Positions 1 through 64,000 of a stretch of DNA of 64,000 nucleotides are shown here, one piece after another (within the stretch, counting starts at the first letter, position 1; each line of letters starts with the position of its first letter). Position numbers and translations under genes: made by a program. Source of the stretch: Negaprion brevirostris (Eukaryota); assembly GCA_030324005.1 (NCBI GenBank), contig JARDVH010000115.1:2993973-3057972 (forward strand). Direction: 5' to 3'. A model generated the notes under the pieces. That model did no database searches, had not been told where the DNA came from, and saw only the letters and a program-made list of their open reading frames with translations.

Positions 1-520
1 ATACACACAAACCCTGACCCAAATCCGGACCTAACCCTGGATAAACCCAACCCCGGGATAAACCCTGACCCAAATCCGGACCTAACCCGGGATAAACCCT
101 GACCCAAATCCGGACCTAACCCGGGATAAACCCAAACCCAGCCCCAGAGCGACTTAAACCCAAACCCGGGACAAATCCTGACCTAACCCGGGATATATCC
201 TAACCCACCCCCAGAGCGGCTTAAACCCAAACCCAAACCCTGGATATATCCTAACCCACCCCCAGAGCGACTTAAACCCAAACCCGGGACAAACCCTTGA
301 GCCACCCCGGGACAAACTAATCCAACCCCGGATAAACTTTAATTCAGCCCGGGATAAACCTTAATCCAACCCGGAACAAACGCTGAGCCAGTCTGGGATA
401 AACCCTAACTCACCCCAAAGCGGGTTAAACCCAAACCCGGGATAAATTCTGACCCAGCCCTCAGAGTGGGTTAAATCCTGATCCAAACCCTCATACTGAG
501 CTGACCCAATCTAAACCCCC
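1..520. repeat. Degenerate C/A-rich tandem repeat, about 34-nt period built from about 17-nt subunits (TAAACCCAAACCCGGGA-like)
   Basis: ATAAACCCTGACCCAAATCCGGACCTAACCCGGG occurs at 58-91 and again at 92-125. Variant units continue to about 520. Confidence 0.85.
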
Positions 521-539
521 AAAACCCAGTCCTGAACTT

Positions 540-1110
540 CACCAAGTCCAAACCCGTGCTAAAATCTAATACAAGCCCTCTTGACACTTGTTAAATTTAG
601 CGCGATTTTCCGCTCAAACCTCGTGCTAGATCTAGTCCTTTTTTTTGCATGAACCCAGTGCTGCCCTCAAATATGCACTGAATCCGTTCTAATTTTCCCC
701 ACAAACTAAATCAAGCCCAAAACTCCGTCAAATTTGTGCTAAATGTGATTCGAACCCTCGCTTTAAATCTGTTAAATCCAGTCCAAATCCTGCCCCAAAC
801 ATTTGTTAACCTACTCCAAATCTTGCCCCCCAAACTCATGCTAAATCTAATCCAAATCCTGCCTCTAAATCTCTGCTAAACCTAGTTCAAATCCTACCCT
901 CAACCCGTGCTAAATTTAATCCAAATCTTGCCCACCAAACCTCTGCTAAACCTAATCCAAAGTCTGTCCCCCAAATCCCTGCTAAACTCAGTCCAAATCC
1001 TGCCCACAAACCCGTGCTAAATCTAATCTAAATCCTCCCCTTAAACCTTTGATAAACCTATTCTGCCACTCTCCCACCCACCCCGTGCTAAAAACCGAGT
1101 CCCTCCAGCT
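540..1110. repeat. Degenerate tandem repeat, about 35-nt period (GCTAAATCTAATCCAAATCCTGCCCCCAAAC-like)
   Basis: GCTAAA...CCAAATCC recurs at roughly 33-38 nt spacing, clearest between 840 and 1030. Confidence 0.75.
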
Positions 1111-1351
1111 TTCCTGCCTAAACCAGTGCAGAGACTGTTCGGTGCAGCCCCCCTCAGAAGCACAGAGCTGAGCCAGTCCCAATTTATCCCTCATTCGTGC
1201 CTGGGCTGAGCCAGGCTGGCATTTCGCACCCACCCCAGCCTCTCTCCCTCCCTCCCTTCCTCCCAAGCCCAGATCCCACCCCTTTCTGATCCAGAGCCAG
1301 CACTTGCACCAAGCCAGCCCAGACACTTTGCCTGTTTTTTTAAAATAGGTA

Positions 1352-1544
1352 GGGAGGTAGTGGGGAGGGGGGGTGGGGGGGGAAAGGAGAGAGAGAGAGA
1401 GAGAGAGAGAAAAATAATCCCAATCATTGGGATTCAGTGCATTGCAAAGAGAAATCCAGTGTGGATCCTGCTGCCGGGACCGTCAGCAGTGCTGGCTCTT
1501 CGGGAAGATTTATTATAAAAGCTGAGGAGCAGAAGAGCGAAGGC
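1352..1544 (+). promoter_or_regulatory. Probable promoter/5' UTR of the Jagged gene: G-tracts, (GA)n microsatellite, inverted CCAAT pair
   Basis: It lies directly upstream of ATG 1545. G-runs at 1352-1382, (GA)n at about 1387-1410, palindrome AATCCCAAT-C-ATTGGGATT at 1416-1434. The TSS cannot be determined from sequence. Confidence 0.45.
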
Positions 1545-1613
1545 ATGCTGGATTTTAAAGGGATCTATCACTTTATCGTTGTAGGCGCGGTGCTGTCAAC
1601 TTTCTGGATTCAG
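1545..1613 (+). CDS. Jagged (JAG1/JAG2-family Notch ligand), coding exon 1, signal peptide MLDFKGIYHFIVVGAVLSTFWIQ
   Basis: ATG at 1545 (GGCATGC, purine at -3), hydrophobic signal-like stretch, donor CAG|GTATGC at 1614. Phase 0, in frame with exon 2, matching vertebrate Jagged exon 1 structure. Confidence 0.85.
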
Positions 1614-1735
1614 GTATGCAATGAAATAATCCACATTAGGCTGCAGTGCATTGAGATGTATTTATTTTCAGCCCCTCTCTGCCGCATCAGTCCCACCGTG
1701 CTTTCAATGCTGCCTCTCCTTTTCCTATTCCTCAG

Positions 1736-2035
1736 GCGGCGTTTGCAAAGGGCTATTTCCAGATCAAGTTTAACTCGGTGCAAAACGTTAACGGCGAGTT
1801 GGAGAACGGGGACTGCTGCGATGGCTCCAGGAACCCCCTGGATCGGAGGTGCACCAAGGACGAGTGCGATACCTATTTTAAAATCTGTTTGAAAGAGTAT
1901 CAGGCACGCATTACCAGCTCCGGGAGCTGCACCTTTGGGACCGTGTCCACCCCGGTGCTGGGCAAAAACACCTTCTCCGTCCCGGATAAAAGCACCGCGG
2001 GGAAAGTTGTTATCCCCTTTATGTTTGTGTGGCCG
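1736..2035 (+). CDS. Jagged (JAG1/JAG2 family; leans JAG2-like), coding exon 2, N-terminal C2/MNNL domain
   Basis: Polypyrimidine tract and CTCAG acceptor end at 1735. The 300-nt exon reads [106 protein letters not shown], [15 protein letters not shown] and PFxFxWP are Jagged/Serrate hallmarks. Donor CCG|GTAAGT at 2036. Confidence 0.96.
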
Positions 2036-2814
2036 GTAAGTGACTTTGAGGGGTGAGCAATTGTTGCATGGGGCGCGATTGGGACCGGGTTTTAATCAAC
2101 TGCCTGCTTTTCGGTGTAACGGAATAAAAATGACACACACACACACACAAGCACACGCTTTCTCCTGTTAATGTTCTCTCTTTTTTTAAAAAAAAGCAAC
2201 CCACCCCCTCAGCAGGCAAAAACAAAAAGAATAACATCATAAAAACCACCCCCTCCAGACACAAGTGCAGCACCCTCAAGCCCCAGCTGTCATTTTCTCT
2301 GGATTGCATGACTTTATTGATCCAAAAACCTTCCAGTGTAACCTTACATGTGGAGGAAAGAGGTTGCAGAATTTCACGGCTTTTTAAAATAACCACACAA
2401 CACCCCAATAGATAGTCACCTTTCCAAATGATTTCATACTAAGGGCGGTTGTCTGCGTGTTGCAAATTTGTTTCTAAATATCTTTTTCAGTTTTGGGCTG
2501 GGGAGAAAAAAAAATCACCCCTCTGGCGCTCTTGCTACTTTTTTTTTAAACGCCTGTCTGTGAGAGATGTGGAAACTTTTTCTCTCTGTTTTGCCGATGG
2601 TGTTTTGAGCTGCACACAACCGGGGGAAGCGAAATGCAGAGAGAGAGACGCCAGGTGAAGTTGCCTGGCGTCTTTATCAGGTGTTCCTAACAAAACCCGC
2701 CCCAAACTGTCCCACATTGAATCGGAAAGCCTTTCAACCCGGAGTTAGTGATCTGGCTGCTCGGCCGTGTGTGTGTGTCTGCATAGCAGCCCGAGTGCCT
2801 GACACCTGTTCTTG

Positions 2815-3560
2815 ACCGGGAGTGGGACCCATTCCCTTTGCCTCCGGATTGGAAGGGGAGTGGGATCTTTCTTTGCCCCCGGAATGGAAGGGGAGTGGGA
2901 TCTATCTATTCCAATCCTGGAGCAATGGGATCTATCCCATTGCTCCAGGAGTGGAAGGGGAATGGGATTGTTCTTTGCTCCAGGATTGGAAGGGGAATGG
3001 GATCACTGTTTGCTCTCAAATCGCAAGGGGAGTGGGAATTTTCCTCTGCTATTAGATTAGGAAGGGAGGTGGGATCTCTCTATGCTTTAGAATCGCAAAG
3101 GGAATGGGATCTGTCTGCTCCAGGATCGGGAGGGGAGTGGGATCTCTCTGCTCCTGGATTATAAGGGGAGTGGGATCCAGGATTATAAAGGGATCGGGAT
3201 CTCTCTGCTCCCGGATTGTAAGGGGAGTGGGATTCCGGATTATAAGGGGAGTGGGATCTCTCTGCTCCGGGATTATAAAGGGAGTGGGATCCAGGATTAT
3301 AAGGGGAGTNNNNNNNNNNNNNNNNNNNNNNNNNNNNNNNNNNNNNNNNNNNNNNNNNNNNNNNNNNNNNNNNNNNNNNNNNNNNNNNNNNNNNNNNNNN
3401 NNNNNNNNNGGAGTGGGATTCCGGATTATAAGGGGAGTGGGATCTCTCTGCTCCTGGATTATAAAGGGAGTGGGATCCAGGATTATAAGGGGAGTGGGAT
3501 CCCTCTGCTCCAGGACCGGGAGGGGAGTGGGGGACCCCGGATTGGGAAGGAGACTGGGAT
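2815..3560. repeat. G-rich minisatellite, about 33-nt unit (AGGGGAGTGGGATCTCTCTGCTCC(T/C)GGATTATA) with about 21-nt short variants; internal gap
   Basis: Many tandem copies, homogeneous near the gap and diverged towards the left end. It explains the repetitive ORFs at 2812-3592. Confidence 0.92.
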
Positions 3561-3594
3561 GTGTGCATGTGCTTTTCCGAGGGGCTGTCTGACA

Positions 3595-3850
3595 GTTTGG
3601 GAGCCGGGGGGGTCAGCAGCTGCTGACTGGGCGGCTGTAGCGCCCGGCCCGGCTGCCTGGCGCTTCATTCCCAGTGTTTGCAAAATAGACATTGCTGCAT
3701 CTGAGCGGCTGCATCAGCTGGGCAGCGTTAACAGCGCCTGATTGCTGCAATCCCCCCCCCCCCCCGCCCCGGGAGCCGGGCAGGGCTCGCGCCGAATCCG
3801 TTAGAAAGGCGCGGCGGGGGGGAGGGGACTCCCAGCCTGGAACACTGAGA
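3595..3850. promoter_or_regulatory. Short CpG/GC-rich intronic segment, candidate regulatory element
   Basis: Dense CpG (GCGCCCGGCCCGG, GCTCGCGCCG, GCGCGGCGG) against a CpG-poor background. I do not recognise it as a repeat. Confidence 0.4.
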
Positions 3851-4429
3851 GATAGCTCAAGGTGTTGGGGGAAGATGGGTGGCCTGTTGACTGTGGTGGA
3901 TCCCAGCTGGGGGAGATGGGCTTCACCTTTGTTCCTGATGAGGAGTTGGGTCAGTGAGGATGGTGGATTTGGGAGGTAAAGACCCTGGATAGGAGAAAAT
4001 GTAATGGAGGTCTTGGAAAAGACAAGGGTCAGATGAAGTGGCTATGGCTCCTTGAATGCTGTCATCTCTTCAAATCAGTTAGTTTTTCAAACCTTTTTCC
4101 TTTCTGTCATTTGCAGTTCTTGTACTGCAGAAGAGAATTCTGATCAGGGAATTACGAATAATTCCAAGCAGGCATTAGGGTAGCGTCACATTGCATTTGG
4201 GACAAAATCTCAATTTGGGTGACCTTATGACTAGAAGCTCTAAGTTATTAAATTTAAAGTGTGTTCCATTTTAAATTTGATGTGTTAACAAGAGAATTAG
4301 GAGCAGAGGTGTATTCATACGCATTTTGAACCGAACCAGGTGGGGAATAAGATACACTTGGGACTCTCTGGTTACCTGCCTGGTCTTCCTTCTCTGTCTG
4401 GCAGTCACTGTTACATTGAGCTCAGAAGA

Positions 4430-4800
4430 ATGTGAGAACATAGAAATAGAAGCAGGAACAAGCCCCTCAAGCCTCCTCTACCATTCAGTAAGATATGGTT
4501 GATCTGATAGTAACCTCAACACTGGGTTCCTGCCTCCCTGGTAATCTTTCACTCCCCCTGCCCTCCCTTGTTAATAAAGAATCTACTTGGTCTTAAAAAT
4601 ATTCAAAGATTCTGATTCCATTTGCCTTCTGAAGAAGAGTTCCAGAGATATTCAACCTCTGAGAAGAAAGGTTCTCCTCACCTCTGTCTTAGATGAGTGC
4701 CCCCTTATTTTTAACAGTGAGCCCTGATACTGGAATCTCTGGCAAGAGGAAACATCCATTTCACATCCACCATGTCAATACCCTCAGGATCTTCAAGGCT
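4430..4800 (-). mobile_element. CR1-clade LINE 3' fragment
   Basis: AACATAGAAATAGAAGCAGGA...CCCTCAAGCCT...CCATTCAGTAAGAT matches the reverse complement of the CR1 3' end seen repeatedly in the window. Confidence 0.7.
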
Positions 4801-7800
4801 AGAGGATGAATTTTAGTACCGTATAGAAAATGAAAGGCACGAGGATGATAAATAGGGAGAAATAAATCTTGTGAACTTTGTCTTGATCTATGTCCCAGTG
4901 ACCTCATTGCTACTGTTTCTGGCTTGAAAGTATTTGAAGGAGTGATGATAATACTTTGCTAGGCGTGTTATTTGAGAGTTTGTTGTTCTGTTACCAGTAA
5001 CTGAACACCTTTTTTTGAGTTCCTGGGCTCATTTAAAGCTTCGCAAGCTTGATCGTGTTCGAAGTTAGAAGATGGGGGTGGAGATGTGATCTTTACTGTG
5101 GGCAGACTAAAACAAATCATGGTCCATGATATGGAATATCTCCGCAAACCAGCAGTGCACTGACACGCTTGTCTTGTCCATACTGGAAGGAAGAAGAAAA
5201 CTGTTCACAAAACACACCCAAGGGCTAGTGCAGTACCATATCTCAAAATAACACTGGCAGAAGGAGAGGAACAGCACTTTTTTTAAATGATCATGATCCG
5301 GAATGCAGTTGTTGAGAGAGGGTGGTGCAAGCGGATTCAGTCGTAACTTTAAGTGGAACATTGGATAAAGACTTGAAGAGGAAGTCTTGTACTGCCCTGG
5401 GGCAGGAACAGAGGAAGTGGGACTAATTGGGCTGCATGGCCTCCATGATATAGCACTCCTACAGAATGTTGTGTAAGTATTCAAATGTATATAAAGTGCA
5501 GGATGATGTTTGCTGCTTAACTTGCGTGCCACAGTGAGACTAACCACTATATGGAAGCGAAGTATTAGCTCCACCCACCGTGCAAGGCCATTCTTTTCTT
5601 CTGACTCACGGGTGTTTCCTCATAAGTGGCAGTGATTGGAGAGGGTGGGATCACTGCGTCAACATTAACCGCAAGGGCTGGTGATAGCTGCTGAGAGAAG
5701 CTGTCATCAAAACTCTTCTGAAATGTCGATGACATGTCCATTTTTTTCATTAAAAAGGGAAAGGATATCCTGGAGTGGTCTCTGATTTGTCCCTTCAGGT
5801 TCAAGTAACATTTTAAACAATGCTTAAGCTTTTCAGCTTCAACTGAACCCTTGGCCAGATTGCAGTCTGCACACTTTCCCTTGAATATATTTCCTGAAAG
5901 TTGCACAGGGTATCTGTAATTTTGATATGTTGTAATAAAGTCAGAAGGGAGAATATTCTAACCTACCATCCCTGTTTCATTCTGTTTTTCCTCATTGACA
6001 TAATTATTGCCTGTTAAATTTGCATTGTCCCCTGGCTTTCAGTGTCTTCCGACTAAGGTCCGGTAGTTGAGATCATGCCCAATTGCTGTGCCAAAATGCT
6101 GATTGATCTGGTGGCAGCTTCACTGCTGCTGCTTACCAGCCTCCAGCCTGGTGCGAAGCAGGTGTGGGCCTGTGTCTGGTTGCGTTTTACATTGAATGAT
6201 GATTCAGAGGCGGGGGGGGNNNNNNNNNNNNNNNNNNNNNNNNNNNNNNNNNNNNNNNNNNNNNNNNNNNNNNNNNNNNNNNNNNNNNNNNNNNNNNNNN
6301 NNNNNNNNNNNNNNNNNNNNNNNNNNNNNNNNNNNNNNNNNNNNNNNNNNNNNNNNNNNNNNNNNNNNNNNNNNNNNNNNNNNNNNNNNNNNNNNNNNNN
6401 NNNNNNNNNNNNNNNNNNNNNNNNNNNNNNNNNNNNNNNNNNNNNNNNNNNNNNNNNNNNNNNNNNNNNNNNNNNNNNNNNNNNNNNNNNNNNNNNNNNN
6501 NNNNNNNNNNNNNNNNNNNNNNNNNNNNNNNNNNNNNNNNNNNNNNNNNNNNNNNNNNNNNNNNNNGTCACTGAAATGACACAAAGTTCTTCACCATTAC
6601 TCTGTGGGTCAAAGCAGTGTGCTGCTGAGCGAAATACATAATTCTTCAAGTTTAACCACCAATCTGTGATTTGGTTGTTAGTAGCCAAAGTTTTGATACA
6701 CCTGAAATCATTGAGTTGCAAGTTCTCATTGACGTTAGACTATGCGTGACCTTGGTAAACTCAGACTGGAAAAGCAAAAGTTGTAAAAGGATCTGCTACC
6801 CAATATCAAGCTTAGAAAATATGACTGTCCAGTATGGGGTGCGATTAGTGTCATCAGTAATTACCCCAGTTAATTAAATAGCCAATTCTTCACTTGGAGC
6901 CTGAATTCTCACTTGATCACTACATTGAGTTCCCAGAGGCCAACCGTTTTCCCTCAAAAACTGTTCCCCCTGTCATGATTTCCCGTAGAGAGGGAGGAGA
7001 GAATTGCAGTTGAGGGACTGAGGCAGCTGGGGTGTTCACATCAAGTACTATTGTGTAGTGTGGGGTTTCTAAGCATTTAGTGAAAGTATTGGGCTGGAGT
7101 CAAATATTGTGGTGCTGCAGTATGTAGTGCCAGGGAGGTGATAAAACAATAACTTAATAGGATAAAAGTAATTGAGCAAGTCTCCAACAATCTGAGACCA
7201 TTTTTTTCTGATTTCAGCAGCCAAATGTTTAACTTAAGCACTGAAGAGTTGGAATGTTTATGTTCAGAAAAACTCCAGATCATTAATTTCCTAAGCTCAA
7301 GTCCCATTTGAGGTGACATCCAGACCTTAAAAGGGAAATTTAGGGGAGCCTTGTTTTGCATCTGCCATTGCATCTGGTGTCACCCAGTCTCTATTCCTTT
7401 ACTCTACTCCGTACCATGTAATGTGCTTCAATTCTTATTCGGGGACACTTGGGTTACTTTTCCATTACCGTAGTTTGTTGCTGGCTACACAAAATTCTCA
7501 GACTACTTGCATTTGTACCCTACTTGGTGATGTCTCCCTGAAATAATCTATACTTTCACAGAGACAGCTGAGAACATGTGGTGCAGGAATGTGCAGTGAT
7601 GTCAGTCCCTAATCTGCACCTTGTGGTTAATTTTGAAACAAATGTTTCTGTCAACCTCTCAGCAGTTTTACGCTAAGAACGTGTAGCTTGAATGGAATAC
7701 TTGAGACAATCTTCATCCTGTTGTGGTGCTGACATCATGTTTTGGAAGTCTGAGGTCTGCTCACTTAAAATGGGATGTGAACTGTTTCCATGGAAGTCTG

Positions 7801-8439
7801 TGTATCCGCTGCACAGACCAAGGAGGGAAGGGAAGCCTGTAATTTCAAAGCAAGCAGCAAGTTACTACTTTGCTTGTTTAAAAGGGAGCGTGTGACCTTT
7901 GACCCCTTCAGTTGCGCAGAATTGAATAGAGGGGAAGTTTACATTTCCTAAAAAAGTTGGCAACTAAAAGGTTTTTGGTGCAGTGTCATCGAATCATAGG
8001 GTGGTTACAGCACAAAAGGGGACCATTGTTGGACCTCTATAAGAACAACATGGTTGGTCCCACTTCTCCGCCATTTCTCCATAGCCCTGCTAACATTTTC
8101 TCTTGGGCCGGAACCGTTCTCTTGATTCATTCCTATCCTCCCCAATGCCTTCACATCCTTCCTCCAATGTAATGCTCACAATTGGATGCAATACTCCAGC
8201 TGAGGCCAAAACTGTTACAAAGGTTCACAGTCATTTCTTAAAGACCAGGATAATATATGCCTTATTTACTGATTTCTTAACTTACCCTGCCATCGTTAAC
8301 AATTTGTGCATATGTACTCGGAGGCTTTTCTGCACTTGAAGCCCCTTTAGAATTGTATTATTTCATATTGATTTTCCTTCCAAAATATACAACGCTATAC
8401 TTCAGTCATTCAATCATTTAGTTATAAAATGTTTCGAAT

Positions 8440-8680
8440 GAATTTCCAAAGGATCCTGTAGGGATTCATAGGATGACAGGTGTCTTGACCAATACTATTC
8501 TTCAACCAGTACCACTAAAACAGAATATCTGGTCATGATCAGATTACTGTTCGTGGGGGAATTGGCTGCCATATTTCCAACACTATTTCAATGACAGCAC
8601 TTGATTGCCTGTAAAGTGCTTTGGGATATCCTGTGCTCATGACGGGCACCAGAGAAATCCAAGACTTCATCTCTTTTCAT
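8440..8680 (+). mobile_element. Deu-domain SINE fragment (SacSINE1/AmnSINE1-like)
   Basis: CAACCAGTACCACTAAAACAGAATATCTGGTCAT...ATTGGCTGCC...GTAAAGTGCTTTGGGATATCCTG resembles the Deu domain and tail. Confidence 0.6.
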
Positions 8681-8989
8681 TCAGGTGATGTTTGCTCTAA
8701 GATTTACCGAGGCAAAAATAATGATGGCGTTCCCAGTCATCCTTTGATTCATGATTGCATCTCCTCTGCCAATGTTTATTTCTTACCAGCTTTTTAAACC
8801 TGTATTCCACCTACTCCAAGGATCTGAAAACTTTAATTTTAAAACAATGACTGAAATGGACAGAACAAATGTTAATAACTTTTCATAATTTTGGTGTTGC
8901 TGTATTTCCTTGGTTGTCAGGTTCCTGGGTTAGATTGGCTCTGCTGCACTACAGAAGAGAGCCCGAACTTGTCACGCTTTTCATGAGCT

Positions 8990-9330
8990 TAGGACATCCA
9001 AGTATGGTTTCTAGCCAGTTACGCAATTTTTGAAATTTGTCATCTGCAATATAGGAAAGGCAGCAGCCAATACTTGTAAAGCAAGCTCCCATAAACAGCA
9101 AAACAATAATGACCAGGTTCACTGTTTTATTGGCACCTGTAGAGCGATCAATATCAATGCGTTAAGTGTCTCGTCCCCTCTGGATAATATCGTGGATCTT
9201 TTGGCATTCATCCAGAGGGCATTTCAGACTGCTAATGTCTCATCTGGAAGACAGCAAACTTGGCATTGCAGTGCTCCCTCAGCGCACACTGAAATGACAG
9301 CCTAGACTGTGGGCTCCTGTTTTTGGACTA
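8990..9330 (-). mobile_element. Deu-domain SINE, degenerate
   Basis: GGAAAGGCAGCAGCCAAT...AGCAAGCTCCCATAAACAGCAA...AATGACCAG...CTCATCTGGAAGACAGCA...CAGTGCTCCCTCAGCGCAC is the reverse of the family consensus. Confidence 0.65.
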
Positions 9331-10017
9331 ACACTTTCACAGTGGGTTTCCTCCCAAAGGCATTCGTGCTAGAGTACTGAAAGTGGCTTGAGGAACCAGT
9401 GACATGTAAGCATCCTATCCCTTTAACGTTTTGTTAACTGACCCAATAGGATAGAGAGCTCTGTTTTTCACTGACCTAGAGGAACTACAGTTCTGGCAAA
9501 ATTAAAGCAGAGGAAGGATGAAATGATTATTATTTAATGCAGCAAGTTGTCATCTGGAAAGGACTGCCTGGAAGTGTAGTGGAAACAGATTCAATAAAAT
9601 TGTCAAAAGAAAAAGAAAATAACTGGGGGGAGAAAAGGTGCAGGACTATAGGCAAAGAGCAGGCGCGAACGACAGATCGGGATCATCTTTTAGAAGAGCT
9701 AAGCACTGGGGCAATAGGCAGTTGGCCTCCTGTGCTGCGAGATGTAGAGTGATCCACCGCTGATCGTTTGCTGCCTATCCACTGATGGCACATTGTTAGT
9801 GCCACTCGGTTACATGCTAAGCTGAAGTATGAGTACATCGGTTGTTTTCAACATAAAATTGAAGTTGGTTTGAGTGCATCTCAATATGTTTTGCAGTCTG
9901 GCATACGTGTTGGCTGCTGCTGATCTACAGAATGCTACTTCATTCAGCAATCTAGTTAGATTTCCCTGAAGCTCGTGCAGCAGCCTTCACATACTCCAGT
10001 ATTTTCATGCGTGTTAT

Positions 10018-10308
10018 TTAAAGTTTGTTCCTAAGTGTCACAAGTAGACTTGTATTAACATTTTGTCATGAAGTTACAGTGAAAATCCCCTAGTTGCCAC
10101 ACTGGTGCCTGTGTGGATACAGTGAGGGCAAGTTTAGTATGGCCAATGCATATAACTAGCCCATGTTTGGAGTATGGGAGGAAACTGGAGCACCCGGAGG
10201 AAACCCCATGCAGATACAAGGAGAACATGCAGATTCTGCACAGTCAGTGACCCAAGCCAGGTCCCTGGTGCTGAGGCAGCAATGCTAACCATTGTGCCAC
10301 CATACCCC
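10018..10308 (-). mobile_element. HE1-like tRNA-derived V-SINE with alternative (non-CR1) tail
   Basis: GGAGGAAACTGGAGCACCCGGAGGAAACCC is the reversed V-domain. The head reads GGTGGCACAATGGTTAGCATTGCTGCCTCA on the minus strand. Confidence 0.85.
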
Positions 10309-12229
10309 CTTTATTTGCTCAGTAAAGTGAGTGCTGAGCTCAGTGACACTAAGAATTAAATATTGAAAAGAGTTGAATGTCATCAACTTGATGTTTTAAC
10401 TGTCTTGTGTCATGCTTCAGCCTATTGATGAAAATTAAAGAAAGTCTAGGATGACGAGGTGGGTTGGGAAGAACATTTGGTTTGTGAAACCTGCTCCTTC
10501 CTGTGAAATGTCTCCTTGACCTCCCGAGGTAATCTTGTGAAATTCCGGCATATCAATCTAGTGTTACAGCCTTGCATTATTTAAGCCTAACTAGTTGTAC
10601 ACTCCAGATATTTCCATTATATTAACAGGACAGGCACTGCACACATGGATCCACAGGGTGGTAAACATGGTGTCAATTCAGGTGACTGTTATATGCAAAC
10701 TACTTATGTTGCCCCTTCAGTTTGACATCTCTTAGCAAGTTTCCAGCCACAGTTGCAATATCCATTTTAAAACTGGTCTCAAGGCTTCTTTCCGATCTTT
10801 GTGTTTCTCCGTGTGATTAAAAATTTAAACTAAATTTGTGTGCTTAATATATTGAGAAACACTTAACATTTTATTGTAGTTCTAGTTCCGTGCAGGCTGT
10901 TTTTTAATTTTTAATCTAAGTATTCTTTTATATATTGGCCATCCTGGAGAGTATTTCAGATTCTCTAGAATCTGTTGCTGACTGGTTTATTAAATAAAAC
11001 AGCAAATTCTGGCTATTATGTTCTAATGGCGATTACAGCTACTAACTGATGTTTCTTACATGTAGTTTTGGTTTAATGTTTGTGGACTTGCCCAGGTATT
11101 CTCTTTGGGTGAAATGGTAGGTTTATAGAACAAAGGAGAAAATTCTTCAAACATGGGTTATGTTTTTTAAAAATGCATAGTTTGTACAAACTGGTTTATC
11201 TGCACCCCAGCCTGGTTGTGTCAAAGGTAATCGAATAGTCCTTTCTTTGATATCACACTTGAATGTAGCTAGTCAGGACAATAAACTTCTGAAGCGTGCT
11301 GACTGTAATTGACTCTGGAGTTTATTGTAAAAGGATCCCTTACATGGCAGAGAGATTAGGGGCCTGCCACCTGTTGCCTTTTCAACATTTTCTTAACCTT
11401 TCTATCTGCTGCTGCCCCTAGAACTCCTTCCATTGCTTGCTTCAAAGAATTGGATTTGTTATTTGAAACTTTAATATATGTTTCCTTTAACTTTGGACTC
11501 TGGGAATTTTATTTTCCCTGGATTATGGTTCAATGCACTTTCTGTCTGAAACAGAAGTGAAGGATTTGGCTGGTCGTGCTTTATTAGGTGTGGAGATGAC
11601 AGCTGTCTTTTAATGTCTTTAAAAATGATTCCATTCTGGCACAATGTAAACTTCAGTGTCTTCAAAATATGACGTTGAGGCATCTTCGATCATTAGTTGT
11701 ATGTTACTTTGTTTTTATTTTTCCCTCACCCATCCCCTACGTCACACTGTTGTGAATCTTCTAGTTCCGAAAATTGCCGTAAAAACCAAATTGATTTAGT
11801 TTGAAACAAACTGACTTCCGTTTTGAAAGAGGGACGGGTGTATTGAGCCAAATTGATCTTGTATTTCCTGGCATTTTCTTGACTAGTATATATTTTTGGG
11901 GTGGAGGAAGAGAGAGTCAGAGATTGCGCACTTCCTCACATGCTGAGTTGCGGAAATTACTTTATGATCCATCCAAGTTTCCTGTCTCGCAGATCACTTC
12001 TTAGTGGTTGGTCAGGGTGTTTCCAGAGGTCTGTGGTAGATAGTTGCCTTATGAGCTGAATTGAGGATGTTAGATTATCTTGGGAGTGGGGTGAGTATTG
12101 GGAAGGGGAAGAGGTGATTGTGGTGCCAACAAGCACAAGAAATGTAGAATCTGATGAGCAGTGCCAGAGATCTGGGATTAGGAACTGATTCTTTCACCAG
12201 GAAATGGCCTACGTTGCGAAACAAAGAAA

Positions 12230-12740
12230 AGACAAACTTGCATTGATACAGAATCTTTTACAGCATCAGGAAATCCCAAACAGCTCATTGTGTATTTTCA
12301 AAATGAAACCATGTTTGTAATTGCAGGAAAAGCAGAAGCCAATTTGCACACAGCAAACTCCTACAATATGACTAGGTTATTTGTTTGTGATAAATATTAC
12401 AGAAACTGGGAATCAGAAATAAAAAAAAAGTGGAAAAACTCAGCAGGTTTGACAGCGTCTGTGGAGAGATAAACTGGAGTTTGAATTACTATGGGTCTGA
12501 AGAAGTCATACAAAGTCAGTTAACTGCATTTGTTTGTGATATTGTTTAAGGGATAAATATTGACCTCATCGTTAGAGATTGTGGGAGAATCCGTCCTCGA
12601 GTCTTCTTTGAAGATTAACGTGTGATGTTTCACTTCCACTTGATAAGGCGGATGGGGCCTCTATTTAATATCTTATTTGAAAGGTGGCACCTCCAACAGT
12701 GCAGCAATCTCAGTGCAGTGCTGGAACTGGCCTTTAGAAT
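12230..12740 (-). mobile_element. Deu-domain SINE interrupted by a short Penelope-like fragment (about 12400-12520)
   Basis: AAAGACAAACTTGCATT...GCAGAAGCCAATTTGCACACAGCAAACTCC is followed by TTTGTTTGTGATA at about 12380 and again at about 12530, flanking the insert. Confidence 0.6.
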
Positions 12741-13694
12741 AAGGCTTGCACCCATGACCAATCATATTGAATGGCAGAACAGGGTCAGGGGGCTAAATGG
12801 CCCAATCTAGTTGCAGTGTTCTGACTGAGGGGAAAGTGCTACCCACTGTTTCTGCTTTGTGACGGCTAAATACATGTGAATTGATGTATTGTGTGTTAAC
12901 CTATTAAACAAAATTCAACACTGGGACTATTTTATGATTAATGTCCAAGTGTTGTCAATGATTTTAGTGTAGCATGATGTGTGTGAAATTTCTTATTGCA
13001 TCCGCTGAAATTCTACAAAATGCTCTTGATTTCAAACATGGGCTGTGTCAGAAGTGAACATTTTGAACTAAAATTTACAAGTGTCACCAATAATTTGGGC
13101 AATCTCAGGTGATAATTTGAACATGTTTTGCAACGTTAAGTGTGCTCACTCGTTTGATTGTGATACAATAGCAATGTGATAAATAAGCTGGGTGACAGTG
13201 GACAGACATTGTTAATGATCTTGGCCTGGAATAGATACAGGTTGGACTTGGGGCTCAGCCCAAGTATAGGGGAGCAAGTTTGGAGCTTTGAATTTATATG
13301 TTTTAGGTAATTTTACATTGGTGGTGCCCTGGTCAATGTTTACCTTTCAACCAACACCATTAAACAAGATGTGGTGGTTATTGTGTTATACTGTAAACAC
13401 AAAGTGCCAAATAAACCCAGGTCAGCCGCATCTGTGGAGAGAGAAACAGAGTTGATTTTTTGAGTTCATGTGATCCTTCTATAGAATCCATTGTTATAGG
13501 AGCTTGCAATGTGTAAATTGGTTTGCCTGTTTCCTACTTCACAACCGTTCCTACAAAAAACCTTGATTAGCTGTTGTGCAAGTGCAGGCCTCTCTAATGG
13601 AGTAGTACTATGTTAAAGGGACTAAATACGGTTTATAATTCACTCTGTGCATCTAAATGTAATTGATTGTGATGTTGAGATGCTTGGTGAGCCA

Positions 13695-14095
13695 GAAGAA
13701 AGAAATGTTTATGTAACTAACACCTTTCACAACCTCAGGCTGTCCCAAATTGTGTAGTGACCAATGAAGTAGTTTTGAAGTGTGGTCATTGTTGTAGTAC
13801 AGAAAACATGGCAATTGGTTTGGAACAGCAAGCTTTCTCAAACACCAGTGAGATGATAATCTGATCATCTGCTTTAGTGACGTTGATTAAGGGATAAGTA
13901 TTGACTTGGGAAAATTCTGTTCTTATTTGTAATTGTGCTGTATGATTTGTGTGAGGAGAGACGGAGACTCAATTTATTAGAAAGATGGCAAACCTTGTAG
14001 CACTCCCCTCACCTGTGGAGTGTCAAACCTGAACTTGCGTTCACTACCTCCTGACTGACACCCAAGTGCAAACTGCTGAGCCAAAGGCTGGCACT
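13695..14095 (-). mobile_element. Deu-domain SINE
   Basis: CACCTTTCACAACCTCAGG...CCAATGAAGTAGTTTTGAAGTGTGGTCATTGTTGTAG...TAAGGGATAAGTATTG. Confidence 0.7.
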
Positions 14096-16759
14096 AAATA
14101 AGTACAAATATTTATCTTTTGGCATACTTTGTAGCAGCTGATATAGGGTCAGGTAGTGATAGACTTGAAGCATTAAAAAAATGCACACTCATTTTGTGTG
14201 TGGGGGTAATGTTCCAGAATTAGAGCCAAGTCTCAATTTAAACAGTGTAATCAGTGCAGACCATCCATGGTGAAAATGACTGTGTTTACTGAAGGTAATG
14301 GCAGTTTGAACCTTCCATTAGAGCGAGACTGTAAGAGTACAGTACTCCAAGGCTAAATGACAGCTTCTCTGAGGCACAATTGTGAGCTTGGCCTCCGTTG
14401 CTAGGATGCAGCTTTAATAGTCTCTTTGAGTAAGTGATTATGCCCCCTGGACAGATACTCCAGGAGCTTGTGCACCTGTGCAATCTTCATTTGGGGATAA
14501 AGCTCTTGACTAATCTCCTGGAAAAACTGTTTTATGTTGAAGTTTTATTTGGTTTGAAAATCTGAGACAGAAAATATTGAGGTTTTTTTTGTCTCGTTGC
14601 CCCGTTTAGAATGTGACTTGAGGTCCTATATAATTGCCTGTGCTGGGTGAATGCATTCCAGGTATGTGTATGGTATGAGGCTGTTTACATACATAGATGC
14701 TTTGAGCCACTGCCAACTGGGGCTAATGGCAGTTTACCCACTGTCCACTTGTGCTCTGTTGCAATTGTGGTTTTGTTTTGTGAGTATGTATCTCTTATCT
14801 GCAATACTTGAAAAATAATTAGTTACACTGTTTGTAGGAGTACTCTCCCTGTAATCATTGAGTGCAAAATTCATACAAAAGCGATTCAGCTCATTCGGTG
14901 ACTTGATTCACATAGTACCCTTAAAACAGTAACGCTCCAACCAAACATTTTGGCATGTTTAATCTGCTCAACCACAAATGGAGATATGACCGGTGACTAA
15001 AAGCTTGATCAAAGAGGTTGATTTTCAGGAGTGTCTTAAATGAGCAGAGGGTGGGAATTCCTGAGCTTGTGGCCTAGGCAGCTGATCAGGCCTCTCTGAC
15101 TTTTATCCCTCTGGCCTTGCAAAGTCTCCCATTCCTAACAATTTTGCAGCCTTGCCAACCCTACTTCAGCAGCTCCCTTGAGCTGCATACTGTATGGATA
15201 TTGTTGCAGTTTCTAGTGCCAGTGAGGCTTTGTGTGATCTTTGCATTTATTTGCTGTGTGCCACTGACTTTCCCAAAAATATCCAAGTTTGATCTGTCGT
15301 TTGAGGCCAACTGACTTTATGAAGAGAGAAATGGGGTGATTCTGACTAGGCTGATGGCTTTGTATTGGCTATACATGCTGCACATTCCAGTTGATGTTTT
15401 ATAGTCTAGAGGGTGTATTAATTGCTGTCCGAGGTATTTAAATATTTAATTCATTGTCAGGACGTGGTTGCTCCAGCAAGGCTGGCATTTATCACTGACC
15501 CCTAGTTTCCGAGAAGATGGTAAGTGGATCATCTCCTTGAATGTTGCTGCTGAAAGACTTGCTGACCACTTCAGAGCCCAGTTACGAATGACCCGGGCTA
15601 TGTGGGATTGGTATTGCGTGTACCCAGTGAGGGAGAAGGCAGCTTGTGTCCTCCCTGTAAAGGCATCAGTGAACCAGTTGGGTTTTTGCAGTAAATTCTC
15701 AAATTCTCTAAATCATTATTCCAGGTCTCTAAATCTCAAGCCCAGTACAAGCATTACAGCAACATACCTAAGAGACAGATGTACATATTATGCCTTCCTG
15801 CTTCCAGTATGATTATCAGATCAGATACCAACAACTATGTATATAGCACAAGACCCTTCTCCAGCAATTGTCCATTTTCAAAGCCTATCTGTACAAGTCT
15901 TTCAGGCAGCAGGCTCAGCGAGCTGAGTGAGGAGGCTGTTGGCCAATCTAAATGGACCATGAAATATATGTTTCTATATTCTTAATCCTCCCTTTTGACA
16001 ACTGGCTGCTCACTGTTCGAAGCTTCGTGTGAGCGTGGGTGTTCTGGTGTTTGAAACAGAGATTCCAATTGTCCTGAGATTTTGAGAAGATGGAATTTTA
16101 AGAATATAGCCTTGAATGTCTGGGATATTTTTCATGAGCACGAAACAGGGTAACCGCACCCCCCCCCCCCGCCCCTTCCCCAAATCAATAAGCATGTGTT
16201 TTGATGGTTACTGGAAGAGATTTATATTGCATTGAAACATGAATGATTGATACTCTGCAGCTGTCTTCCTGTCAATGAATATAATTATGTCCTACCTTCT
16301 CGCACTTTTCACTCTGGCCCCAATTCTCATCAATGCTGCAATGATTCTGTCTGACCTTTCACAGCTGGTTGTATTCGAGAAACAAATAGAGAGATTTTTG
16401 GACAGTAAGTAAATAGTGATATAGAGATGTTTTAGGAAGTGGGAGTCAATGTAGAAGATCAGCTTGTTGAATGGTGGAGCAGGCTCGAGGGGTTAAATGG
16501 GCTACTTGTGTTCCCATATCTTGCGTGCCCCCCACACACACACCACCTCAGTTGTTCAGCTGATCAATTTTTTGTTCTCTTTAGTGAGCTGAGATGGTGT
16601 GGGAAATTAGATTGTATGGAGACATCAGAACTCAACCCAGTTTAGTTCACACACTTTAAGAAAAAGTTTGAAGTCATTGTCCCCCCCACTCTCCCACTTC
16701 CTCCAATGTTCTTTCTAGCACTTTAGACAGGGTAAACCTTCTCATCTGTGGGAGCTGAG

Positions 16760-19700
16760 TAGTTAATTAACTAACTGGTTTAATCTTGTTACTGTATTCC
16801 TTCAGTTAATAATTTCAGCTCATACCATGCGGTAAAGCAAATGGAGTGCCGTAAAAAAGCTGAGTGCTAGCTTTGAGTTTGGTAAGTTGGGGAGTTCAGT
16901 GAAGGGGAAGAAGCAGGTGTTTGTTTCTCTTCGCTTTTTCCAGTTTATCCTTTAGGACTGATGCGTACTCTACAGGGAAAGCATCGATCTGATGAGAATC
17001 TGTAAGCGGGTAAGTTTTGCTCTATCTTACATTTTAAACACTTAAAATATATGAAAAGCACCATAGATAATTTAAGTAATTGTTTAAAACATTAAAATGA
17101 TGTGCCAAGACTGCAGCATGTGGGGGCTCCTGGATAACACCGATCCAGGGAAAGAAATCTGCAGTGTTTGTGGCTTGAGGAACTTGGCTCAGAGTCATCA
17201 AGCAAGAGGCTGAGCTGCAGACACTGCAATATATCAGGGAAGGGAAAAGTTATCTGGATTCTTTGTACAGGGAGGCACTCATGCCTCTTGAGAGAATCTT
17301 TTGATTTAGTCAGTGGTCAGGGACAGTAGTGTGACTGTGACTGAGCAGCTGAGGGAACACCGGGCAGGAGTGTCAATCTCTGCAATTGTCCAACAGGTTT
17401 GAGGTGCTGTCGGCTTGTTTGGATGCGAGTTGTGGCTGAAGAGACTGACAGACACTGGCACAGGAAGCCATTCAAGTGGGAGGAGCACATAATGTAGTTG
17501 TAGTACACACAAAATCACAAACCAGAAATAGAAGCAGGTGTAGGCTATGAGGCCCTTCAAACCTGCCCTGCCATTCAATGCAACGCTGGCATCAGCTACT
17601 TAATTGTGCCGTTTCCCCATTGCTCTGTATTCTTCGATCTATCCAATATTTATCCACCTCCACTTTAAATACTTCTAATGATCCAGCCTCCATCACCTTT
17701 TGGGACAGAAAATAGGGGACAATATAGTGAGAAGGATTGACACTGTTTTCTAGCAAGGGGCCAGAGTCCAGGCGGCTGGGTTGCCTGCCGAGTGCCAGGT
17801 TTTCGGATATCTGCTCCAGCGTGGAGCAGAACTTGCAGTGGGAAGGAGAAGATCCAGTGATCGTGGACCATGTAGATACCAGCAATATGCAGAACATGAA
17901 AGGAGGTTCTATGTAGTCAGTATGAGAACTAGGCCCCAAATTAAAAGCAGAACCTCCAAAAGATAGTAATTTCTGGATTACGCTGAGCCATGTGCAAATT
18001 GGGCATAGGATGAATCGGATTTGAGAAATTAATGCTACAAAAATAGGGCAAAACTAAAGACTTTGTATCTAAGTGCACCTTGTATTCAAAACAAAACAGA
18101 TGAGCTTAATAAAAATTGTGATCTTGTGGCCATTACCAAAACATGGCTATAGGATGACATGATTGGGACCTTAATATTGGGGAGAATGTGACATTTAGGA
18201 AGGACAAAGTTAAGAACAGGTGGAGGGATGGCCCAAGTTCGAGATCAGGATGTAGAAGCTGTTTGGGCTGAGATGAGAAATGATTGAGGCAAGAAGTCAC
18301 TTGTGGGAGTGGTGTACTCCTTAATTGTAACTGCATGGTAGGTATGAAAAAAGAGAGAATGGGAGCTTGTCAGATAAACATGGGGGATTTTAATTTGCAT
18401 GTAGATAGCCAAGGTAGAGTAGGTGAGGATTTCATAGAATGTTTTTTGACTAGTTTCTTAGACTAACATTTTCTGGAGCCAACTAGAGAGCAGGCTATAC
18501 TAGACTAGGTATTGTGTAACAAGATAGGGTAACTTCATAGTGAAGGCTTGGTAGTAGTGACCATAATATGATGGAACTTTGAGTTCTGTTTGAGGGAGAG
18601 AAGAGTGTATCCAAGACTAGCATTTTAAACTTAAATATGGACAATTATGAAGGCATGAGGCTAGCTTCAGTGAACTGGCAAATATGCTGAAGGGATAGAT
18701 CATTGGAGGCTCAGTGGCAGACATTTAAAAGGATGTTTCAGAAAATGCAGAATAAAAGCATTCTAATGCAAAAGAATGAACTCAAGGCGAGGGCTTATCT
18801 GTGGTTAACTTAAAAAAAAGTTCAAGATCATATTAAACTTGAAGAAAAAGCATATATTTGTGCAAAAATGTGTGGTAGGTCAGATATAAACATAGATCAG
18901 TGCCGGGGCATCAACACTTTGCAGTTTCTATGTGACGTTTGAAGGGATTGGAGGTCTGGTTGCTAAATTTGCTGATGACAAAGATAGGAAAGAAAATAAA
19001 TGCTGAAGCGAACATGAGGCTACAAAAGGACATGGACAGCACGATGCACACTGGCACTGCTGTCTCACAGTGCCAGAGACTCGGGTTCAATTCTGGCCTC
19101 AGGTCACTGTCTGGAGTTTGCACATTCTCCCTGTGTCTGTGTGGGTTTCCTCCTGCAGTCCAAAGATGAGTGGGTTAGGTTGATTGGCCATGCTAAATTG
19201 ACCCTAGTGTCAGCGGGGATTTTCTGGGTAGGTATGTGAGGCCACGGGAGTAGGACCTGGGTGAGATTGTGGTCGGTGCCGACGTGGTGGGTTCGTTCCC
19301 TCTCCACTGTAGGCTAAAATGACTCTAGGTGAGGTGAGTGGGGAAAATCTGGCAAATGGAGTACTTAGTTTCATGCTCCAAAATTCTGATTCTGGTTCCC
19401 TGTGGATGGATAGATAGACAATTCAATCCTGTTTTTTCAGGAAGGAGGGAGAGAGAAAGCTGGGAACTATAGACCAGTCTTTCAGACTTCGTGAAGGAAA
19501 AATGTTAGCATCTATTATTAGGGATGTGGTAGCAAAGCAAAATTATGATTAGGCAGAGTTGAAGTGGTTTTATGAGAGGGAAATTGTAAATCGTTTGACA
19601 AATCTATTGAGGTTTTTGAAGATGTAACTAACAGGACAGATTAAAGGGTGGAGGGAACCAATGGGTGAAGTACATTGGGATTTTCACTGGCACCTGATAA

Positions 19701-20400
19701 GAGATGCATGACAAGGTGCCGTTGCGTAACATATGAGGTGATATAGTATTGTGGCTTGAAGATTGGTTAACAGAAAGTGGTAGCACTGAGGAAGTTATTT
19801 TTCAAATGCAGGATGTTGACTAATGGCTGGAATTTTACTAGCATGCCTGCCCCAACTCTGGGGAGGGCAAGGCTCAGAGAACAGCATTCTCCATTGGCCT
19901 TGGGCAAGATCGTACGAACCTTGGGTGAACATGCCAATAAAAGTCTGCACATGAAGTACCACGAGGCTCTGTACTCAGCTGTTTACAATCTGCATCGATG
20001 ACTTGAATGATTGGGCCAAATGCAATAGATTCAAATTTGTTGGTGATACAAAGCTGGATAGGAAGGTAAGCTGTGAGGAGGACATGGGCTGCAAAGGGTA
20101 TAAAACGGTTAAGTGAATGGGCGAGAAGATGGCTGAAAGAGCAGATGTAAAATGATCCATTTTGGTAGAAAGAATAGAATTATTGATTTCTATGGTGGGA
20201 GGGCTATCCTATGAGGTAAGATTGAGCAGAATCGGCTTAATTCTTTAGAAGTTAGAAGATTTGAGAGGTGATCTCATGGAAACATACGTAATTAAGGGAT
20301 TTGACAGGGTACATGCTGAGTGGCTGAATCACCTGGCTAGGACTGGACATAGTCTCAGGATAAGGGTTCAGCCCTTTCGGATTGAGATGAAAAATGTATG
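16760..20400 (+). mobile_element. Near full-length, heavily decayed CR1-clade LINE (ORF1 remnant, AP endonuclease and RT remnants) with nested insertions
   Basis: Ordered remnants: Cys-rich ORF1 start (about 17100), esterase-like segment (about 17770-17890), endonuclease DLVAITKTWL (about 18120) and MGDFN (about 18380), RT KFVGDTKL (about 20033), CR1 3' part (20200-20400). Many stops and frameshifts. Confidence 0.75.
19050..19330 (+). mobile_element. HE1-like V-SINE inserted in the CR1 LINE
   Basis: GCACTGCTGTCTCACAGTGCCAGAGACTCGGGTTCAATT (B box), GGAGTTTGCACATTCTCCC, GATTGGCCATGCTAAATTG. Confidence 0.85.
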
Positions 20401-20495
20401 GATTCTTTGTCGGAAGGTTTGAGAATGCTGCCAGACTTGTTGAGTATTTCCAGTATTTTTCTACTTCTATTTCAGCATCCCCAGTATTTTGTTTC

Positions 20496-21496
20496 ACAGT
20501 GGGTAGCATTGCTGCCTCACAGTGCCAGGGACCTGGGTTTNNNNNNNNNNNNNNNNNNNNNNNNNNNNNNNNNNNNNNNNNNNNNNNNNNNNNNNNNNNN
20601 NNNNNNNNNNNNNNNNNNNNNNNNNNNNNNNNNNNNNNNNNNNNNNNNNNNNNNNNNNNNNNNNNNNNNNNNNNNNNNNNNNNNNNNNNNNNNNNNNNNN
20701 NNNNNNNNNNNNNNNNNNNNNNNNNNNNNNNNNNNNNNNNNNNNNNNNNNNNNNNNNNNNNNNNNNNNNNNNNNNNNNNNNNNNNNNNNNNNNNNNNNNN
20801 NNNNNNNNNNNNNNNNNNNNNNNNNNNNNNNNNNNNNNNNNNNNNNNNNNNNNNNNNNNNNNNNNNNNNNNNNNNNNNNNNNNNNNNNNNNNNNNNNNNN
20901 NNNNNNNNNNNNNNNNNNNNNNNNNNNNNNNNNNNNNNNNNNNNNNNNNNNNNNNNNNNNNNNNNNNNNNNNNNNNNNNNNNNNNNNNNNNNNNNNNNNN
21001 NNNNNNNNNNNNNNNNNNNNNNNNNNNNNNNNNNNNNNNNNNNNNNNNNNNNNNNNNNNNNNNNNNNNNNNNNNNNNNNNNNNNNNNNNNNNNNNNNNNN
21101 NNNNNNNNNNNNNNNNNNNNNNNNNNNNNNNNNNNNNNNNNNNNNNNNNNNNNNNNNNNNNNNNNNNNNNNNNNNNNNNNNNNNNNNNNNNNNNNNNNNN
21201 NNNAGTGGGTAGCATTGCTGCCTCACAGTGCCAGGGACCTGGGTTTGGGTCACTGTGCGGAGTTCGCATGTTCTCTCCTTGTCTGTGTGCATCAGGTGCT
21301 CTGATTTTCCCCCCCACAGTCCAAAGATGTGTGGGTTAGGTTTTCTGATTATGCTAAATTGCCCCTTAGTGTCAGGGGGACTAGCTAGGATAAATGCATA
21401 GGGTTCTGTGGATAGAAACTGGGTGGGATTTTGGTCGGTGCAGGCTCGATGGGCCAAATGGCCACTTTCTGCATTGTGGGATTCTATGATTCTATG
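20496..21496 (+). mobile_element. HE1-like V-SINE with CR1-type tail; head duplicated across an assembly gap
   Basis: Full body at 21204-21496 ending GGATTCTATGATTCTATG. The same head sequence precedes the gap at 20498-20540. Confidence 0.85.
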
Positions 21497-21522
21497 GAAA
21501 ATGGGCTCGTTCATTATAGAGA

Positions 21523-22040
21523 CAATAAGGAATCTCACAACACCAGGTTAAAAGTCCAACAGGTTTATTTTGTAGCAAAAGCCACTAGCTTTTGGAGTGC
21601 TTGCTGCTCCTTCGTCAGGTGAGAGTTCTGTTCACAAACAGGGCATATAAAGACACAAACTTAATTTACAAAATAATGGTTGGAATGCAAATCTTTACAG
21701 GTAACTAAGTCTTAAAGGTGTACACAGTGTGAGTGGAGAGAGGGTTAAGCACAGGTTAAAGAAATGTGTATTGTCTCCAGCCAGGACAGTTACTGAGACT
21801 TTAGTGTACCTTTAAGACGACTTTACCTGTAAAGACTTGAATTCCAACCATTATTTTGTAAATTGAGTTTGTATCTTTGTATGCCCTGTTTGTGAACAGA
21901 ATTCCCACTCTCCTGATGAAGGAGCAGCAAGTGCTCTGAAAGCTAGTGTCCTTTACTACCAAATAAACCTGTTGGATTTTAACCTGGTGTTGTGAGACTC
22001 CTTACTGTGTTTACCCCAGTCCAACTCCGGCATCTCCATA
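21523..22040. mobile_element. Non-autonomous Penelope-like element: inverted pseudo-LTR pair plus about 33-nt tail, hammerhead motifs
   Basis: Inverted arms of about 200 bp (21523-~21725 and ~21804-22007). TSD TCATTATAGAGA at 21511-21522 and 22041-22052. CTGATGA...GAAA core at 21913-21941. Confidence 0.85.
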
Positions 22041-23259
22041 TCATTATAGAGAGCCAGTAGTAAAATGAGTTTGCCATGCGCTCAATCCAATTTTTATTAG
22101 GCATGTGCATAGTATCAAACTGCCTTTCAATCACTCCATTGCATGTAGTAGAATGCTTTGGAGCATCCAGTGATAAATGACACCAAAGATCATGCCACAG
22201 TCAATGCACATCGGAGAAATGCTGTGCTAGTGTTGGAAAAGATACCACTCCAAAGTTGGGGTTGATGTATGTGTCAAAAGAGATTGTTACTCTGCATCAA
22301 CCTGTGCCAAACTTAACTTGGCTATCCTTTATGGGAGAGCGTGGAGGACATTACTCTGTCTGACTTGGATGTATTTTGAGAGTCGTGCAGGGAAGCTCCT
22401 TCTTTTATTCAAGCTGGGAATACTAGTTATCTGAAATAATGTGTATTCTATTTCCTAGAACTAGAACACCTGAGCATTTATTAAATAAATAAATCACCAA
22501 AAGATGTAATCTGGCTGTGAAATGTCAGATTAATTAAGTTTTTAAAACTTCTGATGAGCACTGGTGGATTTTTGCTTTTGAGGTTTAACATCCAGTATTC
22601 TCCATCTGCGCCTTGTCAAATGGAGAAGGAAGATAGGTTGAGTATTGTGAGTTATGCTGTGAGATGATATTTAGTTTCACTGTCCATTGCAGAGGTTATG
22701 GTATATTCCAGTGTGCAATAAAAATGAATCTCGCTGTAGTGCAAATTGCATGCTACAAAAGCACTTCAAGTCATGTAATTCGATCACTGATTTTGCAAAT
22801 GGAACTGAACTACCCCACAGACTCTTGGCTTGTACACATCATACAGAACAAAACTGGCTGGAGTGTCTCTCGAGGGTGTAATGCACTGCAGTGCTTCAGC
22901 TGAATCTGTTGGGCTGTTGTTCTTTTGGGTTGTGTAATTTGAGTTCCTGTGTCAGACAGCATGAAGTCCTGCACTTTATACATTACTTGTGTGCCTCCCC
23001 TCACTGCAACGATGCAGTACAGACTTTGTGTGTTGTATGAAGTTTGACAAACTTGGAGACTGGGTAATAGATGAGATGCTATGTTGCATGATCATTTCTC
23101 ATAAGTGCATTAAAATGAAACTATTTCCAAATGTTCCCTTGCTGAAGATTTGGACTCTGGATCACCTTATTGAAGTGGATGTGTTTGAACCCAGGCAGAT
23201 GTAATTGGCATTACTGCCTCAAATTCTTGTTCAACATTTAAACATACCCATTCTTTGAT

Positions 23260-23675
23260 GGTTTGAGCGGGTTAAGTATGAGGGCAGGTTGCATAAACCA
23301 GGCTTATATTCGCTTGAGTACAGAGAGATGATCTGATTGAGGTGTTTAAAATTTTAAAAGGATTTGATATGAAAGCTATTTCCTTTAGTGGATAAATCAA
23401 GTACAAGTGGTGACATAATCTTAATTAGTACCAGACTATTCAAGAGTAAAACCAGGAAGCACATTCGCAGATGGGACAGTGGGAGCTTTGATTCTGTAAA
23501 AAGATTGTGGAAAGATTGAGACTTTCAACACTGAATTCTGTGGACTTGTTTGTGGAAGGATATCCAGGGACATGAAGCTAAGGGAATTAAATTACGTGCA
23601 GACCAGCCATGACCTAACTAAATGATGGCATGCAGGCTCAAGGGGCTGACTGGCTGCCTCCTCTTCCTATGTTTC
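23260..23675 (+). mobile_element. CR1-clade LINE 3' fragment
   Basis: GATCTGATTGAGGTGTTTAAAATTTTAAAAGGATTTGA...CAGCCATGA...CAGGCTCAAGGGGCTGA...CTTCCTATGT. Confidence 0.7.
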
Positions 23676-23707
23676 CAACTCGCCTGGTTGCTGTATCCCT
23701 ATGAAAT

Positions 23708-24246
23708 AGTAAGAAGTCTCTCAACAACAGATTAAAGTCCAACAGGTTTACTTGGTAGCAAAAGCCACCAGCTTTCAGAGTGCTGCTCCTTTGGCAGGTA
23801 AGTAGACANNNNNNNNNNNNNNNNNNNNNNNNNNNNNNNNNNNNNNNNNNNNNNNNNNNNNNNNNNNNNNNNNNNNNNNNNNNNNNNNNNNNNNNNNNNN
23901 NNNNNNNNNNNNNNNNNNNNNNNNNNNNNNNNNNNNNNNNNNNNNNNNNNNNNNNNNNNNNNNNNNNNNNNNNNNNNNNNNNNNNNNNNNNNNNNNNNNN
24001 NNNNNNNNNNNNNNNNNNNNNNNNNNNNNNNNNNACCTGTAAAGACTCGCATTCCAACCATTATTTTGTAAATTGAGTTTGTGTCTTTATATGCCCTGTT
24101 TGTGAACTGAACTCCCACTTATCTGACAAAGGAGCAGTGCTCAAAGCTAGTGGCTTTTGCTACCAAATAAATCTGTTAGACTTTAACCTGGTGTTGTGAT
24201 ACTTCTTACTGTGCTTACCTCAGTCCAACACCGGCATCTCCACATC
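23708..24246. mobile_element. Penelope-like inverted-repeat element, same family as 21523-22040; central gap
   Basis: Same arms and tail (CAGTCCAACACCGGCATCTCCACATC). Near-TSD ATCCCTATGAAAT (23695-23707) and ATCTCTATGAAAT (24247-24259). Confidence 0.85.
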
Positions 24247-26401
24247 ATCTCTATGAAATGCCAAGGCCGGGATGAATTTGAGCACAGGCATGGCCTGTTC
24301 TGACCTATGTTGCTTTCTGTTGAGCTAGTTTGAGTGCTCTTTAATTACTGTCTTTCAAAAAAACAAAATGATTGACAGTTAATGAAAATGTTACATTTTT
24401 AGATAAATCAGGACTTCCCAAATAACGTTGAAGGCTGTGTGATTTTAACCTAGTCATGTTAGTGTCATTAACTGGAGGCATAATAAGCAGCAGCATAGAT
24501 TTGACCTACTCTCCACTCTGTTCCTGTGAAAGACTTGCAGGTGCTGCGCTCCTCAGTGCATTAATTAAAGTGTATTATTATTGCCAGGGCTAATTTAATT
24601 CCCTCCTGACTCTTGAACCTGTTTGAAATGCTAACGGTTGGGGCATACAATGGTTTGAAGAGGTGGCCACATCAATACCACATGGTGTGGGGTGGGGGTA
24701 GGGCAGGGCAAAGTGTGTCAGCACTTTTCCCTGGTGTATGGCAAAGTCGTCAGACTGAGGAATATCTTGGTTGATTTGTAAGGTGAACCAACAATTTTAA
24801 TTGAAGGTGCTATATTCTTTTGGGGGTGGAGGGAGCTGGGAAGCGGGTGGAAATTGGGCTGGGGTTGAGCTTTGCATTTACCTAGGTTAAAAAGACTCTA
24901 TTTCTACAATACCTTTTATGATCTCTCAATATTCCAACTCTTTATAGCAAAGAAGTACCTTTTGAAATTTAATCACTATAAGGAACGCAGCAAGGTCCAA
25001 CTAACAGCAATGATATAATGGCCAGATAACTTTTAAGTGTTGATTAGCAATAGATGTTGACCAGGATATAGATGATGATTTCCCTGCTTTGTATTAGTGC
25101 TCGGGATCTCTTCAAGGTTAGATGTGGCCTTATCTTCAGGTGAGACACTGAACAGGTAGCTGTGATAGTATAGCACTCCTTTTGTGTGGTTTTGGGGTAT
25201 CAGTCTGGATTATGTATTTGAGCCTGAGGTTTGAAGCCACAGCTTTCTGACGGTGAGAATTCTACTTTCTAAATCATGGGTGACACATTCGTCGTGTGTG
25301 GAATGGAATACTTTCCAGTTTCAGGCAACAGGATCAGCAGCAGGATCCAGTATCCTTTGATTTTTGATCATGAACAGGATACTGTTCGTTTTGAGTCTGG
25401 ATCGAGCCTATCCAAGGTTCCTGCAATCAGCAGTTGCAGGAGAATTTCATCCTTATTGGCAAGGCCTTGATTGGTGTAGGTTCTCAAAGATAGGTTCGGG
25501 TTTAACCCATACACAGCAATCTTCCCTTGTTCGGCTGAGAGAGTTATTTCAAATAAAAAATTAAAAACAGTGCATTCAAAATGAGGTTTGGTTTTAAAAA
25601 TCTTTTTGAAATGGAGTATGTGTTCAGATTTAGTTACATTGTGCTGATATATTCCCTGTCCCTGGCAATCTTCCAATTCCTGCTCAGGTATAATTCTCAG
25701 GGTGCTGCTCTGTGACCCTCACCACACTACCTGTGCTAACCTAGAAATTGAGTGCCCTGGTTGGGATTGGATGAATGGGTGATGGCATGGGTGGAATGAA
25801 GTTCACTTCCAACAGAAATCGTAGGGACACAAGGAAAAGATTCAGCAAACCACCTTGGACCTGCTGTGCTTTCATTTCTTTATGCCCTTTCAGCTTTTGG
25901 GGAGGAAATCTGAAATCCTTACCCAGTCTGGCCTACATATGAGTCCAGACTCTGAGCAATGTGATTAACTCTTAACTACGCTCTGAAATGACCTTGCCAG
26001 TTTCTGTTGCGTCAAACCACTACAGAGAAGTCTATTAAGAATACATCTGGATGGATCATCTAGTATTGACTGGAAATGAGAAAACTGGGGGAGAGGGCAT
26101 ACAGACTAATTGAACAGCAACTGACATAATTATTACTAAATCCTGCCTGAAGCCAATGCCCCTAACTCTTCCATCACCATAGTTATGCCCTGTTCCACCA
26201 GCAGGGCAGATCCACATGAGATAGGGGCACTGTTGTATACAGTAGGCAGGAGTTTCTGGATAGTCACTGCTGGTTAACTGCACTGATACTTATACNNNNN
26301 NNNNNNNNNNNNNNNNNNNNNNNNNNNNNNNNNNNNNNNNNNNNNNNNNNNNNNNNNNNNNNNNNNNNNNNNNNNNNNNNNNNNNNNNNNNNNNNNNCTC
26401 C

Positions 26402-26443
26402 ATTCACCTGACGAAGAGGGTGTCCCCTCGAAAGCTTGTGAGT
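26402..26443 (+). ncRNA. Minimal type I hammerhead ribozyme motif in a Penelope-like pLTR remnant (26398-~26485)
   Basis: ATTCAC-CTGACGA-A-GAGGG-TGTC-CCCTC-GAAA-GC-TT-GTGAGT gives both core boxes, a 5-bp stem II and a 6-bp stem I with one G-U pair. A palindromic AAGCTT replaces stem III. Confidence 0.7.
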
Positions 26444-27419
26444 TTACTATCAAATAAATCGGTTGGACTAAAACTGGATGTTATACATCCAGAGGTGGAC
26501 ATATAACATTCCATTAGGCTGCTCCAGGGTGAGTAGAGAAATTTTTCCCAGTATCCAGGCCAGTGTTAGTGGTGATCTCGTAATAGACCACTGTTTTTTG
26601 GAGTTTGTGTGCAAATTGCCTGCGATGTTCCTTCCATTAAATGCAGTACCGACAGCTGAAAATATGTTCAGCACTTTGAAATGTCCTGAACTTAAGGCAT
26701 GAGAGAAAGCTCTTTCTTTTGTTTCCTTTGCATTTTAAAATGAATGAAATGATGATTAATTAGAAAGTTGGAAAGAGAAATGTGCTCCTTGCACCTGATA
26801 GTTATGTGAAGACTCTTTCCTTCCCTCTCTTACAGCAGTTTTGGCAGCGTGTTTGGGATGAGGCGGCAGTCAGATGGGTGAGGGTAAGATGGGCTGAGCT
26901 GTACGATGCCAATATTAGTGCTTTAGATTTCCTGTCTCTGGTTGTCTAGACTTCTCAACCACACACTGTTGTTTCTGGAGGCAGCCGCCATGTTTTTGTT
27001 TTTAGAATGGAGAGTATGTAACTTCTCACTTGTCTCCTGCCCCCAACCCACTCCCTCTCTTTTGTTTTTGAGTTTCTATCCTGTTCTGAAATTGGCACTG
27101 GCAGAAGGAGCAATCCTTCATGTGCGCACAAATCGAGAATGTCTACTGTTTATTTTGACTGAGGCTGTGGGAGAGCTTCACAATTCAGTTGCATCTTTGG
27201 CCAGTGATTTGGATGCTGGAGCCCCATCTTTGTGGGTGTCGATCACCTTGCCCTCCTTTTCACTGCCCCAATCTAAATGCTGAGTCTGTGTCACATTGGG
27301 TTCCACCTTTTAAGGAATATCTATTTGATAGACTGAGGTTCGCTAGTCCCTCTTTTTGATTTGGAGTGCCCTGCATTTGTGCTGAGGTTGTCAGCTGTTT
27401 ATTTCTCTTCCTTTTACCA

Positions 27420-27890
27420 GGGAGTGTTACCTAATGAAGTGTTCAAGATGATTGAAGGATTTGATGGGATTAAAACAAAATTGCTGAAAACAATCTATCT
27501 GGCAGCATTGTGGATAGAAAAACAGTTACTGTTTTGAGTCCCATGTGACTCCTGTTTGGAACGATTTGATGGGGGTGGTTAGATGAACTATTCCTCCAGT
27601 GGAGAATCCAGAAAGAAGGGATCTAACCTCGAAATTAGAGCCAGGCTGTTTAGAAGTGATGTTAGGAAGTACTTTTCCACAAAAGGCAGTGGAAATCCGG
27701 TGTGCACTCCCTTAAATAAAAATCTATTGAAGCTGGAAATCAACTGAAAATTTCAAATTGAGTTGGGATTTTACTGGGGAGGGCGATTAAGAGTTACTGA
27801 ATCAAAGAGTAAAAGGAATTGAGGTATAAATCAGCCATGATCCAGTTGAAAGGTTAGCTTCGACGGGTGGAATGGTCTCATCTTGTTGTC
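27420..27890 (+). mobile_element. CR1 LINE 3' fragment with a short Penelope-like insert (about 27470-27560)
   Basis: GAAGTGTTCAAGATGATTGAAGGATTTGATGGG recurs as GATTTGATGGG after the insert. The tail reads ATCAGCCATGATC...GAATGGTCT. Confidence 0.6.
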
Positions 27891-29709
27891 ACCTGTCCCA
27901 CATTGTGGGACCATTAGTTATTTGTACGTATACAATATTTGCATGCAAATTAAATGGTTCAGAAATAAAGTATTTTTCAAATTCATGTTTTGGCTTATGG
28001 GCATCCCAATAAATTGGCATTTATTGCCCATCCCTAGTTACTCTTGTGAATGTGGTTATACAGCTGTCTTGCTCAGCCACTTCGGAGGACAGTTAAAAGT
28101 CATCCATGTTGGAGTGTAGCTGGAGTTGCTTGTGAGCCCAGACTACAAGGATGGTGGAATTTCCCCAAAAAAAAAGTTCATATAAAAGTTGTGTTTCTAG
28201 GATCAGTCATTTCCACTTCCTTTGTTTAAAGTTTTGGTCACCTATCCTGTTATCTCTTTGTGCCTTGGTGTTAGTTTGTTTTATGTTTCTTGAAACATTT
28301 TGGAATGTTTTTATTACATCAGAAGAACCATAAAAATGCAAGTTGGTAGTTTCTTGTTTGCAGGTCTGTAAAATGCTGGATTCGGATCCTCAGACATTGA
28401 CCATGATTGCGTAGTGTTTNNNNNNNNNNNNNNNNNNNNNNNNNNNNNNNNNNNNNNNNNNNNNNNNNNNNNNNNNNNNNNNNNNNNNNNNNNNNNNNNN
28501 NNNNNNNNNNNNNNNNNNNNNNNNNNNNNNNNNNNNNNNNNNNNNNNNNNNNNNNNNNNTTTTTAATCTGCTTTTGTGGTGTGTGCCCTGGGTGGTAATT
28601 GTTCAACTAGTGAGATTTAGACATTAGGGTATGATTTGACATTACCTCTGAAAGGCTTGGTCTGATATAAAGATGTTATGTGCTCCTCTGTATAAACATT
28701 CTGTATGAGGAGACCTTGGCACACAAGTTCTCTGCACTGGACAAGGACCCCAGTGAGTTTGATAATGTTTGAGTGGGTTTATAATGACTTAGGAGCTCCC
28801 AGTCTGTATTTATCATAGGTGATGATTTCAATAAGCTTTGTTTAGAATTTTCCTTGGGATATTCAAAGTGTGAGGATCTGTGAAACTGGTTTTGCACATT
28901 TACCAGTTCAGTCCACCCAATCCTGTGGCCTACTGTGAAAGAAGAAAGACAGACTTGCACTGCACATCTGTCAAGACTTCAAGCAATGTGGTACTTTTTG
29001 GAATGTAGTCACTGGCCGTGGGGAATTGCAGTTCGACAATGGTTGCATCCATTAAGCTTATATTACAAATGGGCTACAGTCCTGATGACCATGAGCAGAT
29101 AGGGCTGGAACAATAACTCTGGATTGCTGGCAAGCATGCACCATAGGAACATAGCTCAGATTGATCAATTCCGATTACCTTTCAAAATTTGGCAGGAAAT
29201 CATGGCTGAGTGATCACTTATTTTCTTTATCTCAATTTAATTCTTCCTCAGCTGAAGCTTATTTACTCCAAGGTAAATTTCCCATCTTGCAGCATGTAGG
29301 TCAGATGGGAGAGCTATTAACCATTTATCTAAACAGACCTTTTCTGTTTTTTGCATGAACTCAAGGTGCCAGTAATAGGTAACATTAAATGGCAAATTTT
29401 CAGACAAGATTTTACTTGCTATTTATTTGGAAAGAATATTGTATTTTTATTTTAAGTTTAAGAACAAAGCTTCTGTTGTGGCCGATTATCCTCTCTTGAT
29501 GGCCAAATAAAATGTCAAAAACCAGATGAGAGCATTAGCATACAAGGGGCAAAAGCACAAGCTGTACTGTTACACTTGGCTCAGCCAGTGTACCCCACTG
29601 TACAATGTGCTCTCCTGTACTGACATGTACAGTACACAGTCTGTATCAAAGACAAACTTTCATAATTGGGTGAAATTTTTGTTGTTTTGCCCTGGCTTGA
29701 AGGTCTGTT

Positions 29710-30400
29710 TGGCTCTGTTTAGTAGTGCTTAAGTCAGAAATCTGTAGGTTCGAGTCCCACTCCAGAACTGAGCTTGTCTTGTGCTTCAGTTTGATGTTCA
29801 ATATCCTCTTGCAGTATTTGTGGAGAAGGGGGAGTTCTCACAGGTATCTTGGGCCAGTATTCTTCCCTTCACCAACATCAGCAAAAACAGATTAACATGT
29901 TATTGCCGTTTTTGGGATCTTGCTAGATGTAGGTCACCACTCAAAGTAATAAATAGTATATGAAGCACTTGGGGCATATTTAGCAGTGTACCGAGGCACT
30001 GCATACTGAACCGTCTGTGGTGCTGGTGCGTGTAAGGAGATTTCTTCAGAAGCTTGTGGGGTCAATTTTCATTCCAGGGCCTTGAGCAGTGCAGTACTTG
30101 GAGAGTGCTGTGCTGTCAACTGCTGTTTCTCAGATGATGAGAGAAAATGAGGCCCTAATGGTCCCTCTGGTGAATGTAGAACAGAGGTGTCGAGGCACCA
30201 GTTTGAAAAGCAAGAGGACTATCTGATGACTACCTGGTCAATATTTATGCCTCAACCAACCGATTATCTGATCGTCTTGACTTTGTGGGTCTTGTGTGCA
30301 CGTGGACTGCCACATTTCCTGCATTTTTTGCATTGCTTGTAAAACTTCGGGGATGTCCTGTGACCATGAAAGGTGCTATAGAAATGCAATACTTTTTACC
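29710..30400 (+). mobile_element. Two adjacent Deu-domain SINE copies
   Basis: GGTTCGAGTCCCACTCCAG (B box)...CACCAACATCAGCAAAAACAGATT. The second copy reads CAGATGATGAG...TATTTATGCCTCAACCAAC...CCATGAAAGGTGCTATAGAAATGCAA. Confidence 0.65.
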
Positions 30401-31087
30401 ACTTTTTACAGGTGATATTGAAGGAGGAAGGGAAACAAAATGAATTGGGACAATATATTAATTTATTGATGTCCTCCAGTGAATTGAGGTTCTGCGTTGG
30501 TCAGAATTAAAATGTGGATGGACAGGACTATACCATTACAACTGTCTACAATGGCAATCCAGGGTCTTAGTGGGTGCAAAATGTGCAATGACGTCCTTCA
30601 GAGCTGTTTAACAAAACAAAGGCGCCTTAGGACTTTTTGTTTTGATCTTTTTTTCAAAGCTTTGGCCTTTGCTCTGGTGGGTCACCTTTCCTATTGGTAA
30701 GTGCCCTGACACCAAGTCTAGACTTGTTCTTTCAAAACTTTGTTGTGCTGGTTGAGTGGTCAGCTGCTATTAGTAATTATTCTGCGCTTGGGCGGGGGAA
30801 CTGGAGCAAAATAGAGAGATGAAAGTGAGGCTTGTGTAAAATGATGATGTTCCTGAGAGGCAAGTAACAGGTTGAACCTGTCTACATTTTAAATTTGTCA
30901 ACTGGTTGAAGAAAAGAGCTGCTTTTATCAAAATCTTGCAGGGCAGCATAATGGCAAGTGTTCAGGTCCAGTCTGTGCTTTGATCATAGAACCTTAAAGC
31001 AGAGAAGGAGGCCATTCGAACCATTGTTTCAGTGCTAGCTCTTTGAAAGAAGTCCAACTAATCCCACTCCCTGGCTTTTGCCCCATA

Positions 31088-31190
31088 GTAAGAAGTCTGA
31101 CAACGCCAGGTTTAAGTCCAACCGATTTATTTGATAGTAAACTCACAAGCTTTTGAGGTTTCCCCCTTCGTCAGGTGAATTGAGAGTACT
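31088..31190 (-). mobile_element. Penelope-like pLTR end with hammerhead motif, same subfamily as 26398-26485; truncated by gap
   Basis: The reverse complement reads ATTCACCTGACGAAGGGGGAAACCTCAAAAGCTTGTGAGTTTACTATCAAATAAATCGGTTGGAC, nearly identical to the 26402 copy. Confidence 0.8.
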
Positions 31191-31714
31191 NNNNNNNNNN
31201 NNNNNNNNNNNNNNNNNNNNNNNNNNNNNNNNNNNNNNNNNNNNNNNNNNNNNNNNNNNNNNNNNNNNNNNNNNNNNNNNNNNNNNNNNNNNNNNNNNNN
31301 NNNNNNNNNNNNNNNNNNNNNNNNNNNNNNNNNNNNNNNNNNNNNNNNNNNNNNNNNNNNNNNNNNNNNNNNNNNNNNNNNNNNNNNNNNNNNNNNNNNN
31401 NNNNNNNNNNNNNNNNNNNNNNNNNNNNNNNNNNNNNNNNNNNNNNNNNNNNNNNNNNNNNNNNNNNNNNNNNNNNNNNNNNNNNNNNNNNNNNNNNNNN
31501 NNNNNNNNNNNNNNNNNNNNNNNNNNNNNNNNNNNNNNNNNNNNNNNNNNNNNNNNNNNNNNNNNNNNNNNNNNNNNNNNNNNNNNNNNNNNNNNNNNNN
31601 NNNNNNNNNNNNNNNNNNNNNNNNNNNNNNNNNNNNNNNNNNNNNNNNNNNNNNNNNNNNNNNNNNNNNNNNNNNNNNNNNNNNNNNNNNNNNNNNNNNN
31701 NNNNNNNNNNNNNN

Positions 31715-31885
31715 AAGATGTGTGGGGCAGGTGGATTGGTCATGCTAAAGTGCCCCTTAATGTCAGGGGGACTAGCTAGGGTAAATGTATGGGATTATGA
31801 GGATGGGGCCTGGGTGGGATTGTGGTTGGTGCAGATTCAATAGGCTGAATGGCCTCCTGCACTGTAGGATTCTATGTCTATGTAT
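31715..31885 (+). mobile_element. HE1-like SINE, 3' half
   Basis: GGATTGGTCATGCTAAAGTGCCCCTTAATGTCAGGGGGACTAGCTAGGG...GAATGGCCTCC...GGATTCTATG. Confidence 0.8.
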
Positions 31886-32124
31886 GAGTGTTGCTGAATT
31901 GGTTTTGTTATTTGGTCTTGTTTGATAATTGTGAAATGGTGAAGCTATTGGTAGAAGAGGATCAATTTCTATATCGGTTTCTGGTTAGAGGAGTCCAGTG
32001 AAATCTCCTCAAAGGTTTTCATGACCAAATTGGGCATTATAGAAAGGATCTCCATATTCTGAATGGTGGACAATGTGACCTTTTCAGTCCATCATCCTCT
32101 GACAATCTTGCTAGAATAGTTGCC

Positions 32125-32655
32125 GTGGTTCTATGTAATGCTGTCGCTTCTGAATAAGAATATTGTTTCCAGATTCAAGCACATAATCCTTACTGACACA
32201 CTCAGTGCACGACTGAGGGAGCGCAGCACTGTTCAACGTGCTGTCTTTCAGATGAGATGTTAAACCAAGTCTGCCCCCTCGTGTGGAAATAGATCACTTG
32301 GCACTATTTTGAAGCAGAATGGAGTTGTTCCTCCAGATTTCTGGCCATTATTTATCCCTCACCCAACATTATTGAAATAAATTCTCTGATCGTTATCACA
32401 TGTTATTGTTTGTGGGAGCTTGCTAGGTTTGCATTCATTGCTTTTTTCATTTGCAGGATTTGGCTGTGGCTGATTCAGCCAACATTTATTGCCCATCTCT
32501 ATTTGCTTTTGATGGTTATGATGTGCTGCCATCCAGGTGGTTTCCCTTTATTATACCAGTGACAATATTCCAGAAGTCTTCCATTGGCTGGGGAATGTGC
32601 TTTGGGACATTCTGTGGTGATGAGAAGCATATTAGAAATGAAAGTTCTTGTTTCT
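32125..32655 (+). mobile_element. Deu-domain SINE, near full length
   Basis: CTGAGGGAGCGCAGCACTG...GTCTTTCAGATGAGATGTTAAACC...TATTTATCCCTCACCCAACAT...TTGTTTGTGGGAGCTTGC. Confidence 0.75.
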
Positions 32656-33742
32656 AGGAATCCAAGCAACTCTGTGCTCCTTCCCTGCTGGCCTGCCCTC
32701 TATACACTTTCTGGGCTTGGAAATTTGAAAAGGGCTTTTCTTTTTGATGCTACTGCCAATGGTGGATACACCCTTAATTCTAAATGCCGAGACCTGTTGG
32801 TATCAGCAATATGAGACGTGCAGATTTAGGGAGCATGGAGTGAAACTTATATGTGTTTCATGAAGCTCAGGCTGCCCATTAAAACCAGAAGTCTGGCTCC
32901 CCCCTACGCTATAAGGTTACATTTGGCACTTGCTGATTTCTGAAGCAAAATCCCATCGCATTTAAAGATATCAAGCACTTAGCCTAACATGGAGTAAGTG
33001 CAAGTAAGAAAGGGCACAAGAGCTTGGATTTTTATTGAATGATTATAGAACTGTATAGATAGAATTAACTTTTTTAAAAAGGCAAACCAAGCTTTTTCTA
33101 GAGGGAAGTCATTGAAGATTCAGGGCGTTATGTTCAATCTGTATTCAACCATGGATAGACTAGACTTGAGTTCGCCATGCAGTTCTGTTCACCGTATTAT
33201 TTTTAAAATTTCATTTTTGATGTCAGCGAAGCCAGTGTTTATTACCCATCTCTAGTTGCCCTTAAGAAGGTGGTGATGAGCTGCTGCCTTGAGCTACAGC
33301 AGTCCATTCTGCTACCTTGATGTCAAGGGCAGTGACTCTCTCCACACCTCCGAAGCTCAACTCTTTTAGCGCATGTTTGAACCAAGGCTGTATTGAAATC
33401 AGGAGCTGAGTGAGCCTGGTGGAACCCAAAAGGCGGGTCAGTGAGTAGGTTACTGCTAAGTAAGTGCAGCTTGATAGCACTGATAATAACCCACTTCTAT
33501 CACTTTATTAATGATCAAGATTAGACTGATGAGGCAGTAATTGGCCAGGTTGGATTTGTCCTGATTTTTGTGTACAGGACATTCCTGGGCAATTTCCCAC
33601 ATTGGGTAGGTGCCAGTGATGTGGCTGCACTGGAACTGCTTTGCTATAAAACTTCGGCATCGACCTGAGAGTAACAGATTATCTAAAGCATAGCACTTTC
33701 AATGTTATGGCACTTTTTACATACCACCTGCGTGTGTCATTC

Positions 33743-35070
33743 TCATAGAAACGCAGAAAAGAGGTGCAGGAGTAGGCCATTTGGCCCTTCGAGCCTGCTC
33801 CACCATTCAATATGATCATGATTGATCATGCACTTTCAGTATCCCACTCCCACATTCTCTCTATACCTCTTGATCTCTTTAGCCACAAAGGCCCCATCCA
33901 GCTCTGTCTTCAACATATTTAATGAACTAGCCCCAACAGCTTTTGGTTCACAACTCTGGGTGAAGAAGTTCTTCCTCATCTCAGTCCTGAATGGCTTACC
34001 CCTTATTCATAGACTACAACCCCTAGTTCTGGACTTCCCCAACACTGGAAACAGTCTTCCTGCATCTAGCCTGTCCAGTCCCATCAGGATATGAAATCCC
34101 ATGTCATTCTTATAAATTTCAGTGAGTACAAGCTCAGTTGATCCAGTCTCTCTTCATATGTCAGTCCTGCCATTCCAGGAATCAGTCTGGTGAACCTTTG
34201 CAGTACTCCCTCAATAGTAAGAATGTCCTTCAGATTAGGAGACCAAAACTGCACACAGTTCAGGGTGTGGTCTCACCAAGACCCTGTTTAACTGCAGAAA
34301 GACATCTTTACTCCCATATTCAAATCCTCTTGGTATGAAGGCCAGCATACCATTATTTCCTCACTGCCTGCTGTACCTGCATGCCACCTTTCAACTACTT
34401 TCTGCCATGGCATCCAGGTCATGTTGTACTTCCCCTTTTCCTAAACTGTCATCATTCAGATAACTTGCATCCTGTTTTTACCACCAAATTGAATAACCTC
34501 ACATTGATCCACATTATATTGTATTTGCCCACTCAGCCAGCCTGTCCCAAGTTACCCTGCAGTCTCTTGGCATCCTCTTCACAGCACACACTGCCACCCA
34601 GCTCAGTGTCATCTGCAAATTTTGGAGATATTGCATTTGATTCCTTCGTCCAAATCATGAATGTATATTGTGAACAGTTGGGGTCACAGCATTGAACCCT
34701 GTGTTCCCCACTATTCATTGCCTGCCACTCTGAAAAAGACTGATTTATTCTCACTCTCTGCTTCCTGTTTGCCAACCATTTCTCTATCCACATCAGTACA
34801 TTACCCCCAATACATGAGCTTTGATATTGCTCACTAATCTCGTGGGATCTTGTCAAAAGCCTTTTGAAAGTCCAGACAGACAACATCCACTGGTTCATCC
34901 TTGTCCACTCTACTGGTCACATCCTCAAAATTCCAGAAGATTTGTCAAGCATGATTTCCCTTTAGTGAATCCAGGCTGACTTGGACCGATCCTGTCACTA
35001 CTTTCCAAATGCTCAGTTATTGCATCCTTAATAATTGACCCCAGCATTTTCTCCACCACCGATGTCAGGC
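33743..35070 (-). mobile_element. CR1-clade LINE, RT C-terminal region through the 3' end
   Basis: The minus ORF 34533-34898 contains WIEKWLANRKQRV and KFADDTELGGSVCCEEDAKRLQGNL (CR1 RT). The 3' end reads CATAGAAAC...GCAGGAGTAGGCCATT on +. Confidence 0.92.
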
Positions 35071-37683
35071 TTCTCAATCTGTTGCTGAAATGTTTGCAGT
35101 GAGTTTTGAATCACTGCTGTTTTGATGCAGGTAAGTTTGCTAACCACTGAACCAAGGCTGTCACCTGTGTGGTACCTGGGTCCCTTGATGTACAGAAGAC
35201 TATTTTCTTCCGGATTTCTGCTATTTGTGAGATTTAAATTCAAACCTGAAGCCAAGAATTTTGGACAGTGACTGCTGGGATGCAAATCCCACAAATTTCC
35301 GGAAAAGTGCAATTAAAAGAGGAAAGATTTCAATACACAACGTAATTTGGAAGTGCTTTAACGTTTTAAAAACTCCACCTCTCCTTTTCCCATCATTGCT
35401 TTCTTGCATTATGCAGCTGTTGAGTTTCCATCTGGGAGGGATCAGACTGCCAATTTCAGCTCTCTGCTAATCTAATTTTGAACCTCGAGTTCAGAATAAA
35501 CTGTTGAAAGGTACAGAAGTAGAATGCCTTGCAGAGCTGCCTTTTGAGTTTACTACTGAGAGGACATAGTGGCCACCAGGCTGCTTGTCTCCCCTTACGC
35601 GTCTACAATTTTGTGTTTTTGCCAAAGTAATGCAGTTGTGAATTTTTCATAGAACTGGAATACATGCAGCATGGTGTTACAAAGTATTTCAAGCACAGCA
35701 GCAGATCATTCGGCCTTCAGCACGAGCCTCATCCCACACCCTATTACGTCTCACCCGATTTAGCAAAGTCTTCTAGTCCTTGTTCCCCTGTGGATTGATC
35801 TAGTCTCCTTTTAAATGTGTCCCATCAATTTGCACAGTAATGAGATCCATATTCGTCAAGTCACCATGGTGCATTTCTGCCTAATGAGTCAATGCTGGCC
35901 CTCCTGTAGAGCAGTCCAGTCAGCCCCATTTTCCTATTCTAAACCTTTGGGCACTGCAAGTTTAATTCTCAAGTGCCCATCCAGTTTCCTTTGTAAATCA
36001 TTTGATGTCTCTGCTTCCACTATCCTTATAGGTGTCTATAGATGTTGCTTTCCATGAGGCATCAGAAGTTTTAGCTCAGACTCATAGTTTTTTCAGGATC
36101 CTGGCTTTGTTCTTTGAATAAGGGCAAAACTTGGAATGATATATGTACTGCCCATCTGTAGTTTAAAGAAGATGGTGGAGCTTCACCTTGAGCCACTGCA
36201 ATCCTATGGTGATGATATATCTGTCAGTTAAGGTAGGAAATTCCTGGATTTTGAACAATGAAATAGTACCTTTTGCCCAAGGAAGGATTGTGTTCCCGTG
36301 ATATTGTTGCTCTTGCCCTTACGTTAATGATATAGCACAGGAGGCCGTTCGTTTTGTCACGACTGTGCTGGTTATTTGAAAGAGCTATTACTGCCATAGC
36401 AAATTATGGCAGTTGTAGGACTTTGTCTCAAAACAGAATCTCTGCTGTTAGATGTGATTCTGCGATTGGATGGCTGAACAATCCTGAATGCACTAATGGT
36501 TACACTAGCAACCAGTTCTAATATGCTCAATTGAGCTCGTAGCATGACTCAGTTATGCTTGCTAGAAGCGACATACAAGGACCTTTCTCTGCAAACAAAA
36601 GAAATATATTCAACCCTGCACCTTTTTAAAATGACCAGGAAGCTTGGTGCCTATAATGACTTGTTTTTTCCTCTCCTGGTCAACCAGGGTCAACTTGACA
36701 ACCAATCAACCCCTTTCCGCCTGCAATATAAATAGTGGTGATTTGAAATTTGACATTCTTGTATTTGTCCTGATGAATTCAAGATGAAAAGTTTCAATGT
36801 CTCTCCAAGATTTAGATGATTTGCCTGTATAAACCAAGTGTTCCACATGCAACCATGTATGGTTATTTACACAGTTAATAGCTGGAAAGTAGAATAGCCG
36901 TTTGACCGTTACTTTTACTTTTCTGAGCTTTCAAGCTTTTGATATTAGCATCACCAATTTGCTTACAGAACAAATGGGTGCATAACTGGGGGAAACTGAC
37001 TCGAATTACTTCATTTTAGATCTCACCCAACAAGAACAGATCATACTGGACATAGTGGGACCTGAAAGGAGAGTGGACTCGACTGTCTCCCAATATACAA
37101 CTGCTAGCACCTTTCATTTGTTCTTCCTTTAGTCTTCAGTAGCAGACATTTCCAGGAAGGTGGTGGTGTTGAGGTAACTTTGAGCTTCTGCAGTGCATTC
37201 TTGTAGATATGTACCATAGCTGTAGCATGCTGTTTATAAAGGAGTATCAAGTCCCAAATATTGAGCCCAATTGTAATGNNNNNNNNNNCTGTCATTTGAA
37301 CGATCAGCCAATGTGGCACAACTGTGATTTGAACCTGGGTGCCTGCAAAGTTCAGCTGCTCACTGATTTGACTAGGCAAGACTGTGGTGTAGTGGCTGAG
37401 TGAGTGTTTGTTGCTTGAATTGCCATAAAAAGTTTAAAATTTATATTGCATGAGGCCAAGTAAGCTCAGACCTGCCGAAGTTTAGTCTAGGCTCTGTCTT
37501 TTGATACAGCATTTGTGACACAAGTTACCCATTTGAGTTTAAACCACGGTCTGAGACCTTTACACTTGCACTGAATTTATGTGCTGCTGAAATTTGTTCA
37601 AATTGGAAGGATTGTTTTCATCTTGACCAGCTTTTAAGTGAAGCATTCAAATTTGGAGAATAATTTCCAAAGATTTAAGTTAC

Positions 37684-37925
37684 AGAAAGAACAAAGAACA
37701 CTACAGCACAGGAACAGGCCCTTCGGCCCTCCAAGCCTGCACTAATCACATTTACCTATCTAACCAACCACTTATATCCCTCTATTCCCCGTTTGTTCAT
37801 TTGCCTACCAACATAAGTCTCAAATGTGGCTAAACCACCTCACTTGTCAGTGCATTCCAGGCCCCCACCACTCTGTGGACAAAAAAAACTTCCCCTGCAC
37901 ACCTCCACTGAACCTTTGCCCCCTT
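37684..37925 (-). mobile_element. CR1/HER1 LINE 3' end
   Basis: AGAACAAAGAACACTACAGCACAGGAACAGGCCCTTCGGCCCTCCAAGCCTG is similar to the 42562 copy. Confidence 0.75.
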
Positions 37926-38309
37926 AAGCACAAGTAAAACTCCATTGTAAAAATTACTGAGGGTGCTTGATGGAATTTTAACGTTCAGAGCCACTGAGTG
38001 TTATAATCCACAAGTTGGGCAGGTAATCAGTGCTCCTGCAACTGAGTGTAACTTGTGTTTCCCACGTCAACTGGAGTGGGTGGTGGGCACAACTTCACTG
38101 TTTACTGGGATGCAGTGATGGTCAGGGTGAAACAACCGTTGAGAGAAAGAGCCGGGTACTTGACAGATCACTGGGCATCATCCCATGACCCGCAGAGAGA
38201 TTCTGCTCCCAGTTGTTGTGTGGAGGAAGCCTGCCTTAGAGACCAGGCAGATAGGACTGGAAGTGGCAGAGGAAGGGCAGCCAGACTGTGATACCTCACT
38301 CCTGGGTAC

Positions 38310-38470
38310 AACAGCGGCAGAGCGGTTAGCATTGCTGCCTCACAATGCCAGGGACCTGGGTTCTATTCTGGCCTTGGGTGACTGTCTGTGTGGAGTTTTC
38401 AAATTCTCCTTTGGAGAGTCAGTACTGACTCGATGGACCAAATGGCCTCCTTCTGCACTGTAGGAATTTT
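38310..38470 (+). mobile_element. Internally deleted HE1-like SINE
   Basis: The head GGTTAGCATTGCTGCCTCACAATGCCAGGGACC is joined almost directly to the tail GACTCGATGGACCAAATGGCCTCCTTCTGCACTGTAGG. Confidence 0.75.
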
Positions 38471-38756
38471 GTGCCTCAGTGGCTCTAACAGGTTCATCAA
38501 TTTCGTCAGGACAGGGAAGGTAAGTGGCATGCCAGTCCCTTCACTCTGACTTTCCCAGCCTTCTCCTGTACTGCACTCTTCATATCAACACACCTTACAA
38601 CTTCCAGCCGTCCCTCAGTTCCATGACAGCTCACATCTCCTCTCCCCAGCCACCTGTTTTCCTTTGTCTTATTGTCATCTCACATCTATGTTTCAGAGTG
38701 ACTCTTCACAAATGGGAGGAGATGGTCTCATAGTGGTAATATCACAGGACTAGTAA

Positions 38757-38993
38757 TTGCATGTTCTCCCCATGTCTGCGTGGGTTTCTTCCGGGTGCTC
38801 CGGTTTCCTCCCATACTCCAAAGATGTGCGGGTTAGGTTAATTGGCCTTGCTAAAATTGCTCCTTAGTGTTGGGGGTATTAGCGGAGTAAATTCGTGGAG
38901 TTATGGGGAGAGAGGCCTGGATGTGATTGTGGCCAGTGTAGACTCGATGGACTGAATGGCCTCCTTCTGCACTGTAGGGGTTCTATGATTCTA
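38757..38993 (+). mobile_element. 5'-truncated HE1-like V-SINE
   Basis: TTGCATGTTCTCCCCATGTCTGCGTGGGTTTCTTCCGGGTGCTCCGGTTTCCTCCC through GGTTCTATGATTCTA. Confidence 0.85.
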
Positions 38994-39042
38994 ATCCTGA
39001 GGCTCTGCAGACATAGATTCATATCCCAACTTGGTAAAATTC

Positions 39043-39362
39043 AGGGGCGGCATGGTGGCACAGTGGTTAGCATTGCTGCCTCACAGCACCAGGGACCCAG
39101 GTCCGGCCTTGGGTCACTGTCTGCGTGAAGTTTGCATGTTCTCCCTGTGTCTGTGTGGATTTCCTCCAGGTGCTCCGGTTTCCTCCCACAGTCCAAAGAT
39201 GCGAGGGTTAGGTTGATTAGCCATGCTAAATAGCCTTTTAGTGTCAGGGGGATTAGCAGGCTAGCGGGGTTACAAGATTGGGCTTGGGTGGGATTGTTGC
39301 CAGTGCAGACTCGATGGGTTGAATGGTCTCCTTCTGCACTATAGGGATGCTATGATTCTATA
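39043..39362 (+). mobile_element. Full-length HE1-like V-SINE with CR1-type tail
   Basis: Head GGGGCGGCATGGTGGCACAGTGGTTAGCATTGCTGCC, then V-domain, then tail CTATGATTCTAT. Confidence 0.9.
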
Positions 39363-39912
39363 AAATGTGTCTCTCTATCCTCCATAAAGCAGTGTGTATA
39401 TTATCACATGAGTAATCCAAGGCCTGGATTAATGATTTAACCACATTTTAATCTTGCCATGGCAGGCAGGAAATTTAAATTCAACTAATTAAATCAGTCT
39501 GGAAGCTGGGGGTTGGGTGCAATGTTGCATCAGTCACTTCTACTGTAAACAACATTTCTGCAGACAGCTTTCATTGCCAAGGATGACACTCGGTAAGGTC
39601 CCAATTTTTCCAAGGTGACTGGCCACAAGTCTGCTTCATCTGGAGCTTGCCCTGGACGTTCGCACATCATGTTGGTGTTGGTCTTCAGAGCTTCAACTTG
39701 TCTCCTCCATTGATCCAGATTTCCATTTAGAGGAGTGACATTCTATATTGACACCAAACCAAGCTGATAATACCCTCACTCAGATGAGCTGGTGAGCTGA
39801 AGTGAGGTATCAGGGTATGCTTTTGATTGTACGCATTACCAATGATAAGAACAGAAAATGCTGGAAATATTCTGAAGGCCAGTCACAATCTGTAGTGAGG
39901 AGCAGAGTTAAC

Positions 39913-40268
39913 ATGGCCTAGTGGTATCATCATCAGCCATTAATCCAGAAACTCAGCTCGTGTGCTGGGGACCTAGGTTCGAATCCCACCACAACAGATG
40001 GTGACATTTGAATTCAATAAAAAATAACATCTGGAATTAAGAATCTACTGATGACCATGAAACTTTTGTTGATTGCTGGAAAAACCGATCTGCTTCACAA
40101 ATGTCTTTTAGGGAAGGAAATTGGCCGTCTCAACCCCCTCTGGCCTACATGTGACTCTAGAACTACAGCAACATGGTTGACTCTCAAGTGTTCTTGGGCA
40201 ACTAGGGATGGGCAATAAATGTTGGCTAGCCAGCGATGCCCATGTCCCGAGAATGAATGAAAAAAAAC
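39913..40268 (+). mobile_element. tRNA-derived SINE, second family (tail GGGATGGGCAATAAATG...GAATGAAT)
   Basis: A box TGGCCTAGTGG, B box GGTTCGAATCC, A-rich end. Homologous copies at 41383-41730 (+) and fragments near 25900, 28000, 50090, 51600 and 57250-57500. Confidence 0.8.
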
Positions 40269-40275
40269 AACTGTT

Positions 40276-40563
40276 TTGCCTCACAGCAGCAGGGACCCAA
40301 GTTCAATTCCGGTCTTGGATCTATGTGGAGTCTACACGTTCTCCCCGTGCCTGTATGGGTTTCCTCTAGGTGTTCCGGTTTCCTCCCACAACCCAAAGAT
40401 GTGCAGGTTAGGTTGATTGGCCATGCTAAATTGACCTTAGTGTAATGGGGTTAGCAGGGTAAATGTGTCGAGTTAGGGGAATAGGGCCTGGGTGAGATTG
40501 TTGTTGGTACAGACTCAATGGACTGATTGACTTCCTTCTGCACTGTCAGGATTCTATGATTCC
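40276..40563 (+). mobile_element. HE1-like V-SINE
   Basis: GCCTCACAGCAGCAGGGACCCAAGTTCAATTCC...GGTTTCCTCCCACA...GGATTCTATGATTC. Confidence 0.88.
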
Positions 40564-40889
40564 AAGAACAACTATTAAATTTGCCTAGAGGGTACCATTT
40601 TTGGTGTTTAAAATCTACCTTACAATTATTTCCGTTGGCTCTCTAACTGATGTTGGAGTTTGTGGGGGTGTACAGATTGATAATGAGACAAAACCCCCGA
40701 AATCCATGCGGCGGATGGCCTTTCTGTTAGCCCACAATGTGTGCCAATGGAAAATGACTGACGAAGAGCTGGGCTGGCTGGGGTGGTGTGTGTCCCTCGT
40801 NNNNNNNNNNACTGGAGAGTGGGACATTCTTTGTCCCAGCTTGTCGGAAATCTGTCTCTTCAATACAATAAACCTGTTTTAACAATTCT

Positions 40890-41178
40890 TTAAAGTTAAT
40901 TTATTAGTGTCACAAGTAGGCTTAAATTAACACTGCAATGAAATTAATGTGAAAACCCCTAGTCGCCACACTCCGGCACCTGTTCGATTATACTGAGGGA
41001 GAATTTAGTATGGCCAACACACCTAACCAGCACATCTTTCGGGTTTGGGAGGAAACAGGAGCACCCGAGGGAAACCCACACAGACATGGGGAGAATGTGC
41101 AAACTTCACACAGATAGTGACCCAAGCCAGGAATAAAACCCAGGTCCCTGATGCTGTGAGGCAGCAGTGCTAACCATA
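40890..41178 (-). mobile_element. HE1-like V-SINE with alternative tail
   Basis: TTTATTAGTGTCACAAGTAGGCTT...GGAGGAAACAGGAGCACCCG...CTGTGAGGCAGCAGTGCTAACCA. Confidence 0.88.
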
Positions 41179-41382
41179 GTTTTTAGGAAGGTATGTGCTT
41201 TTTTTGTTTAATTTCNNNNNNNNNNACACTGTTACTAGTTCCTATTCTAATCAATATCACACTGTACAATTTTTCCTGCGCATGTAATCTTCTTTATTTT
41301 TCCTTTTCTTCTTGCTGGCATCCTTCTTATAAGCAGCTCGTCTGTAATATCTTCCAATTATGGATGGCATGGCAACACTGGG

Positions 41383-41730
41383 GGAGGCAGTGGTGTAGGG
41401 GAATTGTCATTGGACAAGCAATCTAGAAACCTAAGACAAGATCCCGCGACCAGGGTTCAAATCTCACCACGGCAGATGGTGACATTTGAATTGAATAAAA
41501 ATCTGGAATGACGAGTCCAATGACAACCATTTCAGATTGTCGGGAAAAACCCATCTGGGTTCACTGATGTCCTTTACGATGGGAAATCTGCTATCTGCAA
41601 ATGGTCTGGCCCACGTGTGACTCCAGACCCACAGCAATGTGGATGACTCTTAAATGTCCTGTAAAGTGGAGGGGGTAAGGGATGGACAATAAGTGCTGAC
41701 CCAGCCAAGCACACCTGCAAATGAATAAAG
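41383..41730 (+). mobile_element. tRNA-derived SINE, second family
   Basis: GGGTTCAAATCTCACCACGGCAGATGGTGACATTTGAATT...GTGACTCCAGACCCACAGCAATGTGG aligns with 39913-40268. Confidence 0.8.
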
Positions 41731-42561
41731 AAATTTTGTCTTTTCTTCGAGACATGACGAGCATTGCCCACATTTTCTATTCTCGTTTCCTGTTATCTTT
41801 TCATTTCTGTGAATGTTGGCAACCAGTCCTTTTTCCATCACTCTCTCTCCTTAGTTTCCCATTGATCATTAAGTATTGTTGTACAAATGTACAAATTGGC
41901 CGTCCGTTAGATGGTGATTAAGCTTTTAATCAAGAGAATGAAAAGGTGAGAATGACCAGTTGTTTGCGTCCTATTAACTTATCTGACTTATTATCAAATC
42001 AGAAACCCTGGCCTGCTTATCAGAGACCATCTGTCTCAAACATAATGTTAGAGCGAAGCGTGTGAGAAAACTTTCATTTCCCATAGCCAATCCGCCTCAC
42101 AGATATTTTCACAGATCTGCCAGCAGGAAGGAGATGCAGTATGTGAAAAGTTAAGTTTGTGGGTATTGTATTTCACAACTTCCCCCACACACAGGAACAA
42201 AGAAACAAACATGAAAGAAAACATTTTGCTACAACACTGGAAAACTCTAAATTCCTCATTTCAAAATAATGTCTAAATGTTTTGGAGCTGAAAGGAGACA
42301 GCCGGGTGTCACAACTTTGTAAGGGTAGAGGGTGTTTTACCTCTGGCTCAGCTATGTACCCCCTCCAATCCTCCCCCACACCAGGCCCCAAAACTTCACT
42401 CCATCCACCCCCTAACCCTCACTCGAGCCCCCTTCCCACCTCAACCCTCCCTACCTCCTCANNNNNNNNNNNNNNNNNNNNNNNNNNNNNNNNNNNNNNN
42501 NNNNNNNNNNNNNNNNNNNNNNNNNNNNNNNNNNNNNNNNNNNNNNNNNNNNNNNNNNNNN

Positions 42562-42956
42562 AGCACAGGAAACAGGCCCTTCAGCCCTCCAAGCCTGCGC
42601 CGCTCATTGGTCCAACTAGACCATTCTTTTGTATCCCTCCATTCCCAGTCTGTCCATGTGGCTATCCAGATAAGTCTTAAACGATCTCAGCGTGTCTGTC
42701 TCTACCACCCTGCTTGGCAGTGCATTCCAGGCCCCCACCACCCCCTGTGTAAAATATGTCCCTCTGATATCTGAGTTAAACCTCGCCCCCCTCACTTTGA
42801 ACCTGTGACCCCTCGGGTTCATCACCTCCGACCTGGGAAAAAGCTTCCCACTGTTCACCCTATCTGTGCCCTTCATAATTTTATACACCTCTATTAGGTT
42901 GCCTCTCATCCCCTGTCTTTCCAGGGAGAGCAACCCCAGTTGACCCAATCTCTCCT
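42562..42956 (-). mobile_element. Relatively young CR1/HER1 LINE 3' end (ORF2 C-terminus still open)
   Basis: The minus ORF 42616-42948, LGLLSLERQGMRGNLIEVYKIMKG...RGHRFK...FTQGVVGAWNALP...FKTYLD, is the typical CR1 ORF2 C-terminus. Confidence 0.92.
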
Positions 42957-43049
42957 ACGGTGAAGTTAAAGCTGGTTTGTTGAAGGCAGCCTTCACTGAG
43001 CTATCATGAAAGCTGTAGTTAGTATTTGGAGAGAATATCTTATTGGCAA

Positions 43050-43245
43050 TTAAGGCTGGAAATATTCTGCAAGCCAGGCAACATCTGTGGAGAGGAACAA
43101 TTAACATTTCAGGTCTGTGATCTTTCATCAGAACTAAAATTTTTCAGTTAACTCTGCTTTTCCCTCCACAAAAGCTGCCTGACTTACCGAGTGTTTCCAG
43201 CGTTTTCTGATTTCATTTTGGCATCTGTTGTGTTGTGCTTTTGTG
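43050..43245. mobile_element. Short inverted-repeat Penelope-like element (second family)
   Basis: GCTGGAAATATTC...GGCAACATCTGTGGAG pairs with CTCCACAAAAGCTGCC...GAGTGTTTCCAGC. A reversed CTGATGAAAGATC...GACCTGAAATGTT motif lies inside. Confidence 0.6.
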
Positions 43246-44781
43246 TTCTTATTAAGCATTTCTTGTGGATGAGGAGTCATGCTAATTCTGGTTAAGGTCT
43301 AGAAATTGAAATTCCTAAGTTTTCTGTCCAGTCTCTTGGATAATAATTGCATCTGTGGCATCAAAGGGAAGAGCTTGAGAGGGGTTGAGAAAGTGAGACC
43401 GTGGAGTGCATGTCCACAGGCATTTAAAGCTGGCACAACAGATGGGCAAGGCATATTGTGATGATACTATGCTATTGTATTTAAGGTGTGGGGGGACTGC
43501 TTTAAGAGCAGTTTTGTTGCAGGTAGTTTGTCTGGAAGGAATTTAGCAGATACTTAGAGCAAGATAATTATCCATTTTAGCCATGTAAGTGGTTATTCAG
43601 AAGAAGGCTTAATGAGGCTTTTTTATTAAAGTGATAAGGTGTATTCGATATACAGGGACCAAATCATGTGAGGAGTTGGCATGTTGCAAAAATCAGTTTC
43701 ATTTTCATTTTTAAACAAAGGGCAGTTGCTGAGTGGAGGTGGTTCAGGGCAGAGGTCTGGAGGCCCTCTCTCTTAATAGTCCTGGAGAGATCTTTTCAAA
43801 AGTTAAAGCAAATATATCTGTGTTTTGCTAACTTATGTTTAAAATGTGTGTTGAGTCTATAAGAGAACATTACTTAATTGGAACTGACAGTGATAGAAGT
43901 TGGAATTATTTCCTTTCATTTTGTCTTGTTTGACTGTTGAAGCTAAGCTAGTTCATTTGTTGTTAAATAAAGTTTGTTTTGATTGTCAGTAGAATCATGT
44001 CTCGAGTTCAGTCCATTTAAAAGGTACTGGCATCTGCATCTGAGGTGCTGCAACCTGCAAGGCTATGGACCAGGTGCTGGAAAATATTATTAAGATGAGC
44101 AGCTAGTTTCTTTTTCTCCTATGGCCAGCACAGACATGATGGGCTAAATGGCCTCCTTCTGCATTATAACATTTCTATGATTCTGATATTCTATATTTAA
44201 ATGTAGTAAAGCATCCCAAGCATTTTCACAGGATAAATTCAACATAAGTTGACATAGCCACATGTATTGAGATTGATGCCTAATGTTTGGATAAAGAAAT
44301 AGATCTTAATGAGTGTCATGAAGGTGGTGATGTTCAGGAATGGAAATTTTAAACTTGGAGCTTATGCAACTGAAGGTAAAGTCACCAGTTGTGGGCATGA
44401 TAATTAGGAGTGTAGAGGGGCCTGATGGTTGGAACCTGCTGCACAATTTCATTCAACTAGTCATTGTGTCACATCAGAGCTTTAGTGAATGTTGTCAGGC
44501 TGTTTAAGTTGGGCATTGTTGCAGAGCTCAGTTGAGATCTCTCCCAAGATCTACAGCTTCCAGTGGATGCTGACCGTGATCCCTTTTTTCATCTTCCTGC
44601 CCTCCCCTTTTCCATGTTGAGGAAGGGGCGTTGAGGCTAATTTTGCCATTCCTACTGCCTGCTGCATTTGTTTCTGGGAATCCATGGCCAATATCAAGTA
44701 AGGCTAGGTAAATTTCATTTATGTAATCTTTTTTCGACTTTGTGATTAGGACAATAATTGGAAGGAATTTATTTCTATGGG

Positions 44782-44962
44782 ATAAACACAAAATACTGCT
44801 GGGATCTGAAACAGAATAAAGCTGGAAAATCTCAGCAGGTCTGACAGCTCCTGTGGGGAGAGAATAGAGCCAACATTTCGAGTCTGGACGACCCTTTATC
44901 AGAGCTCCACAGATGCCGTCAGATCTGTTGAGATTTTCCAGCGTTTTTCTGTTTTTATTTTG
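44782..44962. mobile_element. Short inverted-repeat Penelope-like element (second family) with decayed hammerhead motif
   Basis: GCTGGAAAATCTCAGCAGGTCTGAC pairs with GTCAGATCTGTTGAGATTTTCCAGC. The minus strand reads CTGATAA-AGGGTC-GTCCA-GACTC-GAAA-TGTT. Confidence 0.65.
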
Positions 44963-45629
44963 ATGGGACTTTGGGAGTTGGTGATTGTTACCAAAGTAGT
45001 AATTTTTTTCAGCTCTGGACTTCAGCCCTGTTAGCTGCAACCTAGTAGGAGTGCTTCTCGACATCACCCCTGAATGGCCCTGCTCCAAGGTTATGTCCCC
45101 GCATTCTTAATGAGTCTCCTTTCCCCTCTATGACTCAATGATGGTTAGGAGTTTGTTCCCAATCAATAGAGAAATAGCCCTTCATTCCTGTGCTGACATT
45201 TTGTTGGCACTATCCAAGTAGTCTCACTCCTCTGCTCTTTCCCCATAACCCTGTATTTTTATTCCCTTATCCAGTTCCCTTTTGAAAGCTACTATCTAGT
45301 TATTTAATTGGAGGTGAGGGGGTATGTGCATGTGCTTCCTTGTGATTGACTAATGGCACGTTATGACCACCAGAGCCACCCCTGATCCTTGAAATGTAGG
45401 CATTGAATGCTACTACACAAAGACATTATTCTCTTGACAGAGACTCATTGGAGGTCAGATGTTATTTGATCTTAGTTGAGACCTGTTTTGTCTGGATGAG
45501 GGAGGGAGATTAAGTTGTAGAATTTGATAGAATTAGCAGTGGCGGAGAACTGGAAGTGAGTCAACTCAGATGTTGCTGCTCAAAGTCTTGCTTTGGTTTA
45601 GCTGAGGCCAGATTCTTGAAGTATTCTTT

Positions 45630-46000
45630 AGGGATTGTCCAGTCCATAGATGTGTAGGTTCGATGGTTTGGCTGTGCTAAATTCCCCTTTAGTGTCCAAA
45701 GACGTGTAGGTTGGGGGATTAGCAGGATAAAATGAGTGGGGTTTCAGGTACAGGACAGGGAATGGACCTGGGTAAAGGTGCTCTGTCAGAGTGAGTGCAG
45801 ACTTGATGGGCTGGATGGCTTCCTTCTGCATTTGATGATTTTATGATTTTGTACCCAGTTACATGTGTAAGATGGGTATAGAGGGATATGGACCAAACAT
45901 GGGCAATTGGAACTAGCTTAGTGATTTTAAAGAAAAAAAAAGACGTGGACAAGTTGGGCTGAGGGTCCTGTTTCCATGCTGTAAATCTCTATGGCTCTAT
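45630..46000 (+). mobile_element. HE1-like SINE 3' half followed by a CR1 3' end
   Basis: GGCTGTGCTAAATTCCCCTTTAGTGTCC...GCAGACTTGATGGGCTGGATGG, then GGACAAGTTGGGCTGAGGGTCCTGTTTCCATGCTGTAAATCTCTATG. Confidence 0.7.
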
Positions 46001-46505
46001 TTTAGAGATCACCTGTAGGGCGTTTACGTTTCATTGAAGACCAGTTTGTAATGACTAATCAGCTTAGTGTCATTCCATAGCACCAGCTGGATCAATCTAT
46101 CCCATTCTATATTATTTTATTTTTTTAAAAGCTGCCTTGTGATGTAGAATAACAGAACTTGTAAACCTTGACCGTGGCACATTGTCAAGTATTGTTGACA
46201 ATGTTTGGAGGCCAAATTGTTCCATTCATTGTTGACACCCTCATTTACAACAATAAGTCTGTGGAGGCTACAGAATTGTTCAGGATCTGAGTGATCTGTT
46301 TTTGTACCTTGGATAAGGAAGTTGGTGAAACACACATTCGGACTGCTGGGAGTAGCTTGAATCTACCCCCTTTAATCATTCCGGTATCCCTTTAATATTT
46401 TTACTCCATTTTTAAACTTAGTCAATAGTCCGATTCAATTCAAGGTCCCCATAAGAGAGACAAACATGATTCAAACTGACACAAGGCCTTGCACCCTCTC
46501 TTAGG

Positions 46506-46536
46506 CTTGATCTTAGCCAAAAGGCTGAGAAGTGAT
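46506..46536 (-). pseudogene. U2 snRNA 5' fragment (nt 1-31) fused to non-U2 sequence
   Basis: The minus strand ATCACTTCTCAGCCTTTTGGCTAAGATCAAG matches vertebrate U2 ATCGCTTCTCGGCCTTTTGGCTAAGATCAAG at 29/31. Both differences are at CpGs. Confidence 0.85.
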
Positions 46537-48469
46537 CTCCTGCAACATGTCCCTATTGTCTTAATGAGGCAACAAGGTGTGTTGTTGCTTCTCATCTTTT
46601 CCCCTTGTGTCTGCTGAATCATATCAATTCCAAATCTCCAGTTGGTGAGTAAATGATCTGATGGCCTCTCCAAGCTCATGATTTGATGTTGTCCCTGGAG
46701 GCTTCAGATTGAGATTGTAATATTAGTTCATGTGCCTGGCAGGCTCCAGTCTAATGGCATCAAACTGAATCTTGCAGTAGTTAATGGAGTTTCATAGGCA
46801 GAGGAGCCCTGCCTTTTACTGCACAAAGCTACTTAACAAATTAATAGTTGAGCTAAGTCTTAAGTAATTTGTGAGGAGACAGTGAAATATGGAAAAATGT
46901 GTCCAGTGTTAATTGTTTTTGGAGGGAAAAATAACTTTCAATTTTTTTTACTTAATTCCCTTAAGGTAGGACACGGGTAACATTCTAGGGAGTACATCAT
47001 TCCTTTTGTGCGGAAGGCCAGACACAGGTTTAATAGATTGTGGAAGGCCGGTTATACCATGATCCCAATCCTCTTCTCATCTAGTGTGCAGATGTGCATT
47101 TTCCAACAGAAGTTAATGGTTAGCGGTCATGAGCCACAACAGGAGCAGATCCTCACCATCCCCACCTTGCTGGGCATCTCCAGACAGACAGGGAATCTAA
47201 TACTGAGCTCTGTGGCCAAGCTTCACTAAACTTTCAAATGGCATCTCATCTCTCTTCACTTGTGCTTTGATTATTCATTTATGTTTGGCAGGTTGTTTGT
47301 ACAGAGTTTGAAAACAATGTTGTAGTATCTTTGACCAAGATTGCTAATACGTGTTTAGCAGATTCTTCAGTAACTTGATGGACCAAAGCATGCCTAATTT
47401 CTGTCAGTCTGGTTTGACTCTGGCTTTGTTCCTCCATCTTGTGTGGAGATCCTGATTGTTCATGTGAATTGTGCCAAGGGCATCATATATGTTTATAGTC
47501 AATTAGCAACAATTAAAATCTTTGCCACTCTTCACTTTGTGCAGTATAAATATCCAATGTGACAAATGGAGTTTAGTGACAATATCAAACACTCCCAGGG
47601 CAGGTAGAGAGGCGAAATACAGAGTAAAACTCTCCTTGCACTGTCTGATCAGACACACTTAGAAGGTAGACTGGCATTTACCTACACCAAAATCTTGCTG
47701 CTGTTCATGCTGGTGGGATTTTATGGTCCTGTTTGCTGACTGTGCACCTCCAACACAGGTTTCCCGATGGCGAGGGGTACGTTCAATGGGAAACCCATTG
47801 ACATTGACAGGGCCATAAGATTTGGCTGCTGATGAGTGGAATCTGAAAAAGACACTGATAATCAAAGTTGAGTGAAGAACCAAGGTTCCAAATTAACATG
47901 ACAGGCTGCAAATGCAGACCTGGAATAACGTGGATTTGTGAGAAGCAGAGATCCAAGGAGACCAAAGGTTGGTGATTCTTTACGCAGGGTCTGTGAAGCA
48001 GTGATGTTGAGAGCGGAGAACAGAAAGCCTCGCATGCAAAACAGTTCCACCAGGAGCAGTTGGCTCAGTGTGACAAACTTCTGGGGGGAAATAAGGAGAG
48101 ATCCTTGGAAGTTTTATTGAGTGGAATGCCATCTGCCTCTTGATTTCAAAGTGTGGGGTGTCTGGCCATATTTTGCCTACTGATTTACGTGGACTGTGTA
48201 CTTGCTGAGGACATTGAAGTATAAGATAAATTTTGTTATGCTTAAATTTGTATATATCTGTAATAGTGTAGTTGGGGTGAAGGAGTCGTGTAATGTAGTA
48301 TTTGCTTAATAAATGTTTTATTCTTTTTGTCAAAAGTAAATTGGCCTCAGTCTCAACTGTTCAATGTCCATCTTCCACTTCGCTAAACAAAAAACAGAAG
48401 TTTGGATCTATCTGGGTTTCTACCCTGGGACCTGACTTACCCAGTCGTAATATCAGCTGGGATCATAAT

Positions 48470-49660
48470 TGGAAATAGTTGAGGTCCCAGCACTGATCCT
48501 TGTAGCACTTCATAAGTTACAGCCTGCCACTCAGAAAAGAACCCATTTGTCCTGACTCTCTGCCTCCTGTTAGCTACAGGTTAAAGTCCAACAGGTTATT
48601 TGGTAGCAAAAGCTTTCGGAGTGCTGTGCCTTCGTCAGGTAAGTGGGAATGCTGTTCACAAACAGGGCATATAAAGACACACACTCAATTTTAACAAGTA
48701 GGGTAGTCCAACGCCAGTATCTCCATATCCTGTTAGCTAGCCAGTCCTTTACCTGTGCTAATATGTTAGCCCCGTAGTAACTTTGATGTGGCATCATATC
48801 AAAGTGCCCCATGTCTACAGGTTCACCTTTATCCATGTTGCTTGTTACTTTCTCAAAAAGGTCCAACAAATGGGTTAAACACAATTTCCCTTTCTTAAAA
48901 CCATATTTACATTGATCTCATTGTCATTCTGAGTTTCCTGCTATAACCTCCTTAATAATGGATTTTAGCAGTTTCCCTATGGCAGAAGTTAGGCCTTTAG
49001 TTTCCTGCTCTGTGTCTCATTTCTTGACTTGAGGTATTACATTTGCTATTTTTTTTTTTTGCTGGAACCCTTCTAGAATCTAAAGAATTTTGGAAAATTG
49101 TAACTGTTGCCTCTTCTATCTCTGCAGCCTCTCTTAGATCATAGGATGCAGGCCCTGGGGACTTGTCAGCCTTTGGGTCTAATAGTTTTTCCCAGCACTG
49201 TTTACTTGGTGATGGTGATTGTTTTACATTCCTCCCATAGAGAAGTTATAGCACTGAAGGAAGCCATTTGGCCTGTCTTTCCATGCCACCCCAAACCTTG
49301 ATTCCCAAACATATTTGGGAAGTTTACTAAGTCCTCATCGCTTACTTTTCCACTTGTCTATGTATTGTTAGAAGAATTAGTTACATCGCTCTCCCTTTAT
49401 AGTTGAGGTGCCAGTACTGATTCCTGTGTAACTTTTGCTAACCTGAAAATGACCCATTTATCCTGACATTTTTCCTGTTAGCTAATCCTCTATCCTTGCC
49501 AATTTATTACCTCAACACGATGATCTTTTGTTTATGTGGCACCTAAGAGAATGACCCCTCAATCCAAATACATCGCATTTACTTGTTCCCTTTTAGCTAC
49601 CCTACTTGGTACATCTTCAAAAAGAACTCCCAATTTGTCAAAACACTTTCTCTGTAATGT
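48470..49660 (-). mobile_element. Decayed CR1 LINE RT fragments (two partly redundant segments)
   Basis: The minus ORF CLTHLLDLFEKVTSNMDKGEPVD...DWLANR matches CR1 RT. GGTCCCAGCACTGATCC-like sequence appears at about 48482 and about 49406. Confidence 0.8.
48577..48727. mobile_element. 151-bp truncated Penelope-like element inserted in CR1
   Basis: Perfect TSD TCCTGTTAGCTA at 48565-48576 and 48728-48739. The insert holds a reversed pLTR piece plus the tail AGTCCAACGCCAGTATCTCCATA. Confidence 0.85.
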
Positions 49661-50862
49661 AATCAAGCAAAGTTAATGCAGTTTTATTATGAAGAGCAAG
49701 TCTTGTAAATGATACAGAAAGTGACTACAAACTGATCCCTAACATTAAAGAGCTGGAAATCAAGACTCTTCATTTTTAAAGTGAGGAGAGTCAGAGGAGC
49801 CCTTCTGGCAGAGAGGATGTCCGGTGGAGTGCAAATGGCTAATGTGGGGTATGATTCCAAGTAAAACCACAGTTTGTAGGAAGGAGCAGCATAGTTACAA
49901 GCCAGTGTTGTGTTTAGACTTGCACTAGTGTAATTGATATGATTTTTCAGCAATCCTTTAGAGTTGTAATATTCTCAGTAACTTTCAGTTCAGTGAAACG
50001 ATTCGATTCTTTGCACTCGAGTAATGTTCTGATTTTGTTTTCAGGTTTAGTTAATCACACTGCAAATTTTATGTTTTTAGAAAATTCTTTCATACATGTG
50101 GACATGGTTGGCTAGTGCACCGTTTGTTGCCCATCTCTAATTAATTGTCCATGAACTGAGTAGGCTATTTCAGTTAAGAGTCAACCACATTGCTGTGGGT
50201 TTGAAGTCACACATAGCCATGACTGGGTGTGGGATATTGTGAATCCAGTGGGCTTTTATAACGAAAGTTTTGTGATCCAGATTTATTAATTGAATTCATC
50301 TTCCATCAGCTGTCATGGGGGATTCTTTTGTGAGCCCAGTATTGATGTGTAAAAAGCCAGGCCTGGGATAAGTAAGTGAAGAATGTTAGAAAGTCTCAGG
50401 GTATGAGGAAAGAAAATTGGTGGTGACTAAGGCTAAAACTAATTACTGTGCTGAGGGAGAGAAATTTAACACTTTAAAACAAAAAAGATTCTTGATGTGG
50501 GTGTTGCTGGCATTTATTACCCACCCCTCCCTGCCTTAAATATGCTGGTGGGCCTCCTGTTTGATGCAGTTGTGTCTCCAGACAGCAGCTATGAATCAAC
50601 TTGATGTGATACTGGAGGCAGTTGTATAGGTAAGGCCAGAGTGTTTTCTTCCCAGTTGAACCATTTCAGTCATTCTGGTAATTTGACTGCTTCATGCCCA
50701 CTTCTGCAACCCTCTTGCAGAAATTTCCAGTTCCTTTTTGAAGTTCCTAATTTTGTATTCTTCTATTTTTGAGTCCTGATTCTTGGATCTAAATTCTTCA
50801 GACATCAAACCTGGAAAGCTTTCATCTCCACATTCAACCTCCTTTTTGCAGGAGTTTTTGCT

Positions 50863-51105
50863 GGGGGTGGCACAGTGTTAGCACTGCTGCCTCTCAGAGC
50901 CAGGGACCTGGGTTTGAATTTCAACTTGGGTCACTGTGCAGAGCCTGCACATTCTCCCTGTGTCTGTGTAGGTTTCCTCTGGGTACACCGGTTTCCTCCC
51001 ACAGTCTGAAAGACGTGCTGGTTAGGTGTGTTGACTTGGGGAATTACACAGTGACTTCATTGCGGTGTTAATGTAAGCCTTACATGTGACTTATAAATAA
51101 ACTTT
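50863..51105 (+). mobile_element. HE1-like V-SINE with alternative tail
   Basis: GGTGGCACAGTGTTAGCACTGCTGCC...GGTTTCCTCCCACAGTC...ACAGTGACTTCATTGCGGTGTTAATGTAAGCC...AATAAA. Confidence 0.85.
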
Positions 51106-52900
51106 ACTGAAGACTTGAGCATAATCTTTCCACGTAACTTGCTCCTCTAAGTTTAGGAATTAGACTTGTGCTTCTCGCAAATCTTCTCCAATGCTTCTGT
51201 AATTTTTTTACTAATAATGAAGACAAATATTAAAGCTAGCACTCCCTTTGAAACAATCTCAAAGCCAGATACAACTTTTAAAATGAGTATCTTTGCTTAA
51301 TATTGGTAAGGCAGCAAAGTGGTTGAACTTGATGCTCTTTCAAGTGTTTTCTGGGATCTTTACTTAGTATAGATATGAGATGGTCAAAGAAGGAGGGCTT
51401 CAGTTTGATGCCTCATCTGTAGGACGACACCTCTGACCATGCAGCTTCCTTTCGGTGTTGCGCTGGAATGCTAGCCTCAATTGCACAGTCACATTCTGAA
51501 ATGGAAATATAGAATAAAGCATCCAACATGAGGTGATGAAAAGATTGGATTAGGAGAAGCTTTTCTTACTCATGAGGTGAGCATTATTAATAAGACAGCA
51601 ATTTTTGCCCTTAGTAATGATGTTGAGTCGCACCTTGAATACAACTGACTGTCTCACTCAGTTAGTTCGGAGGTAGTTAAGAGTTAATCACATTTCTGTG
51701 GGTCTGGGTTCACTTGTAGGCCAGGCCAGATAAGGATGGCAGATTTCCTTTCTTAAAGGACATTGTTAGTTTTTATGACATTTGAGCAACTTCACAATTG
51801 CCATGACTGATGTGGCTTTTTATTCTGATATATTTGAGCAACTGAATTTAAAGCTCCACCTGTCAGAACTCCTGTCACCTGGCCCTCTGGATTACTAATC
51901 CAGTGGCAACCATAATGACACTGAACCCCGCATTGTTCTTCTGTAAATTGAACATGATCTCACTGGGATAGACTCAGAAGGTTGAGAGGTGATGTCTTTG
52001 CTGCTGTTTATAGAATTCTAAAATGACCATGAGCAGTTGTTTCACCTTTTCCAGGAACAGAGGACACAGCCTCTACTGTGTGTGTGTTCAAAAATGTGGT
52101 CTCAATGTTTCAGTCAGTGTGTCAGGTCTGATAGTGCAGGCTCCTGAGAGGGATGATAAAAGCAGACACTATTGTCTCATTTACATGTTAATTGGTTCTG
52201 ATTTTTCTGTAGAAAATAATATTTTGGGGTTTAGTGCACAAGTATTTTGAGACGTGTGGTAAATGGAGTGGACTTAGGAAGGATTGACATCAGGTGACTT
52301 TGGACCTATGGCGGTGAGAGGCAAGTTTTTAAGAGGGTAGTGCTTAGAATGCGCTGCCAGAGAAGGTGGCAGAAGCAGATACAATAACAACATTTAAGAG
52401 GGTCTTCTTGACAGATACTTGAAGTAGAGAATAGAGGGGTACGGACTATGTAGAGGCGAAAGACATTATCTGTTGGCACAGACTTGGTGAGCTGAAGGAC
52501 CTGTTCCTATGCTGTACTTTATAGTTTCCAGAACTCTNNNNNNNNNNNNNNNNNNNNNNNNNNNNNNNNNNNNNNNNNNNTGGGTCTGTTATAGACTGGA
52601 TTGGGTGCAAGGAAACAGGAAGACTTACATTTGTATAGTGCCTATTTTTTGAAGTGGGGTTGAAGTTGAAATGTAGTAATTGCCACAATAAACCCCCACA
52701 AGCAGAGTGTGATGACCAGAGATCGGCTGTTTGTTTTACAAATAATATTGATTTGGGGATAAGTATTGAACAGGCCATTGGGAGTACTTCAAATACTGCC
52801 ATAAAATGTTGGGAGTCCTTGTTTTGAGTTGAGTTGTTGCCATGGTTTCAGCCTGCAGCTAATTTCTAATGGATAATCCCTTTCTTCCCTTCCTTCCCAG

Positions 52901-52952
52901 AGATCGTACACATTAATAGTGGAAGCATGGGATCAGGACAACGCAACAGCCA
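52901..52952 (+). CDS. Jagged coding exon 3 (RSYTLIVEAWDQDNATA plus 1 nt)
   Basis: Strong acceptor TTTCTTCCCTTCCTTCCCAG. The 52-nt exon continues WP|RSYTL-VEAWD as in JAG1/JAG2 and keeps an N-x-T sequon. Donor A|GTGAGT at 52953, phase 1. It is too short for the ORF track. Confidence 0.95.
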
Positions 52953-53349
52953 GTGAGTACCTAACCTATTGCTTCTGAGGTATTTTGCTAACTTGTCTGG
53001 ACACTCTTGCAATTTTAAAAAGTCCATGAATATTTAGTGCTGTATTGGCAATTTTTGGAAAAGTATCTTGTTGCTATGCATTTGCCACAAGTGGGAACTG
53101 GGGAGGGTGGGGAGAGTGCCTGAGGAGCCCAGACATGCTATAAATGGGGAAATTCCAGTACGTCAAATTTTTAGTGATGACTAATTATGTGTGGATTCTA
53201 TGTGCACACATGACTGTTCAGATTTCAAGTTTTTTTAAAATAAACTGAATAAGTGATTCAGCTCACCCACATGCTTTTTTCCACATCTGAAACATCTGCC
53301 AGGGATTCCATTCATAGGTAGTATCTTGCTCAATCATAATTCTCTCTAA

Positions 53350-53685
53350 CCTGGGAGTGTTTGATGGGGACAGTGTAGAGGGAGCTTTACTCTGTATCTA
53401 ACCCCGTGCTGTCTCTGTCCTGGGAGTGTTTGATGGGGGGACAGTGTAGAGGGAGCTTTACTCTGTATCTAACCCCGTGCTGTACCTGTCNNNNNNNNNN
53501 NNNNNNNNNNNNNNNNNNNNNNNNNNNNNNNNNNNNNNNNNNNNNNNNNNNNNNNNNNNNNNNNNNNNNNNNNNNNNNNNNNNNNNNNNNCTAACCCCGT
53601 GCTGTACCTGTCCTGGGAGTGTTTGATGGGGACAGTGTAGAGGGAGCTTTACTCTGTATCTAACTCTGTGCTGCCCTGGGAATGT
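53350..53685. repeat. 69-bp tandem repeat (CCTGGGAGTGTTTGATGGGGACAGTGTAGAGGGAGCTTTACTCTGTATCTAACCCCGTGCTGTACCTGT), internal gap
   Basis: At least three near-identical units, starting at 53350, 53419 and about 53612. Confidence 0.92.
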
Positions 53686-54477
53686 TTAAATTCCTTTCCA
53701 CCTCTGCCATCTTCAATTCTTCAAGGTGGATATTGGAACACACTCCCCATCTTTCATGACCAATAACTTTGAATAATTACTTTAAATAAGAGGTATGGCA
53801 ATGAATTGGGTGGGGGGGGCAGCGTGGAATGGAATTATTTGGTTTGCTGTTTGAAATTGCCAGAGAACCTGATAGACTGAATGACCACCACTTGCACTCT
53901 GCATTCTGAGCAGCAGATGTTTTGAAAGGCTTCATGATCAAGCTTTGAATTCAAGGTTTTTCATTCAGTTCAGCAGGGAAATGATTCAACTGGAATATTC
54001 TGGAATATGTTTTAGCAAAACAAAACCTTTTGTGTTGCTTTTCAACCATTGCAGTATGTGGGGACTGGCAGGAAAGAGGAATTGAGGCCCAGTCAAGATG
54101 CCGTGGTCTTACTGAATGGCAGAGCAGGCGTGATGGGTGGAAGGGCCTACTATTTCTTATGGTCTTATGATCTTAGTGCTCTGTTAGGTAGATGAATCGA
54201 TGACTATTCACTTTTTGGGGTGTAGTATGCTGTTTTAGCTGTCAGTCCAAGTTTGTACAGTAGAATGATAGCATGGGTATAGACCAATGCCTGCCTTTCC
54301 AGTCCCTAAATACCTGGCCCCAATTGGTTTCCGTGGAGGGGATTATTGATGGATGACTCGTCATTGTTTCCTCTGTATTGCTTTCCCGAAATGTTGGCTA
54401 GGGTAGCCAGATTGGCTAGCATGCTCTGGGTAAATGATTATCCATACCCTCTGGTCTATGGCCTCCGGTTGAGAGGT

Positions 54478-54890
54478 GAACATATGAATTAGGAGCAGGA
54501 GTACTAACCTGATCATGGCCTCAACTCCAATTTCCTTCCTAACCCCTGTACCCTTAGAATCTAGATTGACAAGGGAGTCAGTTTAATTCAGCCTCAGAAA
54601 TATTCACTGCTCCACTACTCTGGGGAAATGTGTCGCATGCACACGCACACACAATCCTCAGAAAAAGTTTCTCCTCTCTGCCTTAAATGGGAGACCCCTT
54701 ATTTTTAAACTGTGTCCCCTTGTTCTAGTCTTTCCTACCAGGACAAACATTCATTCTCGGATCTTGTATGTTTCAATAAAATCATCTCTCACTCGCCTAA
54801 ACTCCAATGTATGCAGGACCAAGCTTTCCTCTGAGGATGGATAATCCTCCTCATCCCAGGAATCATTCCAATGAACCTTCCAACCTTTTA
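54478..54890 (-). mobile_element. CR1 LINE 3' fragment
   Basis: AACATATGAATTAGGAGCAGGAGTA...TTAAATGGGAGACCCCTTATTTTTAAACTGTG. Confidence 0.7.
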
Positions 54891-56104
54891 GACAGTAACT
54901 GAACAGAGTAGCGAGCTAATATTAAACAGTTAAGCTTCTATGCAAACTGAGTTATTTATACTAAACTGCATGTAATCCTATCAAAGGGCATATTGGTAAT
55001 TGCTGCTCTGAGTGTAAGGGAGATACTGTCATTGAGGTTAAAAGATCATAGAATGTGATATCTGCCTAAGGTTAGTATGCTTGGAATAATAGAGGCATGT
55101 GAGCACATTGCAAAGCTGTAATTCTTCAGATGCTTAAGCTGACCCTTGACTCACTGGTGAACTCTGTACTCACTGATGGTGAACTCAATCTTCCTTTTAG
55201 TCCCAGGTAGTCACTGCTGCATATCAAACATATTTCAAGTAGTTTTCTAATCAGGGGTCCCAAAGTGGGTGGTAGTAAGATTAAGTCAGGGTGATCTCTT
55301 GCACAGTTAATTATTTGGATATAGGATTTGTAGCTGTAGGCTTATTCCAAACATTTTCCATGTGTCTGTTCAACATGAATCCCAGTTTGCAACACCTCGA
55401 TTTTAAAGTTGTTATCTTGTTTTGAATCCCTTTGTGGCTTCATGCCCACCCTGTCACTCAAATCTCTGCATGCCAACATTGCCTTCTTGAGCATCCCTAA
55501 TAATTGATGCACCATCTCATTCAGCTCCCTAGGCCCTACAATGTGGAATTCCTTCCCTAAGCCCCTCTATCTTCTTCTCCTTTAAGAAGCTCCTCAAAAC
55601 CAGATTCTGAACAAGCTTCTGGTCATCTCTCATTTCTCATGACTTTTATTAATGACCTTGTGAAGCATCTTGGGAAGTGCAGGTTAAGGTTAAAACTTTG
55701 CCAGGGGAATTGGGTTCCAAGAGAATTGGACAGCATAGTAAATTTTGTTTAAATCCTCCCTGCAGCACAAAGTGTAATGATGCATGTGTTTCTTAAAAAT
55801 GATATATGTTCCAAGTTGAAATAAAGTGTGAATAACACTCTAGTCCAACTGTAGATGCTTGTCCTTTCAAACTTGGCTTGTGCCTCAAGTATTTTGAACT
55901 ATGTAATGTTGTGAAGTATTGATATAGTATTGTGGTGGGAGTAGTTTGAGGGATGCTTTAACATCCCATAGGAAACACATCTCAATATTAAAGTGGCTTT
56001 TATGTGACGCACCCCCCCCCCCCCCGTCCCCTATCCCCAAAAACAAAAGAAAAATCTGTGAAGGTGGCAGACACTGAGGGTGTTTATGTATTTAGAGGGA
56101 AAAA

Positions 56105-56775
56105 AAAATCCTGGTTTCAAAAATAGAGACAAAATACTTCTAAATATGTATAAACCATTGACCAGGCCTCAACTGAAGTATTGTCAAGTTTGGGGCGCCA
56201 CACTAGAGGAAGGATATCAAAGCCTTGGAGAAGGTGTAAAGGAGATGTAGCAGGGATGAGAGTATTCAGTTCTACAGGAACTATAGAAACTGAGATTATA
56301 CTCTTCTGGGAGACTCAAGTATTTAAATTTGTTAAAGGGTTTCGATAGCGTAGAAATTATTCTCACTGGTGGGATTGTTTGATAACGTGAAGATAAGATT
56401 TAAAATACTTGGCCAAGAGGAGAGCTGGAAAGTGAGCTGTCCAAAATACGCTGCCTGAAAAGGAGGTAGAAGCAGGTTTAGTAGTAACTTTCAAAAAGAG
56501 TTGGATTAATATTTGAAGGATATTTGCTGGATTATGGAGAAAAGATATTATTCAATGCTGAGTTTGAAAGATTTCTGATTGACATCAGAGTTGAGAGTTA
56601 TTGGAGCAGGCAGAAAAATAAAGATAAGCAGACAATCTGATCAGCCAAGATCTGATTAAATGGTGGATTGCGCTCAAAAGGCTAAATGGCTGCTTTTTAT
56701 TCCTGTGTTCTGAAGAGAGTGGTATTAATTGGGTAGCTCTTTTCAGTGCAAGCACAATGGGCTGAATGGCAGCGA
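56105..56775 (+). mobile_element. CR1 LINE 3' fragments
   Basis: TATAAACCATTGACCAGGCCTCAACTGAAGTATTGT...AAGCCTTGGAGAAGGTG corresponds to the CR1 ORF2 YKxLxRPxLEYC / ALExVQ region. The tail reads TCAGCCAAGATC. Confidence 0.7.
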
Positions 56776-59700
56776 TGACACATTATTAAGTGTATCCCTG
56801 CTATTACGTTAGGCCTAATGACAACATTGCGCTCTTCCACCTCTGCCAAACTCTCCCAGGATGATGGATTTAATGTTTCCTCTGTCCAACAGTTCCTTGC
56901 GATCATGGAGCTACTCTGCTAGTTAAGCATTCATAAAACATAGATAGGACCTTGAGAAGTGTGAATGCCATATGAAATGCCAGTGCATATAAAAGACAAT
57001 TATGTGGCAGTGCCCCTGACATGGTTATGCTGAGAAAAAGTGGAGGAAGAGGAGGGAACATTTCCGTTTTAACATTAAGTAGCAGTCGTACCACATCTAT
57101 AAATAATAACCTTAATTCCCCCTCCAATCCTCGCAACTTTATCCATTATAAATTCCTATGTTCACATTTATATTGGAAGTTTCTCAATGTGTCGTGGTTT
57201 AATTGTATTCTGACAATTAAATGTACCTTAACAGATTTATAAAAATTAATTCATGGAATATGTGTGTCACTGGCTAGGCCAACATTTATTGCCCATCCTA
57301 ATTGTCCTTGAAGATGGTGGTGAGCTGCTCCTTTGAACCATTGCAGTCCATGTGGTGAAGGAATACTCATTGTGCTGTTGGATGGAAGTGTCCAGATTTC
57401 TGACCCAGTGACTGAAAGAACAGTGATATATTTCCAAGGTGATGGCCTAGTGGTATTATTGCTAGACTATTAATCCAGAAACTCAGCTAATGTTCTGGGG
57501 ACCTTTCATGAATACTTGATTAGAAAAAATGTGCAAGCATATGGGGAAAAAGGCAGTAGAATGTCAATAAGTCATCACATTCAATTGGGGAGCTGGTGCA
57601 GACGTGATGGGCTAAATGGTGTCCTTCTGCATCATCATTGAGATTCTGGATATTGTCCAGATTTTCACCACATGGTCAAGGACTGCTTCAGTATCTGAGG
57701 AGTCGCGCATTATGCGATCATTGAGATAAATGTGATAAAATACTGACTGGATTATACTATAATGCTTTGTCTCATTTTCTCTAACACTACTTCACCTGAT
57801 TTGACACTTGGTCTTGCCTCCCGCTTGTTGGGGGGAGGGGGGGGGTTGTAACTATAACATTAGGGGATGGTACAATCTGTACAATTTTTTTCCTTCAATT
57901 TACTTTAATGGAAAGGAAAGCCACATGTGCATGCTGGATGGCCAGTTAAACCCCATCGGGTTAAAGGGTTCAAAGGATACGGGGGCAGGGGGGCAAAGTG
58001 GGAACAGCTTACTGAATTGGATGAACAGTTATGATCATATTGAAAGGTTTTTGATTTGATTTATTATTATTGTTACAGACAAAGCACACTGTTCATAGAA
58101 AGGGAAAGGAGAGAGTGCAGAATGTAGTGTTACAGTCTTAAGCTAGGGTGCAAAAAAATGAACTTTATGTGAGGTAGGTCAAGCAGGCTTGNNNNNNNNN
58201 NNNNNNNNNNNNNNNNNNNNNNNNNNNNNNNNNNNNNNNNNNNNNNNNNNNNNNNNNNNNNNNNNNNNNNNNNNNNNNNNNNNNNNNNNNNAATGAACTT
58301 TATGTGAGGTAGGTCAATCAGGCTTGAATGGCCAAATTGCAACCCCCTATTTTTATTTTTCTGTACATCATCCATTTACTCAAGATCAGCTCCTTGGTTG
58401 CAACGGTATGAGAATGATTAGTTCACATACAAATTGTGATCAATGCTTTTGAAGTTTCGCCATTTAGCTTTTCTTCATTTCCTGATGTGTGCACTAATTC
58501 CTCACTGTAATGGAAGAAGGGGAAAAACATTGTTCCTGGCAATTTGACTAGAAGCATATCTCATTGAGCTGTATTATCCACCAGCAGCCTATCCACCATT
58601 TTGAAGGAAGTTGTCAAACTGCTTGTCCCACCCTACATCCCCTGGTTTTGACCACTCTGAGAAGGGAATGTAAAGGAAATCACTGCTTTGTTTGTTGCAC
58701 ATGAAAGACTGCGTGTTTGTGCACGTGGGAAGTGAATTGCATTACTCTGCTTGAGGCAATGCTGACACTGACATATTGATTCAAACCTTTTATTCCAGGA
58801 AATAAGATCTTATGACTGAAAGAAGCCGTACACACTGAGATATGTTTGAAGGTCTGGATAGTGTCCTATTGATTTCTTTTTATATGGATTTGTAGGCAAC
58901 AAGCCTACAAATGGTACAGTCTGCTTTTGTATAAACCTTCTCTTGCTGTATTTTAGTGCGATAGTTGATGGTGAGATGGTCAGTATTGTAACCAGTATTG
59001 GTGAAATACAAGACAACTGTATGCTGAGAAAATGAGGAATTTCTAGTGTGGGGGGACTGTTGGATAACTAGGCTTGCGTGCAACTTTGAATGATATGAGT
59101 CAAATTTTAAATACCTAAATGGCAGGTGGGCGAGTTGTTCAATAAATTAAGTAATCCTTATATCTGATGACCAATCGTTGACCAGCACTGACTCATCTGA
59201 TTGAATATCTGACTTCTAATCGGTGACGATATGGAATGCGCCATACTTGTTGTTCCTCCCTTTTGGTTTGTTTAACACAGGATTCATTGAACTGATTCAG
59301 CACCATGTCTTGCTGAAGTCTTTTATTTTGTGTGTAGTTTAGGGATGTTTATAGGTCTCCCTCCCCACAGCTCGTTATAAGTTTCCTCTTATTGAAATGG
59401 TGCATCCATTGTAACAGAAGCAAACAGTGAAATCCAAGGTGTTTTATCCATATGACAATGCAACCCATGGCAAGTGTTCTGTTCTTCCTCCTATCTCAGC
59501 TGTACTGGTTGATATCAATTGCAACACACATTGTTTACAAGTAGACCATAAGGGTACAGCAGTGTAGTGAGGAGTGTCAGTGTGATAACAGCTTGCGTGA
59601 CACCAGTCTGAACATGAATTAGACCTGTGGTGGATCAGTTGGTCAGGATCACGGCTTGCATGTCATAATGGAGCAGGCGGAGGAGGATGGTCACAAACAT

Positions 59701-60037
59701 TTGGGGACAGCTGGAACAGAGGAGGATGCTGTATAATCCCTCATGGTTGACCATATGGAAGGCCTATGAGGATAAAGAAGGCCATGTACAGGGGTTAGTG
59801 CTGTTCCTGCACTTCTCTACTGGGTGCCATGTGGTGAAGATCTTGTCCATCGTGCCTCTTGGGTGCTGGGCCGTAGGTGATCTGGACTTGGTTAATGAAG
59901 CCTTGTGCATAAAGGTTGTCAGCTAACTGCTGTATGCCCTGTGCTTTCTTCACCCACCCATAGAAAGCAGCTGGAGTACTCTGGACTGATTTACATTCAA
60001 TACCCTGACTAAACCCACTACATATTNNNNNNNNNNA

Positions 60038-60640
60038 TGGAAACAGGCCCTTCGGCCCAACTTGTCTATGCCGTCCTTTTTTAAACCCTAAGAGTCCCGT
60101 TTGGCCCATGTCCCTCCATACCCATCTTTCCCATATGACTGTCTGAATGCTTTTTAAAAGACAAAATTGTACCTGTCATTATTACTACCTCTGGCAGCTT
60201 GTTCCAGACACTCGCCGCCACCTGTGAAAAAAAAAGCCCTCTGGACGCTTTTATATCTCTCACATTAAACCTATGCCATAAGAAGATAAGAAATAGGAGC
60301 AGGAGTAGGCCATCTAGCCCTTCAAGTCTGCCCCNNNNNNNNNNNNNNNNNNNNNNNNNNNNNNNNNNNNNNNNNNNNNNNNNNNNNNNNNNNNNNNNNN
60401 NNNNNNNNNNNNNNNNNNNNNNNNNNNNNNNNNNTACCTTTGGGAAAAGATATTGACTATCTAGCTGATCTGTGCCCCTCATTATTTTATAGACCTCTAT
60501 AAGATCACCCCCTCAGCCTCCTACGCACCAGAGAAAAAGGTCCCAGTCTATCCAGCCTCTCCTCATAACTCAAACCATCAAGTCCTGGTAGCACCCTAGT
60601 AAATCTTTTTGGCACTCTTTCTAGTTTAATAATATCCTAT
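60038..60640 (-). mobile_element. CR1/HER1 LINE 3' region with a nested second CR1 3' end (about 60276-gap)
   Basis: GGAAACAGGCCCTTCGGCCCAACTTGTC and the minus ORF ...WNKLPEVV...SFKKHSD. CATAAGAAGATAAGAAATAGGAGCAGGAGTAGGCC interrupts at about 60276. Confidence 0.85.
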
Positions 60641-61114
60641 CTCTTTCTCTTTGATATCTGATTTTGTCACACATAGGTGGAGGAATAAGCAGATGGTGGT
60701 TTGGGAGAAACTTGTGGTTTAGCTGAATTCCTTCCAGACCCTGCTGCCTATGTATCTTGAGGCAATGACCAGCTTTCGTCCCATGAGTCAGCCACTTGTG
60801 TTGTAACCCTGTCTGCAGATGTCACATTTAAGAGTCTGCCTTTTCACCTGGTTAACCTTTCACCACTGTGTCTTACATAGTCTGACACCAGTTACATTTT
60901 TAAACATTGATAAGTTTGAGTGAGTAAGATGGTAACATGACACAAGGCCCTATTGCTGTGTGGGGAGCCTTTTACTGTTGACTGGTAGGGTTTTTAATAA
61001 ACTTCAAACTCGATTTGATTCTGACCCAAGACAGATTATGCTGCTTTGATGAGTAAGTGATCCCAGAGCCAGATAAAAGGAAGGATTCTGGAATTTGGGA
61101 CATTGTTCCAGCAA

Positions 61115-61560
61115 GAAGAATTTGTCTTTTTGTAGCACCTTTCATGATGTCTCACAACATTTTTCAGTCTCTGAAGCACTTCTGAAACACAGTCACTGTT
61201 GTAATGTAGGAAACGTGGTGGATAATTAGTGCATCGTGAGCACCCACAAACAAAGAGGTGATGTCAGATAATCTGATACAGGAATGACAGCTTGCACTTA
61301 ATTTCATTGATGTATTATTGTACAGAATTTGACAAATTTAGGTGCTCATACGGGAAGAATATTAGCCAAGACACCAAGGAAGAAAGCTGCTGCACTTTGA
61401 ATAGTGCCATGAGATCTTGTGCACCCACATGCAAGGACAGATCCTAGTCCTAAAGCCAACAGATTTGACAGTGCAGCACTCTTAGTACTGCTTAGACTTG
61501 AACTTGACCCCACAACCTCCTGACTCAATGTGAGTGCTGCTACTCAGCCACGGCTGACAC
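61115..61560 (-). mobile_element. Deu-domain SINE
   Basis: TAGCACCTTTCATGA...AGTCACTGTTGTAATGTAGGAAAC...GAATAGTGCCATGAGATCTT...GACAGTGCAGCACTC. Confidence 0.72.
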
Positions 61561-63275
61561 CCTGGGTAAGCCAATTAAGCTAACACATTTTTGTTTTGTA
61601 AATTTGAGAAATGGGCTGGTGTGTCAAAAAGAGACCTCGATGGTGAACAACATTTTACTTTTGAGCAGCGGACACCAATAACATCCCAGAAATAATAAAC
61701 TGAAGAGTGAAAGGGAGAGAGACAGGAAAGGGTACAAAGAAAATCATTAAACCTAAAGGCTGACAAGTCCCAGATCCTGTCAGACTTCATTCCAGGGTTT
61801 AAAGAAGTGGCTGTTGAGAAAGATGCATTGGCAAAATTCTCTGCCCGTTGAAGTGGTGGAGGCTGCCTCGCTAAATATTTTTAAGACGCGGGTTGATAAG
61901 TTTTTGATAGGNNNNNNNNNNNNNNNNNNNNNNNNNNNNNNNNNNNNNNNNNNNNNNNNNNNNNNNNNNNNNNNNNNNNNNNNNNNNNNNNNNNNNNNNN
62001 NNNNNNNNNNNNNNNNNNNNNNNNNNNNNNNNNNNNNNNNNNNNNNNNNNNNNNNNNNNNNNNNNNNNNNNNNNNNNNNNNNNNNNNNNNNNNNNNNNNN
62101 NNNNNNNNNNNNNNNNNNNNNNNNNNNNNNNNNNNNNNNNNNNNNNNNNNNNNNNNNNNNNNNNNNNNNNNNNNNNNNNNNNNNNNNNGTTGAGTCCGTG
62201 AAAAGATCAGTCACGATCTTATTGAATGGCTGAGCATGCTCGAGGATCCAGGTGGCCTACTCCTGCTCCTAGTTCTTTGGCTGTTTTCCAAAAAGAACTA
62301 TGTCTGATCTGTATTCAATAAGGAGGGGGACAAAGCTGGAAACTGTAGGCTAATTAACCTAGCAATATTCATGTGGAAATGCTGGAATCTGTTAAGGAGG
62401 TTTTAGCAGAGCACCTAGATAATGCAGTCAGCAGAGTCAGCGTGGCTTTGTAAAAGGGAAATGGTTTTTGACTATTTTTTAAGTAATGTGGATAAAGGAG
62501 AACCTGTGAATGTAGTGTACTGGAATTTTGAAAAGCATTTGGTAATGTCAAATTAAAGGTTACTTCACAAAGCAAGAGCTCATGATGTAAGAGTAATATA
62601 TTAGCGTAAATAGAGGATTGGTTAACTAACAGAGTATGGGGATTAATGAATCATTTTCAGGTTGGTAAGTTGTAACCAGTGGAGTGCCGTAGGCATCAAT
62701 GCTGGGGCCTTGTATATTTTCAGTCTATACCAATGATTCAATTGAAAGGACCAAATGTATGGTTGCTAAATTTGTTGATGATACAAGGTAAGCAGGAGAG
62801 TAAATTGTGAAGCGAATGCAAAGAGTCTGCAAAATGTTGTGGATATGTTAAGTTCTGTACAAAAGTTTGGTGGATAGTGTATTAAGTGGAAAAATGTCAG
62901 GAAGAATAGAAAAACAGCACTTTTAAATGGAGAGACATTGAGAGCTGTGGTACAGAAGGATCTGGGTGTCATGTAAAATCTTTCCCTGATGGGAGAGATG
63001 AGAACTAAAGGGGGGGGGGTGGTTTAAACTAAAGTGTCTTCTGTTTAATAAGGAGATGAGTTTTTTCCTGACAGTTGTTTGCCTGTGGAATTCCTTTTCT
63101 CAGAGCAGTGGAGGCAGAGTCATGTATGGTTAATGTTGTTAGATTCTGAGGGAGACGAAGGGAATCGAGAGTATTCAGGAAAGTAGAGATTACAATCAGA
63201 TCAGCCATCATTTTATCAAGTGGTAGAGCAAGCTCAAGGGGCTGAATGGCCTACTCCAAATTTGTATGTTTATAT
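61560..63275 (+). mobile_element. Decayed CR1 LINE (RT to 3' end) with a nested younger CR1 3' fragment (about 61825-62280)
   Basis: KSPGPD-like remnant (about 61762), LEFxKAFG (about 62520), GCTAAATTTGTTGATGATACAAGG (KFVDDT), tail CAAGGGGCTGAATGGCCTACTCC. The nested piece reads WQNSLPVEVVEAASLNIFKTRVDKFL. Confidence 0.82.
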
Positions 63276-64000
63276 GACTGCAGGTGGCACGTTTGACAGT
63301 GCAATACTACCTCAGTACTGCACTGGGAGTGTCAAACTGTATTGGCTTTGGAAAAACATACCTTGCATGAAGTACTGTGAAGGCAGGTTATCAGGAATGA
63401 TGTAAATACTTCCTGTGCCTGTAATTTTCACCATTTTTCATTTATAAAACATGGAGTAACTTCTGAATAAATCTGTCTTTGTAATATTCGCAAAGTGTAA
63501 TTGTGATTTTCTTTAACCCCCTCTCTTTTAATGTGGATTTTAACACTTCTCAGAACATAATGTGTTCTTTCTGAATGGAAAGACAAATTGCACCATTATT
63601 GTAGTTTAAGTCATGGATCTAATTTTGACTGATTGTGGAATGCAGAGCTGAACTCCCAGGCTGGTGGTGCTCGGTTGCTGCATATCTGGCAGGTTCCTCT
63701 GTGCTTGAGTCTTGTGTACATCGTGGAATTTTAATGCTACAAGCTAGACAGGTGGACAGGTAACTCACACACCCCACATGTACTGACGCTCGGTGTAGAG
63801 TAAAAGAAGCTTGTGATATCTTGCATGGCAGCTTCATTGCTTTCTCAGGTGATTTTAGTGACATCTGTTGCAGCAACTTGAATTTATAAGGTGAGAAATC
63901 ATTAAAAATGTTGCTCCTGATTGCTACCCAGTGTGGTTATCTGATGAGGTCACCTTGTGATATCAGCCATGGTTTAAAACCCTCTGATGCAAGTGTCAAT

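Follow-up and report, generated by a model that had tools for sequence, protein, structure and literature searches.

The window, that is, the whole stretch of DNA analysed here, comprises 64,000 nt of Negaprion brevirostris (assembly GCA_030324005.1, contig JARDVH010000115.1, positions 2,993,973-3,057,972 of the forward strand) and contains the beginning of a Notch-ligand gene. The DSL exon of this gene lies about 15 kb past the window end, and from familiar motifs of exon 3 and of the DSL exon we take the gene to be Jagged rather than Delta. Near the middle of its second intron, more than 20 kb from either exon, sits a minimal type I hammerhead ribozyme motif within a fragment of a Penelope-like element (PLE). 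Since the end of exon 2 (2035) and the start of exon 3 (52901) are both on the plus strand, the hammerhead lies on the sense strand of intron 2, in the pre-mRNA orientation given to it by the first-pass annotation. The features of the locus are as follows:

1545..1613, plus strand: host coding exon 1, signal-peptide-like
1736..2035, plus strand: host exon 2, MNNL domain of a Notch ligand (PF07657, E 1.8e-37)
2036-52900: intron 2, 50.9 kb
21512..22038, no single strand: older-subfamily inverted pair
23709..24244, no single strand: older-subfamily inverted pair around a gap
26296-26397, no strand: assembly gap, 102 N, true size not given by the N count
26398..26474, plus strand: young PLE terminal-repeat (pLTR) fragment, as far as it is visible
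26402..26443, plus strand: minimal type I hammerhead, from sequence numbering, a strict descriptor and covariation across subfamilies
26475..26483, plus strand: 3' junction, where host DNA common to relatives starts, from comparison with related runs
31088..31190, minus strand: antisense sibling with 88% similarity to the element and a damaged GAAA box
48577..48691, minus strand: antisense older-subfamily sibling
52901..52952, plus strand: host exon 3, 52 nt

The two inverted pairs each contain a sense core. In the one at 21913 both boxes survive, stem I is poor, and pairing with its own inverted copy is predicted to cover the whole core. In the core of the 23709..24244 pair, both boxes are damaged. 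The predicted pairing with the adjoining inverted copies amounts to -268.6 kcal/mol for the 21.9-kb copy and -125.0 kcal/mol for the 24.1-kb copy. The antisense sibling at 31088..31190, 4.6 kb downstream, shares a transcript with the hammerhead copy and is complementary to it, with a predicted duplex of -113.8 kcal/mol. Other repeats are scattered over the window: a short, very high-copy repeat fragment at 25894-25987, 300 nt left of the gap, which recurs at 51666-51749; two arms of about 25 nt in inverted orientation at 44819-44944, with a weak mir-216 score on both strands, likely a small repeat element; a weak match to the 5' end of U2 snRNA at 46440-46536 on the minus strand (30.9 bits, under the Rfam cut-off), probably a truncated retrocopy; and degenerate tandem repeats at 2836-3560, near the start of intron 2, and at 9-1092, upstream of the gene.

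The hammerhead itself, with its letters and both boxes as the first-pass annotation had described them, is made up of the following parts, all on the plus strand:

26402-26407: stem I, 5' arm
26408-26414: CUGACGA box
26415: extra A, after position 9
26416-26420 / 26425-26429: stem II, 5 bp, with a 4-nt loop between
26430-26433: GAAA box
26433-26436: palindromic AGCU (15.2-16.2) in the place of helix III
26434-26437: G-C-U-U
26437/26438: predicted cut, after CUU
26438-26443: stem I, 3' arm; stem I has 6 bp

All core positions are intact, the G10.1-C11.1 pair is present, and stems I and II can form. The hallmarks of a minimal hammerhead (both boxes and UH, stems I and II, the extra nucleotide and the lack of helix III) are all found at 26402-26443, and, together with the location in a PLE terminal repeat, they bear out the earlier assignment to the minimal type I hammerheads of PLEs. 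The feature had been drawn from 26398 to 26485; the letters of the element stop at 26474. A palindrome does take the place of helix III, and it is the 4-nt AGCU; the 6-nt AAGCUU of the earlier description was rejected because pairing of A14 with U17, two positions of the established hammerhead numbering, would block the core. With a strict descriptor, which demands both boxes, a stem II of at least 4 pairs, UH and a 4-pair stem I, one match was obtained in the window against none in 200 dinucleotide shuffles, which argues that the motif does not arise by chance; it is also the sole complete core in the window, and thus the best preserved one, as had been proposed. A loose two-box pattern gave 18 matches in the window versus 7.3 expected. 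No Rfam hammerhead model matched either the whole window or the 103-nt stretch alone, and the folding energy of the hammerhead stretch is unremarkable (z 0.09). In the young subfamily, an AATAAA lies 3' of the hammerhead, here at 26453-26458, and could confound any orientation test.

The parent element was reconstructed by walking upstream through overlapping copies, so that the link from the hammerhead core to the reverse transcriptase (RT) is a chain of copies: among those examined, the exact young core and RT never occur together in one unbroken stretch. In longer copies (L051, L057), an ORF stops 218 nt before the CUGA box. It encodes a Cys-rich, zinc-finger-like linker between RT and the endonuclease (EN), found in L080, L086 and L091, and a GIY-YIG-like motif, both read by eye; Pfam scans of endonuclease pieces gave no GIY-YIG match (0/3, then 0/1). 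The RT matches PF00078 over the cut-off in two of the four pieces scanned (L114, L113), a PDB search with an RT piece returned no match, and in three of 30 loci selected by RT (L105, L114, L123) the same stretch contains a hammerhead core further downstream. The family shows the 5' truncation, inverted 5' copies and optional tail of PLEs, and its hammerhead has the terminal-repeat location expected of them. By its sequence, the element is a PLE, its layout matching that described for this class, and the linker motif, as read by eye, places it putatively in the Neptune type: the same kind of linker is described for the Neptune/Nematis-type EN+ PLEs (PMC8557442). In contrast to the Neptune-clade EN+ elements of that account, the copy in the window carries no ORF sequence and has a shortened 3' end.

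Across 77 copies from different subfamilies, the two boxes and the AGCU palindrome are retained, while stem II and its loop vary. When 16 copies were hand-picked for variety, three of the four stem II pairs changed on both sides, and when the stem II pairing was slid, the proportion of paired cells fell from 90% to 16-55%. Column shuffling yields counts of covarying pairs that the observed one does not exceed (339 of 500), and the copies, being related, lack independence; the covariation is therefore to be taken as support and not as proof. Since stem II covaries between subfamilies, the ribozyme appears to be kept by the element, and it is likely maintained by selection acting on the element.

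This family is abundant in the genome. A search with the stretch returned 1150 first-look candidates, and all 40 that were scored are 95-100% alike. The 30-nt core has 197 exact copies (95 forward and 102 reverse; none for the control), and the 25 nt downstream of it have 4192. From the core matches listed, after removal of the window locus and one duplicate, we examined 98 of the 197 loci. Among these listed matches, a gap lies within 400 nt upstream at 48/98 loci, an inverted fragment lies within 1 kb upstream at 40/98, and 39 of the 50 gap-free copies start at most 50 nt from the CUGA box. Comparison with the window copy over 77 places shows three or fewer differences in 51 of the 76 N-free exact-core loci, two of which are identical to it. 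The 3' ends cluster at about 88-101 and 124-128 nt after the CUGA box, with and without the tail, about 40 nt apart. Copies were also sampled by the downstream 25-mer, taking the first 90 of 100 matches listed, all from the initial 66 Mb of one contig: the two boxes and the two stems are all present in 15 of these, and 46 are unreadable due to gaps. Scaled to the 4192 copies, this amounts to some 700 or more intact cores, a rough lower bound because of the copies hidden by gaps.

The visible fragment, 26398..26474, begins directly behind the 102-N gap, which hides its 5' junction, and ends 37 nt past the predicted cut, some 20-25 nt short of the commonest end of the family. The gap possibly holds host DNA or an inverted copy, and could hide a tandem copy acting as a dimer partner. 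A 20-nt piece of the host DNA of relatives has no match at the window locus and one match with a single mismatch elsewhere, unrelated to the flanks; in the run containing all the sampled words, the sequence stops at 26295 and no loose letters extend into the gap. At the 3' junction, the host DNA resembles the continuation of the element, exactly over 3 letters and nearly over 8-9, which suggests joining through microhomology. The junction was likely formed in this way, judging from these few letters, and microhomology junctions are known for PLEs (PMC3846280). A hairpin of 8 bp lies right at the junction (26474-26492).

The orthologous site was compared in four related runs (X4, X10, X11 and X12; X9, without a contig over the 3' junction, was not counted). 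In all four, a contig follows the right flank from 26475-26478 and continues leftwards into mutually similar, non-PLE letters, and one X4 contig runs without a break from one flank to the other, with 192 other letters in the place of what lies between 26295 and 26475. Relative to the window, the flanks carry substitutions at 16/726 positions in X4, 32/726 in X12, 12/323 in X11 and 11/323 in X10, about 2-4%. The young family is abundant in the related runs, with, for example, 3499 contigs at least 99% alike in X4. Its abundance beside an empty site indicates that the family is shared with the relatives while the insertion in the window is not: the insertion postdates the split of the window lineage from them. 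X12 and X1 share an organism label; as the X12 flank is about 4% different, we make no claim of polymorphism within a species. The good state of the core thus reflects its youth and not conservation by the host. The comparison with other sharks proposed in the first-pass annotation therefore goes against a host-level meaning of the good preservation: no hammerhead occurs at the orthologous site in 4/4 related runs, and 197 exact cores exist in the genome. In X4 and X12 the empty site contains a small host hairpin with arms of 9 bp, part of which X10 and X11 lack; together with the 8-bp hairpin at the junction, this makes the target look prone to fold back.

Several properties of the copy make cleavage of intron 2 by the hammerhead at 26402-26443 unlikely, as far as folding predictions and related ribozymes can tell. 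The dimer helix offered by AGCU has 4 bp and a predicted energy of -2.5 kcal/mol, the predicted probability of stem I ranges from 0.35 to 1.0 depending on context, and CUU belongs to the lowest tier of cleavage triplets (PMC8879150, citing an earlier study). Single minimal hammerheads gave no detectable cleavage, and their dimers had low activity (PMC4209133). Pairing with another sense copy, suggested earlier as a possible route to a cut, finds little basis in this intron, as the two other visible sense copies are impaired and each adjoins its own inverted copy. The closest functional comparison is PAc Poseidon of Anolis (PMC11167929), which resembles the present case in having a hammerhead near the pLTR-ORF junction and differs in belonging to another PLE clade and in that its ORF starts in stem II. 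In that study, the ribozyme is active in vitro only with the element's protein, about 172 nt of the ORF start are needed in the RNA for transposition, and no RNA-seq reads are reported to end at the cut site.

Two genome-level proxies were examined for traces of cleavage, and both are negative. The sense strand of intron 2 has a positive strand skew (0.05-0.20); measured on the ribozyme strand at the exact-core loci among the matches listed, the mean skew is -0.002 (s.e. 0.007, n = 96 of 98, two dropped for gaps), and no depletion of sense copies is seen. Beyond an absolute skew of 0.08, 10 of these 96 loci are sense-like versus 9 antisense-like; the proxy is crude, since sense copies would have to be almost entirely lost for it to respond, and a skew as strong as that of this intron is rare among the loci. 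As for 5' ends, none of 40 copies starts exactly at the cut site, in what is a small sample from the first 66 Mb of one contig, from which 50 of the 90 copies were set aside as beginning at a gap; 7/40 start within +27 to +31 versus 27 spread over +19 to +40. One in 77 other fragments has its 5' end at the cut site. A peak of 5' ends there, as a fossil of cleavage, was thus found in neither sample. A start cluster at the edge of stem I was also discarded: 5/77 fragments begin 4 nt before the box, the cluster is absent from the 40-copy sample, and three of the five are old copies, for which the alignment to the young reference may simply stop there.

We consider it very probable that the hammerhead belongs to the terminal repeat of a Neptune-type PLE, inserted in intron 2 of Jagged after the split from the relatives and likely inert. 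The stub would have been made by reverse transcription primed near the end of the element's RNA, and joined to its target via microhomology. In active elements, selection would keep the ribozyme, whose folding there likely requires either a tandem dimer or the protein encoded by the element. A single stub in an intron of 51 kb, without helix III, a partner or the protein-binding ORF start, would seldom if ever cleave before the intron is spliced out, and would be expected to erode as the neighbouring older copies have done.

That the protein of an active PLE, or a tandem copy hidden by the gap, folds the hammerhead, so that the Jagged pre-mRNA is cut in intron 2, is improbable in our view: the core is intact and on the sense strand, the family was recently active and the Anolis precedent (PMC11167929) shows cleavage with the protein, but the ORF start required downstream by that protein is missing from a stub that ends 37 nt past the site, neither proxy gives a sign of cleavage, and the visible sense partners are damaged and sequestered. 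A broader version, in which hundreds of intact sense PLE hammerheads in introns are switched on in trans by the element protein in the germ line or embryo and cut pre-mRNAs, seems to us very improbable; if it were true, cutting of Jagged intron 2 would be a transposon-controlled, species-specific brake on Notch-ligand output. We attach slightly less credence still to a role of the copy in the host solely as double-stranded RNA, in which a duplex with the 31088-31190 sibling, or with an inverted copy hidden by the gap, would be edited or would affect splicing. The predicted duplex with that sibling and the inverted fragments found upstream of sibling loci speak for such a structure; its arms, however, are 77 nt long, 4.6 kb apart and more than 20 kb from either exon.

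Domestication by the host can practically be dismissed. An intact core on the sense strand of a developmental gene recalls the amniote intronic hammerheads (RECK and others; PMC6155905, PMC10761166), which are likewise intronic and of type I. These are described as conserved in birds and mammals and as cleaving alone, whereas the hammerhead in the window is lineage-specific, multicopy and minimal; its site is empty in all the related runs, its exact core is repeated elsewhere in the genome, and it has neither helix III nor a match to the Rfam hammerhead models.

The PLE terminal repeat, likely inert, represents without special features the class of minimal hammerheads of metazoan PLEs that was described in 2014 (Cervera and De la Peña 2014, PMC4209133). 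Its stem II has 5 bp, compared with 7-8 bp in Schistosoma, and the hosts named in the relevant part of that article are teleosts, coelacanth, Xenopus and reptiles, with sharks not among them. Non-LTR retrozymes carry type I hammerheads related to those of PLE pLTRs, reported in one chondrichthyan genome (bioRxiv 10.64898/2026.07.22.740005); in that description, retrozymes form tandem arrays of at least two hammerhead units, whereas no tandem young copy is visible at the window site, where the gap hides the 5' side. Our literature search found no paper devoted to shark PLE hammerheads, and the supplements of PMC4209133 and of the 2026 preprint may list sharks. As it stands, the copy matters little, being one of about 700 or more intact cores of a known class. 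It has a modest use as a test case, at one defined site, of whether a PLE minimal hammerhead ever cuts host RNA in vivo, since close relatives supply the empty allele. A young sense copy within 150 nt occurs at one of the 98 exact-core loci among the matches listed: at this locus (L166, the same as L028; G000:C59:96661211-96671210), two young sense hammerheads lie 148 nt apart, together with an inverted copy, and of the natural loci encountered it is the most suitable for testing dimers.
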